Shown here: positions 1 through 64,000 of the stretch, one piece after another
How the letters are laid out: each line of letters opens with the position of its first letter
Position numbering within the stretch: position 1 is the stretch's first letter
Source of the DNA: a virus
Reading direction: 5' to 3' (one strand)
DNA length: 64,000 bases
IMG/VR virus record: IMGVR_UViG_3300025137_000025
Location: 1-64,000 of that record
Notes under the pieces: model-generated
Told to the model about the DNA's origin: nothing
What the model saw: the letters and a program-made list of their open reading frames with translations, nothing else
Database searches by the model: none
Program-made: the position numbers and the translations under genes

Positions 1-342
1 AACCAAGTATACTGCTTCTCCTCCATTGCCGTCGTTAAGCACCCCATCGTGCACAGAAATTAAACCTCCTTTACGGGTTTCTAGTTTTAAGCTGTCTGTA
101 CCTGTAACAAGATTTGTACCAGCACTCTGAGCAAATGGAGACTTATATACCTCTACTCTATTTGTATTTACGCCGTCACTAGTTAAACCCGTTTTAACAT
201 GCGTCCCGTTATGATAAATTTCTAATGAGGGCGCAGTACCAACAGAGCCATTATACAGCCCAACAATATTATGTTTGTTAGTCTCTACAACGGCAAAGTT
301 AGAATTTACATTCTCAATTACATCAGATAACTTTATCGGCAT
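1..342 (-). CDS. Putative tail fibre/spike protein, 5' part only (runs off window; absent from ORF track)
   Basis: ATG at 342, frame open to position 1: MPIKLSDVIENVNSNFAVVETNKHNIVGLYNG...; N-terminus parallels the 2702..4768 protein (MAIKFGDTLENQNAAYPIVDVDGNNIAGV). Confidence 0.7.
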   Translation of the reverse strand, partial: MPIKLSDVIENVNSNFAVVETNKHNIVGLYNGSVGTAPSLEIYHNGTHVKTGLTSDGVNTNRVEVYKSPFAQSAGTNLVTGTDSLKLETRKGGLISVHDGVLNDGNGGEAVYLV

Positions 343-706
343 GGGGCTTGAGTGTTAGAAAATCCATTGCAGCCATCAAAACGTTGGGTGCAATAGACAA
401 AGTCCCATCGTCTATCAGTTCAACCTTTTTTAAGCGGACTTTCTCATCCTCATTGAGCAATGCTTCTATTTGCTTTTTGAAGTCTGCAGCATCATCATCA
501 GCAATTTTAGGTTCACCGTCTGAGTCAACTGTAGCTTTTGTTCGAAGCTGGTCAATATAAGTTTGTCTGTGCTCTTCAAATGATTCAACCAAAGGTTGCA
601 ACTTGGACATGTTTTGTGCAATAGTCCATCCAGTTACAAGTGGGAGCTGTGATTCACTTATAACCTGAAAGGCTTTATACACGTTAATACATTCTTTTAA
701 TAACAT
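323..706 (-). CDS. Small helical protein, DUF1617-like / possible tail-fibre assembly chaperone
   Basis: 127 aa helical protein directly downstream of a fibre gene; similar pattern to 11250..11657 (I-x-x-Y-K ... IAQN/VARN ... L-x-x-L-x-x-x-[FY]EE). Confidence 0.5.
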   Translation of the reverse strand: MLLKECINVYKAFQVISESQLPLVTGWTIAQNMSKLQPLVESFEEHRQTYIDQLRTKATVDSDGEPKIADDDAADFKKQIEALLNEDEKVRLKKVELIDDGTLSIAPNVLMAAMDFLTLKPHADKVI

Positions 707-730
707 TATATTTGAGATTGGTTTGCTTTA

Positions 731-738
731 CAAATATA
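731..738 (-). promoter_or_regulatory. Bacteroidota housekeeping-sigma -7 element (TATATTTG)
   Basis: TAnnTTTG on the minus strand in the intergenic gap upstream of ORF 706. Confidence 0.55.
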
Positions 739-742
739 CAAA

Positions 743-2674
743 TTATCCTACAACGACTACTTTGAACTCGTTGCCGGTAGCAATTCCTCCCCCTATAGCT
801 ACTCGAACTGTGTTTACTGTTTGCGAAGTATATGTAAAGAATACAATGTTCTGAGTAGCGTCACGTACTTGCACAATAACGTCTCTATGGTTTAATTGAT
901 GTGTAATTGTGAAATACCCATCTGTAACATTTTGTGATGTAATAGTATAGTTTAGTTTATAGATTCTAGCCACTCTAGTAAGAACACTAGAAGCATGATC
1001 CTTGTTGTCAATAGCCCAGTATTTATTGCCTACGGTACTATCAAAAACTAAAGAAGGGTGCGCAGAGTTATCGTGATTTTGTTTATAAGCTTCTATGCCC
1101 AAAAGAGTACCTGCAGCCATAACAGCAGCGTCTGCAAAATCAGTATCTGCTCCGTCATCTTCATTACCAAGCGTTATTAATGCGTCCTTCATATACACAT
1201 TTTCCTGTTGAAGGTTAATGTATGTACCGTCCCCAATGACGTTAAGATTACCTTTTACAGTAAGATCTCCCGTAGTAAGGAGACCTCTGCCGGCATCAGC
1301 TGACGGAGTAAAAGTTAAATCAGCAGTATCAATTTGTACTCCTGTAAAGTTTCCACCAGCAGCCGCAGTAGTAAGTACAACTTTATGTGCTGCTACTGTT
1401 CCCTCAGTTACAGTAATATTAGCGGTAGCCAGCGTTCCAAGACCTGAAACGTCTGCAGCTGCAATTTCTGCAAAAGTTGGAGCTGCAGCATCAGTGTCAT
1501 CGCCCACTGATTGTAAATACTTTTTAGTAGTAGTAGTATTACCCGCAAGGAATGCAGTAGAACCCGTACCATCCTGATAAGGTACACTGCCCAAAGCTCC
1601 TCCTGCAAGTTCAGTAGCGAGATCAGCAGTACCCGTCAAAGCTCCTACAAAAGCTGCAGAAGTAACACTATCTAATCCTGTAAATGTAGCAACACTAGCT
1701 CCTAAAGCTACTGCAGTTGAACCAATAGTGACAGACGCGTTTGCTAAATTAGCATTTGGCAAATCTCCTGTTACATGACTTGCAAGATTAATTGCGTTGA
1801 CCGTAATCTCTTGACCGGATAAAGATAGATAGCCCTGAGGAGAAGAGCCAAATGTTATTGCAGCATGATCCGTGGTATTAGTGTCTACCCACGGGACGTT
1901 AACTACTGCTTGGTCACTAGCGTTAAATTGAACTCCGTAGGTACGGCTAGCTGTAGTACTAACGGCTTCGGCTGCTACTGATTGTTCAGTATTAGAAAAT
2001 AATTTTAGACCTCCAAGAGAAGCGTTGGTCGCAGCACTAAGGCTACCTCCAACACCAAAGATTCCAATATATTTGTAACCTTTGATATAAACTACATCAT
2101 CAGTTGCAATACTACTAGTAAGCTCTGTAGATCCTCCTACTTGGTTGTTAGTGCCGCCTACTTCATCTTCGTTTGTCCAGTACAGAACTCCCGCCTGATA
2201 GTCGAAATACCAGTCAGACGTAGACACACCAGGTACAACACGGAAAACATTTGCTCCCGTGTTGGTACCATTTGTACCGCCGATAGTGGTAGCAATCGCA
2301 TCAGTTCCATTCCATCCTGAAGGACCAACGTAGACCTCTACTGTGTATCCCGCACTAAATTCTGCCGGAATCCAGTCTGTCTGTCCCGTACTCCACGCAC
2401 GTTTGAAGCCAGTAATGTTTGTATCAGTAGTACCTGACGCGGCAGTACACTCTACAACATCTGCTCCTTGATATGCTTGAACAATATCAGCTACAGCTGC
2501 AGGATTGCTTGGTATGCTAGACGTTTGTTGCAAAACTTTATCCCCCCGTAAAAACAAAGGCGATGCAATACCCTCACCAAACCCATCAACCTTTTCTGAT
2601 GTATCGGTTTTAGTTTTACCAAATGCAATCTTCTTGAGTAAGAGATCAACTTTTTCTTCTAATGAAAATGACAT
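743..2674 (-). CDS. Tail fibre protein
   Basis: 643 aa, G/T/A/S-rich beta-repeat character, fibre-shaft motifs (INLASHVTGDLP, GDLTVKGNLNVIG), C-terminal ITHQLNHRDVIVQV domain typical of fibre tips. Confidence 0.7.
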   Translation of the reverse strand: MSFSLEEKVDLLLKKIAFGKTKTDTSEKVDGFGEGIASPLFLRGDKVLQQTSSIPSNPAAVADIVQAYQGADVVECTAASGTTDTNITGFKRAWSTGQTDWIPAEFSAGYTVEVYVGPSGWNGTDAIATTIGGTNGTNTGANVFRVVPGVSTSDWYFDYQAGVLYWTNEDEVGGTNNQVGGSTELTSSIATDDVVYIKGYKYIGIFGVGGSLSAATNASLGGLKLFSNTEQSVAAEAVSTTASRTYGVQFNASDQAVVNVPWVDTNTTDHAAITFGSSPQGYLSLSGQEITVNAINLASHVTGDLPNANLANASVTIGSTAVALGASVATFTGLDSVTSAAFVGALTGTADLATELAGGALGSVPYQDGTGSTAFLAGNTTTTKKYLQSVGDDTDAAAPTFAEIAAADVSGLGTLATANITVTEGTVAAHKVVLTTAAAGGNFTGVQIDTADLTFTPSADAGRGLLTTGDLTVKGNLNVIGDGTYINLQQENVYMKDALITLGNEDDGADTDFADAAVMAAGTLLGIEAYKQNHDNSAHPSLVFDSTVGNKYWAIDNKDHASSVLTRVARIYKLNYTITSQNVTDGYFTITHQLNHRDVIVQVRDATQNIVFFTYTSQTVNTVRVAIGGGIATGNEFKVVVVG

Positions 2675-2701
2675 AGTTAATTAGTTTATATATTAAAGCT
2701 A

Positions 2702-4768
2702 TTATTCTTGAATTCCAAGCTTACTAATAGCCTCGCTCGCAGCAAGTTTAATACGAAGGAATAAGTGACTGCCTTTTCCCCAACGACCAGTTCCAGCAGT
2801 AATAGTCAACACCTTGTTGGTTTCATCTCCATCAAAGAAATCACCGTCCCCGCAGCCTCCAATAGGTACTCCACCACTTGTTTGTGTAGAGTTGACTGCC
2901 ATGCAATCCAGCCACCCGTTAGTACTTGGATTGGCATCCTCGGTGCTGTCGTCTTCGCCAGCATCAAACTGTTTTACTTTAAATTCAGTGAATGTGCCTG
3001 TTACAGTAATGTCTAGTTTTTGAACTGCGTTACTAGTGTCTAATGGAATCTTCCATGTAATAAACTGGGCATCACTATTACTACGAGTAGAGAAATCAGT
3101 AGCAGCAGCTTGAGATGTAGGGTAGCTAGCACCCGAATAGTCTATTGTACTTTCATGTTTAATACCAGCAGGAATTACAATTGCATCTTTGGCATTGATA
3201 GCAAAAGAACTACTTGCGTTGTTACCAAATTGGGGGCTCCAAGCTCCAAAGTTTGCTGCAGTACCGCCAGGTGTGCTTGTATAAGAATTTACAGTTGTTT
3301 CTTTTACTCGCACTCCGTCTCCGTTAACATCCGAAAACAGTTCCTCTTCAAAAGGAACCATTGTACTAGAATTTGAAACCCGACTGTTCCAAGCTACTAA
3401 GACTTTAGCTGTACTGTTAGCAAAGTCAACATTATCGTCATTACCATACATAGACTTAAAGTCATATCTAGGCTTAACGGCTGAGCCAATGATGAACGTA
3501 CCATTACTAGCTTGAAGACTTACATTTTGACTTAAGCTGTAGCTCGCTAGTCCAGCTGCAACATTTGTGTTACTACTAACATTTTGATGTGCAGTATAGT
3601 CTAGTGTAGGAGGTGCTGCAAAACAGGACTGTGCCTCGCCTACCGCCCAGTTGTAATTAGAAGGACTGTCTAATACCGCTCCATAAACACTGACTCCACT
3701 AGGCACAATGTTTGTTACTGTTGCGCTAATACCAAAGCTAAAGGCTGTATTGCCGCAGTACTTAACGCCACTGCTGTAGTAGTAAGCAAAGCCTGTGTCT
3801 TCATTCATAGAAGACGTGTCCAGCACAGCACTTGCTGCTGAAATAGCAGCGGGGCTGGAAATAGGCTGTATAAAGAAAGTCTTACTAACTGCAGGAGTAG
3901 CGTCTGCATCCCCAATAGCAATCTTATGCGCTCCTACTCCAAGTGTCCCACTGTATGAGTAGGTGAAGCTAGTTATACCCGTATAAAATCCCGCAGAGTC
4001 ACCAATAGTTGGAAAACCACCAGTCACTTTAGCAAGAGTAAGACTGCTAGTAGTCTGACTAGAGTCCCCTGCTGCCAAGTTTGTTACGACACCTGCAGTT
4101 CCTGCAAGAATTAATGTAGCTGCTTCTACCGCGCAATTATTAGCAGGGATAATTGTAATTGTCTCAGAAGTAATGTCTGTATCTGTAGTATGATCTACAG
4201 AAGTGCCTGTAGATGGAAGACCCGACAAGCTATTGGTAACAGGATTTGAAACGAGATTGTTTTGCTTAAATTCAGTAAAAGCCCCAAAATTTGAAGCAGC
4301 AAACTCACCTCCCGCATTAAGCTGAGTTTCAAGTGTTACTGGGGCAGTAGGTACAAGCAAGCCTAAAAGATCATTAAGCTGATCGATAGCGGATGTAAAA
4401 GTAGTAGTAGTTGCAAGGCTACTAATAGCTGCACCCGCTGTTTGAAGAGCACTATTGTCAAAGCTACTATCAGCTCCTAAAGTGTTATCTCCAGATTGCA
4501 ATGCCCAACCAGTACCATCGTGATCTTTCCATAAATTGTTACTACCGGTACCATCTGCAGTATCACTACCAAGATAGATGTATACCTTACCAGTATCTTT
4601 TGCAATTACAATACTGCCTTGCCTTCGAGTATTTACTGGAACGCCTGCTAGCGCTGCTTGTGAAAAAGTTGTCACGTGGTGTACACCTGCAATATTGTTA
4701 CCGTCTACATCCACAATAGGGTATGCAGCGTTTTGATTTTCAAGTGTATCTCCAAATTTGATTGCCAT
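2702..4768 (-). CDS. Tail fibre/spike-like structural protein
   Basis: 688 aa, S/T/G/A-rich; N-terminal RRQGSIVIAKDTGKVY module; tail-module context. Confidence 0.6.
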   Translation of the reverse strand: MAIKFGDTLENQNAAYPIVDVDGNNIAGVHHVTTFSQAALAGVPVNTRRQGSIVIAKDTGKVYIYLGSDTADGTGSNNLWKDHDGTGWALQSGDNTLGADSSFDNSALQTAGAAISSLATTTTFTSAIDQLNDLLGLLVPTAPVTLETQLNAGGEFAASNFGAFTEFKQNNLVSNPVTNSLSGLPSTGTSVDHTTDTDITSETITIIPANNCAVEAATLILAGTAGVVTNLAAGDSSQTTSSLTLAKVTGGFPTIGDSAGFYTGITSFTYSYSGTLGVGAHKIAIGDADATPAVSKTFFIQPISSPAAISAASAVLDTSSMNEDTGFAYYYSSGVKYCGNTAFSFGISATVTNIVPSGVSVYGAVLDSPSNYNWAVGEAQSCFAAPPTLDYTAHQNVSSNTNVAAGLASYSLSQNVSLQASNGTFIIGSAVKPRYDFKSMYGNDDNVDFANSTAKVLVAWNSRVSNSSTMVPFEEELFSDVNGDGVRVKETTVNSYTSTPGGTAANFGAWSPQFGNNASSSFAINAKDAIVIPAGIKHESTIDYSGASYPTSQAAATDFSTRSNSDAQFITWKIPLDTSNAVQKLDITVTGTFTEFKVKQFDAGEDDSTEDANPSTNGWLDCMAVNSTQTSGGVPIGGCGDGDFFDGDETNKVLTITAGTGRWGKGSHLFLRIKLAASEAISKLGIQE

Positions 4769-4769
4769 A

Positions 4770-6050
4770 TCAAGAATATTTTAGTTCTAGATTTAATATA
4801 AGATTATCATCAAAAGCTCCAGGTTGATTGGATCTGTAAGCTTTATATGTAGGAGCCGCTGTTCCTACTGTGTGTGGAAAACCACTGCCCCCGTTATCGT
4901 AAAGTGTCCAACTATCTGTGTAGTTTGCAACACCTTTACCTATAACTTGAGCCGCTACTTCTCCCAATGTACCTGATCCTGGTATTAAAATCCAAGTAAA
5001 GGTACTATTATTTTCTGTATTATTGTTACATTGTACTTGTAAACTTTGCACAGCCTTTGACGGATCTACTAATAGTGTAGAGGTTATTGTGCTAGTTGCA
5101 TTGTTTAATAAGTCTTGCACAGAGCTTATAGATGACGAGGTAGATGTAATTACATAAAACTTGTTTCTATACTTTATATGTACAGTTTTTAGTAACGTAG
5201 TACTGCCTGCGCTGGGATCTGTGTAGGAAGCCTGCACTTTAATATTTCTTTGGCTTACTGTAGCTGATACAGGAATGCCAGGAGACGAGTATGTTGTAGC
5301 TTGTGCATATGGAACAGCTAGTGCTCCGAAGTCAGCTATAGACTGTTGTACTAAAGTGATAAACCCCCCTACGGTAGTAGTGTCTACTATAACTAAGTTG
5401 GAAGAAGCTGTTAAGCTTTCAGGGTTATTAAAGGTTATCCTTACGGCACTTGTGTTTGCTGCAACGCCGCACTGTACTATTAAGTTTTCTCCTTCTGCAA
5501 TTGACGCCCCAGTCCCAGTAATACTAATTGCTCCTATACTAGGAATTAAAAATGGGGCAAGTATATCTCTCATAAGAACCTCTACAGCTGTTCCGCTGTT
5601 GTAAGTATCTCCTTTTTCAGCACTCCCAATGGTATTAGTTACTGTTAAGGTTTGATCTAGAGTAGAGCTCCCTCCATCAGCTTCTGCCCAAACGTATGTT
5701 CCATTAACGTACTTGAGAAATTTGTTTGTTACAGGTACAGGAACATCTTCTAGATCTTCTAGTTGATGAGGGCTTGTTTTAAAAAATGCGTTTAGCGCTA
5801 CAGCTGTTGCATTTACATTGGCTCCCCAAACAGCATTGTTCTCTGTTATTATGTCCCCGTGTGCAAGTCCAATAAATACTTTAATCTCCTTAGATTGTGT
5901 TTCAATATCTATTGCTCCTCCTACTACTCGTGCAAAAAGTTCTTGCGTAGGAAATGCACGTACACCTAATACCGTGTTTGTGTTTGTGGCATCTACTGTT
6001 TGCACTGTATGCTGTCCACCGCTTGCTTTAATTTTATACTTGTTTGCCAT
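4770..6050 (-). CDS. Putative virion structural (tail-associated) protein
   Basis: 426 aa, T/S-rich beta protein with fibre-like LEDLEDV...KFLKYVNGTYVW repeat unit; translationally coupled to ring protein. Confidence 0.55.
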   Translation of the reverse strand: MANKYKIKASGGQHTVQTVDATNTNTVLGVRAFPTQELFARVVGGAIDIETQSKEIKVFIGLAHGDIITENNAVWGANVNATAVALNAFFKTSPHQLEDLEDVPVPVTNKFLKYVNGTYVWAEADGGSSTLDQTLTVTNTIGSAEKGDTYNSGTAVEVLMRDILAPFLIPSIGAISITGTGASIAEGENLIVQCGVAANTSAVRITFNNPESLTASSNLVIVDTTTVGGFITLVQQSIADFGALAVPYAQATTYSSPGIPVSATVSQRNIKVQASYTDPSAGSTTLLKTVHIKYRNKFYVITSTSSSISSVQDLLNNATSTITSTLLVDPSKAVQSLQVQCNNNTENNSTFTWILIPGSGTLGEVAAQVIGKGVANYTDSWTLYDNGGSGFPHTVGTAAPTYKAYRSNQPGAFDDNLILNLELKYS

Positions 6051-7432
6051 TACTCCACTTTAAGCGTTCCTGCACTTATTTTAACTGCGCTGAGTCCTGG
6101 GTTTGATTGTACAGGGAGTCTAAGGAATACAGTAGCTGATTGTACACTTCCCACAAGAGTTGTTTCGTCTCCTTGTATTTGTGTATCATTACCACTGAGG
6201 GCATATGTAGTTGTTCCTACAATTGTCTCTTGACCTGTAGAATTATTAACCATCACTACTTCTATATCTAAATCTCCTGCCCCGTCATCATTAAATGCTA
6301 AGGTGTAGGCATACGTCAAAGTCATAGACGACGTAAGTCCGGTGAGAAGCCATTGATTGTTGGCGTACGTAATAATAGATGTGCCGTCAATTGTGCTTAA
6401 GTCTGTAGATTGTGGATTAAGCAATTGCACTGCAGCAGTTATACCTGCTCCGACTGCAACTCCATCTGTTGTAGTACTGCTCCAAGAAACGCTAGTTGTT
6501 CTACGGGTTAGGTTTGTAGCAGCACTCTTTGTAGGAACGCTGTTTGAAATAGTTGCGCTATCTATAAGTGTTCCGCCCCCATTTCTGTCTAGTGACTCAC
6601 GTCTGTTGAGACTACCAAATCCTTCTGCGTGTCTGTTAATGTTAGGAATGAGTCGTACCCATTGATCCATAAAGGATTCGTATGCATCAATATCTGGATA
6701 GTTAGCTGCATTTCTAGCTTGAGTGCAGTAGTACTTCCATTGCATTTCTGCAAATTCATACCCAATCCCATTTTGAGATGGAGTCATATTACCCAGCAAC
6801 ATCTTTTTATATACGTACCAGAACATAGCCTCTTTAAAGCTAATGTCGTCTGGGATAAGAGGGTAGCAGTCATCATCCACGGGAAAAGCCATATAGCTTA
6901 AGCATACTTTGCCTGTAGAGAAAGATGTCTTAATCTTATCTGCTTCGATGTAATAACATCGTGACGTTACTTTATTATCTTCTATACAGTCAGGACAGTC
7001 TGTGCTTCTTGGAAAATGAGATCGGCATTTTGTTAAGATAGCCATGTCGTCTGCTCCCCCAAGTTGATTCTCTAAGACTTGCAGTCTAGAGTTCATTTCA
7101 TTTAGCGTATGGTTAGATGCTCCTGTTCCGTTTATGATATTGTCTATTCTTTCCAAGAGCGTATCCATTTGCTCTGAGATAATCACAGATTCAGCTGTTT
7201 CGTTTACAGCTACTTGATTAACGTAAAAGAGATCACTCGGCAATGCAGCTTTGTAATCTTTTATACTTAAAACGCAGGTACGCAACGCTAGCTGAGAAGC
7301 AGCACCAATGTGCTCAAGTGCTTCTCCCATCCACTCGACTGCATCATCTATCCAGTTATCTGTGTTAGGGTTTATGTCCCTAAAGATTTTCCGGATGATA
7401 ACCTTGCTAGATGTTGTTTTATATATTGCCAT
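6050..7432 (-). CDS. Tail ring/tubular protein (crAss-like Ttub/ring-1 type) with C-terminal extension
   Basis: N-terminal ~280 aa pattern (DAVEWMGEALEHIG ... ALPSDL ... CLSYMAFPVDDDCYPLIPD ... WKYYCTQA) typical of crAss-like ring proteins; follows IHF-like gene as in Crassvirales. Confidence 0.65.
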   Translation of the reverse strand: MAIYKTTSSKVIIRKIFRDINPNTDNWIDDAVEWMGEALEHIGAASQLALRTCVLSIKDYKAALPSDLFYVNQVAVNETAESVIISEQMDTLLERIDNIINGTGASNHTLNEMNSRLQVLENQLGGADDMAILTKCRSHFPRSTDCPDCIEDNKVTSRCYYIEADKIKTSFSTGKVCLSYMAFPVDDDCYPLIPDDISFKEAMFWYVYKKMLLGNMTPSQNGIGYEFAEMQWKYYCTQARNAANYPDIDAYESFMDQWVRLIPNINRHAEGFGSLNRRESLDRNGGGTLIDSATISNSVPTKSAATNLTRRTTSVSWSSTTTDGVAVGAGITAAVQLLNPQSTDLSTIDGTSIITYANNQWLLTGLTSSMTLTYAYTLAFNDDGAGDLDIEVVMVNNSTGQETIVGTTTYALSGNDTQIQGDETTLVGSVQSATVFLRLPVQSNPGLSAVKISAGTLKVE

Positions 7433-7901
7433 GCTTCTTAAATTTGAGATAGGCTAATTCGTCTTCCTTCAGTAGCTTAGTTAACTTTTCCTTGTTTCCC
7501 TTTACGCCTCGGGTAGGGGTAAACCTGTATGCCGTTTTGTTGGGGATTTTGCATTTATGCTTTTCCCAATGGTACTTGCAATACCACGGATCAGTGTAGT
7601 ATATAAACCACTTTGATCCTTCAGGGTCATCTTCTGAGAATAAAGTTTTACCCTCAGCCAATAACTCCTGCTTGTATTTATTACTCTCCCACCAATCTAT
7701 AGTAGGTTTGGACGGGTTACGTTCAATCCTACGTATAGAAAGGTTAGAGAGATTATTCTTCATATTAAATACACTTCCTTCAAGAATTCCTTCTATAACC
7801 TCCATGTTGAACCTTTCGCAAATCTCTTTAAAAAGTTTTTTACTAATAGGTTCTTCTACTGACGTAGAGTAGCTGCTATATACATTCTTGAATGTGTGCA
7901 T
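7419..7901 (-). CDS. IHF/HU-like conserved crAss tail-module protein
   Basis: Helix-helix followed by FNMKNNLSNLSIRR, IDWWES and YRFTPTR; position between ring genes as in Crassvirales. Confidence 0.6.
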   Translation of the reverse strand: MHTFKNVYSSYSTSVEEPISKKLFKEICERFNMEVIEGILEGSVFNMKNNLSNLSIRRIERNPSKPTIDWWESNKYKQELLAEGKTLFSEDDPEGSKWFIYYTDPWYCKYHWEKHKCKIPNKTAYRFTPTRGVKGNKEKLTKLLKEDELAYLKFKKHGNI

Positions 7902-7905
7902 CTAT

Positions 7906-8850
7906 TTAGCGCTTGCCACCTTTTTTCATATACCCCATCTTGTTACGGACAGAAGTAGGAAGTTTCTTTAAGCCTTTTTGATCGTCGCTAGGAGCTTTTA
8001 ACCCACCTGCCTGCATTTTACCTTGTAGTTTACCTACACGCTTTTTCAGCCTGTCAGTTTTTCTAGCAGAACGCGCAGTTCTTCGGTCTATTGGTTTTTT
8101 AGCTGATGCTGCAGGAGCTGCACTTTTAAGTTCGGCTTGTAAAGCTCGAGTGTCTCCTTGAGGGCTCATGCCCGTTCTGCTTGCTGTTGGCTTTGTTGAA
8201 ACTTTTGCAACAGGCTTTTTAGCAGCAGGCTTAGCTACAGCTTTAGCAGGAGTTGAAGACTTAATAGTAGGATTTCGCTCTGGGTTTTTAGTAGCGGGCT
8301 TAGGTGCTACTTTGTTAACCTCCTTACGCATAGGTCCTTTGCCGTACGCTTTGTTGATTTGATTTTGTACTCTATTGTACTCAACAGTTCCTCTTGTAAG
8401 GCCTTTTCTTTCCTTAATCAACTTATCCAAGTTAGGATTCTTTTTCTTAGCATCGGCATAAGAACTACTTGTTTTAGCTGCAGCTGGCTTTTTAGCAGCG
8501 GTAGTTGTTTTAGTAGCGATAGCTCTTTTAGCTCCAACATCTTGAGGCTTAGGGCTTGTAGCTCCTGTGCCCATCACCCCAATTTTGTCCATAGTAGACC
8601 CATCTTTAGCAGCTTTCTGTCTTGCTAATCTTTGTTCCTCTGCCTTCTTTTTTGCAGCGTTTTCTGCTCCTCTTTTAGCAGCTGCAGCGCTATCTACAGG
8701 ACTTTCATTTGGGCGTCGTCCTCCGGGTGCCATCTTTTTAACACCTCCAAAGGATAGTTCTTTGTTAGGTTCGAGGAAGCTCCCATTCTTGTACATCGTC
8801 TTTTTGTTGCCTCCATACATTTTCTTGGAGGGTTTTTTCATATATGCCAT
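7906..8850 (-). CDS. Highly basic K/A-rich protein (H1-like), possible internal head protein
   Basis: Probable start MAYMKKP at 8850; AKKP/AAKK low complexity; repeated xxGG motifs. Confidence 0.6.
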   Translation of the reverse strand: MAYMKKPSKKMYGGNKKTMYKNGSFLEPNKELSFGGVKKMAPGGRRPNESPVDSAAAAKRGAENAAKKKAEEQRLARQKAAKDGSTMDKIGVMGTGATSPKPQDVGAKRAIATKTTTAAKKPAAAKTSSSYADAKKKNPNLDKLIKERKGLTRGTVEYNRVQNQINKAYGKGPMRKEVNKVAPKPATKNPERNPTIKSSTPAKAVAKPAAKKPVAKVSTKPTASRTGMSPQGDTRALQAELKSAAPAASAKKPIDRRTARSARKTDRLKKRVGKLQGKMQAGGLKAPSDDQKGLKKLPTSVRNKMGYMKKGGKR

Positions 8851-8873
8851 AGGTTCTATTGTTATTGTAGAAA

Positions 8874-9146
8874 TTAACACTTACATCTCCATTTGCGGAG
8901 AGCCTTGTTAATTCTTGAGTTAGGATCTTTTTTTGTTTCTGTTCCTGTGCGACTACGTTTCATACCACACATTCTTGCACAGAAAGATTTACGGCGAGAT
9001 TTTTTTTTGCCTGTGGGATTTTTTTCTGTCACAGCTTTAGATAGAGTACTTCCAGGATTAGCCCTTCGGTACGAAGCGATGCCTGCGGAGTTAAGTCCGC
9101 CTGAGGCACTTTTGCCTTCTTTCCTTTGCCATGCGGGAGATGCCAT
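8874..9146 (-). CDS. DUF6321-like small basic phage protein
   Basis: PAWQRKEGK...GGLN..G..SY...NPGS.L...RRKSFCARM.GMK...DPNSRINKALRKW.C. Confidence 0.75.
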   Translation of the reverse strand: MASPAWQRKEGKSASGGLNSAGIASYRRANPGSTLSKAVTEKNPTGKKKSRRKSFCARMCGMKRSRTGTETKKDPNSRINKALRKWRCKC

Positions 9147-9148
9147 GA

Positions 9149-9817
9149 TTACTGCGTATCTTGTTGTCTATCGTTTTCGTCGTCTACTAAGGTACTAATT
9201 AATAGTTTAAGTTCTCCATTAACTAGTCCTGAGGTTATTGCTGAAACCATATCAGCAGGTATAGGGAAAGTAGAGTTTGCATCATAGCAGTTTTCTTCAC
9301 AGCTTTTTATTCCTGCAAGCTCTTCTGGATCTTCAAATACACCTCGTATATTTACTTGCTCCATTCCCTTAGGATTGTAGATATACATGTAGTCTTCTAT
9401 CATGTATGCCTTTGCGTTATTTGCTGTGTATTTATCAGCAGATAACCATTGAACCTCATATGGCTCGATTATAGGTATTCTGCCTAATCCTGTTATGTCT
9501 CCTACATGTGTAATAGCATCACTAAAGTTAAAACGAACAGTGCGTGGTATTTTAATTGTGGTTCTATAGACTGGACAAGCTGTTGTAAAGTCGCAGGGGC
9601 ACTTGCTAGCATCTACTTTAACAAGACTTACACAACCAAGGTCTTGTTCTAAGTGCCGTGTTATAAGTCCGTTACGCATAAAATCTCTGCGAATAAACAT
9701 CGCACGGTAATGCTTAATGTTGAATTTAATCTGTCCAAGAGATAGATTCTCATCATTATGGGTCCTGCCAGCTCTTAGGAGATTTAGCAGGTTGTATGCA
9801 ATTTCATTCAGTGTCAT
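9149..9817 (-). CDS. Tail ring protein (crAss-like ring-2 type)
   Basis: MTLNEIAYNLL..., QDLGCVSL, YMYIYNP...VNIRGVFEDP, C.D...FPIP motifs; tail-module synteny. Confidence 0.65.
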   Translation of the reverse strand: MTLNEIAYNLLNLLRAGRTHNDENLSLGQIKFNIKHYRAMFIRRDFMRNGLITRHLEQDLGCVSLVKVDASKCPCDFTTACPVYRTTIKIPRTVRFNFSDAITHVGDITGLGRIPIIEPYEVQWLSADKYTANNAKAYMIEDYMYIYNPKGMEQVNIRGVFEDPEELAGIKSCEENCYDANSTFPIPADMVSAITSGLVNGELKLLISTLVDDENDRQQDTQ

Positions 9818-10112
9818 CGAACTTACTCTTTATTACTAATAGCTCTGAGCACTTTTCGTACTCTTCGCCCTCTTCAAAATATGCTATTACGTCATCTATA
9901 ATTAGCTCTACAGTTTCTGGCGCCTTGGGATCAAACGGAAGAAATACAATCCTACCTGATTCTGTTTCTTGTAGTAAAAACTCTTCTACATGAACTTTCC
10001 CAGTTAGAATTTGATATGCGTTCTCATAGGCTTCTCCAAGAATCTCAATTTCCTCGTTGATGTCCACGTCATCATCGTTGTACTCTTCGTCGTATGGTAA
10101 ATCATTAAACAT
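9804..10112 (-). CDS. Acidic protein with C-terminal UVR (UvrB/C-type coiled-coil) motif
   Basis: Likely start ATG 10112 overlapping the upstream stop; C-terminus IAYFEEGEEYEKCSELL matches the UVR motif. Confidence 0.6.
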   Translation of the reverse strand: MFNDLPYDEEYNDDDVDINEEIEILGEAYENAYQILTGKVHVEEFLLQETESGRIVFLPFDPKAPETVELIIDDVIAYFEEGEEYEKCSELLVIKSKFDDTE

Positions 10113-11253
10113 TGTATTGATTATATCCTTCCATTCCCCGCGCCTTACTCCATATATATGCCTGTCCTGTTCGCTTGGACTCATATCCCATTTGCTTGTG
10201 CCAAGAATCGTTAGGACAAATAGAAGGAATGAAACGGACTTTGATTCCTCTGTACTCATTGACTTGTTCTTTATGAAAATGTCCACAGTGTGCTTCTCTA
10301 TGAGAAGTGGCTGCAAACATTTCTGGTTGTTCTGTTGCCATGATTAAAGGAATGTTTTGGGCCTTCTCTTTATCGCCATGTGTAAACATGAGCATATTCG
10401 TTCCGTACCTGTAGTACTTTCTAGGCTCGTTGTTATTGTCTACTGTTACTGCATCGTCATTGCGGTACCATCCATCTATTACATCTCCTACGTAATACAT
10501 TCGTTCGTAGTCGTGATTTCCAGAAATGACTATGACGTCTACAGGTGCTATTGTTTTTAGATAGTCTATAGTGTAGACCATCAGTTTCCAATACCCTCGA
10601 AAACTTTTCTTCCAATCCATGTAGTCCTGCTGCGGAGTTCCTTTAGTAGTTGTCTGCCGCATACCCTCTGAGTTAAGTCCGTCGTTACCTATGGGTAGGA
10701 TGAATCGTTCTATATCTAGTCCGGATGCTTTCGCTACTAAGTTTTGCACAACTTGTATATATTCTTTCTCTTGAAAGTCATACGGTAATGGCATATCTAC
10801 TAGCTTCCCATAATGTATGTCTGGGAGAGATATCTCATATGCAATAGGATCATCAAGTTCTTTGTACTCTTTGTCAGGATATATAGGAGCATAGTCTTGT
10901 GCAAACTCTTGCACTTCTTTTCGTATACTGTCTATATCAGGTCCATCAGCAGTTACGATAGAGTATCGTAGATCTCCTGTAGATGTTTGCCAGAACTTTA
11001 CGCTCGATACAGATGCCTCGCTTATACCATGAGTTTTAAGAAACTTCTGTAAGCTAGACGTATTTACAACATCCTCTCTGTCTAGTTTATTACCAGACAC
11101 ATTTTCATTTTTAAGCTCTCGCTTAACAGCCCCTAATACTTCTGTAGCCTCTTCGATAGAACAATCTAATCTATGAGCTAAAGCCCAGGCACCTTTTTTA
11201 AGGTACCCAGGCTTAGCTAGTAGAAATTGTCTTATGTATTCTTTTGACCTCAT
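10105..11253 (-). CDS. Calcineurin-like metallophosphoesterase with N-terminal HTH-like region
   Basis: Motifs PDIHYG, GND, GNHD, HGD, GHFH. Confidence 0.85.
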   Translation of the reverse strand: MRSKEYIRQFLLAKPGYLKKGAWALAHRLDCSIEEATEVLGAVKRELKNENVSGNKLDREDVVNTSSLQKFLKTHGISEASVSSVKFWQTSTGDLRYSIVTADGPDIDSIRKEVQEFAQDYAPIYPDKEYKELDDPIAYEISLPDIHYGKLVDMPLPYDFQEKEYIQVVQNLVAKASGLDIERFILPIGNDGLNSEGMRQTTTKGTPQQDYMDWKKSFRGYWKLMVYTIDYLKTIAPVDVIVISGNHDYERMYYVGDVIDGWYRNDDAVTVDNNNEPRKYYRYGTNMLMFTHGDKEKAQNIPLIMATEQPEMFAATSHREAHCGHFHKEQVNEYRGIKVRFIPSICPNDSWHKQMGYESKRTGQAYIWSKARGMEGYNQYNV

Positions 11254-11657
11254 ACTACTATGGGTAAAATTGGAACAACCTGTTCAGGAGTTACATCCTC
11301 TGGCAGCTGCTCTTCTTTAATTGTTTGCAAACTTATTTCTATTGTTTGTTGCATAGTTTCTTCAAGCGCTGCAAGCTGAGACTTTCTCTCACTGATGAGA
11401 TCCGAGTGCTCTTCTTCAAGCTTTTTGATTCCTTCTTCGTCTTCGGCCTCTGCTAGCTTATGGGCTTTCCCAGAAACTTCAATAAATTCTGCAGAAGGCT
11501 TAGCAACTTCTTCGTATTGTTTTAGAAGTTGTTCTAGTTCTTTAACATTGCGGGCTACGATTATAGCAAATCGTGCGCCTTTGTGTTGTTTAACTGCTTC
11601 AAGTCCTTTGTACAATTCAATGGCATCTGCCACCTTCATTTCAATTTGATGATACAT
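11250..11657 (-). CDS. Small helical protein, DUF1617-like / possible fibre chaperone
   Basis: Similar to 323..706; also directly downstream of a fibre gene. Confidence 0.5.
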   Translation of the reverse strand: MYHQIEMKVADAIELYKGLEAVKQHKGARFAIIVARNVKELEQLLKQYEEVAKPSAEFIEVSGKAHKLAEAEDEEGIKKLEEEHSDLISERKSQLAALEETMQQTIEISLQTIKEEQLPEDVTPEQVVPILPIVV

Positions 11658-11682
11658 CTGTTTTGGTTGGTTGGTTTGCGTA

Positions 11683-12702
11683 TTAATTTATAACTACTAC
11701 GTGTAGCTTTCGGATGCTCGAAGGTCGCTCAGCGCCGTCGTTTGTTAGTGTTACTGTTATCTGTCCCGAAGATACGGAAACTAAATTAGTATAGATAGCT
11801 CCTTCGATCTGAGTACCAGATTCGTTAGGAGCAAGTAGTGTTAGCATTACGACTGAGTCGGCAGTAACAAAGGAGTTACTAATAGTAAAAGTTTTTGCAG
11901 TATTAGCTCCAATTGTAGCTGCAAACAAAGTAACAACTCCTGCAGCAGCATTCATTGTTACAGCAGTTGCCATGCTGGTCAGCTGTGTTACAGCCCCTAC
12001 TGTAGAGGTTTTAAAACGTCCTACTGTAATGTCTGTTGCAATAACGCTTCCAAGAGTTACGTTTCCGAGAGTTACGTTATCATTTACTTCTACAAAATTA
12101 CCTTTTGTAAATCCAACAGTTACTGTATTTGCAGAATTGTCTTGAGCGATTGCAATGTTAGTTCCTGCAGTAAGGGTTTTCATCTCAGGTCCTGAGGTTG
12201 TTCCTACTGCTATTTCTAAGTTTGCATCAAGTACAGCATAACTTAAACTTGCGCCTCCTATTAACAATCCTTTGTTTGTAAATGACGCAACACCTGTTCC
12301 CCCATTTGCTATGGGTAATTGTCCTGTTACATTAGATGCGAGGTTTACACTCGAAAGAAATGCAGAACTAGAGTTACTGCAGGCGTTTAGATCAAAAGAT
12401 CCAATTCCTGTGAGACTGCTGATGTTTATATCACTAGGAGTAACAGCTAGTGTTAGGTCATTAGTATTTTGAGTTACAGTTACACCTGTACCCCCTACAA
12501 TATCTCTCTGAGAAAGTGTTCCAAGAGCAAATGTTTTTACAACTCCTGCGCCTGCACTTCCTAAAGTTGTAATAGTTTTTATTGCAGCAGACAAGGCTGC
12601 AAACTTTGTGGTGGTAGACCCATCGGCCATTACAAAAAAGTGTGAGCTCGTTGTACTTGCTACTGCTGTAGCGCTAAGATCATTTATCTTTACGTTAGCC
12701 AT
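11683..12702 (-). CDS. Tail fibre protein
   Basis: N-terminal VKINDL docking-type motif; VTGQLPIANGGTG shaft motif; G/T/A/S-rich. Confidence 0.7.
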   Translation of the reverse strand: MANVKINDLSATAVASTTSSHFFVMADGSTTTKFAALSAAIKTITTLGSAGAGVVKTFALGTLSQRDIVGGTGVTVTQNTNDLTLAVTPSDINISSLTGIGSFDLNACSNSSSAFLSSVNLASNVTGQLPIANGGTGVASFTNKGLLIGGASLSYAVLDANLEIAVGTTSGPEMKTLTAGTNIAIAQDNSANTVTVGFTKGNFVEVNDNVTLGNVTLGSVIATDITVGRFKTSTVGAVTQLTSMATAVTMNAAAGVVTLFAATIGANTAKTFTISNSFVTADSVVMLTLLAPNESGTQIEGAIYTNLVSVSSGQITVTLTNDGAERPSSIRKLHVVVIN

Positions 12703-12706
12703 TTTA

Positions 12707-13138
12707 TTAAGTTATTAGGTTGTCCGAGCCTTGTGTTATTAAAGGACTCCCTGATTGAGTTGTGATAAAAGTTATAGTAGGTGTAGGGGAGCTGGAAACT
12801 CCATCAGTTCCTACAGCAACCGTAGCTCCAATTGTTAAGCAGTCTCTACACTCTCTTTGTACGTAATCTAAAAATACGTTTATTAGTTTCCACCCAGGTC
12901 GAGCCGAGTTGGTTACCTGCAGACAGTCTAGATCTTTTTTATCTTCTGCATTTACTTGATAGTCCTGTAACAGGTATGCTATCAAAGTTAGTTTGACATT
13001 CTCACCAGTGTCACATTGTATTCCTCCTATCATCTTTGAATAGAGGGCGTGATGCTTTTTGCTGATACACGTACGCAATGCTGCGAGTCTATCAACTATG
13101 ACCTGGTTGTTGTCGTATGATTGTACTGTAGTAGCCAT
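12707..13138 (-). CDS. Putative tail hub protein B
   Basis: Start likely ATG 13138 (TAATG overlap); small Cys-containing helical protein; synteny with the crAss hub pair. Confidence 0.45.
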   Translation of the reverse strand: MATTVQSYDNNQVIVDRLAALRTCISKKHHALYSKMIGGIQCDTGENVKLTLIAYLLQDYQVNAEDKKDLDCLQVTNSARPGWKLINVFLDYVQRECRDCLTIGATVAVGTDGVSSSPTPTITFITTQSGSPLITQGSDNLIT

Positions 13139-13728
13139 TAGCATCCACATGCGCAAACCTCTACACAGAGAGTATTTGCTTTGTTGTACATACTTACAGC
13201 GTGGTCGTAATTGCTTTCTTGTTCAGCAGCAAACGTTGCACCCTGTAGCATTAAAAATACTTTTTCTGCTCTAAGCAGATCTTCTTTACACTTGTCACAT
13301 TTGCAGTGACATTCTATTGCTGCGTCAACAAGCTTTGCTATGCAGCAGTCTATTTGACACGATGCTACTGTATACAATGTCTGCATAAGAGTAGTATCTG
13401 CTGCATTTTCATTCTTTACTCCGTCTGCATCTATATCATAGTTGAGGGTAGTAGCATCATGTAGCTCTACTGATATGACTCCTACAAATGCTGTGGTTGA
13501 TGTTGCTGTAAATATAAATGCTCCCCCTGAATTGGACACGCCGCTGTCAGTGGGCGTTAGGTACAGTTGTACTGTTTTACTCTGATCGTAGATGTAAATC
13601 TTTTTGATATCAGTTATGTCAGCGATGGCACTCCCGAACATATCAAGATGCCCGTTCGCTATTCTCCCGCTAATAGTCTTACAATTAGTAGAGGTATTTA
13701 AGAATCTTACGTCTTCAACGGATGCCAT
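13138..13728 (-). CDS. Putative tail hub protein A
   Basis: Beta N-terminal half and Cys-rich helical C-terminus (CCIAKL...CHCKCDKC...CACGC); follows the auxiliary capsid gene. Confidence 0.5.
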   Translation of the reverse strand: MASVEDVRFLNTSTNCKTISGRIANGHLDMFGSAIADITDIKKIYIYDQSKTVQLYLTPTDSGVSNSGGAFIFTATSTTAFVGVISVELHDATTLNYDIDADGVKNENAADTTLMQTLYTVASCQIDCCIAKLVDAAIECHCKCDKCKEDLLRAEKVFLMLQGATFAAEQESNYDHAVSMYNKANTLCVEVCACGC

Positions 13729-13746
13729 GTTATTCTGTTTTGAATT

Positions 13747-13805
13747 AAAAAAGCCTGTAACTCACAAAACCTCGCACTGCGCAAAGTTTAGGTTACAGGC
13801 AGCTG
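13747..13805 (-). ncRNA. Candidate small RNA or attenuator leader (long hairpin + U6)
   Basis: GCCTGTAAC...GTTACAGGC outer stem, AAACTTTGC/GCGAGGTTT inner stem, then TTTTTT; directly behind a TAACTTTG promoter element. Confidence 0.5.
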
Positions 13806-13813
13806 CAAAGTTA
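13806..13813 (-). promoter_or_regulatory. Bacteroidota -7 element (TAACTTTG)
   Basis: TAnnTTTG in the intergenic region. Confidence 0.55.
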
Positions 13814-13819
13814 TAAGTG

Positions 13820-13848
13820 ATAAGGGGGAGAGCTCAATTGCCCTCCCC
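13820..13848 (-). terminator. Hairpin after auxiliary capsid gene
   Basis: GGGGAGGGC-AATTGA-GCTCTCCCC followed by a weak pyrimidine tail. Confidence 0.5.
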
Positions 13849-13864
13849 ATTACCATAATAGATA

Positions 13865-14965
13865 TTACCAAGCGTACTTGGCAGACTGCAATACAGTAGT
13901 ATCATTTGTGATACCAAATGGAGCAGTAATGTTCTGATTACTTGTGTTTGATGCAATTGCAGTAGAAGCACCAACATAAAGAACTACCTGGTTCAACTCT
14001 CCTGCAGGTGCAATACCTGTAGAGCTTGGCCAGTTGTGTGCGTACTCAACAGTAATCTTGTGATACTTATTTCCTTTAACTGCGATTGGGGCAATCGTTT
14101 GTGGAAGGTACATTCTGTTGAAGTTACCTACACGGCTCTGGCAACGAAACTCCTCTCCCATTACCTGCCAATCATTACCAGTTCCTAAAACTTGACCAGT
14201 AGTAGCAATGGATTGCGCCTTAGCACCGTTAGTTACGTTTTGGATAATCAAATCAAAGATCAAACCTGGGTGCAAAGCTGTAATAACAATGTCATTACTT
14301 ACGTCCGTTGCTGCGACTATTTTGCTGAGTATAGGGCTAGCAGCAATAGCAGCTTGAACAGCAGTAAGGTTGGCAGAAGCGTTTGCATCATCCACGTCAG
14401 CGATATCAACAGACATGTTGATTACCTTGTGGTTAGTAGTGTTGAAAGCTCCCAATGGGAAGTCTCCGAAAGGGGACACACCATTTGCATCATAAAAAGA
14501 AAGCTGATCAGTCGGAGTAGTTCGGATGATAAATCTGAAGTCATAGCTGTTTCCGTCTGCAGAGGCAGTTCCGGCCGCATTTGCAACATTAAGCTTAGCA
14601 CTAGTAATAGTAGCTTTATGCCCCGCCCATGCTTGATAGACATCAACGCTAAGACGCTTGATAGCACTTGTAGCAATCAAAGGTGTTGCAATAGCGTTAC
14701 CTGTGCCTCCTTGTACAATTTGCAATTCTTTTCGTAACCATGCTGGGCTAGCGAAGGCCAATGCTGCGGTCGGCGATGGTGTGCTGCCGTCGGCAGTGTC
14801 GGTGTCACTGTCAAGTGGTGAAAATGTCTTTTGGAATAAGGCAGTAACAGCAAATGCTCCGTCTACAAATAGTCCAACTGCTCCTGCTCCTCCTGAATTG
14901 AAGTCGCCAGATGCTGTTAGTACTGCTCCGTTTTGTACGAAGACTTGTGATAAATTGGTTCCCAT
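13865..14965 (-). CDS. Auxiliary capsid (decoration) protein
   Basis: 366 aa, A/T/G-rich, abundant-protein codon style; VLGTGNDWQVMGEEFRC...Y...VEY pattern and position after MCP/gene75/ring gene as in crAss-like phages. Confidence 0.6.
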   Translation of the reverse strand: MGTNLSQVFVQNGAVLTASGDFNSGGAGAVGLFVDGAFAVTALFQKTFSPLDSDTDTADGSTPSPTAALAFASPAWLRKELQIVQGGTGNAIATPLIATSAIKRLSVDVYQAWAGHKATITSAKLNVANAAGTASADGNSYDFRFIIRTTPTDQLSFYDANGVSPFGDFPLGAFNTTNHKVINMSVDIADVDDANASANLTAVQAAIAASPILSKIVAATDVSNDIVITALHPGLIFDLIIQNVTNGAKAQSIATTGQVLGTGNDWQVMGEEFRCQSRVGNFNRMYLPQTIAPIAVKGNKYHKITVEYAHNWPSSTGIAPAGELNQVVLYVGASTAIASNTSNQNITAPFGITNDTTVLQSAKYAW

Positions 14966-14996
14966 CTTAATTTTATTTAGGGATTAAACGTCAAAT

Positions 14997-16127
14997 TTAT
15001 TCACTACCTAGGACTTCCCTAGATTGTGAGTTATACCTCGGGTCAGAAATGGCCTCTAGTATGCTTTGAACTGTCATCTCCACGATCTCTTCGTGAGTGT
15101 GGGGAGACAGCTCACAACCTATGTTTAGGATAGCATCCATACGCTTAGGTTGTCTTATATATTTAATATTGACAAATGTAGTGAAAAAAGTATCGTCACT
15201 ATGTACGTCAATAAAGTTTTCTTGAATAGTGTATTTAATCTTGTCGTAGCTAGTCGTATTAAACGGATCACTAAGTAACGCATAAAGATCATCATGCTGC
15301 ACATAGCTCATTTTTTCCTTTTGTCTTGTGCCTGCGTTCTTGTACGTTCGATACGTTACGGTTACAGTAGCAGGTTGAACAGACGCTGCTTCTTCTGTCT
15401 GTGCTGCATTTAATGGATTAGTCCATATAGCCTTAATGGTTTCATCAGCAATTGCACCTGACAACAGGAGCACTAGAGTATTAGAATCACTCGTAGGGGT
15501 TAACTCTGAAGCAGCCCATTCTTCCATGTCGTATTCAGGATCTATTGTTGATGATTCTGCCCCAAAAGCAGGATCAGACATAGCGGGTGCGATATTTGCT
15601 ATCAAACTTTGATCATAGTTCTGCTTATTAAGTAAGTATGGTAAGTCCATACCTGCAGCATTAGAAATCAAAGGAGTTCCACCAGCAGTAATACTTGTGA
15701 GTATCCATCCTGGATTAGTAGTAGGTGTTAGCGGTACGCTGACCGGCTTATATGAAAGCACTGCACTTTCAAATACAATCGGGATATGACAATCGTAAAA
15801 GGTATCTCCTACAGCGTTTACTAAGAACATGTAGTCATTAGGTAAAGGCGCTCGGTCTACGTTAAATCCCGTTATAGTTGTGCCTCCGTAAAAGCATTTT
15901 ACTCGAGAGTCTACTACTAGAGCTCTTAAGTCATCTATACGCTTTTGAGATTGCTCAAAGCCATCACGGTATTTATTACCCATAGGAGAGTAACGTTGCT
16001 TAATAAACGAATCCATCGCACTATTAAGCTCGTGATCAATCTCTTGGGGTAAGAGATTGTCAACCTGGAAAGATGCAATTTTTTGCACCCCCAGGTTGAC
16101 AGCAATATGCATCTCTTCTATAGTCAT
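14997..16127 (-). CDS. Tail ring protein (crAss gene-74 type) with internal insertion
   Basis: MTIEEMH...LPQEIDHELN.A...GFEQSQKRIDDLRALV...LPNDYMFLV...YIRQP...CELSPHTHEEIVEMTV. Confidence 0.75.
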   Translation of the reverse strand: MTIEEMHIAVNLGVQKIASFQVDNLLPQEIDHELNSAMDSFIKQRYSPMGNKYRDGFEQSQKRIDDLRALVVDSRVKCFYGGTTITGFNVDRAPLPNDYMFLVNAVGDTFYDCHIPIVFESAVLSYKPVSVPLTPTTNPGWILTSITAGGTPLISNAAGMDLPYLLNKQNYDQSLIANIAPAMSDPAFGAESSTIDPEYDMEEWAASELTPTSDSNTLVLLLSGAIADETIKAIWTNPLNAAQTEEAASVQPATVTVTYRTYKNAGTRQKEKMSYVQHDDLYALLSDPFNTTSYDKIKYTIQENFIDVHSDDTFFTTFVNIKYIRQPKRMDAILNIGCELSPHTHEEIVEMTVQSILEAISDPRYNSQSREVLGSE

Positions 16128-16930
16128 TTAATCTCTTTGAGTTGTGCCCTCATTGCATTAACCTGCCCTGAGTTCTTTTTATTATTAAAGTACACTATAG
16201 CGTCAGTGATATTCTCACCAATGGTTTCATCTGCATAGATGATTTGATTACCAATAGTTCGAAGCACACTTAGCTCAATCATCTCTTCGAGTTCTGCACG
16301 TACATCAAGATTCTTATCTGTACTCATTTTAAGAAACATTGCAGGTTTCTCACTTTTGATACTGTACAGTTGATTCTCTATCTCCATGTCTGTGAGAGTC
16401 TCTGGTCTTGCTCCTTTAGACAATACTCGCAATAGTCTGCGCATCTTATCCGTATCAGCAGAAATCTTGATAAACTCCTTATCTGCCTCTTTCTTAAGCT
16501 TAACCTCAACATTTTGTTTCAGCAAGTCTTTTTGTGGATCATATATATAGAACCGCTTTTGTCCGTCAGATTTCATTATTTCTTCTGACTCTGCAACTTG
16601 TCTGTGTTTTAAACACCACTTGTAAATTAGGTAATCCATTACATTCTCTGGGTTACCGCTTTCATCTACTGCGATGTTTAACTCCTTTCCTTCGAAAGGA
16701 ATCTTCACACTCATGCTAGACCAGAAATCTTTTTCTTCCTTTGGCCATTTTTCATGTCCTGGAGGAACGTCTAAGATTTGCGCTAGCAACTTATGTGATT
16801 CTTCACCTTCTACACCTCGTAAAGGCTGTCGCCCTACATAGATGCTTCCGATGCTAATTTTTGCTCCTGCTCTTACCTCTTTGGGTAAGAAATTAAGAGT
16901 CTCTTTTCTGCGTATGTATATTGTTCGCAT
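16124..16930 (-). CDS. Conserved crAss-like protein downstream of MCP (gene-75 type)
   Basis: FWSSMSVKIP, NVMDYLIYKW...VAES, C-terminal IGENITDAIVYFNNKKN; synteny. Confidence 0.7.
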   Translation of the reverse strand: MRTIYIRRKETLNFLPKEVRAGAKISIGSIYVGRQPLRGVEGEESHKLLAQILDVPPGHEKWPKEEKDFWSSMSVKIPFEGKELNIAVDESGNPENVMDYLIYKWCLKHRQVAESEEIMKSDGQKRFYIYDPQKDLLKQNVEVKLKKEADKEFIKISADTDKMRRLLRVLSKGARPETLTDMEIENQLYSIKSEKPAMFLKMSTDKNLDVRAELEEMIELSVLRTIGNQIIYADETIGENITDAIVYFNNKKNSGQVNAMRAQLKEIK

Positions 16931-16937
16931 GGTTTGA

Positions 16938-16994
16938 TTGTTCTTTTAAGTTTAGAAAGAATAACTAAGCTGTTCTTTTATAAGAAGAATAACT
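16938..16994. repeat. Tandem pair of imperfect palindromes (TGTTCTTTTA...AAGAATAACT x2)
   Basis: Copies at about 16938-16966 and 16971-16994, immediately upstream of the gene-75 start. Confidence 0.6.
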
Positions 16995-17015
16995 TAATAG
17001 GGGTTTTTTGGTAAG

Positions 17016-17046
17016 CAGGGGGACCACTCGACAGCAGTCCCCCCTG
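17016..17046 (-). terminator. GC-rich hairpin after MCP (stabiliser or weak terminator)
   Basis: CAGGGGGAC...GTCCCCCCTG inverted repeat; no U-tract on the coding strand. Confidence 0.4.
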
Positions 17047-17063
17047 TGCAAACCAAACACAAA

Positions 17064-18491
17064 TTACGATGCCACACACTGGAGATCAAGCGAAGTATCG
17101 AATCTGCGGAGCAGGATACCAGCCGTCTTCAACATGTGTACAGATGCACCGTCTATGTCACTAGCGCGAGTGTCAGACTCAGCAAATCCCTTAGGGACAA
17201 CTGAACCAGCAACAGCCCAACGCAACATTTCACGACCTTTCTTATTAATCATCTGGAGGTTGTTTTCTCCGTCATAAGAAGACTGGTCGACAAACGTCAT
17301 TCTGTACGATTCCAATGGCAATCCAGATTCTGGGTGCTTAGCAGAAGCTTGAGCAACAGGACCGTGATCCATCAATGGTACCTTAACTACATTCACTCTA
17401 TGACCATCAACGTGCTCATAAGAATTGAAGTAACCAGTGATACCTAAGCTACGTCCGCTACCTGTGATAAACTTAGGCTCCGTAGTTTGGAGATAAGAGT
17501 TATTACCATAGTAGGCTCTCATTGCTTTATCAAACTCACGTGCTCCACCAATACCGGTGTACAAAGTCACCTGCTTATCAGTAGCGTCAGTCATTCCGTA
17601 GAACAAGTCCCCAATCACGTTCTCAATCTTTTGTTGAGTAAGAGTAGAGTAAGTGTCCTTGTTGATGATTTGCTCAAACAAACCTGGACCTGCAATTACA
17701 GGTTGTCCGTTTTCGTCAATCATCTCATTTACACCATTGTCACCATATGTCTTCTGGCCATACCAGTAGTACATCTCACACTCTTCTTTAAACTTGAGCA
17801 TGTGACGGTACTCTTCGTAGTCCATCCACAATTTAGTCTTAGAACCCTCACGAGTTGGAAGCTCAAATTGTGCAACATAATCTTTAGCATTACCAGACAT
17901 GTGGTAAGACTTACGTACTGTTCCGATCTTAGAACGAACCAATCCGGGCGCTGCCCAGTTAGATGCATTTCCACGAGAGAAGTCTACACCTACTGATGCA
18001 AACAACATACCGAAGAGAGCGCCATTAACAACGTCTGAAGCAGGCATGCTAGCTTGATCAGGAGATACAAGCTTCAATGTATACTCATATCCACCAGATA
18101 CAGGCTTAGGCTGCTCCATAATACGAGCAAGTACACCAGACTGTGAAACCAGGGTATATGGGAAAATAAACCACTTGTCAGGGAATGTCAATTTGAACAA
18201 TTGACCGCCTGCACCTTGAGCTGCAGACAAAGCTGTTGCGTTAGATACGGGGCGAACATTCACTTCGTGAGTTTTTACACGGTACTCATACTCAAAACGG
18301 TCGATAGATTTAGTATTACCTACGCCTTCCGTAAGGAAAGACAAAGGAAACTTCTTCTCTTCGCGTCCTGCGAGGTGAGTAATAATAGGAGACAACTCTT
18401 CTGGTTTCTCCATAAGTGCATTAACCAACGAGTTAGTGTCGGTCATCTGCTGATCATTGTAGTACGTTTTTAGTACTTGCGTTAAAGCCAT
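17064..18491 (-). CDS. Major capsid protein (crAss-like, HK97 fold)
   Basis: 475 aa; TDTNSL, FPLSFLTEG, KLWMDYEEY, GPGLFEQI, LYTGIGGAREFD, LMDHG, HPESGLPLESYRMTFVD motifs; after portal/scaffold. Confidence 0.9.
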   Translation of the reverse strand: MALTQVLKTYYNDQQMTDTNSLVNALMEKPEELSPIITHLAGREEKKFPLSFLTEGVGNTKSIDRFEYEYRVKTHEVNVRPVSNATALSAAQGAGGQLFKLTFPDKWFIFPYTLVSQSGVLARIMEQPKPVSGGYEYTLKLVSPDQASMPASDVVNGALFGMLFASVGVDFSRGNASNWAAPGLVRSKIGTVRKSYHMSGNAKDYVAQFELPTREGSKTKLWMDYEEYRHMLKFKEECEMYYWYGQKTYGDNGVNEMIDENGQPVIAGPGLFEQIINKDTYSTLTQQKIENVIGDLFYGMTDATDKQVTLYTGIGGAREFDKAMRAYYGNNSYLQTTEPKFITGSGRSLGITGYFNSYEHVDGHRVNVVKVPLMDHGPVAQASAKHPESGLPLESYRMTFVDQSSYDGENNLQMINKKGREMLRWAVAGSVVPKGFAESDTRASDIDGASVHMLKTAGILLRRFDTSLDLQCVAS

Positions 18492-18516
18492 AGTTTTCTA
18501 GTTTTTAAGTTAGTTT

Positions 18517-19620
18517 TTATTGTAGAATGCTTCCGAGATCTAAATTGTCAAAGTCGACGTTTGTAGATCTGCTTTGTTGTTTGCGAGCGCTCTTTACTTT
18601 CTCTTCATTTGAAACAATCCTGTTTCTTAAATTCTTAGCAGCTTGAGTTTTCGCTTTCTTTTCGATTACACCGTTAAGATCAAATCCGCTATATAGCATG
18701 TAATCTATAGCTAATTTGACATCTGTTGCTGCTTCTTGATAGTCAAGGTCCCTTTGTGTTTCCCCGTTATCTCCGACAGACTCAGATATGTACTCAAAGA
18801 AGTTTGATTTCTCTCGGTCTGGGATGCGAACTCCGGCAAACTCATTCCCTGATTCGATAGTATCAGCTACCTCACCCCAGAACTCTTGTTGTTGTTCTTG
18901 TTGTTGATCATACTCTTCACGCTGTTGAGCCATCATTTGTTCTTGCTCCTCTTTTTGGTACGATGCAAGATGTCCTTTAGCTTTCTCAGCGTTATTGTAC
19001 AACTTCCCAGAATCCTCATACGTATCAATAGTGTCTTGTATGAATTCTGTATCGTGGCCTTTAGTTTGAAGGAACTGAGCTAGTATTGCACGTTGCATAT
19101 TAACGTCTCCTTCTTCTACTTGGATAGAGTTATAATCTATCTGCTGGCCCTGTCTTTGAAAGAACTCACGGGATTCACCTCCCGCTAGTACATAGTCAAG
19201 ATGTTGCTGCACTTCAGGGAACTGTTGGAATAGGCCTTCCAATTGTTCTTCTGCCGCATTTTGCGTAACGTCTTTTACGAAGCTTGTAAGACCCTCTACA
19301 GAATCTTCATAGTCTCCGTCTAATTCAAACCCTAAAGTTTTTGCAACTTCAAAGGCTACGCTTCCGCTTTCTGCTTCAACATCTTCGTCTGCTTCATCTT
19401 CAATATAGTTTTGATCTTCTTGCTCATGTTGATATTCATCATCATCAGCGTCTTCATCACCCCTATCATTAGGTTCTGCAGATATTTCATCTGTTACTTC
19501 CTCAACTTCTTGAGGAGATTCTGCTTGGACTTCTGTGTCGTCCTGCAGTACTTCGACTCCATCTCCTATGACATTGTCTAGGGTTAGAGAGTCTATGTTT
19601 AACTTGTCGTCTGGTTGCAT
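18517..19620 (-). CDS. Acidic scaffold-like protein (crAss gene-77 type)
   Basis: Very D/E-rich N-terminus, coiled coil, immediately upstream of MCP. Confidence 0.7.
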   Translation of the reverse strand: MQPDDKLNIDSLTLDNVIGDGVEVLQDDTEVQAESPQEVEEVTDEISAEPNDRGDEDADDDEYQHEQEDQNYIEDEADEDVEAESGSVAFEVAKTLGFELDGDYEDSVEGLTSFVKDVTQNAAEEQLEGLFQQFPEVQQHLDYVLAGGESREFFQRQGQQIDYNSIQVEEGDVNMQRAILAQFLQTKGHDTEFIQDTIDTYEDSGKLYNNAEKAKGHLASYQKEEQEQMMAQQREEYDQQQEQQQEFWGEVADTIESGNEFAGVRIPDREKSNFFEYISESVGDNGETQRDLDYQEAATDVKLAIDYMLYSGFDLNGVIEKKAKTQAAKNLRNRIVSNEEKVKSARKQQSRSTNVDFDNLDLGSILQ

Positions 19621-19625
19621 GTTTA

Positions 19626-19633
19626 CAAATTTA
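19626..19633 (-). promoter_or_regulatory. Bacteroidota -7 element (TAAATTTG) 5 nt before the scaffold ATG
   Basis: TAnnTTTG-TAAAC-ATG. Confidence 0.55.
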
Positions 19634-19691
19634 ATTAGTTAGTTTGCTTGTTTCTTATAAAATTATTTTTTACAAAAAACCTTATAATATA

Positions 19692-21251
19692 TCACTTACG
19701 CAGTTTAAAGTACTTTTGGGTTTGAGTGGTTTCCTCACAGTCTCCTCCAGGACAGTTATCTTTTGCGTATTTATTTATCCACGATTGCATTGTTTTGGCG
19801 TACTCATCAGGAGTTTTGTTTTTCTTTTCCTTTGGAACATTAGGACCGTACTTACTAGGGAATACATCTGCTAAATCTTTTTTATCTCTGACTACATATC
19901 CTAAGTACTCTCTAGTTCCCTGTCTCCCAAGCATATTAATTATACCTGCAAGCTGTTCTGCACTATATCCTTTTTTTGCAATTTGATCAGGATAGTTTTT
20001 ATACATATGCTCAAGGTTGTTCATCATTGATTTCTCATTATTCAAACCTTCGTAGAGTCTTTTATCAAAGATGCTATCTTGTGCAGCTATGTTTGTGCTA
20101 AACTCTTTTCGCGTTCCTGGGTAACTATTTTTTACCTCGCTAAATAGCTGCCCATACAATCCAGTTGCTGTAGAACCTGGATTCATCATATTAACTCCAG
20201 CACTACTCTCCGTACCTGCTACTCCAGCTTTTAATAGCTCAGAATCTATCCCAAACGAGGGCGGAGTTCCTGCTTGCAGTTTACGAACACCCCCTGCTTG
20301 CCTTCTTTCGTAAGCACTAGCTTTGAAGGCTTTAGCCCCAATTACCCCTTTCTCAAGAGTGTGTGCCTTGTGTGATATGTTGTGCCCAGCTTTAGCAATG
20401 CGAGCCGCACCTACTGCATTCCCTGCAAACGGTATTGCACTAGCGGCACTAAGACCTGCTAATGTAAACTGCTCTTTAGCTTTTGCTGTGTCTCCTACTG
20501 CAGTATTGTATAGGCCTCGCACCCCACTAATTCCAGCATTTGCTAAATCTGCTACTTCCCCAATTACAGGTAGTTGTCCTGCAATTGCGAGGTCCATGCC
20601 CAGAGCGTCTAAAGGCTTGTCTTTATGAAACTGGTAAGCATTGCTACCTGCAGCGCTTAACCTGTTTGACACATTTGTCTGGGCTTTATTTACACGAGTC
20701 TGTTCTCCCCTATTATTAAACTGACGCATTTGTGCGTCTGTGGACGACGTTAAGCGATCATTGTTTTGAGGACGAGACGCAACGGCTGCTGCTAACTCTG
20801 GGTTAAGGTTGTTATACTGTGCGTATTGTTGCATTCCAGGAATAACTCCCCCACTTTGCATATTAGCAGGAGTCTCAATGACTGTACCACGTTGTGGTCC
20901 TGTTGGGAGATTTTGTACACCTGGGGGAACGTTATCGTATGACTTGACTAAGTGTCCCTGCTCATTAAACTTTTTGATGTCGATTGGGGCTTTCATGCCC
21001 ATCGTATTGAATGGAGTGTTAGGAGGGACATTAGGGAATGTCATACTTTGATTAACGTTCCCCACCTGGTGTGCGGGTCTCAATCCTTGCTGTTGCTGTT
21101 GAGGTGTTTGCGCAACTTGCATTTGTTGTTGCTCAAACTCCCCAAGTAAGTCTATTCCTTGGTCGTGTGCCTTGAATACATCAAGTATAGACCCAGGAAA
21201 CTGAGACTGTCGGTGTCTTGTCAATAAACTCCGGCGAGTAGCGTTATCCAT
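19692..21251 (-). CDS. Modular head-associated protein: DUF192-like + pre-toxin-like helical hairpin + lysozyme/SLT-like domain
   Basis: FNTMGMKAPIDI...GHLV...NVPP...VIETP; GQLPVIGEVADLANA...GD...AGLSAASAIPFAG; VAGTESSAG...ATGLYGQ. Confidence 0.55.
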   Translation of the reverse strand: MDNATRRSLLTRHRQSQFPGSILDVFKAHDQGIDLLGEFEQQQMQVAQTPQQQQQGLRPAHQVGNVNQSMTFPNVPPNTPFNTMGMKAPIDIKKFNEQGHLVKSYDNVPPGVQNLPTGPQRGTVIETPANMQSGGVIPGMQQYAQYNNLNPELAAAVASRPQNNDRLTSSTDAQMRQFNNRGEQTRVNKAQTNVSNRLSAAGSNAYQFHKDKPLDALGMDLAIAGQLPVIGEVADLANAGISGVRGLYNTAVGDTAKAKEQFTLAGLSAASAIPFAGNAVGAARIAKAGHNISHKAHTLEKGVIGAKAFKASAYERRQAGGVRKLQAGTPPSFGIDSELLKAGVAGTESSAGVNMMNPGSTATGLYGQLFSEVKNSYPGTRKEFSTNIAAQDSIFDKRLYEGLNNEKSMMNNLEHMYKNYPDQIAKKGYSAEQLAGIINMLGRQGTREYLGYVVRDKKDLADVFPSKYGPNVPKEKKNKTPDEYAKTMQSWINKYAKDNCPGGDCEETTQTQKYFKLRK

Positions 21252-23473
21252 TACTCCCCATTAGGTTCGAGGTCACCTTCTTTAGATAACGCTTCACGTT
21301 TAAGATCTACTTCTTTCTGCTTAATGTCGTAGTCCTGCATAATTTTCTGCAAGTCTATATCTAAGCGATTAGCTTGGTCTTTTGCTTCTGCGTTAATCAA
21401 AGCTATTTCTATATCTTTCTGCCTGTCACGATCTTTTTCTTGTCCCTCTTGCTGCATCTTTTGCTGGTCCATTTGCATCTGCTGTTGCATTTGCTGTTGT
21501 TGAGCCTGCTGTTGAGCTTGTTCAAGTTCTGCTTGTGCCGCTTCTGCTTTACGTAGCTTGTCTTTAATACCAGAGAAGTTCTCAGTATCAAGTAACTCGA
21601 GTACTGCAGATGCAGGCATCCCGTTTTGAATCATTGCTTGTGATAGCTCACGTGCTTGTCTAATGTTTTCTTGGTCTCTTCCAGCGTCAGATACAAAGAT
21701 TCCATACTCAGACTCCATGTGCCCAAGTGACTCAAGGTCTATAAACTGAGTAGTTGTATCGGGCATTACATACATACCTTTCTTCCCAGATACCCAAGCC
21801 TCCTTAGAGTAGTCTAGCATTCCTTGCAACTCTCGTTGTTCAAAGCGTGAGAACTTGCGGAATAGGTCTTCTGTGATATGACTTGATTGTACAATAGCTT
21901 GCTGAGAAGATCCTTTACCTTCATTTGCACCTATTGTTCCTTGTCGTTGTCTGTTCACCCCTGATATCTTTTCCCACTCCTGCATAGTATTCTCTAAGAG
22001 AAGTATGTATTGTTCTATTGTCTTAATAGACATGTCTAATACAGACTGGTGCTGAGGTGAAAGCTGTATGCCTTCCTTGTTGTAGTCAACCCAGGCAATG
22101 CCTGTGCCTTCTACGTAGTACATAAACTTGTCCAGGTCCCATTTCTTTGGGATCATGTTGATATCAAACTGTGCTATGATGTCCTTAGACCGTGCAATAG
22201 CAAGTTCCATGCGGTACTTGAATATGTTGTAATTAATCTGAAAAGGTATACCTAAACTAACTAGAGATACGTTATTAGAGTTAATGTCTGAGTACTTAAA
22301 CCCATTGATTGGGAGCTTGCAGAGTGATGGATTGTCTAGTGACGTACGCTGGTTAGCGATTGGGGTCATCTTTACATAAAATCTACCATCAATCTTAGTG
22401 CCTTCCCATACCTCGTTTACCCATTCCCAATTGGTTTTAGCGCCTTGGGCCTTAAGTTCTGGTGGCATCTTGTACTCTTCATCTATCTCAAACTCTTCCG
22501 CTACTCCTGTTTGTGGATCTATGTATTCCACAAAGCCAATACGCTTTCTGCTTTTCCAATATACAGTAACTACTTCAACAAGTCTATTGCGGTATACGTT
22601 ATCCCCATTACCTGCAGCTTCTGATCTGTACAATAAGTACGTATCTACTGATTGGTTCTTGGGATCTTCTAGTTCTAATACCTGCTGCTCTGTAAGAAAG
22701 TCCCCAAATTGATCTATAACCGTAGACGTGTGTGCGTATCGTCTAACTATTGACCAGTCCCCATCCTCTACAAACTCTACATCAGGATCTTTATCGAAGT
22801 CAATATCAATAGGATTAACTACATCATAGAAAGGTTCTGAGCGTCTTACTCCTTTGTGGGAGTATGCTTCTCCTGCTATTAGGAAGTGGAAGAACTGCTT
22901 CTGGAACTTATCATACATTTCTTGTTCATACATGATGTAGTTTACAGCTGCTTGTCCTTTAATGGCACGGTCATCTACATATGTACGCTCAAACTGTTCT
23001 GCTACCTGCTTTGGAAGAAGTGGTTTTTGTTCTTGTGCCTGCTGGCTCTGCAAATCTTTAGGTTCTGCTATTTCTTTCAAGAACATAGCTTCTACTGTCT
23101 TACGTAACTGCTCCGTCTTAGCCTGCTGCTTGAGACTAACACTGTCTGCGTTCTTTACAGTAACGCTGTAATTTAGTGGCCTTTTTGACTTTTCCCCTAG
23201 CAACAAATCTATGATCGGTTTGATAATGGGGTAGTTCCTTAGCTTAGACGGAAAGTTTTCTCTGCTTTTGCCGTACGGCTTTATGACATAGCGGTAGTCG
23301 GTTTCATCTACCTCTCCGTTATAATAATCATATAGGGCCTTAAGATTGCTGCGCCTCTCGCTTAGTCCGAACTTAGATAGGTTAATGAAAGCATCAATGC
23401 ATTCCTCTCTCCACTTCTTAGTTTTCTTCTTTAGCGGGAGTCTTTGCTGCGGTATTTTTGCTGCTCCGTACAT
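21251..23473 (-). CDS. Portal protein
   Basis: Likely start MYGAAKIPQQRLP (23473); NYPIIKPIIDLLLGE, WVNEVWEGTKI, CKLPING, ISGVNRQRQG motifs of crAss-like portals; follows TerL. Confidence 0.9.
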   Translation of the reverse strand: MYGAAKIPQQRLPLKKKTKKWREECIDAFINLSKFGLSERRSNLKALYDYYNGEVDETDYRYVIKPYGKSRENFPSKLRNYPIIKPIIDLLLGEKSKRPLNYSVTVKNADSVSLKQQAKTEQLRKTVEAMFLKEIAEPKDLQSQQAQEQKPLLPKQVAEQFERTYVDDRAIKGQAAVNYIMYEQEMYDKFQKQFFHFLIAGEAYSHKGVRRSEPFYDVVNPIDIDFDKDPDVEFVEDGDWSIVRRYAHTSTVIDQFGDFLTEQQVLELEDPKNQSVDTYLLYRSEAAGNGDNVYRNRLVEVVTVYWKSRKRIGFVEYIDPQTGVAEEFEIDEEYKMPPELKAQGAKTNWEWVNEVWEGTKIDGRFYVKMTPIANQRTSLDNPSLCKLPINGFKYSDINSNNVSLVSLGIPFQINYNIFKYRMELAIARSKDIIAQFDINMIPKKWDLDKFMYYVEGTGIAWVDYNKEGIQLSPQHQSVLDMSIKTIEQYILLLENTMQEWEKISGVNRQRQGTIGANEGKGSSQQAIVQSSHITEDLFRKFSRFEQRELQGMLDYSKEAWVSGKKGMYVMPDTTTQFIDLESLGHMESEYGIFVSDAGRDQENIRQARELSQAMIQNGMPASAVLELLDTENFSGIKDKLRKAEAAQAELEQAQQQAQQQQMQQQMQMDQQKMQQEGQEKDRDRQKDIEIALINAEAKDQANRLDIDLQKIMQDYDIKQKEVDLKREALSKEGDLEPNGE

Positions 23474-23492
23474 TCCTGTAAAAGTATAAAAT

Positions 23493-25457
23493 TTAGTTAT
23501 AATTTCGATCGAACCATTCGTTTTGAGACATATCGTTAATGCTTTCAACGACCTCTTTATTATATAGCTCTCTAGTGTGATACATTCCTACCATAAAAGC
23601 CATGACTCGGTCAAAATTACCTTTGTGGTTAAATTTAATCAATTCTTGTAGTAATCCAACATCATAAACGTCATGTAAATTTAATCTTACATTGCCGTCT
23701 TCATCTTTGCTTCGTGGTGATATTAACCAGTCTCTTATATAAAGCTCCCCTTGTCGCTTACGTTGCTCTGTCATATGCATACCATACTGACGTTTAACGT
23801 TCTTTGATCGTAGCTCTCGTTTGTCCAACATTTCAAACTCTTCTTGCAACTTATGCAATTTGCGATATCGTTTGGCATATGCAATAAGCTCACCTCTATC
23901 GTTCTCAAACCCAATCTTAGCATTGTAGTAGTCTGCTAGCATGAACAGGTTTCTATTGTACTCGTCTTGTGTTTGAGGTCTTCCTACGTAGCTAGCCACA
24001 ATTATATCGTCCGGCTTGGATAGATTGTTGGGACGTTTAATTACATAGGCTGCTCCCAAGGATTGGTTGGTTGTACTCTTACTCTGTGCATAAGGGTCAT
24101 GGCAGATAACGTAAAGATTGTGAGGTGTGTTTCCTTCCTTGGTTTTGAATGGGTTTTGATACACCACTATTCCTCCTGTTAAATCATCGTCTTTTCTGTG
24201 CGGGAACTTATTGATTGGTTTTACAGTAGGATCAGGTCTGAAAGACACTTGTTCTCCTTTATAGTACAATAACCCTGCAGTCCCTTCCTTTTCCAGGTTA
24301 TGTGCTTTTACTCTATTGTACTGTTCTTTCAACGAGGTAACATCAAAGATGTTTATTGTAGTTTGAAGTGTAGCTTCTTGTGGTGTAAACGGGTGCTCAG
24401 CTATGTACTGGTCTAAAGCTTTTGCGTCGTTTGCTTTCTTCTTATTGGTGCGGGCCTCTTCTTCAAACTCTTTAGCGTCTGCTATCATTGAGTTCCCATA
24501 GTCGTCCATAAAGCCGTCTAGGTTTTGGTATATAGGAACAAAGTACCCACACGATGTACCCATAGCTCCCGCGTCCCACTCATTCTCAAATGATAAGCAG
24601 TTGTATGCTTCTGGGTGGTAGAATAGTTCTTCTAATGAAGCAAATCCGTGTCCTTCTTCCCCGCCTGTGCCAAACGCTATCATAGTCCCAAGTGTTTTAG
24701 AACCTTGTTTCATTGTAGGCATAGCAATCTCCCATGCGGTTAGAAGTCCCGAGAACGATCCCGCTTCTTCAAAGAATATGAGCTCACCCGCTTTACCCCG
24801 CACCTTATGAGGATTATCTTTAAGAGATACCCCAATTATCTGTGATTTCATGCCAAGAGCTACGTCTGTCCCGTTAACTCTCTTTTTATACCCAGATTGC
24901 TTGTGCATTTCTTTATCGGTCAGACGAGGCTGTGTCCATGCAGTGTTATCATCTATAAATGATATAAAATCCCAGGTCTTAGACAAGAGTCCGTCACCTG
25001 TTAGGTATTCTTTCTGTTCTGCAAATACAAAGTTCTTAGAGTTACGTAGAAAGAAGTAGTTACGTGCTAGCATACTCCCAGCTTTGTAGGAAAACCCCTT
25101 ACGTCTGGCTTTAAGTACAGACATATGTTTGTTTTCTTTCCTACATGTGTCTACTGCATGGTAATATTTGTAGTCTCCGTCGTAGAATGCTGGAAATGTA
25201 CGTTCTCTGCGTGCTTGTACTGTCCCATCTGGGAGAACTTCGTCTACTGCGCGGTCAATTGGGCAGTAATTAAGGTAAAAGTAGTGGTAGCCTGTAATTC
25301 TGATGCCACTTACTTCAAATCCATACATGCATCTGTTTCGTTCTGTGTCCCAAAACTCATAATACTCTTTTGTTCCGTTTAATGCGTCTGTATAATAGCC
25401 CGATCTAATATACGTTCTAGCTGCAGGAGAGAAGTTGTGTGTGTTTTGGAATATCAC
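23493..25457 (-). CDS. terL: Terminase large subunit
   Basis: ITGYHYFYLNY, Walker A LKARRKGFS, Walker B FFEEAG, FGTGG, nuclease HDPY...FENDRG...NFDRVMA. Confidence 0.93.
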   Translation of the reverse strand: MIFQNTHNFSPAARTYIRSGYYTDALNGTKEYYEFWDTERNRCMYGFEVSGIRITGYHYFYLNYCPIDRAVDEVLPDGTVQARRERTFPAFYDGDYKYYHAVDTCRKENKHMSVLKARRKGFSYKAGSMLARNYFFLRNSKNFVFAEQKEYLTGDGLLSKTWDFISFIDDNTAWTQPRLTDKEMHKQSGYKKRVNGTDVALGMKSQIIGVSLKDNPHKVRGKAGELIFFEEAGSFSGLLTAWEIAMPTMKQGSKTLGTMIAFGTGGEEGHGFASLEELFYHPEAYNCLSFENEWDAGAMGTSCGYFVPIYQNLDGFMDDYGNSMIADAKEFEEEARTNKKKANDAKALDQYIAEHPFTPQEATLQTTINIFDVTSLKEQYNRVKAHNLEKEGTAGLLYYKGEQVSFRPDPTVKPINKFPHRKDDDLTGGIVVYQNPFKTKEGNTPHNLYVICHDPYAQSKSTTNQSLGAAYVIKRPNNLSKPDDIIVASYVGRPQTQDEYNRNLFMLADYYNAKIGFENDRGELIAYAKRYRKLHKLQEEFEMLDKRELRSKNVKRQYGMHMTEQRKRQGELYIRDWLISPRSKDEDGNVRLNLHDVYDVGLLQELIKFNHKGNFDRVMAFMVGMYHTRELYNKEVVESINDMSQNEWFDRNYN

Positions 25458-25951
25458 TGCGAATACTTGTTAGTTACTACCCCTCCTCTATTAGGATTGT
25501 CTTTCTGCTGTTGTTTTTTTACCAGGTCTTCTAACTCATCTAAACTTTGCACCACTTTTGCCATGTTAGACAGATTGGATATTAGGTCTTTGGCGTGAAA
25601 TATAGGTTTGCCGTTGTCATCTGCTAGGGTCAAGTCCACATCTCTAAAATATGCCTCTAGTTTAGTTACCGATTCTCTTGCAGCTTTTAACAGCTTCACT
25701 GCGGAAGTTTCTGATAGCTCTTTGTACTTCTCTATTGCTGCTTTAATTTTTGGTGTAGACTTAACTTTTAGTAAGTCCATGATATGGTTCCACCTGTCTT
25801 CCTCCTCGTATACTCCGTACGGAGACCTGTGGTCCACAAAGAAATAAACAGCAGACAGCTCTTCAATCTTAAGTGATTTAAACTCAGATACAGTAAGTAC
25901 GTACGGTGCTGGTATAACCGTATTTCCGTCAGCTGTTATTAGGTTCTTCAT
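25454..25951 (-). CDS. Putative terminase small subunit
   Basis: Helical 165 aa protein overlapping the TerL start; ends NRGG; synteny. Confidence 0.55.
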   Translation of the reverse strand: MKNLITADGNTVIPAPYVLTVSEFKSLKIEELSAVYFFVDHRSPYGVYEEEDRWNHIMDLLKVKSTPKIKAAIEKYKELSETSAVKLLKAARESVTKLEAYFRDVDLTLADDNGKPIFHAKDLISNLSNMAKVVQSLDELEDLVKKQQQKDNPNRGGVVTNKYSQ

Positions 25952-26138
25952 TTAAATATTTTAATCTTCCTTTTCTAACATGAAACTTCCCTAAGAAAGG
26001 GAGCCGGACTGCCTCAAAATTTCCTGCACGCATTACATCTGCTACGTATTTAAACTGATAGTACACAGCTTCTTCTACTTTGTGCAGAGGTAGATTGTGC
26101 TCACTGGCTAGCTTCTGAATTATTATTTTTTCCTTCAT
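25929..26138 (-). CDS. HU/IHF-like small DNA-binding protein (short arm)
   Basis: IIQKLASEHNL...VEEAV...VRLPFLGKFHVR. Confidence 0.7.
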   Translation of the reverse strand: MKEKIIIQKLASEHNLPLHKVEEAVYYQFKYVADVMRAGNFEAVRLPFLGKFHVRKGRLKYLNEEPNNS

Positions 26139-26364
26139 CCTCCCATCTATTATCCGGGCAGTTAGACGTTGCCCATTTTGCTTTTTCTTCTATTACGCAT
26201 CCACATATCCCACACCTATATTCTTCTAGATGAGGACAACTTGCACACGTACATAGCCTAGCTTCATACTCAGCATCTGATACATGTGGAGCTCCTGCTC
26301 TAGCATATCGTATAATTTCATCTTTGAAGTTTAGCAGCATTTGCCTTATTGATAGCTTACTCAT
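26101..26364 (-). CDS. Cys-rich DUF6171-like protein
   Basis: YEARL..C.SCPHL...CGICGC....KAK.....CP..RW. Confidence 0.7.
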   Translation of the reverse strand: MSKLSIRQMLLNFKDEIIRYARAGAPHVSDAEYEARLCTCASCPHLEEYRCGICGCVIEEKAKWATSNCPDNRWEDEGKNNNSEASQ

Positions 26365-26677
26365 TTGTATAAAATATTTGCAGGTTAATGTTTTTCTGAG
26401 GTATTAGTATCTGAGACAGTTTGTAGCCATCTTTTGTTTTTCTAATAGCACCCTTGTCTTTTAACTTCTTTACGTAGTTATTTAGCGTATTGTAATCTTT
26501 AATAGCTAAACTGTCTGCTACAACTCTTTTGTTTTCTGTAGAGCACAGGTTTACTGTGTCTGACAGGTCTATAAACTTAGATAGCACTAATAGCTCCTTG
26601 TCTGTAAGCTCTAGTATGCCGTTAAATACCTGTAGATACTTGAGTGTAGAATTTACTTCTATCTTAAGTGTTTTCAT
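26357..26677 (-). CDS. Winged-helix DNA-binding protein
   Basis: LTDKELLVL...VADSLAI...TLNNYVKKLKDKGAI. Confidence 0.7.
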   Translation of the reverse strand: MKTLKIEVNSTLKYLQVFNGILELTDKELLVLSKFIDLSDTVNLCSTENKRVVADSLAIKDYNTLNNYVKKLKDKGAIRKTKDGYKLSQILIPQKNINLQIFYTNE

Positions 26678-26909
26678 TGATTTGCACTTTGGCTTTCCCG
26701 TCTACAATGCGTATTGTAGCCTGAGAAGACTGATTGTTAAACTCATCCACGTATATCTGGATATTTTCCCGTGTACACAGAAAGGACAAAAAAACCTCGA
26801 TCTCCTTAGCGGCTCGTTTTAGTTTTTTTTGCATATCCTGTGAGTCTTTGCTTGAGCTTCGTAGCTCATCAAAGTCTTTTAGCGGGAGAGTGACTGTCCC
26901 GTTCATCAA
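26664..26909 (-). CDS. Hypothetical protein
   Basis: Coupled ORF in the operon; VTLPLKDFDELR N-terminus. Confidence 0.6.
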   Translation of the reverse strand: MMNGTVTLPLKDFDELRSSSKDSQDMQKKLKRAAKEIEVFLSFLCTRENIQIYVDEFNNQSSQATIRIVDGKAKVQINENT

Positions 26910-27197
26910 TTACGCGTTCTTTGGGATAACGCCTACAATCTGAAATTCATTAACACATGCATACTCTTTCTTGTCGAGATTTATGATAAGAGCTCCTGAC
27001 TCTGGATGCACAAGAACTGTGTCTCCTTGTTTAACCATCACACAGTCTGGACCTGCTTCCAGGATCTCTACAATGTTAGTGCTTATGTTTTTTTGCGCAT
27101 CGCCTAACAAGTGAATACCGGAGTCGGTTGTTTCTTGTCTAGGACTTCTAAATACTACCCAGTCTCGAGTAGGATTAAAATTCAATTTGGTTCCCAT
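26910..27197 (-). CDS. groES: Co-chaperonin GroES (Cpn10)-like
   Basis: FNPTRDWVV...TTDSGIHL...ILEAGP...VKQGDTVL...EY..VNE.QIVGVI. Confidence 0.85.
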   Translation of the reverse strand: MGTKLNFNPTRDWVVFRSPRQETTDSGIHLLGDAQKNISTNIVEILEAGPDCVMVKQGDTVLVHPESGALIINLDKKEYACVNEFQIVGVIPKNA

Positions 27198-27214
27198 AAT
27201 AGTTTGCTTTGCAG

Positions 27215-27222
27215 CAAATATA
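27215..27222 (-). promoter_or_regulatory. Bacteroidota -7 element (TATATTTG)
   Basis: TAnnTTTG in the gap upstream of groES. Confidence 0.55.
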
Positions 27223-27230
27223 AAGGAAAC

Positions 27231-27701
27231 TTATATAGTGTCAAAGTCTATATAAGAAATTTCTACTTTTTCCCCCTTTTCAAGCACCTCTGCTACTTCT
27301 GCGTACACTCTTCTGTATGCTGTAGTAGAACTTCCTACAAACCCGTCGGATTTTATGTTTTCTGTTTGTGTGTTACCCAAGAGTAGACACCCACTAGTAT
27401 CATCATCATCATTACCGCAATGGATAAGAATATACTCAAACCCAGGTATATCACGAACCCACAACATCCCTTTATGAATATCAGCAAACCTTTCAGAGTA
27501 TTTAGAATTAAAACCCCCAACAGTTCTAAGCGTAATTTCATATGTCCCAGCAGGGATACGCGTTTCGTGCATGACTTTCGTATCTCTGTATTCATCCTCT
27601 AATGTGTAGCATAAAAATTCTCTTTTTTTGTCTGTAACATTAAATAACAGACCAAGAGTACTGTCTTTCTGCGAGCTAAACCTTACAACCTCTAGCTGCA
27701 T
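27231..27701 (-). CDS. DUF5675-family protein, putative endolysin
   Basis: Likely start MQLEVVRF (27701); STLG.L...CYTLED...TRIPAGTY...VRDIPGFEYILIHCGN...DTSGCLLLG (His...Cys pair). Confidence 0.75.
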   Translation of the reverse strand: MQLEVVRFSSQKDSTLGLLFNVTDKKREFLCYTLEDEYRDTKVMHETRIPAGTYEITLRTVGGFNSKYSERFADIHKGMLWVRDIPGFEYILIHCGNDDDDTSGCLLLGNTQTENIKSDGFVGSSTTAYRRVYAEVAEVLEKGEKVEISYIDFDTI

Positions 27702-27742
27702 AGTTTTACGGTTAATTGGGTACCTTAAATTCATAGTAGTCA

Positions 27743-27762
27743 CAAATATAGTTATATATTAG
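27743..27762. promoter_or_regulatory. Back-to-back promoter elements (TATATTTG minus; TATATTAG plus)
   Basis: CAAATATA at 27743-27750; TATATTAG at 27755-27762, just before GTG 27767. Confidence 0.45.
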
Positions 27763-27766
27763 CTGT

Positions 27767-29005
27767 GTGAAAAAATTATTTCTTCTCGTATTGCTCGCCC
27801 AAGTCATACTTGTGGGATACGCTAATATAGCTATAAAAACCATTGTATTCCCTGGGTGCACTGACCCCTTTGCACTTAATTACAATGAGGATGCTACTGA
27901 AGATGATGGCACCTGCGTCTATTCTATAGGCCCAGATCCAGTCATACTTAATATAACTGTTACGGATGAAAGCTGCCAAGAGTACGAGACAGGAGTCCTG
28001 TCTTCTTACGTATACGAGGCTACTATAGTAAACATAGGAAATGAAGCAGTTACAAACTTTTGCCTTAGCGACTTTTTAGGTACTACGTTTAATTGTTTTA
28101 ACGGGGTTTCTAATCTTGCTGTTTGGATTCAACCGGGGGATACTATAATTGTAACGGGCAACATTAATAGTATCGGCACATGGGCAGCAGGGCAAGGAAA
28201 CTACATGAGCGTAACGAGTGTTCCTGGTGAGATTATTACAGGTAATAATAACTTTGTTTTTTACATGCCTGAGGGAGTGGATTGCATAGAGCCTCCTGAT
28301 CCCGAGTATTGCGATACTTTACTGGTTTACGTGACTGAGATAGATACGCTTATTGAGTATGTAGAACTTCCTGCTGATACAGTGACTGTGCTGCAGTTAG
28401 ACACGTTGTACATCCCTTGGGAGTATTACTTCTACGATACCGTCTATGTAGATGTCTTTGATACTATTTACATTAACATTTTAGACACAGTTATTGTTAC
28501 AGAGATTGATATTGAGTACGTTTATGTAACAGACACATTAGAAGTCTTTACAACAGACACATTGTATATCACGCAAGTAGATACTCTAATGCAAGAAGTC
28601 GTTGTGTACGAATACATCTACAACACAGATACCATCTATGATGTAGTATATAATGAGATATTAGTAGACTGCAGTACTGGTCTCCCTTGTATGGGTGGGT
28701 TTGTTGGGGAAGACTGCCGATCCGTATTTGTCCCTAACGCGTTTTCTCCTAACAATGATGGTATTAATGACACCTTCTATGCAGTATCTCAATCTTACAC
28801 ATGTTGGAGAGACTGGAATTTAGTTGTTTATAACCGTTGGGGAAATATAATATGGAGTACTACTGACCCCGAAGTGCAGTGGGAAGGAGAAACTGAAGCC
28901 GGTACTCATTATGCCGCAGATGGGATGTACGTATGGACTTTGATTGCAAGAGGGTATTCCGGAGATGTTTTAGACCTCAGTGGGAACGTTACACTCTTTC
29001 GTTAA
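27767..29005 (+). CDS. Secreted protein with T9SS type-B (gliding-motility-associated) C-terminal domain
   Basis: Signal peptide; GCTDP..LNYN..A..DDGTC repeat; DT[ILV] array; C-terminus FVPNAFSPNNDGINDTF...VYNRWG...WEG...DGMYVW...GNVTLFR. Confidence 0.88.
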   Translation: MKKLFLLVLLAQVILVGYANIAIKTIVFPGCTDPFALNYNEDATEDDGTCVYSIGPDPVILNITVTDESCQEYETGVLSSYVYEATIVNIGNEAVTNFCLSDFLGTTFNCFNGVSNLAVWIQPGDTIIVTGNINSIGTWAAGQGNYMSVTSVPGEIITGNNNFVFYMPEGVDCIEPPDPEYCDTLLVYVTEIDTLIEYVELPADTVTVLQLDTLYIPWEYYFYDTVYVDVFDTIYINILDTVIVTEIDIEYVYVTDTLEVFTTDTLYITQVDTLMQEVVVYEYIYNTDTIYDVVYNEILVDCSTGLPCMGGFVGEDCRSVFVPNAFSPNNDGINDTFYAVSQSYTCWRDWNLVVYNRWGNIIWSTTDPEVQWEGETEAGTHYAADGMYVWTLIARGYSGDVLDLSGNVTLFR

Positions 29006-29373
29006 AAGTCGCTTAGTATAATTTCGTCGATTGCATCTTGCACATCTGTTTCTGTGGCTTCCATTGTCATCATAATGTTAGCCTGAAATCGTGTTATTTC
29101 TTCTCCCTCGTTAAATACTACGATAGTGGGAACAACTACAATTTTGTGTCTTTGCTGCATATCCGGAGAAGATGCAATATCTACTCTCCCAGTTTCACAA
29201 TCATTTAATTGTTCTATCCAAGGAACAGCGTTCTGCTGATTGAAGTTGGCGTTGAATTCTACTACGCACACTCCAGACGTGCAGATTTTAGCTTCTTCTA
29301 CAGGCGGCGTACTTACGTAAACAGCTGTTGAAAATAAAAGCAGGGATAATATAACAGAGATTAAGGTTTTCAT
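29002..29373 (-). CDS. Exported thioredoxin-fold protein lacking CxxC
   Basis: N-terminal signal/TM; VVEFNANFN in place of V.DF.A.WC..C; RVDI, IVVVPTIVVFNEGEEITRF. Confidence 0.7.
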   Translation of the reverse strand: MKTLISVILSLLLFSTAVYVSTPPVEEAKICTSGVCVVEFNANFNQQNAVPWIEQLNDCETGRVDIASSPDMQQRHKIVVVPTIVVFNEGEEITRFQANIMMTMEATETDVQDAIDEIILSDF

Positions 29374-29380
29374 TTCTCAT

Positions 29381-29665
29381 TTATTTAAGTTGATCTATTT
29401 TCTCCTCAATCCGTTTGATGTCTTCTTTTATTTCTGTGACATCTTCTTGTGTAGTCATAATAGTTTGACGAACTAATTTGTCTTTCATGTCAAACTCCAT
29501 GCGTGTGATTTCAGGAGCTAGTGGCTCTGGGAGTTTTTTTGCTTCTTCTATATCTGCTTGCAGTACAAACCACATGCTTATGAGCGCCCCCAAACCCGTA
29601 ACCGCTAACCCAATTGTTTTAAGATCTAAAGTAATCTTTGTGCTCTCATTAATATGCTGTGCCAT
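29381..29665 (-). CDS. Single-TM coiled-coil membrane protein (i-spanin-like topology)
   Basis: Likely start MAQHINE (29665); TM IGLAVTGLGALISMWFVL, then heptad coiled coil. Confidence 0.55.
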   Translation of the reverse strand: MAQHINESTKITLDLKTIGLAVTGLGALISMWFVLQADIEEAKKLPEPLAPEITRMEFDMKDKLVRQTIMTTQEDVTEIKEDIKRIEEKIDQLK

Positions 29666-30708
29666 TATAGTAATATGTAGTTTAAACCGATAGAGAAGTC
29701 GTGCCACTCTCTGTTCCAGTATCTATTGTACCTGCCCTCTGCAAATACTCCTAAGCTTTTGGTTACTTTAGAACCAAAGACTATTCCAGCACCAGTGTCT
29801 ATCCACTGGCCCCCGTTTACAAAGTTATGGTACGAAAATTTGTTTCCGTTGTTTAAGTGATAGGGCATAATGTTGCCCCAAGAGTGTATCCAAAAATCTT
29901 TTGTGTAATGATAAAAATCAAACCCAATTACAGCGGAATGCATCCATATACTTTGAAGCTCCGCACGTCTGTCTGCTACGTAGGTATCTAGCACTTCTGG
30001 TATTACTACTTGTTCCCAGATTGCAGGATCGTTTGCTACGAGGCCCCCGTTTTGATCAAAAAATTCTCCTGTATTAACATCTATACTGTACCCTTCTTGT
30101 ATTGCGAGGGCGGTATAATGTAGTTGGTTATTTGGGAGAACCCACTGCTGCAAAGGGTCGTACCCGTAAGGTTCTGATATTCTTTGTACGATGCCGAGGT
30201 TTAAGGAAAACTTCTTCCCAATCTTAAGTCGTGCTCGTTGTGACGACTCAAAGTATTTTACGTCAGCAAACCCATCTTGTAGATACTCTGCTTTTACTAA
30301 CCACCAATTGTCTACGTATCTAACAAAGTAGTCTTGGTCTAAAAAGTTCCGCCCCTGCTGCCTCCTCCAGTCCGCTTCCGCCAGGAACTCGAACCCGTCA
30401 TATTTTCCAACGGTAGCAGCGTCACCATAAGTTTTTTCTGTTCCGTTGTAAAATACGTTGGCTCTGTTTTCATACCCAAACCTAGCAATCTTTCTAACTC
30501 CCAGAGTAAATGAATAGTCAAACGGAGTTTTAATTACACTTGTTTGTAGCGCTCCTGTAGCAACAGAGTATACTTCTTGATCGGAAACGGAGTTTCCGCC
30601 GTTTACTGCAGCGTAGAAAGTAGCACGTCTAAGAACCTTCTTGTAGAAGTCACTTTGTCCCCAGCTAATTGTGGGGGCCAATAATAATAGTGCTATAATG
30701 TATCTCAT
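29665..30708 (-). CDS. Putative outer-membrane beta-barrel protein
   Basis: Signal peptide ending WG|Q; alternating aromatic beta strands; C-terminal GVFAEGRY...FSIGLNYILL beta-signal-like strand. Confidence 0.7.
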   Translation of the reverse strand: MRYIIALLLLAPTISWGQSDFYKKVLRRATFYAAVNGGNSVSDQEVYSVATGALQTSVIKTPFDYSFTLGVRKIARFGYENRANVFYNGTEKTYGDAATVGKYDGFEFLAEADWRRQQGRNFLDQDYFVRYVDNWWLVKAEYLQDGFADVKYFESSQRARLKIGKKFSLNLGIVQRISEPYGYDPLQQWVLPNNQLHYTALAIQEGYSIDVNTGEFFDQNGGLVANDPAIWEQVVIPEVLDTYVADRRAELQSIWMHSAVIGFDFYHYTKDFWIHSWGNIMPYHLNNGNKFSYHNFVNGGQWIDTGAGIVFGSKVTKSLGVFAEGRYNRYWNREWHDFSIGLNYILL

Positions 30709-32828
30709 TCTCGTACAATTGTTTGTTTAACAACTCGACCGTTGTATTCCACTACTACGATATACACTCCTGCGGTAGGGAGTTCTATTTGTGAATTAAT
30801 TGTTGTTATTAGTTCTTGCCCTATAGAGTTATAAATAGTGCTTACACTACTCGGGGGAGCTTGAATATTTATGGTTCTATTTGTTGGGTTTGGGTATATG
30901 CTTATTCTTTCAAAGAGCTCGGGGATGTTTGTTACCCCGTCTCCACAGTACTCATACATTTCTACACACACGTTGTCCCAATTAGTTTCACAGCAGTAGG
31001 GGTCAATACTAATAACCCATGAGTAGCACTGGTCGTTTCCCCAGTACGGATCGCCTGGCTCTCCTATACATCCTGCATCATATAAACACTGCTCATTATC
31101 TGCAGTATTAGCATCTGCATTAAAGTTGTAAGCGTCTGTGTCCATGCACCCCTCTAGCACATCAATACAACCGCCCCCATCAGCGTTTGCTTCTTCGTCG
31201 TAGTTAATTGCATCTGGATTAGTACATCCGTAAATGAAGGCTACGCAACTTCCGTTGTCTGTGTTTGCTTCCGCGTTGTAGTTAAACTGTGTGGGATCGG
31301 TACAACCAAAGACAATCTGTTCGCAGTCCCCACTATCAGTAGCAATAGGGTTGTAATTAAATGCTGTAGCATCCATGCATCCAACTATTTCTAACTCATC
31401 GCAAACTCCATCGTTGTCCAAATCTGTAACACACTGATTATCACAGGTATAGAACTCTATGGGAAGTGTGCAGTCTGATTCTACATTTGCATCAGGATTG
31501 TAGTCACATGCAATTGGGTTTGTGCACCCAACTACAGCGTCAATGCAGAAGTCTTGACAATAAGGAACACCTTCGTATTTAAATGGGAACTTATTTATTG
31601 GGTCAGTCCAAGGGTTACTTCCAGCTTCCATAAATATTCCAGTAGGACTGGTGAAGAAGAATCCGCATTGGGCGGCGGTAGTTTCAGCGTTACCTCCTGT
31701 AAAGAACATTACTTCTATAGGTTCTCCTGAGTACAGTGGGATAAGGAACTGCTCTTCTGTCCCATCATTAGGACCCATTTGGAATGGGCCAAATATCTCA
31801 TCCCCTTGCACAACACCTAACCAGCTCCCAAACCATCCGTCACCTGCTCCGTCTGTTATTGTAAGGAGTGTCATACATAATGACTGTGTTTCTAGTGTGT
31901 TAGCGTCGGGGTTAAAATTAACTGCGGTAGAGTCTATGCAGCCCAGGATCACCTCGGTTAGGCAAGACTCGTCATCTATATCTGCAAGTGGGTTGTACTC
32001 AGTAAAGTTAGGGTCTGTGCATCCCTCTAGTACATCAGTTGTGCATGCATCTACAGCAATAGGCTCGCTGGAGATAGTGGAGTATTGCAAAGTATCTCCT
32101 ATATAGTATAGCGTATCTCCACATAAAGTAGTTATTGAGATATTACCATCAACCCCACCATAGCAGCTCCCGCACATCCCATCACCAAAAGTGTCTAACA
32201 CTTCTAAGACAAGAGTGTCCCCAACAGCAACGCACACATCATGTATTACTGGGATTCCTACAGAAGTATACCCACTGCCCGATAGTATCTCTACTTCATT
32301 AGACTGCAGTCCCCAACTAATCTCGCCTGCGTATGTGTCTGGGGTTACTGTTACAATAATGGTGGTCTCTCCATTGTCACAAGGTTGGGGCGGATAAACA
32401 CAAGGTTGAGAAGCATTAGCCCAAGGATTGTAGTCTACTGCTATTGGGTCAGTACATCCAAAGATGGGTGGGGGACAAGGAAGTACCTCAAATGGGAGTA
32501 TTAGTTCTGGGCTATTGAAGTCGTATACTGCTGTATCTAATTGGCAGGAATTACTAAGGGCAAACCACCCTTCCCCAAACCCACAGCAGATCCCGTCCCC
32601 AAAGCTGTCGTATATGATAAACTCGTAGTTACCTGGGGAGAGAAAGACAAGCTGCTCGTTGTATGAGTTACTTGCGTAAGTGCTTGACTCTTCTATAACT
32701 TCCTCGTCCTGTACGATTACCCAGCTAGTCTCGAGTGCGTACTGGTCTGTTTGAAGTTCCACAATTACCCAGCTCTGTCCCAGCACTATGCTTGGGAGGA
32801 GCAATAACAGTGCTAGCAGCGATCTCAT
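30705..32828 (-). CDS. Secreted Cys/Asp-rich protein with T9SS type-A C-terminal sorting domain
   Basis: Signal peptide ending LG|Q; 8 GC[TMI][DN]..A.[ND][YF]N..A repeats; repeated D.Y..E.SW...D[ST]FGDG domains; C-terminus ISIYPNPT..TINI...IYNSIGQ...LPTAGVYIVVV...KQTIVRE. Confidence 0.9.
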   Translation of the reverse strand: MRSLLALLLLLPSIVLGQSWVIVELQTDQYALETSWVIVQDEEVIEESSTYASNSYNEQLVFLSPGNYEFIIYDSFGDGICCGFGEGWFALSNSCQLDTAVYDFNSPELILPFEVLPCPPPIFGCTDPIAVDYNPWANASQPCVYPPQPCDNGETTIIVTVTPDTYAGEISWGLQSNEVEILSGSGYTSVGIPVIHDVCVAVGDTLVLEVLDTFGDGMCGSCYGGVDGNISITTLCGDTLYYIGDTLQYSTISSEPIAVDACTTDVLEGCTDPNFTEYNPLADIDDESCLTEVILGCIDSTAVNFNPDANTLETQSLCMTLLTITDGAGDGWFGSWLGVVQGDEIFGPFQMGPNDGTEEQFLIPLYSGEPIEVMFFTGGNAETTAAQCGFFFTSPTGIFMEAGSNPWTDPINKFPFKYEGVPYCQDFCIDAVVGCTNPIACDYNPDANVESDCTLPIEFYTCDNQCVTDLDNDGVCDELEIVGCMDATAFNYNPIATDSGDCEQIVFGCTDPTQFNYNAEANTDNGSCVAFIYGCTNPDAINYDEEANADGGGCIDVLEGCMDTDAYNFNADANTADNEQCLYDAGCIGEPGDPYWGNDQCYSWVISIDPYCCETNWDNVCVEMYEYCGDGVTNIPELFERISIYPNPTNRTINIQAPPSSVSTIYNSIGQELITTINSQIELPTAGVYIVVVEYNGRVVKQTIVRE

Positions 32829-33257
32829 TTTTTTGTTTTTTCAATCGTCCTTCCTGCAAAGTATGCACCGAACGCGGTTAGCATTAGTATTTGCAATAAG
32901 TCGATGTAACTGTCCTTGACGTTGAATGGTAAGCTGTCCATGCTGTCGAACACCATAGTTAGGCAGAACATTACCATTAATGTGATGAGGGTAACTGGTC
33001 GTATTAGTTTGGCGAGTTTAATATCGCTCCCCATATCAGCCTTCCACCGTTCCGTTACGTTCTCTTGGAATCGCACCTCTGCGTCTATCTTTGCCTGCGC
33101 CTCGGCAGGGTCGATATCAGGCTCTTTATCTAGGAGGTTTTTTACAAGTCCCAGTGCTCCTTGGTCGGGTAATAGGTCACCCACGGTACCAAGAATGCTA
33201 GGAGCCTTTTCCTTTAACCAAGCACCTAACTTGGTGTCCTTAATCTTCTTGCTCATA
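32825..33257 (-). CDS. Holin (3TM / GTA-holin-like)
   Basis: Likely start MSKKIKDTK; RWKADMGSD..LAKLIRP, two TM segments, GAYFAGRTIEK C-terminus. Confidence 0.8.
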
Positions 33258-33330
33258 CGACTAGTTAGTTTGTCGTAAAAGTAATCAATTAAAACCAAAC
33301 ATAATTATCCCCCTTAGGTTTTTATTAAAC

Positions 33331-33540
33331 GACACACTTCCACTCGGCGTATTGAGCCTGACGTCTGGGGGAGTTACTTATTACCGTGTTCCCAGACCCG
33401 AGTTTTATAGTGTCACAATTTGCACAGCTATTGGGGACAACTTCACCGCTATGTTTACCTGTTATCTCAAGGCTGCAGTTATTAACCCAACTTCTGACCC
33501 CCTACTTCTATCCCTCAGGGGTGATCTAGATTATTCTAGG
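33331..33540 (-). ncRNA. Candidate structured non-coding RNA upstream of holin
   Basis: No credible ORF; nested helices GACAC/GTGTC, CTCGG/CCGAG, GTCTGGG/CCCAGAC, plus CATAGC/GCTGTG and ACCCCT/AGGGGGT hairpins. Confidence 0.45.
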
Positions 33541-33543
33541 CTG

Positions 33544-33681
33544 TTAACTTCCGCAGTTCTCACATGCTTCTGGTGAATCCACGTTGCATGTAATCTCTCC
33601 GGTTTCTATTTTCTTTTCGAGTGCTTCCGTTTTACTCTTATCTAAGAAATCTACGTTGAAGTCGTCCTTTTCGTTTTCCAT
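33544..33681 (-). CDS. 45-aa acidic peptide ending CxxxxxxxCxxCGS (RNR alpha C-terminal-tail-like); not in ORF track
   Basis: MENEKDDFNVDFLDKSKTEALEKKIETGEITCNVDSPEACENCGS*. Confidence 0.7.
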   Translation of the reverse strand: MENEKDDFNVDFLDKSKTEALEKKIETGEITCNVDSPEACENCGS

Positions 33682-33720
33682 TGCTACTTAATTGGGACGG
33701 TAAAGATACGTCATAGTTCT

Positions 33721-33852
33721 TCACCTCCCTTGACCTCGGTACGCTTTTTTGTAATTCTTTGAGTCCTTATGGGCTGACGTCTTAGTCTTAGCATGAACTC
33801 CAGGCCTAGAGACTGTACTCTCTTCTTTTTGGTGTGATTGGATTTTTGCCAT
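33721..33852 (-). CDS. 43-aa basic peptide ending YRGQGR; not in ORF track
   Basis: MAKIQSHQKEESTVSRPGVHAKTKTSAHKDSKNYKKAYRGQGR*; preceded by TAGCTTTG. Confidence 0.75.
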   Translation of the reverse strand: MAKIQSHQKEESTVSRPGVHAKTKTSAHKDSKNYKKAYRGQGR

Positions 33853-33856
33853 GCCC

Positions 33857-33864
33857 CAAAGCTA
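33857..33864 (-). promoter_or_regulatory. Bacteroidota -7 element (TAGCTTTG) heading the late block
   Basis: TAnnTTTG 4 nt upstream of ATG 33852, at the strand switch. Confidence 0.55.
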
Positions 33865-33982
33865 TACAAAATTCTGGGTAAAAAAATTTTATCTGGGAGT
33901 TTTTTGAGTGCGTTAACCTACACAATCAATGACCCCCACTATGCATCGTCACCGGGGTATCCCCCCACAAAACTATATTACC

Positions 33983-34156
33983 ATGTTTAAATTAGCGAAT
34001 TACCGACTTAGTAAGGAAGGCACATACTTGTGGCATCCAACTGTATTTGGTGTTGACTCGAATGACAGCGTCATCGAAGACTCACCGCAACCTATCGAAA
34101 TTGCAGGCAACGAAGCTCTGCATAAGCGTTGGTTGGAACTAACGAAGGAAGCGTAA
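33983..34156 (+). CDS. Early hypothetical protein (first rightward gene)
   Basis: ATG 33983 after an AT-rich leader; followed by a terminator. Confidence 0.6.
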   Translation: MFKLANYRLSKEGTYLWHPTVFGVDSNDSVIEDSPQPIEIAGNEALHKRWLELTKEA

Positions 34157-34195
34157 GCTTCTTTCTATTGTGTTGCTCAGTAACAATTTACTGAA

Positions 34196-34236
34196 AGGGA
34201 GAGAGAACGCACACTAGTGTTCTCCTCCCTCTTTTT
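34196..34236 (+). terminator. Intrinsic terminator
   Basis: AGGGAGAGAGAACGC-ACACTA-GTGTTCTCCTCCCT then CTTTTT. Confidence 0.7.
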
Positions 34237-34285
34237 CCCCTTTAGTCAAACCTGTTACAATCCGTAACATATAATAGTATCACAC

Positions 34286-34456
34286 ATGTCTAACAAAGAA
34301 GAACGAAAACCAGAGTTTAGATACAGCGGACAATATGTTATGGAGTACACAGAGAACAACGTTGTAGGAGATATTGCATGGGACTGTGACTATGGATATT
34401 TGAAATGGAATGGAACTGAATGGAAACAGTATAATCCAAAGAAAACTGCTTATTGA
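34286..34456 (+). CDS. Early hypothetical protein, 56 aa (not in ORF track)
   Basis: MSNKEERKPEFRYSGQYVMEY...LKWNGTEWKQYNPKKTAY*. Confidence 0.55.
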   Translation: MSNKEERKPEFRYSGQYVMEYTENNVVGDIAWDCDYGYLKWNGTEWKQYNPKKTAY

Positions 34457-34496
34457 GGCTGTGTTATCATTTTTAAACCCCTTTAAATTATTTACC

Positions 34497-34664
34497 ATGA
34501 CTATACAAGAAGAACTACAGCAAGCTCGAACCAAAAACGTTAACAAAATGCTTGAAAAAATACACAAGGAGCTTAACGAATTGTCTCAAGAGTTGTCTGG
34601 GATGCCAATAGAAGAGTTCATGTTCACTTATGAACCTACCAATCCTTTTTTTAGAGCCCTATAA
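34497..34664 (+). CDS. Early hypothetical coiled-coil protein
   Basis: Likely start MTIQEELQQ after an AT-rich leader. Confidence 0.55.
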   Translation: MTIQEELQQARTKNVNKMLEKIHKELNELSQELSGMPIEEFMFTYEPTNPFFRAL

Positions 34665-34681
34665 ACTAAAATATAATCAAC

Positions 34682-34876
34682 ATGAAAGAAAGATTATTCC
34701 TACGAGCAATGCTCATTATTCTTACTTGTGCACTCTTAGCATCGGTAACAAGTTGTTCAAGCGCAGGGCACACAACATCAACGTGTCCTGCGTACAGTTT
34801 CACTAATCAAAATTGTAATGCAAGTAAAGACATACAATATCAAGAAGACCATATGGACGATCGAGGACTTGAATGA
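34682..34876 (+). CDS. Small lipoprotein
   Basis: Basic N-region, hydrophobic core, lipobox VTS|C, then CPAY. Confidence 0.6.
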   Translation: MKERLFLRAMLIILTCALLASVTSCSSAGHTTSTCPAYSFTNQNCNASKDIQYQEDHMDDRGLE

Positions 34877-35093
34877 ATTTGCACATTACGCAACATCTTC
34901 TAAAAAAGACTTAACCAATCACTTGAAGAAGAACAAGGAGAAATATGAAGACGGACAGTTCATTGTCTGTAGATATAACTCTATGAAAAGTTTAGTTCCG
35001 GACTCAGTTGAAACCATTAAAAGTTTTACATTACAGTATAATTTAGAAAAATGGCATCCGAAGAATCTAATTCCCAGTTTTATCAAGACGTAA
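34818..35093 (+). CDS. Early hypothetical protein
   Basis: ORF track; tight packing with neighbours. Confidence 0.55.
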   Translation: MQVKTYNIKKTIWTIEDLNEFAHYATSSKKDLTNHLKKNKEKYEDGQFIVCRYNSMKSLVPDSVETIKSFTLQYNLEKWHPKNLIPSFIKT

Positions 35094-35245
35094 ACTTAGC
35101 CTCAATTGTAGCGACCTACGAGTACGCAACACAGTGTGGTTTAGATGATCTCCGTGAAGGAGCTGCTGATACGTTTTGTCGTTTGTATGAAGTATTTGAC
35201 ACTGAAGAGTTACATGCTCTTGGTGTTACAAAAAGCAATGGTTAA
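35051..35245 (+). CDS. Early hypothetical acidic protein
   Basis: ORF track; tight packing with neighbours. Confidence 0.5.
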   Translation: MASEESNSQFYQDVNLASIVATYEYATQCGLDDLREGAADTFCRLYEVFDTEELHALGVTKSNG

Positions 35246-35299
35246 AGGGACGACCATCAATAGTCCCTACATTTAAATACATTTACCTACATAACTATC

Positions 35300-35884
35300 A
35301 TGGTAAACGCAATTAACTCAGGTTCTCTGGAGACCTTAACTCCAGGACAAACGCTACTCCTCGCGGCGCGCAAAGTCGAGGGTAACAAAACTCAGTTAGA
35401 GTTTGCTGAAATTCTTCAACAAGAAGACAGACCAGTCAATGCTCTTGCAATGTTCAATCAATCCGATCCACGATTTAGTGCAGGAGGGAAACCTCGACGT
35501 GCTTGGATGAGTGTTCAAGCAGAAGATGCAGAAGTACTGCTTGGTGTCGACTTGACTACAGATTTCAGTACCAACGAAATGGGTCATGTTGTTAAGTCTC
35601 TTAACATCTTGAACCCAGAGGTAGACGGACAACGTCTGCGTCCTCAAATCGTTGAGACAACTGAGGCTACTCAGTGGCAGGCAGAAAACATCCACAAAGC
35701 TGCCAAGCGCAAAGGTAAAGACGGAGATTTCATCACCCACAAAGGGATGCATATCTTCACTCAGTCTACCGTTGTGATTGGGGAACCAACTAATGTGTTC
35801 CTAGACGCGGATGTAGCTGTATCAAACGCAGGTATTCTTGCTAACGGAAGCGTTAGTGTGAATACAGGAGAGATATTCTCCTAA
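35300..35884 (+). CDS. Highly expressed hypothetical protein (possibly ssDNA-binding)
   Basis: 194 aa, abundant-protein codon style, beta-rich, followed by terminators. Confidence 0.55.
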   Translation: MVNAINSGSLETLTPGQTLLLAARKVEGNKTQLEFAEILQQEDRPVNALAMFNQSDPRFSAGGKPRRAWMSVQAEDAEVLLGVDLTTDFSTNEMGHVVKSLNILNPEVDGQRLRPQIVETTEATQWQAENIHKAAKRKGKDGDFITHKGMHIFTQSTVVIGEPTNVFLDADVAVSNAGILANGSVSVNTGEIFS

Positions 35885-35947
35885 ACTGCACAAGCTCGTT
35901 ACACCAACAGTGTAATGGGAGTTTCGCGTAATGCGAGACCTTAGGAC

Positions 35948-35983
35948 GGGAGGGGGACTATAACAGTTCCCCTCTTTTCTTTT
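35948..35983 (+). terminator. Intrinsic terminator
   Basis: GGGAGGGGGACT-ATAAC-AGTTCCCCTCTT then TTCTTTT. Confidence 0.7.
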
Positions 35984-36047
35984 CCGCCAAGAGAGGTTTT
36001 GACAATTTCCTCCTCTTGACTTGTTTCATGGTATGAACAGGTGACAC

Positions 36048-36083
36048 GAATAGGCAGCTTGCGGAGGCTGTCTATTTATTTTT
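36048..36083 (+). terminator. Intrinsic terminator
   Basis: GAATAGGCAGCTT-GCGG-AGGCTGTCTATTT then ATTTTT. Confidence 0.7.
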
Positions 36084-36095
36084 AAACTTTAAATT

Positions 36096-36332
36096 ATGGG
36101 ATGGATGAAACTAGTTGCAAACATGCAAGAAAATAACACATTGACGTTATTAAAAGCGGCTTTAGACAAAGCGATAGAGTACAATTTGAAGTACGTTCAC
36201 TTTGACGGAGAGATTTTAACTACAGACAAAGCACGTGCTATCGTTACTTTGTTAGAAACTAAACAAAATGATCAAGTTCATAGGGAATCAGACACAATTA
36301 CCGAATTCTACCCCTACGTCTCAAAACAATGA
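36096..36332 (+). CDS. Hypothetical protein
   Basis: MGWMK N-terminus, AT-rich leader. Confidence 0.55.
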   Translation: MGWMKLVANMQENNTLTLLKAALDKAIEYNLKYVHFDGEILTTDKARAIVTLLETKQNDQVHRESDTITEFYPYVSKQ

Positions 36333-38178
36333 GATTCAACAAGGGACTATTAAAGAATGTAAAGAGTATTGCGAGACCCGTAGCGTTTTGGGGGTAGACA
36401 CTGAGACTGAGGGTTTTGACTTCACATGCAAGAAGATGATTATGTTTCAGATCGGGGATGAGCATCAACAATTTGTCGTCGATACAAGACATGTATCAAT
36501 AGAACCATTAAGAGAAATATTAGAGTCTAATGAAATTCAAAAGATATTCCACAACGCAAAGTTCGACTACAAATTCATCAAGCAATGGGCTGGGATTTCG
36601 GTACAAAACGTATACGACACCTATCTCACAGAGAGAGTATTACACTGCGGCAAACTCAATTTCGGTTACTCACTATCAAGATGCTGTGAGAGGTACATCG
36701 GTGTTACTTTGGACAAAGCGGAACGAAGCAAATTCGTTGGACTGCAAAGTCAGCCGTTCACGTACAATCAAATTACCTATGGTGCCAAAGACGTTGTTTA
36801 TCTGGTTCAAATTCGGGAGAAACAAAACAAGTTACTGGATGAAAGTGATTTATTTCAAGTTGCTGATCTAGAGAACAAGGCAGTTATTGTCTTTAGTGAG
36901 ATCGAATATGAAGGTTTGATTGTTGATAAAGACAGGTGGGTAGACTTGGCTAATGACAATTTAGAGTTGGCTAGCAGTTTAGAGCTGCAATTAGATAGAG
37001 AAGTAATAGAACATCCTAAGCTCAGTCCTCATTATCATGTCCCAGTACAACAGGATATGTTCTTGCCAGCAGAAGAGCACAGGGTTACAAACATTAAGTG
37101 GAGTTCACCTGCACAGATGTTAAAACTGTTTCAGTATCTAGTGCCTAAGCTTGAAGATGTCAACGGAAAGAACATATATAAGTACAGATACAAGCATCCT
37201 ATAATCAAAAGCTATATACGTTATAAAGAACTAAGCAAGTTAGCTAACGCTTACGGGAATAACTTCTTTAAGTATGTAAACTGTGATGGTAAGGTGCACA
37301 CAAACTTCTCTCAGATACTGGATACTGGTCGAGTTAGCTCAAGTGAGCCTAACATGCAGCAGATACCAGCTGATAATAAGTATCGTAACTGTTTTATATG
37401 CCCTGAGGGTTGGCTATTTGTATCTAGTGACTATAGTTCACAGGAGTTAAATGTTATCGCATTCGGTAGCAAAGACCCTGTATTCTTAGAAGCACTAGAA
37501 AAAGGTCAAGACTTGCACTCTGTATGTGCAGATCTTGTCTTTGAGGATGCATGGACAGATGCAGCTGAAGATAATTGCGCTTACATGCGTAATAAGTCTA
37601 AATGCAGCTGTCCTAAACACAAAGAGATGCGTACTAAAGTAAAAACTATCAACTTTGGTCTAGCCTATGGCATGGGACCACACAAGTTAAGTGACACACT
37701 TGGGATTTCTGTAAAAGAAGCTTCAGAGCTTATTGATAAATACTTTTCAGCATTCCCAAACATCAAGAAATTCCTTGAGATGCTAGGGAGATTTGGTAAA
37801 ATGAATGGCTATATTCGTACGTTCAAACCATTTAAGCGCAAACGTTTCTTCGATTACTGGGACGGTCCCAACACTCCTATGAAAGAGCTAGGTATGATTG
37901 AGCGTGCTAGCAAAAACACACCTATACAAGGTGCGTCTGCTGACATGACCAAGCTAGCTCTTATTAAGATTCACAATTACATACAAGACAATGATTTGTC
38001 AGACAGAGTCAAGATTATTATGACTGTGCATGACCAGATCGACACTATATGTAAAGAGAATATGGCAGAGGAGTGGAAAGACCGTATGACAAAGCTGATG
38101 GAAGATGCAGCACTGACTATTGTAACTAATGGTCTGTTAAAAGCAGACACAAACATTTCGAAAACATGGGAAAAATAA
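36268..38178 (+). CDS. polA: DNA polymerase, family A, with 3'-5' exonuclease
   Basis: Exo DTETEG, HNAKFD, YGAKD; pol TGRVSSSEPNMQQIP, DYSSQEL, KTINFGLAYG (Phe762-type), NTPIQGASAD, VHDQ. Confidence 0.96.
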   Translation: MIKFIGNQTQLPNSTPTSQNNEIQQGTIKECKEYCETRSVLGVDTETEGFDFTCKKMIMFQIGDEHQQFVVDTRHVSIEPLREILESNEIQKIFHNAKFDYKFIKQWAGISVQNVYDTYLTERVLHCGKLNFGYSLSRCCERYIGVTLDKAERSKFVGLQSQPFTYNQITYGAKDVVYLVQIREKQNKLLDESDLFQVADLENKAVIVFSEIEYEGLIVDKDRWVDLANDNLELASSLELQLDREVIEHPKLSPHYHVPVQQDMFLPAEEHRVTNIKWSSPAQMLKLFQYLVPKLEDVNGKNIYKYRYKHPIIKSYIRYKELSKLANAYGNNFFKYVNCDGKVHTNFSQILDTGRVSSSEPNMQQIPADNKYRNCFICPEGWLFVSSDYSSQELNVIAFGSKDPVFLEALEKGQDLHSVCADLVFEDAWTDAAEDNCAYMRNKSKCSCPKHKEMRTKVKTINFGLAYGMGPHKLSDTLGISVKEASELIDKYFSAFPNIKKFLEMLGRFGKMNGYIRTFKPFKRKRFFDYWDGPNTPMKELGMIERASKNTPIQGASADMTKLALIKIHNYIQDNDLSDRVKIIMTVHDQIDTICKENMAEEWKDRMTKLMEDAALTIVTNGLLKADTNISKTWEK

Positions 38179-38486
38179 GATTAGTAAAAATACCTACTGT
38201 AGTTATAAAACGTATTAACGGTAGAGTAAACAGCGTTACGGGTAGACACCGAACTGGGAAAGTATACACTGACGTTGAGGTTAAACAATACTTTAATATG
38301 TATATATCTGGCTATACTCTACAAGAGGTGGCTGAGCATTTTGAAGTATCACTTGGAAGAGTTGGGAACGCTTTATCAAAGCATGTAGGTATCATGCAGT
38401 ATTGGCAAAAACTTTCAAAAGAAAACAGGTATCGCAGACATGGGGAATTAGAGCTTATGCACGTAAAAGAATTTATAGAGCAATGA
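38166..38486 (+). CDS. HTH DNA-binding protein
   Basis: YISGYTLQEVAEHFEVSLGRVGNAL. Confidence 0.65.
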   Translation: MGKIRLVKIPTVVIKRINGRVNSVTGRHRTGKVYTDVEVKQYFNMYISGYTLQEVAEHFEVSLGRVGNALSKHVGIMQYWQKLSKENRYRRHGELELMHVKEFIEQ

Positions 38487-38587
38487 GTGAAGAACTACTA
38501 AGCAATTGCTGCGGGGCTACGAAACATGGAGATTTGGATTTATGTTCTGAATGTCTAGAGCATGCAGATTTCACAGGTGAATATTAA
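38483..38587 (+). CDS. Small Zn-finger-like protein
   Basis: MSEELLSNCCGA...CSECLEHA. Confidence 0.6.
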   Translation: MSEELLSNCCGATKHGDLDLCSECLEHADFTGEY

Positions 38588-38592
38588 ATAAA

Positions 38593-38739
38593 ATGAGTAA
38601 AGTCAAAATTAGATCAACAACTAAGCCTCAGTCCTCTTTTGCATCTTACGAAGAATGGACAGCTTGGACAATACAACGGTACAAAAATGAATGGAGTAAA
38701 AGAATGGAAAACTCGCACACAAAAACAGATAAGATTTAG
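38593..38739 (+). CDS. Hypothetical 48-aa protein (not in ORF track)
   Basis: MSKVKIRSTTKPQSSFASYEEWTAWTIQ...; AT-rich leader. Confidence 0.5.
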   Translation: MSKVKIRSTTKPQSSFASYEEWTAWTIQRYKNEWSKRMENSHTKTDKI

Positions 38740-38799
38740 TGAGTGTATGTCTGCAGCAGGGTGGGTAGGAATAATTATAACCTTTATATTACTTTGGAT

Positions 38800-39111
38800 A
38801 TGGAACTAGTAAACGAAGAATTTGAAGGAGACATAGGAGACTATGCTTTATCTATTGTTATGGAAGCTCGTGTAGTAGCTGTAGACAATGGTATAGGGGA
38901 TTACGAATTCTGGGGCACTAGAGGATATCACACAGATATTGTAAAGGAACTAGAATCTGCTCCCTATATAGAAGAAATGACACTGATTGATGAAGACTCT
39001 AATCAAATAGAGATTGGGGAAGAAGAAAAAAACCTCATTGATAAGTGGATTACACAAAATAGTAGCATAATAGAAGAAACGCTTCTTGAAAAAGCTATTA
39101 TTGATTGTTAA
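38800..39111 (+). CDS. Acidic hypothetical protein
   Basis: Likely start MELVNEE; DNGIGDYEFWG motif. Confidence 0.6.
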   Translation: MELVNEEFEGDIGDYALSIVMEARVVAVDNGIGDYEFWGTRGYHTDIVKELESAPYIEEMTLIDEDSNQIEIGEEEKNLIDKWITQNSSIIEETLLEKAIIDC

Positions 39112-39119
39112 GCTAACAT

Positions 39120-39193
39120 GCGCTTATAGCTCAGTCGGTTAGAGCATCCGACTCATAATCGGCAGGTCCTAGGTTCAAGTCCTAGTAGGCGCA
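39120..39193 (+). tRNA. tRNA with CAT anticodon (Ile2-like, or elongator Met)
   Basis: Full cloverleaf GCGCTTA...TAGGCGC-A; anticodon arm CCGA-CTCATAA-TCGG resembles the Ile2 type; no encoded CCA. Confidence 0.9.
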
Positions 39194-39195
39194 CT

Positions 39196-39251
39196 TATCT
39201 CGTCATTTATGACTGTCAAAGCGGCAACAGGTCACCGACACCTGTGGGGTA
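39196..39251 (+). ncRNA. Candidate 56-nt mini-cloverleaf (four-way junction) RNA
   Basis: TATCTC [GTCA-TTTA-TGAC][TGTC-AAAGC-GGCA][ACAGGT-CACCGAC-ACCTGT] GGGGTA. Confidence 0.4.
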
Positions 39252-39255
39252 TTAA

Positions 39256-39329
39256 GCTCTCTTAGCTCAGCTGGTTAGAGCATCTCACTTTTAATGAGAG
39301 GGTCCTGGGTTCGAGTCCCAGAGGGGGTA
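39256..39329 (+). tRNA. tRNA-Lys(TTT)
   Basis: Cloverleaf; anticodon arm TCTCA-CTTTTAA-TGAGA; T arm CTGGG-TTCGAGT-CCCAG. Confidence 0.92.
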
Positions 39330-39465
39330 CGACTATTATCTAACATCAATCACCTATACAAGATGTTAGAGTTTATGTAAGATAGGTTGCCCGACACCTT
39401 GTGGGTACAACGAATCAAGGTAGGGGAGATAAGTAGGTGCAAGATGCTTACTCTCCCCGATTTCT

Positions 39466-39539
<74 letters not shown>

Positions 39540-39567
39540 CAATCAAAATTTAAACACAAACAATTTA

Positions 39568-40089
39568 ATGGAGAACGAAGAAAATGTAACATCTCCTTGG
39601 GTGTACGCAGGGCTAAAACAGAGGTCACGTTTATTTTTGATAAACAGACACACAAGTAGCCATGCAGATCTTAATGGGATATTGGAGTGCTGTACTATAG
39701 TTTTTAGTGCATCACGAGATGACATATTGGGGAGCTGTCGTAAACATGAGTTTGCGCTTGCACGACACGCGTTTGTAAAGCTAGCTCGAGATAGGACACA
39801 CGAGTCTTATGCAGTTATAGCTGAATACTTAGGTAAAAGAAACCACGCAACTGCGGTTAACAGTTTTAAACAGGCTAATGTTTTAATTGAGACTTATCCG
39901 ATGTTTAGGGATAAATATGAAATGACAGCTAAACTGCTTAAAAAAGCTGAAACTATTAAAGAGGCGCATAACCTTGAGAAACTTTCAGAGAGACTTGAGT
40001 TAATTAAAAAATTTAAAATTGACGATAATGTTATTGAATACAAAAACAATGAAGAAAACATTAAGCATAAAAGATCAGAAACAGCGTGA
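39568..40089 (+). CDS. DnaA domain-IV (HTH) protein
   Basis: DILGSCRKHEFALARH....LAR..T..SY..IAEYLGKRNHATAV. Confidence 0.8.
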   Translation: MENEENVTSPWVYAGLKQRSRLFLINRHTSSHADLNGILECCTIVFSASRDDILGSCRKHEFALARHAFVKLARDRTHESYAVIAEYLGKRNHATAVNSFKQANVLIETYPMFRDKYEMTAKLLKKAETIKEAHNLEKLSERLELIKKFKIDDNVIEYKNNEENIKHKRSETA

Positions 40090-41200
40090 AGCACTTAATG
40101 CATGGGCATCTGCTGGCTGCAATGGGTCTATTATTGCTGGTACTGGTTTTGGGAAGTCCCGCTGTGGTGTACTTGCTACTAAATGGGCGTTAAAAGACGG
40201 AGGTAAAGCTATTGTGCTTGTACCTACTACACAGTTGCAAGATCAATTTGCAGAAGAGTTTAATAAGTGGGATGCAGGAGATCTTGTAAATACAAAACAG
40301 GTAGAGTTTGTGTGCTATCAGTCTGCGTACAAATTAGAGAACATGCATTACGATATTGTAGTGTGCGATGAGGTGCACTTAGGCATTAGCGAACAGTACC
40401 GTAAGTTCTTTGAGAACAACACTTATGACAAGCTTATCTGCATGACAGCTACTGTCCCTGAAGAAGATGAGTATCGTAAGTATCTTATGACACTGGCTCC
40501 TATACGATTTCATATCTCACTAGATGAGTGTGTAAACTTAGGATTAGTTAGCCCTTATGAGATTGTGTGTCTTCCTTTGGAGCTAAGCGACGAAGACAGA
40601 GCAGAATACAAGAAGGCTAACAATTTGTTTGTGCAAATGAAGTACAAGCTAGGAGGGTTTGATGTATTTACACATGCTCAAGGAATCTTAGCTGGGACTA
40701 GAGACGGAGACAAAGGTGCAGCAGCTCAGTATTTCAATGCAATACGCAGACGCAAAGCTGTTGTACAGCAAGCTAATGTCAAGATTGAGAAGGCTAAAGA
40801 ACTAATAGCAGATCATCCTGATGAGAAGATTCTTGTATTCTCTGGAGTCAATAGTTTTACTGATAAAATGGCTGAAGCTCTAGGGGGACTGCCTTATCAT
40901 TCAAAGCATACAAAGAAAGTACGAGAAGCTACACTTAGTCACTTCAGAGACGGTTCTAACAACGTCTTGTGCAGCACACAAGCACTTAACCAAGGCTTTG
41001 ATGTTCCTGATGCTTCTGTGGGTGTTATTGCTGGTCTTACTAGCAAGGCTCTGCCCATGATACAACGTGTAGGTAGATTGCTGCGATTAAGTACACCTGA
41101 TAAGATTGGGAAGATCTATATCATGTACATCAAAGATTCGCAGGAAGAAAAATGGTTACGAAATTCAGTTAAATCTTTAAACAATATAAAATGGCTTTAA
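40049..41200 (+). CDS. Superfamily 2 (DExH) helicase
   Basis: AGTGFGKS, VPT, DEVH, TAT, QGFDVP, QRVGR; likely start MKKTLS. Confidence 0.92.
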   Translation: MKKTLSIKDQKQREALNAWASAGCNGSIIAGTGFGKSRCGVLATKWALKDGGKAIVLVPTTQLQDQFAEEFNKWDAGDLVNTKQVEFVCYQSAYKLENMHYDIVVCDEVHLGISEQYRKFFENNTYDKLICMTATVPEEDEYRKYLMTLAPIRFHISLDECVNLGLVSPYEIVCLPLELSDEDRAEYKKANNLFVQMKYKLGGFDVFTHAQGILAGTRDGDKGAAAQYFNAIRRRKAVVQQANVKIEKAKELIADHPDEKILVFSGVNSFTDKMAEALGGLPYHSKHTKKVREATLSHFRDGSNNVLCSTQALNQGFDVPDASVGVIAGLTSKALPMIQRVGRLLRLSTPDKIGKIYIMYIKDSQEEKWLRNSVKSLNNIKWL

Positions 41201-41252
41201 AACATGTAAGTAAAACCGGTATAGACAGACACAACACATAATACTTTTCTTT

Positions 41253-41804
41253 ATGATCGTAGAGATTGGTATAAATAGTCTCAAAGATTTTGGGATAACT
41301 GCTGATGAATATGTATATTTACAGCTGTTACAAAGTGGTTCCCACGATGTCATAGACGATCTAAAGTTAGTTGTTAGGTTAGAAGTACTGCAAACCAAAG
41401 GCCTAGTTAAGCTGGGGGAGAGCACTGATCAACATGTCGTAAGAGATAAATTTAGCTCTGCTAATTCTACCCCTTTCGATCAAATGTGGTCAGAGCTTCT
41501 CTCCCACTTTCCTCTAAAGGTGTATGCAAATGGGGGTATGAGACCCCTTCGAGCCAAAGACCCTAACGCCTCAACAAATAATAAAGCCCGCAAGCAGTAC
41601 AAAAAGTACATAGGCGATAGCGTGGCTAAACATAAGGAGGTAATACGGTGCTTAGGTGTAGAGCTAGACCAAAGAAAGAAAGCTAACAATTTAGGTTATA
41701 TGCAGATGCTCAGCACATGGGTTAATCAGTATTCATGGGAAAAGTATCAAGACCTTACAGAATCTTTAGACAACAATGAGCGGCGCATCACAAGGGAACT
41801 CTAG
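41253..41804 (+). CDS. Putative replication initiator / helicase loader
   Basis: wHTH-like N-terminus, FDQMW...FP, YMQMLSTWVNQYSWE; upstream of DnaB. Confidence 0.55.
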   Translation: MIVEIGINSLKDFGITADEYVYLQLLQSGSHDVIDDLKLVVRLEVLQTKGLVKLGESTDQHVVRDKFSSANSTPFDQMWSELLSHFPLKVYANGGMRPLRAKDPNASTNNKARKQYKKYIGDSVAKHKEVIRCLGVELDQRKKANNLGYMQMLSTWVNQYSWEKYQDLTESLDNNERRITREL

Positions 41805-42717
41805 TCTCCCAAAACTTTTCCATATATCGAAGACAGTAGAGAAATCTATCAAAGATGTCCACGATGGTATGGCAGGCAAAAGACAAGTATACCCTACGTC
41901 TTGGCCCCGACTTAACAGAAATCTTATGGGTGGTTTACAACCAGGCAAGATGTATGTTATTGCAGGTCGTCCAGGTGTAGGTAAATCAGCATTTTCTAAT
42001 CAATTAATATTCGACATACTAGATGTAAACAAAAAAAAACAAAACGATCTCATAGTTATTTATTGGAGCTTTGAGATGCCTGGCGAACAGCAAATTCTTC
42101 GTGCAGGTTCAAAAGACACAAAACTGCAAACGTTTGATCTTTTGTCGGTAGAGAAAACTCTATCTACAGAATCGTTTGAACGATATAAGCAGGCCGTACA
42201 GAGATATAAGGAATATCCCATGTATTTCTGTAGTATCCCTCAAGACATGGCAATTATCAAAAAAGTCAACGAGGAGATGTTTTTACGACATCCTTCTAAA
42301 ACTGTCATCAATTTGATTGACCATTCACGATTAGTGCTAGGTCGAGAGGATACTGAATTACAGAAACTAAATACAGTTTCCAAGTCTTGCATGTGGATGC
42401 AGGCTAAAATGCAATCCATTACTATACTACTCTCACAACTGAATCGTAATATCGAGCAGGAGTACCGAGCCAAGCAGCAATATCAACCATTGCTTACTGA
42501 CCTCTTCGGAGGTGATTCTATTGGCCAGGACTCTCATGTAGTCATGATGCTACAGCGACCGTACGATTTGTATGGTATTACTGATTCGTATTGTGGACAA
42601 GACCCTGTAGGGTTACTTGCTTGTCACGTAGAGAAGAATCGTGATGGTTTGCTAGGTATGATTCCATTTCAAACAGATTTATCAACTTTTACAATTAATG
42701 AGCGAAGTAAAGATTAG
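41776..42717 (+). CDS. dnaB: DnaB-like replicative helicase (C-terminal RecA-type domain)
   Basis: AGRPGVGKS, SFEM, IDH, LSQLNR, IGQDS, EKNRDG. Confidence 0.92.
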   Translation: MSGASQGNSSLPKLFHISKTVEKSIKDVHDGMAGKRQVYPTSWPRLNRNLMGGLQPGKMYVIAGRPGVGKSAFSNQLIFDILDVNKKKQNDLIVIYWSFEMPGEQQILRAGSKDTKLQTFDLLSVEKTLSTESFERYKQAVQRYKEYPMYFCSIPQDMAIIKKVNEEMFLRHPSKTVINLIDHSRLVLGREDTELQKLNTVSKSCMWMQAKMQSITILLSQLNRNIEQEYRAKQQYQPLLTDLFGGDSIGQDSHVVMMLQRPYDLYGITDSYCGQDPVGLLACHVEKNRDGLLGMIPFQTDLSTFTINERSKD

Positions 42718-43411
42718 TCTTCCGACACAGAAAACAAAAGCTGTGCGGAAGTCTCCTAAAAACTTTGTCTTGTATGGTCAACCAAAGGTAGGTAAGACAT
42801 CCGCTCTAGCACAGCTAGACAATTGTCTTATCATAGACTTGGAAGACGGTACAGACATGTTAGATGCTTTGAAGATCAAAGCAAAAGACCTCAAACATCT
42901 TGCTGAGATAGGTAAAGAGGTATTAAAACAAGGCAAACCTTACAAGTATATTGCTATTGATACTGTTACACAACTTGAAGTCTGGTGTGAACCAGAAGCC
43001 AAGAAGTTGTATCAGAACACCCCTATGGGTAAGAACTTTGACAAAGACAACAAAGGTTTGTCTGTGTTAACTCTACCCAACGGCGGCGGTTATATGTATC
43101 TACGCATAGCTTTCAAGAAGTGGCTTGAGCGTTTAAATACTCTTGCAGACCATGTAATACTGGTCGGTCACCTCAAAGAGGCAAAGATTGAGAAGAAAGG
43201 TAAAGAGGTCGCCTATAAAGACCTTGACCTCACAGGAAAGATTCGCAACATTACCTGTGCTAATGCTGACGCCATTGGTTATGTATTTCGAGAAGACGAT
43301 ACTACTATGATTAGTTTCGATTCACTCGGTGACATACAAGCTGGCTCTCGTTGCGATCACCTTAAAGGACAAACGTTCCCGTTAGAATGGGACAAAATAT
43401 TTATTGATTAA
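42698..43411 (+). CDS. AAA ATPase (AAA_24 / Sak4-like)
   Basis: YGQPKVGKT, IDLEDG, IAIDT, ILVGH, DAIGY. Confidence 0.85.
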   Translation: MSEVKISLPTQKTKAVRKSPKNFVLYGQPKVGKTSALAQLDNCLIIDLEDGTDMLDALKIKAKDLKHLAEIGKEVLKQGKPYKYIAIDTVTQLEVWCEPEAKKLYQNTPMGKNFDKDNKGLSVLTLPNGGGYMYLRIAFKKWLERLNTLADHVILVGHLKEAKIEKKGKEVAYKDLDLTGKIRNITCANADAIGYVFREDDTTMISFDSLGDIQAGSRCDHLKGQTFPLEWDKIFID

Positions 43412-43421
43412 TTACGCTACT

Positions 43422-43784
43422 ATGATTGAAGCAAACCAACAAACGGAGCCTACCGTAGAAAAGCAAGAAACCCCAAAAGGGCAAGACCGTGTGATCAAAG
43501 TGTCACAGATTATTATCGATTTGGACAACGGACTAGGTCGTCCGCAAATCAAAGAGAAGTATAGTTTGACTGCTACTGAATTAAAAGCCTTGTTTCAAGT
43601 GCCTGTTCTTAAGAAGCGTCGTCCAAAACGTGCTTTAACTAAGATCTCCTTCACTCTTGTGGATGATGTAACTCCTGCAGAAGATGAGAATCAACTGCGT
43701 GTAGATGTTGAAGCACAACGAACTGAAGACAGTGTTTCTGAGAACGACTCAGAGACTTTTGACACCTTTGAAATCATTGACTAA
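43422..43784 (+). CDS. Hypothetical protein
   Basis: Between AAA ATPase and SSB-like gene; acidic tail. Confidence 0.6.
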   Translation: MIEANQQTEPTVEKQETPKGQDRVIKVSQIIIDLDNGLGRPQIKEKYSLTATELKALFQVPVLKKRRPKRALTKISFTLVDDVTPAEDENQLRVDVEAQRTEDSVSENDSETFDTFEIID

Positions 43785-44542
43785 TGGCTATTACCGCAAA
43801 TAATTCAAACGAAGAAGTAGCAGGAGGGAGTGGAATTCCTATGTTCGTAGGTATTGCACCTATGCAAGTAGTTGCCGTGAACCCTACACTCAAAGAGCTT
43901 AATGACCTTGGAATTCCAGCAAAGGTTGAGCCTGAGTATATAGGTGTTAACATTAACTCTGATACTTTCAACAAAATAACCTTCTGGGTTAAGTGCATTG
44001 AGCCTGAGTTCTTGACTCGCTTTGATGTACTAGTGAAGCCTGAGCATCGTGTTGCTAAATCTGGGAAACCTCAGTGGTGTAACTCTGTCGGTCAGTTTGC
44101 TTTTGCAGACCAGAAAGCATCAGAGGCGTATGACTGGTTCAAAGACACAGGTGTGCGTGAAGCGTACATTGGTGAAGAAACTTTGATGAGGTTTATTCAA
44201 GCTTATGCAAACGTAGCTAACGGAGATGAATGTGCATTTGAGACTATGGGTAAAATCATGGCAGGTGATGTAACTGAAGTTCGACAGCTTGTAAATGCAC
44301 TTTCTGAGAATAGAGTTCGTCTCTTGCTTGGTGTCAAAGATGGTAAGTACCAGCAGGTATACACCAAGCACTTTGGTAGACTTAAGCCGTTCCGTAAGGA
44401 TCTGTTTATCAAGCAGCTGAACGATGATTATGGTTCATTTAATGCAGAATACAACGCTAGCCTTGATTTAGAAAAGTATGTTCCTGGGTTGATTGCTCCT
44501 GATCCTGAGCCAGCAGTAGAGACAGCTGATAGCAATTGGTAA
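43784..44542 (+). CDS. Putative single-stranded DNA-binding protein
   Basis: VVAVNPT..EL, ITFWVK, YQQVYTKHF; acidic tail with terminal aromatic residue; located between Sak4-like ATPase and primase. Confidence 0.55.
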   Translation: MAITANNSNEEVAGGSGIPMFVGIAPMQVVAVNPTLKELNDLGIPAKVEPEYIGVNINSDTFNKITFWVKCIEPEFLTRFDVLVKPEHRVAKSGKPQWCNSVGQFAFADQKASEAYDWFKDTGVREAYIGEETLMRFIQAYANVANGDECAFETMGKIMAGDVTEVRQLVNALSENRVRLLLGVKDGKYQQVYTKHFGRLKPFRKDLFIKQLNDDYGSFNAEYNASLDLEKYVPGLIAPDPEPAVETADSNW

Positions 44543-44561
44543 GAATAGATATCTAGATAAT

Positions 44562-44592
44562 GGAGGGGACTTCGGTCCCCTTCTTTATTTTT
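44562..44592 (+). terminator. Intrinsic terminator (UUCG loop), overlapping a TATTTTTG -7 element
   Basis: GGAGGGGAC-TTCG-GTCCCCTTC then TTTATTTTT. Confidence 0.8.
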
Positions 44593-44599
44593 GCAGATT

Positions 44600-45628
44600 A
44601 TGATTAAACACAGAAAAAGTGACGATCATCTGCACACGGATGTAATTCTTGCTAAAGTATCAGAGTACGATATATTCAAACACTATTGTTCTAGCTTTAA
44701 AAAGTTAGGTACTAAGTTTTGCAGTGACCTTAGGGAAGATAAAAGCCCTGGTGTCAGTATAGTTGAGTGGAAGAACACCTTATTGTACAAGGATTTTGCT
44801 AATGAAGAACATACCTTTAATTGTTTTGGGTATGTTATGCATAAGTATAACCTTGACTTTGTAGGTGCTCTTCAACTTATTTCTCGAGACTTTGGTCTTG
44901 GGTTAGCTGCTACAGACGTAATGCCTACCGCTCGTAAGTATACCTACACAAAAACCCCACTTAAAAAGGCTGTAATCCGTATAAAATCAAGAAGATGGCT
45001 TCCTGAAGATGCAGATTACTGGAAGAAGTTTTGTATTCCGAAGAGTTTATTGGTTAAATTTGACGTTCACCCAGTAAAATATTTTTGGATTAATGAAACA
45101 CGTTTTCACCCGCCTAGTATCAGTTATGCTTTCCGTTTTAACGGAGGTTATAAGATTTATAGCCCGCATGAAAGTGACAATAAGTGGTATTCTAACGTGG
45201 GCCGAAACGTCATACAAGGATATAGTCAATTGGCTAAAACTGGGGAAATTGTATTTCTCACAAGTTCGCTCAAGGACGTCATGTGCTTGGAAGTCCTTGG
45301 CTACGCATCCATCGCGTTACAGTCCGAAATGCAATTGCCAGAAGAAACCCTCGTACAAACGCTCAAGGAAAGGTTCAAAAAAGTAATCGTGTTTTACGAT
45401 AACGATTTTGGATCAGAGCAAAATCCGGGGCAAACTATGGCTTCTAAGATTTGTTCTAAGTTTGATATACCTAATATATATGTTCCTGACATATATTGCA
45501 GCAAGGATATCTCTGATCTAATTAAAAATCGTGGTCTGGCTACAGCACAACAATTAATTAAAGATGAGATATGCAAAAGGACAAACAAAAGCAAATTGAC
45601 GATATCCTACATAGATGTTCCATTCTAA
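44600..45628 (+). CDS. dnaG: DNA primase
   Basis: FCSDLREDKSP...YKDF N-terminal domain; TOPRIM-like TSSLKDVM...YDND. Confidence 0.85.
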   Translation: MIKHRKSDDHLHTDVILAKVSEYDIFKHYCSSFKKLGTKFCSDLREDKSPGVSIVEWKNTLLYKDFANEEHTFNCFGYVMHKYNLDFVGALQLISRDFGLGLAATDVMPTARKYTYTKTPLKKAVIRIKSRRWLPEDADYWKKFCIPKSLLVKFDVHPVKYFWINETRFHPPSISYAFRFNGGYKIYSPHESDNKWYSNVGRNVIQGYSQLAKTGEIVFLTSSLKDVMCLEVLGYASIALQSEMQLPEETLVQTLKERFKKVIVFYDNDFGSEQNPGQTMASKICSKFDIPNIYVPDIYCSKDISDLIKNRGLATAQQLIKDEICKRTNKSKLTISYIDVPF

Positions 45629-45768
45629 TGAGTAATCTTGGAATGAAAACTAAGGATGATGTGGGAAGTAGGGATAAAGCAAAACAAATAGAACGAAAGT
45701 GGCTTCAAGAAATAAAAGACATAGATCTAGAACAGTACAAAATGTTGGTACCCGATCTACGAGAGTGA
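45571..45768 (+). CDS. Hypothetical protein
   Basis: ORF track; bridges primase and endonuclease. Confidence 0.5.
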   Translation: MQKDKQKQIDDILHRCSILMSNLGMKTKDDVGSRDKAKQIERKWLQEIKDIDLEQYKMLVPDLRE

Positions 45769-46190
45769 GAAACGCACGCAGAAAAGAAGTCGATGGCATA
45801 AACTTTAGAAGTATGCTTGAGGTATTCTGTTACGAAAAGCTCAAAGAGAACGGTATTAGCTCGGAGTATGAAACTAAAAAGTTTGTTCTGTTTAAAGGCA
45901 TGCACTACGGTAGTAGTAGATATGAAGACAACGGAAAAACTGGATACCAGGATAAGAAAGCTCATAAAGTTAGAGATATTACTTACACTCCTGACTTCCT
46001 TGACCCAAAAGGGAAATGGATTATAGAGTGCAAAGGATATGCTAACGAAAGGTTTCCTTTGAAATGGAAAATGTTTTTAAAGCTGCTAATGGAACAGGAT
46101 GATCCTCCTGTATTATTCGTACCTCGAAATCAAAAGCAAATATTGCAGACGATGGAGATGATTTTAGAACTGACGGCCCCTACAAAATAG
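45699..46190 (+). CDS. PD-(D/E)xK endonuclease (Holliday-junction resolvase-like)
   Basis: DGINFRSMLE...YE...YTPDF...IIECKG. Confidence 0.85.
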   Translation: MASRNKRHRSRTVQNVGTRSTRVRNARRKEVDGINFRSMLEVFCYEKLKENGISSEYETKKFVLFKGMHYGSSRYEDNGKTGYQDKKAHKVRDITYTPDFLDPKGKWIIECKGYANERFPLKWKMFLKLLMEQDDPPVLFVPRNQKQILQTMEMILELTAPTK

Positions 46191-46201
46191 GGGTCGTTTT
46201 T
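46172..46201 (+). terminator. Intrinsic terminator
   Basis: GACGGCCCCTA-CAAAA-TAGGGGTCGTT then TTT. Confidence 0.7.
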
Positions 46202-46213
46202 ATTTACAACAAT

Positions 46214-46585
46214 ATGGAAGAATTTAAATTAAGGTCAGGGGTAGAACCCCCCGATCCTGGAGACTTAATTGGTGTAGCTTATGGTGGAGCTGGGATGATC
46301 ACTCCTTCTGTATTTATAAGGGTTAAACAAGGCAATGGCCATTATATTGTTAACCATTTTATACTAGGGGGTTATTGGTCTCGCAGAAAGTTACCGCCTT
46401 CTCCTACACTAGAGTGGGTACACAAAAACTGTGACTATATCTACGGAAGTTGTATATCAGATAGGATTATTTATGCAGACCCTAGGTGTTTGTCTAAAGA
46501 ACAGAAAGAAGAGTATCATGTAATTAAATCACTTGTAAAAAATGAGTATAAAAACTATTGGGCAACAGACTCAATCAAACACTAG
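46214..46585 (+). CDS. Hypothetical protein
   Basis: ORF track. Confidence 0.55.
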   Translation: MEEFKLRSGVEPPDPGDLIGVAYGGAGMITPSVFIRVKQGNGHYIVNHFILGGYWSRRKLPPSPTLEWVHKNCDYIYGSCISDRIIYADPRCLSKEQKEEYHVIKSLVKNEYKNYWATDSIKH

Positions 46586-49301
46586 TGGACTAAAAAAGAT
46601 TATCAATAAAGGCGCTCAACGTCTTGTAATTGATGTCTTACAGTCTACTCAGTATTCTACCCCAATCCCTTCAACAATACGTGAGCTGGTAACAAATGCC
46701 TGCGATTCACAACGCGAGAAGGAGATTGCGATAGAAATACTAACAGGTAAGGCAAAGATGGAGGATTACTTCATCACCAGACAGGGAGAAGAGTATACAG
46801 ATTCAAATTTTGATTCGTCGTACTATTCTTTGGAGAATCTTAACACGGCTCAGAACAATGTAAAAGTTAAGTATCATGAAAATGATGCAGGTACAGGGTT
46901 CTGTGACACAGTTGAGATCATTGACTATGGCGTAGGCATTGGTAATAGAAGACTTGAAGGTATGTTGGAGCTAGGTTATTCTACAAAGCGCAACACATCT
47001 GAGAACTTCGGTGCCTTTGGTTTAGGTAGCAAAATTGCATTGTCTACAGGTGTATCGCACTACACCATTGAGACTGTGCATAATAACAAGAAGTTCAAGA
47101 TGCACTGCTATCCGTACAAAACTGACTTTGTAATAACAAAGTGGGATTGTGATGGACACGTGGTTCTTAGCAATGGAGAACATGCTTATTATAAGAAAAC
47201 TACTTCTACTAACTACACTAAAATCTCGTTTGGGAGTAAGAAACACAATCGCTCAGCTTACAGAAATGCAATCAAGGAGCAGCTTTCTTACATATCTAAC
47301 GTGGATTACTATACTTTATGTCTCGACGGAGACGGTAAGAGTCGTGAGTACAAAGAGGATATAAACAAGGAAGTGCTTGTAAATACACCCTCTTGTATTG
47401 TAGCTGCTGGAAGTAGGTGGTATTCAAAGCCGCACATCGTTATTGTCAAGAATCCTGGTGATTCTGTAGGTATTAACTATGGCAGCATTGATTTCCGTGA
47501 ACTTGAGATGGAAGATCTCGCAGGAAACATAGGCATAAAGTGTCCTATGCGGCAATCGTATATAAATGATGATGGACAAGAAGTAGTATTACAAGAAGGT
47601 GTAGACGTTACTCCTTCTCGTGAGAAAGTTATATGGAATGAATCGACAAAGGAATATGTGCAGAAGATGTTGGAGCAAGCTGCGGATGAAGCAGCGGAAG
47701 TCATACAAGAAGCACTAAAAGAAGATGATTTTATACAATGGATTAAGCTGTGTACTAACATACTATACAAGAACCCATCTGCAGAAGGGCTAGGTGACGA
47801 CCTAGTTGGGCTTAATCAGATAGCTCGTATGGTTGATACCTCGAAGATTAGACCTATGTTTAAGTCTTCTGGAATTAGATTTACTAATCCCAAGAAGATG
47901 TTTGCAGGGTACAGTGTTCGACAGATTCGACGTGTTAGTAATGGCATTGAACGGACTGAATTGAGCGACTGGACTTCGACAGATATGTCTAGGGTCTATG
48001 TTGCAGATGAAGGCGGTGCAATCAAAATAAATGATTTGTATCTGACTCTTGGAGACTCTCGTAGTTTTATTCTTATTTCACCTAAAGGCACTGATTATCT
48101 TTCAGACGATATCGCACGCGAGACTCGTCCTGAGATAAAGCAAAAACTTCAGGCAGAGAAGAATAAGTACGAGAAGAACAAGCAGATCATAACATCTCTT
48201 TTGAATACGCAAACCTCATCTGTGCATAGTTACTCTGATATAGAGGTGCCGGAAGATGTCTTAAGTACAATTCAAGCTATAGAAGCTAAGGATATCTCTC
48301 AAGAGCTTACACCTGCAGAACTTCGTAAACTCCAACAGAAGACTGTAGGCTATACTCTAAGAAGGCAGATGAATGATGAACAGTGGGTATGGGACAAGAT
48401 AGAACCAACAATTGAAACAGTTGTAAATTCTAAAATTGAAACATATTATGGAACATCAGAAGACGGTCCTAAGATAAAGCTAGCTGCTGAGATGTTACGT
48501 AGACGAGTTTCTACCTGGGGAAGAGTCAGTGTTAGGCTTTCAAGTTCTCAGTGGGACACCAGTCCTATATTATTTAGAGAAGCTATTCCTGCGGCTGTCA
48601 ATAAGTACAATGCGACATTAAAAGAAGGCTTTTCTAGTGTGCTGGATAAATATGAGAGTGAAGCTCCGCAGCTTATTAGATTATCAGAGAGCAACTGTAA
48701 ATACGCACGTAAGAATACAAACTGGAAGCACATTGATGACTTCTTCTTTACAATGACTGAAGAAGGAGCTATTACTGCAAGTAGATATCTTAAACCTGTC
48801 CTCACTTGTATATCTCTACGAGATAGAAAACAATCGTGGGAATGGTTAGGGAGTGCTACGGCTAAAAATTTGTTGCCTCCTGCGCATAAACTTTATAAAA
48901 CTGTATATAGGTATATGGATATTTGTTTCCCTATCAATCTATCTAACAGCGATTTAGGGGCAGATGATTTTATCAAATATCTTGTAAACTTTATAAAGTA
49001 TCAAGACATTTGTGATACTGATGATCTATCTTTAAGGCAGGAAAAGTCCCGTGAATTCTTTGTTGTAGATGTCCCAAGCATCGATGCGTACGACAAAGAG
49101 ATTGCAGAACTTGGAAATACTTTAGATGATTTGTCAGAGCATATCGGTAGCTGGATGCTTCACTCTCGTGAGACAGTCTACAATAATGCACAGCATGAGT
49201 CTATATACAATGTAGTGTTCAACCACTACAATAAATTTGATATCGAAATCCCGGAAATCGAGGTACCGGGCTTGAGATTTAACCTTACTCCTCGAAGTTA
49301 A
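46542..49301 (+). CDS. rIIA: RIIA-like protein (N-terminal GHKL ATPase)
   Basis: YS.P....IRELVTNACDS, DYGVGI, GYSTK, GAFGLGSK, VDVTPSRE; paired with RIIB. Confidence 0.85.
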   Translation: MSIKTIGQQTQSNTSGLKKIINKGAQRLVIDVLQSTQYSTPIPSTIRELVTNACDSQREKEIAIEILTGKAKMEDYFITRQGEEYTDSNFDSSYYSLENLNTAQNNVKVKYHENDAGTGFCDTVEIIDYGVGIGNRRLEGMLELGYSTKRNTSENFGAFGLGSKIALSTGVSHYTIETVHNNKKFKMHCYPYKTDFVITKWDCDGHVVLSNGEHAYYKKTTSTNYTKISFGSKKHNRSAYRNAIKEQLSYISNVDYYTLCLDGDGKSREYKEDINKEVLVNTPSCIVAAGSRWYSKPHIVIVKNPGDSVGINYGSIDFRELEMEDLAGNIGIKCPMRQSYINDDGQEVVLQEGVDVTPSREKVIWNESTKEYVQKMLEQAADEAAEVIQEALKEDDFIQWIKLCTNILYKNPSAEGLGDDLVGLNQIARMVDTSKIRPMFKSSGIRFTNPKKMFAGYSVRQIRRVSNGIERTELSDWTSTDMSRVYVADEGGAIKINDLYLTLGDSRSFILISPKGTDYLSDDIARETRPEIKQKLQAEKNKYEKNKQIITSLLNTQTSSVHSYSDIEVPEDVLSTIQAIEAKDISQELTPAELRKLQQKTVGYTLRRQMNDEQWVWDKIEPTIETVVNSKIETYYGTSEDGPKIKLAAEMLRRRVSTWGRVSVRLSSSQWDTSPILFREAIPAAVNKYNATLKEGFSSVLDKYESEAPQLIRLSESNCKYARKNTNWKHIDDFFFTMTEEGAITASRYLKPVLTCISLRDRKQSWEWLGSATAKNLLPPAHKLYKTVYRYMDICFPINLSNSDLGADDFIKYLVNFIKYQDICDTDDLSLRQEKSREFFVVDVPSIDAYDKEIAELGNTLDDLSEHIGSWMLHSRETVYNNAQHESIYNVVFNHYNKFDIEIPEIEVPGLRFNLTPRS

Positions 49302-49316
49302 TTCCAAACATTAACA

Positions 49317-50465
49317 ATGATAAATATAAACCTGATAGAAGAGAATATCTCTGTATCTATAGGCGAAGACTTTTATGTAATCCCGCATAATGCTGCGTCT
49401 ATGAAACGATTGAGTGACTTAGCAGCTCAAGCTAATTTTGCAAAGACATATGAAGATTATGAAATCTATGTCCGAGAAATTACTACGCTAGTTGAAGAAA
49501 ACGGTATAGATTCTTCTGCATTGATACAATCTAAATGTGACCACATTGTTCAAGATCCTCTGACTAAGGAGTTCTTCTTGACATACGGTGACGATAAGAT
49601 TTCAACCATGCCTATGCCGCAGTCTCTTGTTGATCGTATAATGGATTCGATTGATAAGAACATAGATTTCTTACCTGTTATAAAACTATGGACGCGGTTT
49701 CTACGCAATCCGTTGTTGAAAGAGAAAGGAGCAGATTTTGCTGAGAGATTTGCTGACTTTGTAAACATGCGCTATGTGCATCCTGCGAGTAAAGAGGTTT
49801 ATCTGGAAAAAGGTCTTGCCGAAGACGTAGCTATTGAACTTGCTACTGTATATCAGATAAAAATTACCAACGAAGGTCTCTTGAATGGTTACAAAGTTAG
49901 CAGAGAGCTGCTTCATTCTTTTGACATTGAAACGGGAGAGAAAGTTGATCGCTACAAACGCACTTTTAATGTTGATACTGGAGAGATAGAGTCAGAAGGA
50001 CTCCCTCAGTACATCGAAGATCGTGTGTTTGAGCCTGCAGTCATGGGCAATGGGGGCGATGCATTCTACTGCGGTGACAATAAAGGTCATCACATTAAAG
50101 TAGGACAAACACATTCTCTTGAATCGTGGGATCAAGTGAATACTAATGACAATGCTACATGTGTCCCAGGATTACATATAGGTGGTCTTAGGTATATTGC
50201 TTGGTACGCAGGTGAGATACATAATGTGTTTGTTGACCCTATGCATATTGGAGCTATACCTGATTCAGAAGATGGTGCTATTCGTTGCCTCGAATATTTC
50301 GTACACTCTAGCTTAGCTGGTGTGAATGGAAGTATGTATCATTCTTCTACCTATGCAGCTATGACAGATGCTCAATGGGGAATTCTTCGCCTAGAGATTA
50401 TGACAGATAATCTTGCAAAGATACAGGAGCTTCAAGCAGCAGATAAACTTTTAGATGTAATGTAA
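49317..50465 (+). CDS. rIIB: RIIB-like protein
   Basis: LW.RFLRNP, ITNEG...GYK, TCVPGLHIG...Y, VDP..IGAIP...IRC.EY. Confidence 0.8.
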   Translation: MININLIEENISVSIGEDFYVIPHNAASMKRLSDLAAQANFAKTYEDYEIYVREITTLVEENGIDSSALIQSKCDHIVQDPLTKEFFLTYGDDKISTMPMPQSLVDRIMDSIDKNIDFLPVIKLWTRFLRNPLLKEKGADFAERFADFVNMRYVHPASKEVYLEKGLAEDVAIELATVYQIKITNEGLLNGYKVSRELLHSFDIETGEKVDRYKRTFNVDTGEIESEGLPQYIEDRVFEPAVMGNGGDAFYCGDNKGHHIKVGQTHSLESWDQVNTNDNATCVPGLHIGGLRYIAWYAGEIHNVFVDPMHIGAIPDSEDGAIRCLEYFVHSSLAGVNGSMYHSSTYAAMTDAQWGILRLEIMTDNLAKIQELQAADKLLDVM

Positions 50466-50466
50466 C

Positions 50467-51240
50467 ATGAGTCAACAAATTGAACGACTTCCTAAAGGAA
50501 AGGCCGTTTGTTTGATTGACGCAGACTCGTTGCTGTACTACGAGATGGGGAAAGAAACGTTGGAAGAGGCTATGGCTGGCCTCGACCAACGTGTTCTTCA
50601 CATCCTAGAACAGTGTAATACTACTAAGTATGCGGGTTTTCTGACTCAAGGCAAGTGCTTTAGGTATGAGGTAGATTTTGAATACAAAGCTAAACGTAAG
50701 AAATCCAATCGATCTGTGTTGTTTCCTTCTTTGAAGGAGTACGCACAGCAGAAATGGGGTTTCACTTATGTTACAGAGCTGGAAGCTGATGATTTAGTCA
50801 GTTATTATTCATACAATCACGAAGAGAATACAATTATCTGTTCCCCTGACAAAGATGTACTCAAACAATGTATTGGTATGCATTATAATTATGGGAAAGC
50901 AGAGTTCACACACACATCTCCTGAAGAAGCTCTTAAGTTTCTATGGATACAAGCGTTGATGGGCGACAGCACAGATAATATAACAGGTATTCCAGGGGTA
51001 GGGATAAAGACTGCAGAGAATTGGTTAAAGGATAGGACGAAAGACTTTGAGTCTTTTGCTATACGTAAATACGTAGAGAAGTTCGGTATGATAAATGGTA
51101 TCATGGAGTTCTTCAAAAACTTTAACCTTGTATACTTACTAAAAACAGATGAGGATATGGCCAGATATGGTCTTACTCTTTCTGCTTTGGAGTGTATTGA
51201 CATTTCTCAGAATGAGCTAGAATTATGGGACGATGAATGA
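50467..51240 (+). CDS. 5'-3' exonuclease (FEN / T7 gp6-like)
   Basis: LIDADS, FRY....YKAKR, LEADD, SPDKD, MGDSTDNITGIPGVGIKTA. Confidence 0.92.
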   Translation: MSQQIERLPKGKAVCLIDADSLLYYEMGKETLEEAMAGLDQRVLHILEQCNTTKYAGFLTQGKCFRYEVDFEYKAKRKKSNRSVLFPSLKEYAQQKWGFTYVTELEADDLVSYYSYNHEENTIICSPDKDVLKQCIGMHYNYGKAEFTHTSPEEALKFLWIQALMGDSTDNITGIPGVGIKTAENWLKDRTKDFESFAIRKYVEKFGMINGIMEFFKNFNLVYLLKTDEDMARYGLTLSALECIDISQNELELWDDE

Positions 51241-51991
51241 TGCAAAGGGTCTTAATTTAACGCCTGTTGATGGGCGTACTGTTCGTCTGAACCGACCTGC
51301 AGATTTTAGAGAAGTAACAAATGACACTGATATAGTTAAGCTATATCGAGAGTCTGACGATCTTTCGATCACAATTGGGACCTCTATAATCTATAGAAAG
51401 ACAAAGCACAAAGTAAATATTATTAATAGGGGCACACACGAAGGGAGACTTGTTTCCTACGATTTAAAGTGTGCGTTACTTACTAGTTCTAGTACGTTTG
51501 TGCTTCCTTTCTTGGGCGGTAACAGAAAGTATATGTTGTGGGATTCATTGTTTGTAAATGCTTTTATTTCTACACCTGAACACGATGAGTGCATTGCACT
51601 TTTGTACAGATTTTCAGGAGAAGAGCTATTTACAAAGTTTGAGTCCGCAATGTGTGCTATGCCTACGTTTATCAAATTTGAAGATGTGGATAATCACCAC
51701 GTGCTTTTCACTTTTGATGTTCCGAGTTCTGCTAAGAACTCATATGAACAATTTAGAAACGGACAATATTCAAAGATTGATGATATATGGAAATTATTAA
51801 TACTAGACTATCACGGATTTGACAGCAAAGGACAGACCGCTCAGATATTGTACAAAAGCTCAGAGCTTAGGAAAGAACTAGAAAAACGTCTAGATACGGA
51901 CCTAGGAGACTCTGAGGTGCACAGTATTCCTGACATGACTTATGAGAGATTTAATAAAGAATACTATCAAGCACATGCATCCACTATTTAA
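51233..51991 (+). CDS. Hypothetical protein
   Basis: ORF track; FVLPFL...FVNAF...F.NGQYSKI pattern. Confidence 0.6.
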   Translation: MNDAKGLNLTPVDGRTVRLNRPADFREVTNDTDIVKLYRESDDLSITIGTSIIYRKTKHKVNIINRGTHEGRLVSYDLKCALLTSSSTFVLPFLGGNRKYMLWDSLFVNAFISTPEHDECIALLYRFSGEELFTKFESAMCAMPTFIKFEDVDNHHVLFTFDVPSSAKNSYEQFRNGQYSKIDDIWKLLILDYHGFDSKGQTAQILYKSSELRKELEKRLDTDLGDSEVHSIPDMTYERFNKEYYQAHASTI

Positions 51992-52688
51992 AGATGTAGA
52001 CTATGGATGGGGGGAGTTGGAGCCCCTCATCAATAGCTCTCAATTCGATTTTACGGTAGAGGAGATAAAGACAAAAGGCAAGAAGATATATCCTAAACGA
52101 GAGGATTTATTTAAGGCTTTTAGACTTTGTCCCTTAGATAAGGTTAGAGTAGTGATACTCGGACAAGATCCATATCATAATGGTCAAGCAACTGGATTAG
52201 CTTTTGGGGTAGCACATAAACCTATCCCTCCTTCTTTGCGTATCATACACAAAGAGCTATGCGCACAGTTTGATCACAACCAACCAATCGAGGAGTTCGA
52301 TCATACTCTAGAGCATTGGGCAAAACAAGGAGTTCTACTTCTTAATACTTGCCTAACTGTAGAAGAGAAAACTCCTGGAGCCCACGCTGGTATGTGGGAT
52401 TGGTTTGTGAGAGAAGTGCTGCAAATGGTACAAGCAAAACAGAGGCATACTATATTTGTACTCTGGGGTAAGCACGCTCAGAAGTTTACTAAATTCATCA
52501 ATGTCGCTACAATTTCTTCTGCACATCCTGCAGCTGAAGTTTACACGGGCGGTAAAGGTGGGTTCCACGGCAATGGGCACTTTCTAGACTTAAACAGTCG
52601 AGTAGGTAACATTGACTGGTTTAAACTTCCAGAGCCTGTATCCGAAGATTCACAAATTAAAATGTATGAACAAGATGTATGGGAATGA
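51977..52688 (+). CDS. ung: Uracil-DNA glycosylase (family 1)
   Basis: VVILGQDPYH, ATGLAF, PPSL, WAKQGVLLLN, FVLWG, HP. Confidence 0.95.
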
Positions 52689-52731
52689 CAAACTTAGGTT
52701 TTGGGAACAAGACTATAAAACAACAACTACT

Positions 52732-53013
52732 ATGGATATAATCAAATTAGATACCATTAAAGAGGCACATGATATCTTAGACAGCTTGAAGACTCTCCTT
52801 GCGGAGAAGAACCAGGCATACGGAGACAGTGCTCTTTCTGATATTAATTTGTTCTGTAATTTATCTTCACTCCAATTGTTGGAGGGACAGATAGAACATA
52901 AGTTGCGTAGGCTTAAAAACCTAGGTGTTGACGGCGACACGGAAGATACACTCATGGATCTCATGGGGTATCTAACGTTGTTTATGGTAGCTGTTAACCG
53001 ATCGAGAAAATAA
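52732..53013 (+). CDS. DUF1599-like (nucleotide-modification-associated) helical protein
   Basis: KNQAYGDS...KLRRL...EDTLMDLMGY. Confidence 0.75.
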   Translation: MDIIKLDTIKEAHDILDSLKTLLAEKNQAYGDSALSDINLFCNLSSLQLLEGQIEHKLRRLKNLGVDGDTEDTLMDLMGYLTLFMVAVNRSRK

Positions 53014-53020
53014 GGAAATT

Positions 53021-53049
53021 GGGGTGGCGGCTTTCGCTGCCCCTTTTTT
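53021..53049 (+). terminator. Terminator between convergent blocks
   Basis: GGGGTGGCG-GCTTT-CGCTGCCCC then TTTTTT. Confidence 0.8.
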
Positions 53050-53055
53050 AGGGCC

Positions 53056-56000
53056 TTACTTTTTGCTAGTCAGTTCATAGTACTTAGAAGCCTGTTCTGG
53101 GTCTACTGATTTGTACAAACCAGCAGCAATTGGGAATACATCTAAGAGTTCTTTTGTCCACTTAAGATCTCCTTTTTGCATTTTTCCTGCTCGACGCTGA
53201 TAATAAACATCTTCATCAGGTACAAGCCCGACAGAATTAAAAAGTAAATCTTTAGATGCCCGTAGCAGCTGAATATTATCTTCAATTAATTGGCTAGCCG
53301 CTGTAGGATTCTCCATCAGTCTAAATAATTCAGATGGGTCTCTGAACGCATTAAGTTCTGTCTTTAATCTATGTGCTTGATAAATAGCAAAGTGCCCTGC
53401 AAAGTTATCGAACTCGTCGTCGTCATCCATTGCAGCTCCTAATGCGCTAGTCATAAGACCTAGCATTGACAAATAGACTTGTTCGTGATAAACTCTTTTT
53501 AAGTTTTGTCTTTGTAAATCCGACAGATCTTTTGAGAATGGGTTTAGATTGTTGAACGCTCGAGCAAATTCACGTCTCCGTACCAGTGCAAGCGAACTTC
53601 CTATCGCTCTTGCTACGGTTGTGTAGTATCCTTCTGTAATATCTGCTAGCTCCACATCAACATGGTATCCCCCAGTAGAATGCCCAAATCTTTTTCTATA
53701 GGCAGGCACTAAGAACTTTCTAAAAAGCATTAAAGGTCTAGTAACGTTTTGACGTTCTAATAGCACCTTATCAATAGGACCTTTAAGCTGGTTAGTTCTT
53801 TTGGTGATCCCATTAAGCTTACTTGCAAAAGCTGCTAGTTCTTTCTTACCAAAGTTTGCAACCTCTGAGTTTACTACAAGTCTGCCTTTGCTGTTTATCT
53901 CCATCACGTCCCAGAGGTTAGCCTCTTTGCCCTCCTTTGTTTTTATAACCTTACCGTTTTTATCCTTAAGGGTTCCTTCTAAGGATATAGCTAAGGCTAC
54001 CATCTTTTCAGCTGTAGTTTGCCATTCCATTCCTCGTTGTGCTGCAAATGCTGTCCCAAAGTCTGTTGCTTTTTTGACTGCACTTCCAGTGGTTTTCTCA
54101 AATGCTTGTGAGTGTTCTTGCAAAGCATCAAACATCTCTAGCATCTTGTTAAGCTTAGTTTCTTTATTAAACTTAGGGCTTAGTCCTTCCGACGACATGC
54201 TTGCAAGCACTTTAAATCTTGCACGAGATAAGTCCGATCTGCTGTAGAATTGGTTTGCCCACCCTTCTTGAGCGTTCATAGTGCTATCAATTATGAGCTG
54301 GTTAGTTGCTTGCAGCATGTTACCAGATAATCGTGCTAGTGCTGTCATTGTTGAAGCTTGTCCCACTAGTTTTGATACTGAGAGCTTACCTAAAACTGTT
54401 TTTTTAGCATTCCCTTTTATAGACTCTCCGTAGATCACGTTGTCGATGAAGCTTTCTAACGCTATATATGTGTTTGACTTTTTTCCCTCATCTTTTAACT
54501 CAAGGTTGTATCCTAGCTTTTGTGCTGTGCGATCGGTTAAATAGTTACCAGATTCCGTCATAGTTAACGTACCTCGAGAAGCTATAGCATCATGCATTAC
54601 GTTTACCATGCCTAGCATTTTAGCCTTAGCCTCGTATCGGTTAGACATATCAGTAAACTTAACTATACTATCCACTATGTTCTTAGACACCTTAGCTTCT
54701 TCTACTACGTTAGTAAAGTATCTAGGTATAAACTTCATCTTCTCACCACTAGCCTGTACCAGCTCTCCAAAGTCTGTATCAGTTTCTTGTAAGTAGAACG
54801 CATCATTTATTACGTCGGTTACCGCCTCTCCTGGGTTGCCCTCTAGTCCTATATCCAGTGCCGACTTTCTAACAGATGGAAGTATGTACGAGAAGTTGTC
54901 CCAGGAGTTTTGAGACATGCCTCCTTTCCCAAGTTTCTTCTGCTGTATTTTATATATGTTTAGCAACACATCATAAAACTCTTTTGCTTCCGCAGGCATA
55001 GAGGTATACTTTGTGTTATTGTAGCTCTGGTTAGGTACAGTTAAGTTCCCTACTATCTGCATCCCATTTTTTCCACGTCTGTATACCTTTTTTATTTCTA
55101 GCTCTAGTGCATGGTACTGGTAGGTTAGCTCCTTCCCTGTTTCTTCTTTCCCGTCCTTAAACGCTTTGATTCGTGCATAGTCTAAATTATCTCGCTCTGT
55201 AAGCATGCCGTCAATAATGTCTCGTGCTCCTTGTATCTCTTCAGTATTTTCTGCATACCATTTTGCTACAGCTGCATTATATTTTCTCCCATTGTCAGAC
55301 CTAAAGAAATCATCCAAGTCAGCATTGTCCTTAGGATAGTTGTGTGCTTTCTTAGCAGCTTCAAATGCTTGAGTCTTTGCATTCTGAAATCGGTTCATGT
55401 TATATGGCTGCACAAAGGACAGAACTGGAATCATCTTGATCGTACCGTCTTCTTGCTTTCGTGCAATATTTACAGTCTCAAACAAGTTTTCATAAAACTT
55501 ATCGGGCCTATCTTCCGATACACCTTTCCATGCTCTAAATTTTTTAAAGGCAGGTTCTAGCTGATACTTTACATCAATTGTTTTTTGATGAGCATCAAAT
55601 AATTCTGACTTCACAGCATTTGCAAACAATTGAATGTTAAGTTCTGAGTTGTACACTAAAGGATCTGCGTACATAGAAAAAGATGAAGCATCTTGATGAG
55701 TTTCTCGTAACTCTCGTATGATAGCCTCTCTCCCAACTATCTGTTCTTTTAGTTGTATAATGTTTAGCTTCATTAATTTCTCTCTCCTCTCTTGTCCTGC
55801 CCCTATTTTAAGAGTATCACGCATAATTTTAATTGCACGTGGGTCTCTTCTCTTTAGTCCTTCATAGGGAATATTAAAGTCTTTCTTTGCCACTGCAGCT
55901 TCTAGCTTCTCTATACTGGCATTAAACTTTTGGTTAACCTCCATTGGAGCATACTCTAGCAGTAGATCCGCTTGAATAGGTATAGCTATTTCTAAGTACC

Positions 56001-56892
56001 TGTCATTCAGATCCTTCATATCAGATATAGACACTACAAGTTTGTCTAAGAGTTCATCTTTTGTCCCAGACTCATCTTGCATACGCACCAGTTTACTCTG
56101 TAGTTGGTTAATGACCGATAAATCTCTGTTTTCTGTGTAGAAAGCATCTAGCGTTTGCTTTAAAGTAGAGATTTTAGATAAGATTGCTGCTCTATCTGAG
56201 TTAGGCATAGTTTTGTATGCAACAGAGTACTCGTCTTCCATCTTATCCATTGCTGTAGCAGCTCTTTTGCTTAGATTAAATACATAATCTACGTAATCAT
56301 AGAAGTTGTCTACTCTTTCTTTTCCAGTTGCTACTTTCCTGAGCTGTATTTTTAACAGTTCCAGCTCTCTTCTCCTATTTTTTACAGAATCTGTTTCCTC
56401 AAGTCTATTTAATCTATCTATTTGTAGCTGCAGGTTAGTAACGATTTTGTCTGTTAGATCGTCCACTTTTTCTTTCCTGTCAAATGCCTCACTGATTAAA
56501 GGGTCAACAGTTTCTTCTATTTCTTCTACTCTGTCTACTCCTTTTGTGGTAGTAGATGAATTTTGAAGATCACTTGTAGGATTCAGCAGCTCTAGGATAT
56601 TATCGTTTACAGATATGCGTGTGTCTTTTCCGGCAGGAGTTTGCATTATTAAGTCTCCCACAACTCCAAAGAACTCGCGTGCTGTATTATTTATGGTAGC
56701 TATGTCCTCTGCTACTCCATCTTGTTTTACAGCAAACAAAGCGTCTCCGTCTTCGAATACCATGTTACGAGAACGCAGCATGTTTTCAATTTTAAAACCT
56801 GCACGCGCACCGCTAGGATTATCTTCAACATAGTTAAATACCTCTGTCAGCAATGCATTTTCTACTCCCCCAACTCTATAGCTACAGCTCAT
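53056..56892 (-). CDS. Large virion cargo/ejection protein
   Basis: 1278 aa, mostly helical; MSC N-terminus; LMLFRKFL...RF...EGYY C-terminal motif; follows vRNAP as in crAss-like phages. Confidence 0.65.
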   Translation of the reverse strand: MSCSYRVGGVENALLTEVFNYVEDNPSGARAGFKIENMLRSRNMVFEDGDALFAVKQDGVAEDIATINNTAREFFGVVGDLIMQTPAGKDTRISVNDNILELLNPTSDLQNSSTTTKGVDRVEEIEETVDPLISEAFDRKEKVDDLTDKIVTNLQLQIDRLNRLEETDSVKNRRRELELLKIQLRKVATGKERVDNFYDYVDYVFNLSKRAATAMDKMEDEYSVAYKTMPNSDRAAILSKISTLKQTLDAFYTENRDLSVINQLQSKLVRMQDESGTKDELLDKLVVSISDMKDLNDRYLEIAIPIQADLLLEYAPMEVNQKFNASIEKLEAAVAKKDFNIPYEGLKRRDPRAIKIMRDTLKIGAGQERREKLMKLNIIQLKEQIVGREAIIRELRETHQDASSFSMYADPLVYNSELNIQLFANAVKSELFDAHQKTIDVKYQLEPAFKKFRAWKGVSEDRPDKFYENLFETVNIARKQEDGTIKMIPVLSFVQPYNMNRFQNAKTQAFEAAKKAHNYPKDNADLDDFFRSDNGRKYNAAVAKWYAENTEEIQGARDIIDGMLTERDNLDYARIKAFKDGKEETGKELTYQYHALELEIKKVYRRGKNGMQIVGNLTVPNQSYNNTKYTSMPAEAKEFYDVLLNIYKIQQKKLGKGGMSQNSWDNFSYILPSVRKSALDIGLEGNPGEAVTDVINDAFYLQETDTDFGELVQASGEKMKFIPRYFTNVVEEAKVSKNIVDSIVKFTDMSNRYEAKAKMLGMVNVMHDAIASRGTLTMTESGNYLTDRTAQKLGYNLELKDEGKKSNTYIALESFIDNVIYGESIKGNAKKTVLGKLSVSKLVGQASTMTALARLSGNMLQATNQLIIDSTMNAQEGWANQFYSRSDLSRARFKVLASMSSEGLSPKFNKETKLNKMLEMFDALQEHSQAFEKTTGSAVKKATDFGTAFAAQRGMEWQTTAEKMVALAISLEGTLKDKNGKVIKTKEGKEANLWDVMEINSKGRLVVNSEVANFGKKELAAFASKLNGITKRTNQLKGPIDKVLLERQNVTRPLMLFRKFLVPAYRKRFGHSTGGYHVDVELADITEGYYTTVARAIGSSLALVRRREFARAFNNLNPFSKDLSDLQRQNLKRVYHEQVYLSMLGLMTSALGAAMDDDDEFDNFAGHFAIYQAHRLKTELNAFRDPSELFRLMENPTAASQLIEDNIQLLRASKDLLFNSVGLVPDEDVYYQRRAGKMQKGDLKWTKELLDVFPIAAGLYKSVDPEQASKYYELTSKK

Positions 56893-59800
56893 TATTTACA
56901 GTTTTTATCTAGGTTAGTTTGAGTTCCTGTGTTTTTTGTCTCTCCTTTGGAAGACGTTACCCCTACCTGAGAACTGGTTATACCCTCACGTGCTGTCAAA
57001 TCTACTGCTTTTATTTTACCCCCTGATGTTTTAACCTTAACACTTGTCTCTCCATTAACATTAGACCAGAAACTAGTTTTAACTACTTTTCCTGTTGCAT
57101 CTCGCAAGTTTAGCTCTAATAAGTTATTTGGAATTCCTAAACTATGTATCTTATAGTAGACTCCGTCCTTGTACTCATACACGGATATTTTATCTACTCC
57201 TAGCTTATAATTTCTTTTAGTAGCAAATCTTGGAAAGTCCTGCTTTACACTGGCTTTAGACCCTATTAACACTTTACCTGCATCTCTAAACCCGCTAGGT
57301 ACTTTACCTATCAATGGTCTTCCTCCTATGCTGGAAGTACCATAGTTCTGGACAAAGTCAAACATAAAATCACTGAAGTATCTAGGATCTTGTTTGGCTG
57401 TGTGGAACTCTTCTCGCATATACTCCATCAAGCTTTTGCCTGTGGCCTCATCTTTAATCTGCAAGAAGAAGTCAATTGGGACAGAGTTGTAATACGTACC
57501 GAATGAAGGAGCAAGTCCAGTGGTAACTACAGAGTTGATGACTAAGCGTTTAGCTACATTCTGTATCTTTTTATTTAACTCCTCGCTGTTTTCTTGTCCT
57601 TGCGTATACAGCTCTGGGTTGTACAGAAGTTTACCAAAGTCTTGTCTAACCTTTTCCCTTGCCTCTAGCGTCATCTTCTCGGTATTTTCCATTGATATAC
57701 CCCATACCCTGTTGGTAGGTTTATCATTCCCAATACCAGGAATTGCTCTGCTTAGCATTTCATTTTCCTGCAACGTTGGAATCTCCTTTATAAGGTTCTG
57801 TATTTGCGTATTCAAGTTGTTGTTAGGGTTTAACAACATGCTTTTGATTACGTCTTTTCGCATGAACTGTGTCATAGGAGAGCCGTCCTTAGTAAGCAAG
57901 TGATAGAATAAAGCTCTGTCTGTAAATCTATGCTCTGCAGCTGTCAACTTAGTTTTACCTGTAGCTTCTTTAAGGTCTGACTTAAATTGTTTTACAGATT
58001 CGGCTCCTCCTAAGAACAACTGTGACGATATCTGCATTGATTCATCAATCATATCGTAGAAGGCACGCATAGTTCTGTATGCATCTCCTTTGAGTATTTT
58101 TTCTACTTCACTGTATCCTACAATATTGTTGTCTCCCCCTCTTCTGTAGTTCTCAAGAGTATCTAGATAAGCCATTACCTCCCCAAGGTCTCCCATACTG
58201 TCTAGATTATCTACTGCAATTACTTCATAGTAGTCAGACAAGCTATTACCTGCAGAATATGCATTAGCAAAAGCTATGAAGGCTTTCTTGGCAGACTCGC
58301 TTGTGCTATCATTAGCAGCAGTGATTGCTTTTAGCTCTGCTGTATTTACAACAGGAGTCTCCAAGTTTGGATCATTCTTAGATATCTTACTGTACATCTG
58401 CTTAGAGATGCCTAACTCATTGAACACAGTTCCTACACCAGCTGAGCTGGTTCTACGTTTCTCAACAAATTGTCGTACAAGAGGTGTGGTAAGAAGTGCA
58501 ACTACGTCAGCATCTTCAAATCCTATACTCTTTAAGTACACTGTTGCATTTAAAGTTTGTTCATTGTCATTCAACGCGGTGTGTATCAACTTAGAAGCTG
58601 CGTCGAGGGCGGCTGAAAGTCTTTCTACAATTCCATCTAGCGTTCGTTCCTGCGTGAATGGGGATAGAATATTGATCTGATTCAACAACACACCATTAAG
58701 CATAAAGTGCTTAGATGAGTTGACCATAGTTCCTGTACTAATGTACTCGGAATTAGGATCATTATACTCTGCTGCTTGTGCTGCGATGTTCCAACCTGAA
58801 ATAGCATTAGCGTATCCACCCACTAGAGTAGCTGCACTTTTGTAGTTAGATTCCATCCGTATCTCAGTCATAGGATCATCAAAGGCCATTTTTTGTTGAC
58901 CTTCTTGGACCTCATCTGCCAGAGCATTGAGAGTATCTTGAGTAAGAGGTTTGAACAAATAGGGGGCGGTCTTGGCATTAAGTAGAACTGCTTCTGATAA
59001 ATTCAACAAGTCGTTCTTTCTCTTTGCTAGTTTAGATTTTGCATTTTTATCCTGGAAGAGTCCAAACAGTTTGTCAACGTCAAAGTCACTACCAGTCTGC
59101 ACTGTTATGTTACCCGCGACTACAACTGTTTTGCTATACCCCTTTGGAAGTATACCTACTATCTTACTTGGGACATTTGAAGAGTAGTCCTGATTCGGAA
59201 TACGATACATAATGCCTGTGTCTCCCACCTTTAGCCCTAATCTGTCTGCTACGTCTTGTGAGATAAGTACTTCTGAGTGTATTACTTCCCCAGTTATTTC
59301 ATTAATATCTAAGTGTCTCAGTTCTCTTACTTCTCCCCCAATCTCCCACTTACCTGGACCCGCAACCTGTACTAGTTCTCTTCCTGGAAGCTTGATCTGA
59401 TAGACATTAGACTTGAACAAAGAGTAGATTAAACTTTCGAACTCTCTTTGGTATACTGGGAAGTACAGAGGTACGTTGAAATCGTAGCGTCCTGTTTCTA
59501 AGTCTTCTACTAACCTAAGCTGCTTATCTAAGTTAGAGTCAACTTGATTGTTCTTAAGCTTGTTATCATATATAACCTCACGTATTCTTTGCAAAAAGTT
59601 AAGACGTAACTCATTGTTGCTTGGATCTTCCTTCAAGGCTGTCCACCCAAGTTCATCAAATAACTTTTTGCCCTGCATTTGTATGATATCTTCATTGGCA
59701 TTGTGATACTCGTTGAGTAATTGCTCACCTGTAAGAGTAGTGCCGTCTGCTAAGGTATAGGTAGCTGTTTTATCTACCATTGTAGGAATGCCTTTACGAA

Positions 59801-62800
59801 TCTGGCGATTCATCTTAGCGGTCATGTCCTCTTTGTCATTGATAATTTGAGGCATGTAGAGCTTAGATCCGTCCATGTCTCTTGACTCTAGGCCATCAAA
59901 CATCTGCTCTCCTAACTCTTGATTAATCTCAAAGTTCTGTCCTTTAAATAATTTCTTTGCAGACTCCGTATTGATGATGTCAATAGGATCGTTAGGATTC
60001 ATCATTCTATTGTACATAGCAGTTAACAACTCGTTACCCTGCACAAATTCTTTTGTGAGTACAACATAGGAGTTCTTCTGCATGTCTACAGTCATTACTC
60101 CCTTATCTATTAGTCTTTCTTCTGCGTAAAACTTGTAAGCAGGAGTATACTTTGCTTTCCATTCTCCGGTTCCTGCTATATATTCATTGAACCACTGCTC
60201 ATCCTTAGCTGTCCACCTGCCCAGACCCTGTTCAATATTACGGAACATGTGTGGAGATATAAATGCCTGCGCATCTGTGTGGTCAGCACCTCTGTTGGCA
60301 GTTTTGTACTGATCTGCTATATTTCTTGCTTTCTCTGCCGCCTCTTCTATACTGTAATTTAAGTTTTCAAAGTACTTAACATACATCCTTTCTATGCGTC
60401 CAGCTATCTCATCATGGTAAGGATCAGAAATACGAATCTTCTGTATACTTGCCTCCTTAATAATTTTAGGTATGCCGTACGTAGGGTCATGTACAAATTC
60501 TCCTTCCATCATCAACTTATCTCCTGGAGTATTAAGCAAGCCCATTCTTTTATAGAATGCGGCGGTGTTTTTAAACTGCACTACTCCCCCACGAAACGCT
60601 TGAGCCATTTCTATTCTAGCTACAAGATCAGTAAGCACATATGCTTTTACTAATTCTGCAGCACCTCCGTACTTAGTTTGACTGGCGTCTATTCTAGAGC
60701 CCTTAGGTATTGACCAAGAGTTTTCTGCTTCATTAAGCTGCAGAATATTGTATTTAGCAAGCTCCTGCATAAACTGCTCATTGTATTCCTTAAACGTAGT
60801 CTCAGAGTAATTCTTTACTTGATTGTTGATTTCATCAAATACATACCTATACACTGAACTCTTTGGATTTTTTAGAGCATTTTGTATGACTTGAGATAGT
60901 TTCCCACCTTCCACTTCTGCATCTACTATACCTGATAAGTGAAACCCATTATTTTCATTTCGTGCTAGATCAGGATTAAGGCTTAGTCTTACTAAGTCTC
61001 GTATAACAATGTGAGTAAGCATAGCTCGCTCTCCTGATGCTGTCTTTGGAATACCTGCCTCTGTTATATTCTTTTTGATAGGGTTCCCAAAAGTAGGCAC
61101 CTTCAAGAAATCCATTCTACCTCTGGTTTCCTGTACAGGGAGTGGTATGTAAGAATATCCTTGTCCGTCGTTTAGAAACATGTTGATTCTAAGTATCATA
61201 GAATCTCTTTCAGACAACTTCACATACTCTACATTTTGATCGTCTTGGGTTTCATTCTGAACTACATCTAAGCTAAAGCTAGTAACGTCAAACTCTTTTT
61301 GTTCTATCAAGTACAAGAATAACGCTCTACCTTTTTCCGTTTTTCCAATAGTCATTGCCAATGAAGGGTCTTTCATCATAAGCTGGTACAGCTCTGAGTC
61401 TTTTCCTTTCTGCATGTCCTGCAACGTATCACTAAATGTGGTTGGGAGGTTATAAGGATAGATAGTCTTTCCTTTTCCGTTAACGTATGCGAGTGCTGTA
61501 GGGAGGGTAAACTCTGCGGCTATTTCTGCCAGAGCTTTAATGGTAGAACCTTCTGACTTAAAGAAGTTTACTGGAGTCTCTTTCAGTGTTGCCTTCTTTA
61601 CTATGCCTCCTTCGGTTGTAAGATTAAGAGCTTTACTTATAACAGCGTTTATTAACTTGTTATATATGATTTGGGCTTCATCTTCCGGGTTACCCTCATG
61701 CTTCTTTAAGTAGCTTAGCAGTCTAGCTTCTGCTTGTGACTTATTCCTAGCCATCCCTAGTGACGAGAACCACATAAGGTCATTTAGCGCAACTGCTTTT
61801 GCTTCTGTGCTTGATGCTTTTTGGTATTGTCCTATAGCATTTTTAATATGCTGAAGTCTTGATTTGCCTTCAATAACATTATTGTTAAACTTCAGCTTGC
61901 CTTTTGACTCTATAAATACTGCTCCTGGTCGAGTTACAATTTCAGTGGATACTGACTCTGCTTTCCAACTAGTAGCCCATCCTATTGTAGCACTTTTTCT
62001 ATCAGAGTTGATCGTCTTAACGTTCATCGCCTCTTCTATCATCTCTTCCTTTACTATTCGGTGTTCCGAGTAGGTCTTTTTAAAGAACCTAGATAATGCT
62101 GCAGCATCTGCTGCCTGTATAGGACCTTTTAAAAAGTTTGCAATAGGTTGTAATACTTTAAAGTTAGGAGCAGCTTCTATGATGTTACCTAAAATTTCTT
62201 CGTATGACTGTGATCCTACTGCAACTGCAAGTGCGGCTCTTATAGCTTCATCTACATTAACATATGTAATAAAGCCTATAGAGTTTTCTTTGGCATTTGT
62301 AATCTTAGAGAATAATCTTCTTACCTCTTCACTAACAGTCTTTGTAGGATCTTGCTCAAAGTGAGAGATGTCGAAAATCTTATCGTAATTAGTTTCTTCT
62401 TTACTTGCCAATCCTTCGTCTTCTATTAAGTCTTTTCTGACTTGTGATTTAGCAAGTCCTACGGTGTAGCCGTATTTTTTTAAGTCCATTGCGACAGCGT
62501 CTCTCCACCCAAATTTGTCTACGTTTCCTAATTCGTCTTCTACGTTAATCCAATTGTTCCACACATTGAAGTATACACTTGCAGCTTTTTTGAGCTCCGC
62601 TGTGCTTGAGTTTCGTATGAAAGACATAGGGACTGCTCCTTCAAGGACTGCATCTTTTACAGGAATACCTGCTATAAACTTATACTTTTTGGCTACTGCT
62701 CCACGCTCTTGTTTAGTTGTTGCTTTTGCAAATGCGTCAAGAGCTTCTTCGCTTACGTATGTCCCATCAGGATTAGTGATCGAATGCTTAAGAAAAAATT

Positions 62801-64000
62801 TAGCAATTCCTCCCTTGTTGTTCTCACCTGTTCCTAATAGTTCTGTAGCTAAAAGCTTTTTGTTTATACGGAAGTCTTCTAGCTCTCTGAACTGCTTTAC
62901 AAAGACGGAGCTAACACTGTCTACTACATCTTGTTGGAACTCAAAGTCTTGGTTAAAGGCGTCTACAAGTCTGTACGCTTCCTTGCCCTCAAATCTTTCA
63001 GCACTACGCTCAAACTTCTTAGGCATCTTGTTCGACTCTATAAGAGAGTAAAACTGTTGTATCTCTACTGTGTTGGTAAATAGAGCTTTAATAAAGTTAA
63101 ACAGGTCTTGAAAGAACTTTTTGATCTTACCTGGGAGAGTTTCTTCTGTACCCTGTGCTGTAAACACATAGTCTCTAAACTCCTCAGCCATCATTTCTTC
63201 TAGCTCAAGAGGTGTAGCATTTGGCAAGTTGTACTTTACTCGTGCTTCTTTGTACAGCGCTTCTCTTTGCTTATCGGTAAGCATTGTTCGGAAGCTGTAG
63301 TGAAATGCTTCGTGGTATTCAGTACCTACTTCGGCGTTGTTCCACAAGTATACCCCAGCGTTCTTCATGTAACCATGAGCAACTGAACTGCCTACTCGTA
63401 GTGCAGTATCATAAAACTCTACAGGTATACCTCTCTTCTTTAGCCATGCTTCAGCCTCAGCTCTATCCATCTTAACTATAGGATTTTCTCCAGCTAATCT
63501 AAACGGGGCATCGTCATCACTTACGTTGTCACCTAACTTCGTATTTGTGTTACTTGCACGAGACCCTAGAGATTCCTCTACTTTGGGCCCTATACTTTCA
63601 CTCCACGCAGCAGCATTTGATTTCTCTACAAAATAAACAGTGTCATCTGAGAAGTATTGAATTGCAGATACGTTTCCTAAAGCGTCATAAGCAATCTGCA
63701 CATTGTTTCCGTCTACACTAAGCGTATCTGTAAAGGCATACTTTGGAGTGAGGTCTGGTTCTTTTTCAGCTAGCCCAGGTTCTTTTTGTTGACTTTGTCC
63801 TTCTTGCTCATCTCTTCTAGCTTGCGCTTTTGCTGCAAATAACATTTCTGCAGCAGTTGGCTCTGCAGCAGGTTGGGCATTAGGTTGATGAGTAGTTATT
63901 TTTACAGATTCTGCAGTTAGCTTCTTCCCTCCCACTCTTGTCTCAGCTACATCAAAGCTTAATCCTATATCATGGTATATAGATCCGTCGACTGTAGCTA
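56892..64000 (-). CDS. Virion-packaged single-chain RNA polymerase (crAss-like vRNAP), 5' end beyond window
   Basis: Catalytic GSDFDVDKL, YRIPNQ, TDAQAFI, KLF.G; frame open from 63935 to the window edge; zincin-like HEAFH near the N-terminal side. Confidence 0.88.
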   Translation of the reverse strand, partial: ATVDGSIYHDIGLSFDVAETRVGGKKLTAESVKITTHQPNAQPAAEPTAAEMLFAAKAQARRDEQEGQSQQKEPGLAEKEPDLTPKYAFTDTLSVDGNNVQIAYDALGNVSAIQYFSDDTVYFVEKSNAAAWSESIGPKVEESLGSRASNTNTKLGDNVSDDDAPFRLAGENPIVKMDRAEAEAWLKKRGIPVEFYDTALRVGSSVAHGYMKNAGVYLWNNAEVGTEYHEAFHYSFRTMLTDKQREALYKEARVKYNLPNATPLELEEMMAEEFRDYVFTAQGTEETLPGKIKKFFQDLFNFIKALFTNTVEIQQFYSLIESNKMPKKFERSAERFEGKEAYRLVDAFNQDFEFQQDVVDSVSSVFVKQFRELEDFRINKKLLATELLGTGENNKGGIAKFFLKHSITNPDGTYVSEEALDAFAKATTKQERGAVAKKYKFIAGIPVKDAVLEGAVPMSFIRNSSTAELKKAASVYFNVWNNWINVEDELGNVDKFGWRDAVAMDLKKYGYTVGLAKSQVRKDLIEDEGLASKEETNYDKIFDISHFEQDPTKTVSEEVRRLFSKITNAKENSIGFITYVNVDEAIRAALAVAVGSQSYEEILGNIIEAAPNFKVLQPIANFLKGPIQAADAAALSRFFKKTYSEHRIVKEEMIEEAMNVKTINSDRKSATIGWATSWKAESVSTEIVTRPGAVFIESKGKLKFNNNVIEGKSRLQHIKNAIGQYQKASSTEAKAVALNDLMWFSSLGMARNKSQAEARLLSYLKKHEGNPEDEAQIIYNKLINAVISKALNLTTEGGIVKKATLKETPVNFFKSEGSTIKALAEIAAEFTLPTALAYVNGKGKTIYPYNLPTTFSDTLQDMQKGKDSELYQLMMKDPSLAMTIGKTEKGRALFLYLIEQKEFDVTSFSLDVVQNETQDDQNVEYVKLSERDSMILRINMFLNDGQGYSYIPLPVQETRGRMDFLKVPTFGNPIKKNITEAGIPKTASGERAMLTHIVIRDLVRLSLNPDLARNENNGFHLSGIVDAEVEGGKLSQVIQNALKNPKSSVYRYVFDEINNQVKNYSETTFKEYNEQFMQELAKYNILQLNEAENSWSIPKGSRIDASQTKYGGAAELVKAYVLTDLVARIEMAQAFRGGVVQFKNTAAFYKRMGLLNTPGDKLMMEGEFVHDPTYGIPKIIKEASIQKIRISDPYHDEIAGRIERMYVKYFENLNYSIEEAAEKARNIADQYKTANRGADHTDAQAFISPHMFRNIEQGLGRWTAKDEQWFNEYIAGTGEWKAKYTPAYKFYAEERLIDKGVMTVDMQKNSYVVLTKEFVQGNELLTAMYNRMMNPNDPIDIINTESAKKLFKGQNFEINQELGEQMFDGLESRDMDGSKLYMPQIINDKEDMTAKMNRQIRKGIPTMVDKTATYTLADGTTLTGEQLLNEYHNANEDIIQMQGKKLFDELGWTALKEDPSNNELRLNFLQRIREVIYDNKLKNNQVDSNLDKQLRLVEDLETGRYDFNVPLYFPVYQREFESLIYSLFKSNVYQIKLPGRELVQVAGPGKWEIGGEVRELRHLDINEITGEVIHSEVLISQDVADRLGLKVGDTGIMYRIPNQDYSSNVPSKIVGILPKGYSKTVVVAGNITVQTGSDFDVDKLFGLFQDKNAKSKLAKRKNDLLNLSEAVLLNAKTAPYLFKPLTQDTLNALADEVQEGQQKMAFDDPMTEIRMESNYKSAATLVGGYANAISGWNIAAQAAEYNDPNSEYISTGTMVNSSKHFMLNGVLLNQINILSPFTQERTLDGIVERLSAALDAASKLIHTALNDNEQTLNATVYLKSIGFEDADVVALLTTPLVRQFVEKRRTSSAGVGTVFNELGISKQMYSKISKNDPNLETPVVNTAELKAITAANDSTSESAKKAFIAFANAYSAGNSLSDYYEVIAVDNLDSMGDLGEVMAYLDTLENYRRGGDNNIVGYSEVEKILKGDAYRTMRAFYDMIDESMQISSQLFLGGAESVKQFKSDLKEATGKTKLTAAEHRFTDRALFYHLLTKDGSPMTQFMRKDVIKSMLLNPNNNLNTQIQNLIKEIPTLQENEMLSRAIPGIGNDKPTNRVWGISMENTEKMTLEAREKVRQDFGKLLYNPELYTQGQENSEELNKKIQNVAKRLVINSVVTTGLAPSFGTYYNSVPIDFFLQIKDEATGKSLMEYMREEFHTAKQDPRYFSDFMFDFVQNYGTSSIGGRPLIGKVPSGFRDAGKVLIGSKASVKQDFPRFATKRNYKLGVDKISVYEYKDGVYYKIHSLGIPNNLLELNLRDATGKVVKTSFWSNVNGETSVKVKTSGGKIKAVDLTAREGITSSQVGVTSSKGETKNTGTQTNLDKNCK

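What the first reader, a model, noticed from the sequence alone, without database searches (positions are those of the whole stretch)
27231..33257. Phage-encoded T9SS cargo / host-surface module nested inside the lysis cassette
Seen: between the holin (33257) and the DUF5675 endolysin (27701) lie five exported or membrane proteins. They are a type-A T9SS CTD protein (YPNP...GVY) with 8 GCTD repeats, an OM beta-barrel, a TM/coiled-coil protein, a Trx-fold protein and a type-B CTD protein (PNAFSPNNDG..D...YNRWG). Established: these CTDs route proteins through the Bacteroidota type IX secretion system to the cell surface, and type-B cargoes generally need a cognate PorP/SprF-type barrel. Inference: a lytic phage uses the host T9SS to coat the infected cell. 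Possible purposes are receptor masking/superinfection exclusion, aggregation or particle attachment before lysis, grazer avoidance, or jamming T9SS/gliding. I know of no characterised phage system of this kind.
Basis: partly seen in the sequence, partly recalled or inferred. Interest (0 to 1): 0.9.

Follow-up and report, generated by a model that had tools for sequence, protein, structure and literature searches.

The report
Phage envelope trio plus T9SS cargo
An uncultured marine crAss-like phage carries, in one operon with its holin, two proteins tagged for the host's type IX secretion system. It also carries a phage-only set of outer-membrane barrel, inner-membrane coiled coil and inactive thioredoxin, which is common in ocean phages, can occur without the tagged proteins, and has never been studied.

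Summary
Both T9SS sorting-domain HMMs match above curated cut-offs, and the type-A tail folds like solved T9SS CTDs. Contigs from independent marine samples bridge every gene junction, so this is not a misassembly.

The barrel, the 94-aa TM coiled coil and the CxxC-less thioredoxin fold form a phage-only trio. The trio's genes have at least 165 (barrel) and 535 (thioredoxin fold) relatives in IMG/VR contigs, and the trio sits beside at least three unrelated terminase types. In one complete 65.7-kb phage the trio sits directly behind the holin and the genome has no T9SS cargo. A more distant barrel clade keeps only a TM coiled-coil neighbour. The barrel shows no PorP/SprF or PorV signal.

The type-A cargo is a near-constant passenger (78/80 and 48/51 loci). 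The type-B cargo is sporadic (5/30 records) and hypervariable.

My best reading is that the trio acts on the envelope at lysis, possibly replacing spanins, while the cargo is exported through the host T9SS.

Phage T9SS cargo is already published (Bellas 2020; de Jonge 2019). This scan has also reported the same cassette on other genomes. The trio itself is undescribed, and nothing here has been tested experimentally.

The parts
32825..33256 (-). Holin (143 aa from the ATG at 33256; the listed ORF starts at a TTG at 33298). It has two C-terminal TM segments. Its stop overlaps the g707 start (ATGA).
   Evidence: phrog_3427 holin, E 7e-22. 70-97% identical homologues lie directly upstream of the cassette in 17 of 37 loci. 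The L143 holin is 145 aa.
30705..32828 (-). T9SS type-A cargo, 707 aa. Parts in order: Sec leader ending G|Q; three DxxGDG beta-sandwich domains; 8 small Cys-bounded GCTD..NYN modules; a Cys-rich stretch (583-639); CTD (640-707).
   Evidence: TIGR04183 29.2/35.1 bits against cut-off 23. The CTD fold matches RgpB CTD 5ag9_B (Z 10.2, rmsd 1.7 A over 64 aa) and NucA CTD 8glk_D. AF2 mean pLDDT 75. More than 4000 relatives, most carrying PF18962.
29665..30708 (-). Phage-only outer-membrane beta-barrel, 347 aa, with a leader ending G|Q. Translationally coupled on both sides.
   Evidence: AF2 pLDDT 65; VIA Z 12.1 to CymA and 11.5 to OmpG. Profile search finds 378 clusters, all from metagenomes or viruses. 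165 IMG/VR relatives. No match in 50,697 GenBank phage records.
29381..29665 (-). 94-aa bitopic inner-membrane protein: short N-terminus, one TM, then a ~55-aa periplasmic helix or coiled coil. It is the most conserved gene of the set.
   Evidence: 50 relatives of 93-95 aa (four listed from an upstream ATG) among 54 loci. Mean column identity 82%. Nearest Atlas clusters are 100% viral. Only weak PHROG hits.
29002..29373 (-). Exported thioredoxin-fold protein without CxxC, 123 aa.
   Evidence: Weak Trx HMM hits below cut-offs. 28 of 28 homologues lack CxxC and keep FNA.[FW]N..N.V, Cys59, VVPT and a terminal Phe. At least 535 IMG/VR relatives.
27767..29005 (+). T9SS type-B cargo, 412 aa, on the opposite strand. 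Parts in order: leader; one GCTD module; variable head; D-T-[ILV] repeat stalk (183-290); CHU_C sorting domain (321-393). Its stop overlaps the g123 stop (convergent genes).
   Evidence: PF13585 56.2 bits, TIGR04131 35.3. Present in only 9 of 80 loci and 5 of 30 records. Contigs break and variant contigs pile up at 27.9-28.5 kb.
27231..27701 (-). DUF5675 protein (156 aa from Met15), the candidate cell-wall peptidase or endolysin.
   Evidence: PF18925 92.4 bits, phrog_1501, weak Tlde1 hit. An H..SGC motif is visible in the sequence. DUF5675 is described as C82 (YkuD)-like in bioRxiv 10.64898/2026.04.11.717860. No other lysin family was found in the genome.

Best explanation
The stretch is a real, conserved part of the late operon of a marine crAss-like phage of Bacteroidota. 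It has two layers.

Layer 1 is a phage-only envelope trio, translationally coupled to the holin: an outer-membrane beta-barrel, a 94-aa inner-membrane protein with a periplasmic coiled coil, and a redox-dead periplasmic thioredoxin fold. It most likely acts on the envelope at the end of infection. My preferred guess is that it takes the place of the missing spanins in disrupting the outer membrane, or that it controls that step.

Layer 2 is passengers tagged for the host T9SS. One is a lectin-like, Cys-rich type-A protein that almost always sits between holin and barrel. In this phage and its close relatives there is also a hypervariable type-B protein on the other strand. After Sec export these would fold in the periplasm and be passed by the host T9SS to the surface of the infected cell or its debris.

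Shown: gene content, sorting domains, folds, conservation, linkage, and the separability of trio and cargo. Inferred: T9SS export, the role in lysis, and any benefit to the phage.
For: - CTD HMMs are above cut-off and the type-A tail has a CTD fold.
- The leader's G|Q site is invariant in 36 cargo homologues. This fits the Bacteroidota Q-rule, which I cite from my own knowledge.
- The operon is tight. ATGA overlaps join holin to g707 and g707 to g347, and there is a 1-nt overlap between g347 and g94.
- The trio is present in 51 of 51 loci with full flanks. Cargo is present in 48 of 51 and 78 of 80.
- The trio occurs without cargo directly behind an 81%-identical holin in the complete genome L143, which has no TIGR04183 hit.
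- The barrel plus a TM coiled coil also occurs in CTD-free, Trx-free phages.
- The cassette sits beside three unrelated TerL types.
- It is followed directly by an amidase or endolysin in L023, L024, L072-74 and L077-79.
- The holin is directly upstream in 17 of 37 loci.
- No lipoprotein o-spanin was found in the cassette.
- g94 has i-spanin topology.
Against: - Linkage to lysis genes is only partial. In the portal-linked lineage the cassette lies among head genes, with a soluble phrog_1084 protein upstream.
- The periplasmic part of g94 (~55 aa) is short for a spanin.
- No known spanin uses a beta-barrel.
- Permuted gene orders still keep the cargo next to the trio (L060, L083, L084). The barrel has diverged far more (34-38% identity) than TMcc (62-81%) and Trx (56-60%) where cargo is absent. 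This hints that barrel and cargo are functionally tied.
- There are no expression or localisation data.
Confidence: 0.45

Rival explanations
1. All five genes form one self-contained surface-display module. The barrel is the dedicated shuttle or anchor for the T9SS cargo, acting like PorP/SprF or PorV. TMcc and the dead Trx help the Cys-rich cargo to fold or dock. The purpose is to coat the infected cell, for receptor masking, exclusion or adhesion.
For: - One type-A cargo per record in 30 of 30 barrel-bearing records.
- Cargo is adjacent in 78 of 80 and 48 of 51 loci, often with ATGA coupling.
- Three different gene orders keep the four genes together.
- The C-terminal ~270 aa of the cargo are conserved while the heads vary.
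- The barrel diverges most where cargo is missing.
Against: - The complete genome L143 has holin-barrel-TMcc-Trx and no CTD protein.
- A distant barrel clade lies in CTD-free genomes.
- There is no PorP/SprF HMM signal, and PorV is no closer than generic barrels.
- The type-B gene is absent from 25 of 30 records.
Confidence: 0.25
2. The trio is a superinfection-exclusion or receptor-masking device. It would be an outer-membrane protein complex that alters the receptor landscape, as lambda Lom does with LamB. It would be unrelated to lysis and sit beside the holin only because both are late genes.
For: Phage-encoded OMP barrels are widespread and have been proposed to modify receptors (bioRxiv 10.64898/2026.10.24.761521). 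BFVD lists many phage OMP-like models. The cassette lies among structural genes in one lineage.
Against: The family is highly conserved (barrel 60-98% and TMcc 82% mean identity across TerL-unrelated phages), which is unlike arms-race proteins. An inner-membrane coiled coil and a periplasmic partner are not needed for masking. No PADLOC family matches.
Confidence: 0.15
3. The CTD-like tails are only Ig-like structural domains of virion or decoration proteins, and nothing is secreted.
For: Ig-like domains are common on phage particles. The Pfam score for g707 is below the gathering threshold.
Against: Both proteins have cleavable-looking Sec leaders and many cysteines (39 in g707), which fits periplasmic folding. 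The NCBIfam cut-offs are passed. The closest folds are T9SS CTDs bound in the SprA translocon.
Confidence: 0.05
4. The block is a host-derived misassembly or chimera.
For: None found.
Against: The block is syntenic in 80 contigs from many samples, flanked by TerL and PolA. G+C is even at 0.39-0.44. Independent contigs bridge all junctions. The family is viral-only.
Confidence: 0.01

Closest known systems
Phage-encoded T9SS type-A cargo genes of 'Cryophage' (Bellas et al. 2020, PMC7468147) and T9SS sorting-domain ORFs of crAss-like cluster 2 (de Jonge et al. 2019, PMC6949934)
   Same: These are phage ORFs with a T9SS C-terminal sorting domain and variable passenger heads. The papers propose hijack of the host T9SS for surface change or superinfection exclusion. 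One case is in crAss-like phages, next to the head module.
   Different: Their cargo carries enzyme or PA14/BACON domains and lies in flexible islands. Neither paper describes a conserved barrel, TM coiled coil and dead-Trx trio, holin coupling, or a type-B cargo. Neither has been tested experimentally.
Two-component spanins (lambda Rz/Rz1 type)
   Same: Both have a small inner-membrane protein with an N-terminal TM and a periplasmic coiled coil, encoded with an outer-membrane partner in the lysis cassette of a phage of a diderm host. No other spanin candidate is present here.
   Different: The outer-membrane partner here is a ~330-aa beta-barrel, not a small lipoprotein. There is a third periplasmic Trx-fold component. 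The coiled coil is short (~55 aa). There is no sequence similarity, and function is untested.
SprB-SprF, and PorP/SprF-like barrels encoded next to type-B CTD cargo in Flavobacterium johnsoniae (recalled from my own knowledge of the field)
   Same: An outer-membrane barrel gene sits next to a T9SS cargo gene.
   Different: The phage barrel does not match PF11751 or any NCBIfam T9SS model. Its constant neighbour is type-A cargo, not type-B. It also occurs without any cargo.
Phage-encoded OMP beta-barrels (lambda Lom; 1,603 OMPs in huge phages, bioRxiv 10.64898/2026.10.24.761521)
   Same: A phage gene for an outer-membrane beta-barrel with a signal peptide, thought to change the infected cell's envelope.
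   Different: This is a different family with no Pfam match, probably 12-14 strands. It lies in 50-80-kb phages and is locked to a TM coiled coil and usually to a dead Trx and a T9SS cargo.

Membership tests
T9SS type-A sorting domain (TIGR04183 / PF18962) | HMM match above the curated cut-off at the extreme C-terminus | tested here: met
   TIGR04183 29.2 bits (protein) and 35.1 bits (six-frame) against cut-off 23, at residues 644-705. Pfam PF18962 scores only 21.4 against 27 for this protein but 32-35 in homologues.
T9SS type-A sorting domain (TIGR04183 / PF18962) | Ig-like beta-sandwich fold of solved CTDs | tested here: met
   Model residues 640-707 match 5ag9_B (RgpB CTD) at Z 10.2, rmsd 1.7 A over 64 aa. 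8glk_D gives Foldseek prob 1.00 and TMt 0.75. 8gl6_D, 8glj_D and 8qb1_A give Z 7.8-8.3.
T9SS type-A sorting domain (TIGR04183 / PF18962) | N-terminal Sec signal peptide on the same protein | tested here: met
   MRSLLALLLLLPSIVLG|QSW, judged by inspection. Q18 is invariant in 36 homologues. SignalP was not available.
T9SS type-A sorting domain (TIGR04183 / PF18962) | Secretion depends on the host T9SS | not testable with these tools
   Needs expression in wild type versus gldK, sprA or porV mutants.
T9SS type-B sorting domain (TIGR04131 / PF13585 CHU_C) | HMM match above the curated cut-off | tested here: met
   PF13585 56.2 bits (cut-off 27). TIGR04131 35.3 bits (cut-off 35, only just). Six-frame hit 59.3 bits.
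T9SS type-B sorting domain (TIGR04131 / PF13585 CHU_C) | A cognate PorP/SprF-family gene nearby (usual, not obligatory) | tested here: not met
   No PF11751 match in the 78.6-kb genome at E<=1. Any partner would have to be a host protein or the unrelated phage barrel.
PorP/SprF or PorV (T9SS outer-membrane shuttle or anchor barrels), for g347 | Sequence-family membership (PF11751 and NCBIfam T9SS models) | tested here: not met
   No Pfam or NCBIfam family matches g347 at E<=0.1 except a chance-level SH3_5 hit.
PorP/SprF or PorV (T9SS outer-membrane shuttle or anchor barrels), for g347 | Specific structural similarity to PorV | tested here: inconclusive
   6h3i_F scores Z 7.6, below many unrelated barrels (CymA 12.1, OmpG 11.5). 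Model pLDDT is only 65.
Two-component spanin | i-spanin: N-terminal TM plus periplasmic coiled coil | tested here: met
   g94 has a TM at about residues 17-36, followed by a conserved helical region, PEITRMEFDMKDQLVRQTIMTTQEDV...KIDxLK. This shows topology only.
Two-component spanin | o-spanin: small outer-membrane lipoprotein encoded with or within the i-spanin gene | tested here: not met
   A lipobox scan of all six frames finds no same-strand candidate in 27-33.3 kb. The only credible lipoprotein is at 34682-34876(+).
Two-component spanin | Lies in the lysis cassette | tested here: met
   Here it lies between the holin and DUF5675. In relatives the holin is upstream in 17 of 37 loci, and an endolysin or amidase family matches 7 of the 61 downstream-neighbour ORFs scanned. 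The trio follows the holin directly in L143.
Thioredoxin (PF00085 / TIGR01068), for g123 | CxxC active site | tested here: not met
   0 of 28 homologues have CxxC; the position reads FNA.[FW]N. HMM scores are below cut-offs: 18.9 against 23.5, and 22.3 against 96.8.
Holin phrog_3427 | Profile match and small membrane protein | tested here: met
   E 7e-22 over residues 65-157. Two hydrophobic segments are visible in the sequence. Holin activity was not tested.
DUF5675 (PF18925), candidate endolysin | Pfam match above the gathering score | tested here: met
   92.4 bits against 26.7. Peptidoglycan hydrolase activity is not tested. The C82-like fold is reported only in a preprint.
Crassvirales | TerL related to crAss-like phages | tested here: met
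   42% identity over 99% of TerL to uncultured crAss-like phages; 160 records hit, from phages of Bacteroides, Flavobacterium and Cellulophaga. No formal taxonomy was run.

The most novel reading that the evidence does not exclude
The barrel, TM coiled coil and dead thioredoxin trio is a new, three-part, beta-barrel-based device by which phages of marine Bacteroidota breach or remodel the outer membrane at lysis, in place of spanins. The T9SS cargo riding in the same operon docks on it and dresses the dying cell or its membrane debris with a swappable lectin-like coat, for example to stop progeny sticking to debris or to glue cells to particles.
Probability: 0.3. Interest if true: 0.85.

Novelty: new variant of a known kind. 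Interest (0 to 1): 0.62.

Why it matters
Flavobacteria-type Bacteroidota are major degraders of algal matter in the sea, and crAss-like and other phages are a main cause of their death. How these phages get through the outer membrane at lysis is unknown, and canonical spanins are not evident here.

A conserved, virus-only, holin-coupled envelope set gives a concrete candidate to test. Its genes have hundreds of relatives among ocean phage contigs, and this phage's copy was held in runs of 19 studies.

The T9SS-tagged passengers would be a clear case of a virulent phage using a host secretion system to change the cell surface. Their swappable heads suggest selection at the cell surface.

If instead the trio proves to be only a cargo anchor, it would be a new, T9SS-independent way to hold secreted proteins on the Bacteroidota surface.

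Tried and rejected
- Complex prediction on barrel (18-347), Trx (23-123) and TMcc (36-94): score 0.01, no verdict. This is not evidence either way.
- The look-up of sequencing runs listed no RNA holder, so expression is untested.
The 230-300-kb contigs that carry longer cargo homologues could therefore not be inspected.
- PDB sequence searches with g707, g170 and g412 found nothing.
- No PADLOC family matched any of the genes.
- GenBank phage records: no DNA match and no protein match to barrel or Trx. g707 matched only one 59-aa GCTD stretch. g412 matched only through its CTD, in three uncultured phages.
- Scans with the distant barrels P0143 and P0058 found no viral loci.
- The L089 tail protein gave no host clue.
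- The sigma-70 promoter and terminator scan was at chance level.
- I considered that the dead Trx is a chaperone that travels only with the Cys-rich cargo. It is absent from the CTD-free L089 clade. I rejected the idea because L143, L139 and L142 keep the Trx without cargo.
- Per-window comparison of cargo-linked and cargo-less barrels showed divergence spread over the whole protein, with no single candidate cargo-binding region.
- Misassembly was rejected.
- The N-terminal cargo domains gave only weak fold matches (C2/ferlin, and CBM 2xhh at Z 6.5). No activity can be assigned to them.

Full report
**What the window is.** The window is the first 64 kb of a 78.6-kb IMG/VR virus record that CheckV rates 95% complete. 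Its large terminase is 42% identical over 99% of its length to gut crAss-like phages. The 160 matching records come from phages of Bacteroides, Flavobacterium and Cellulophaga. No integrase was found. Near-identical DNA of the finding is held in 20 public runs from 19 studies, all marine or seawater metagenomes. This is therefore an uncultured marine crAss-like phage, almost certainly of a Bacteroidota host.

**The observation.**
- The holin (32825-33256, minus strand) matches phrog_3427 at E 7e-22.
- g707 has a Sec-type leader, eight GC[TIM][DN]..NYN modules and 39 cysteines. Its C-terminal tail passes the NCBIfam type-A model: TIGR04183 at 29.2 bits on the protein and 35.1 on the six-frame hit, cut-off 23. 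It falls short of Pfam's threshold (21.4 against 27), but homologues in other phages pass it (32-35 bits).
- g412 passes both type-B models: PF13585 at 56.2 against 27, and TIGR04131 at 35.3 against 35.
- Each sorting domain occurs once in the genome.
- DUF5675 is a strong Pfam match (92.4 bits). A 2026 preprint groups this domain with C82/YkuD-type peptidases. No Amidase_2, SLT or phage-lysozyme gene exists in the genome, so it is the only candidate lysin.
- The "108-aa" TM protein most likely starts at the ATG at 29665, giving the 94 aa seen in 50 relatives.
- The genes are tightly coupled. There are ATGA overlaps between holin and g707 and between g707 and g347, and a one-base overlap between g347 and g94.

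**Structure.**
- The barrel model has moderate confidence (pLDDT 65, pTM 0.60). It is a generic outer-membrane beta-barrel, with VIA Z 12.1 to CymA and 11.5 to OmpG. PorV of the T9SS translocon scores only Z 7.6, lower than many unrelated barrels.
- The g707 model (pLDDT 75) shows three beta-sandwich domains, small disulfide modules and a C-terminal domain. That C-terminal domain superposes on solved T9SS CTDs: RgpB CTD 5ag9_B at Z 10.2 and rmsd 1.7 A over 64 residues, and substrate CTDs bound in the F. johnsoniae SprA translocon (8glk_D, Foldseek probability 1.00, TMt 0.75; 8gl6_D and 8glj_D at Z 8.0-8.3).
- The N-terminal domains give only weak C2- or CBM-like matches, so "lectin-like" is a guess.

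**Is it a misassembly?** No.
- The barrel has 165 relatives in IMG/VR. In 80 fetched loci the order cargo-barrel-TMcc-Trx is kept in 77-79, with TerL, PolA and the small late genes alongside in the close relatives.
- Contigs from independent runs X2 and X4 bridge every junction from TerL to PolA.
- G+C is even across the region.

**The conserved unit.**
- The four genes g707, g347, g94 and g123 travel together in phages whose terminase is only about 20% identical to this one (TerL phrog_6681 with the portal next door). They also do so in 122-166-kb phages, where an endolysin follows directly.
- The type-B gene is present in only 9 of 80 loci and 5 of 30 records. DUF5675 is present in 6 of 80 loci.
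- All 30 records examined have exactly one type-A ORF, the one beside the barrel.
- A search seeded with the Trx fold found at least 535 IMG/VR relatives. Of 51 loci with full flanks, all have barrel, TMcc and Trx, and 48 have the cargo.
- The three exceptions include L143, a 65.7-kb genome rated 100% complete. Its order is holin (81% identical), barrel (36% identical, E 9e-79), TMcc (77%) and Trx (56%), again with an ATGA overlap. The whole genome has no TIGR04183 hit.
- A still more distant barrel clade (25-28% identity, E 1e-20 to 1e-26) sits in 49-53-kb phages. Neither type-A nor type-B CTDs, nor the Trx fold, were found in the records searched. There the barrel is flanked by a 232-aa TM coiled-coil protein and an 86-aa coiled-coil ORF in 7-8 loci.

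So the barrel plus TM coiled coil is the core, the dead Trx is a frequent third member, and the T9SS cargo is a very frequent but dispensable fourth. It also rejects my own interim idea that the Trx is a cargo-only chaperone.

**What the trio is not.**
- The barrel matches no Pfam or NCBIfam family.
- No PorP/SprF gene exists in the genome, even at E<=1.
- The barrel family is virus-only. It has 378 clusters in 1.84 billion proteins, all from metagenome, Tara or viral sources. The 30 nearest Atlas clusters are 100% viral.
- Only five hits were found in 185,579 species genomes. All are marine MAG contigs of mutually inconsistent taxa, which are probably mis-binned phage contigs.
- Neither barrel nor Trx matches any of 50,697 GenBank phage records.
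- No PADLOC family matches.

**Linkage to lysis.** In this phage the set lies between the holin and the only candidate lysin. Across relatives the link is real but partial.
- The ORF just upstream of the cargo is a phrog_3427 holin in 17 of 37 loci. In 13 it is a soluble phrog_1084 protein.
- Endolysin or amidase families match 7 of the 61 downstream-neighbour ORFs scanned. Examples are PGRP-type amidases in L023 and L024 and a PG-binding amidase in L073.
- In the portal-linked lineage the downstream neighbours are very basic ~100-aa proteins.
- No lipoprotein that could serve as an o-spanin lies in the cassette.
- g94 has the topology of an i-spanin, but its periplasmic part is short.

**Evidence that still ties cargo to trio.**
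- Three different gene orders keep all four genes adjacent: cargo-barrel-TMcc-Trx; barrel-TMcc-Trx-cargo in L060 and L083; and TMcc..Trx-cargo-barrel in L084.
- The C-terminal ~270 residues of the cargo are conserved while the heads are swapped.
- Where cargo is missing, the barrel has diverged far more than TMcc and Trx.

I therefore keep the anchor model as a serious rival at 0.25.

**Most likely mechanism.**
- *Shown:* an operon of exported proteins covering the inner membrane, periplasm, outer membrane and, through the CTDs, the cell surface.
- *Inferred:* late in infection the phage places the trio across the envelope, and I guess that it completes or times outer-membrane rupture. g707 is Sec-exported, folds with many disulfides and is passed by the host T9SS to the surface. 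g412 does the same in this lineage, relying on a host PorP/SprF-type partner or on none.

g412 evolves fastest. It is 89%, 59% and 40% identical in relatives whose barrel is 97%, 94% and 83% identical. Assemblies from other samples break in its head region, where variant contigs pile up. This resembles the variable T9SS cargo islands of "Cryophage".

**Comparison with what is known.** Phage-encoded T9SS cargo, and the idea that phages hijack the host system for surface change or superinfection exclusion, were published by Bellas et al. 2020 (PMC7468147). De Jonge et al. 2019 saw T9SS sorting-domain ORFs next to the head module of crAss-like cluster 2 (PMC6949934). Phage OMP barrels in general are now catalogued (bioRxiv 10.64898/2026.10.24.761521), without mention of T9SS or of this family. 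I found no paper on the trio. This scan has reported the same cassette on at least eight other genomes.

**Verdict.** The T9SS-cargo element is a new variant of a published kind. The holin-coupled trio is the more novel part and could be a new kind of lysis or envelope device, but nothing has been tested. Interest 0.62.

Noticed in passing
window 34682-34876 (+): A 64-aa ORF with a convincing lipoprotein signal (MKERLFLRAMLIILTCALLASVTS|C). It lies on the early or replication side, 1.4 kb from the holin, and is the only credible lipoprotein in the window. It could be an exclusion lipoprotein or an unlinked o-spanin. No PADLOC hit.
   Followed up: partly
window 28313-28636 (g412 residues 183-290): 12 D-T-[ILV] motifs in g412, against 2.1 +/- 1.4 in 2000 shuffles (none reached 12). 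The motif fits the Bacteroidota O-glycosylation sequon D-(S/T)-(A/I/L/V/M/T), which I cite from my own knowledge. Homologues with other heads keep 12-18 of them.
   Followed up: partly
window 27900-28500: Contigs of four independent marine runs break in the g412 head region, and extra variant contigs raise the depth (64-106 against 28 in X2). This is a population-level hypervariable spot.
   Followed up: partly
window 29002-29005: The stop codons of g412 (+) and g123 (-) overlap, so the genes converge with no room for a terminator. The late transcript running on to DUF5675 would be antisense to g412. This suggests g412 is expressed at a different time.
   Followed up: no
L021:9697-12335 (-): In a relative, the opposite-strand slot after the Trx gene holds a 302-aa type-B CTD protein plus a 577-aa Peptidase_M43 (pappalysin-like) protein. 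The slot seems to collect exported proteins.
   Followed up: no
L034-L081, first ORF after the Trx gene: In the portal-linked lineage the cassette is followed by very basic 93-119-aa proteins, rich in K and R, some with CxC ends. Their function is unknown. They could be DNA-binding or internal proteins.
   Followed up: no
L045, L048, L050, L054 between barrel and TMcc: Extra basic ORFs of about 100-125 aa are inserted inside the trio, so the cassette tolerates insertions.
   Followed up: no
L082-L086 (genome contigs): Contigs carrying the barrel are binned into MAGs labelled Nitrosopelagicus, Parvibaculum, Rickettsiales and Maricaulis. These are most likely phage contigs mis-binned into unrelated genomes.
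   Followed up: no
window 30705-32828 and 29665-30708 (leaders): Predicted signal-peptidase sites leave an N-terminal Gln (G|QSW, G|QSD). Q18 is invariant in 36 cargo homologues. This fits the Bacteroidota 'Q-rule' and gives an independent hint of the host phylum.
   Followed up: partly
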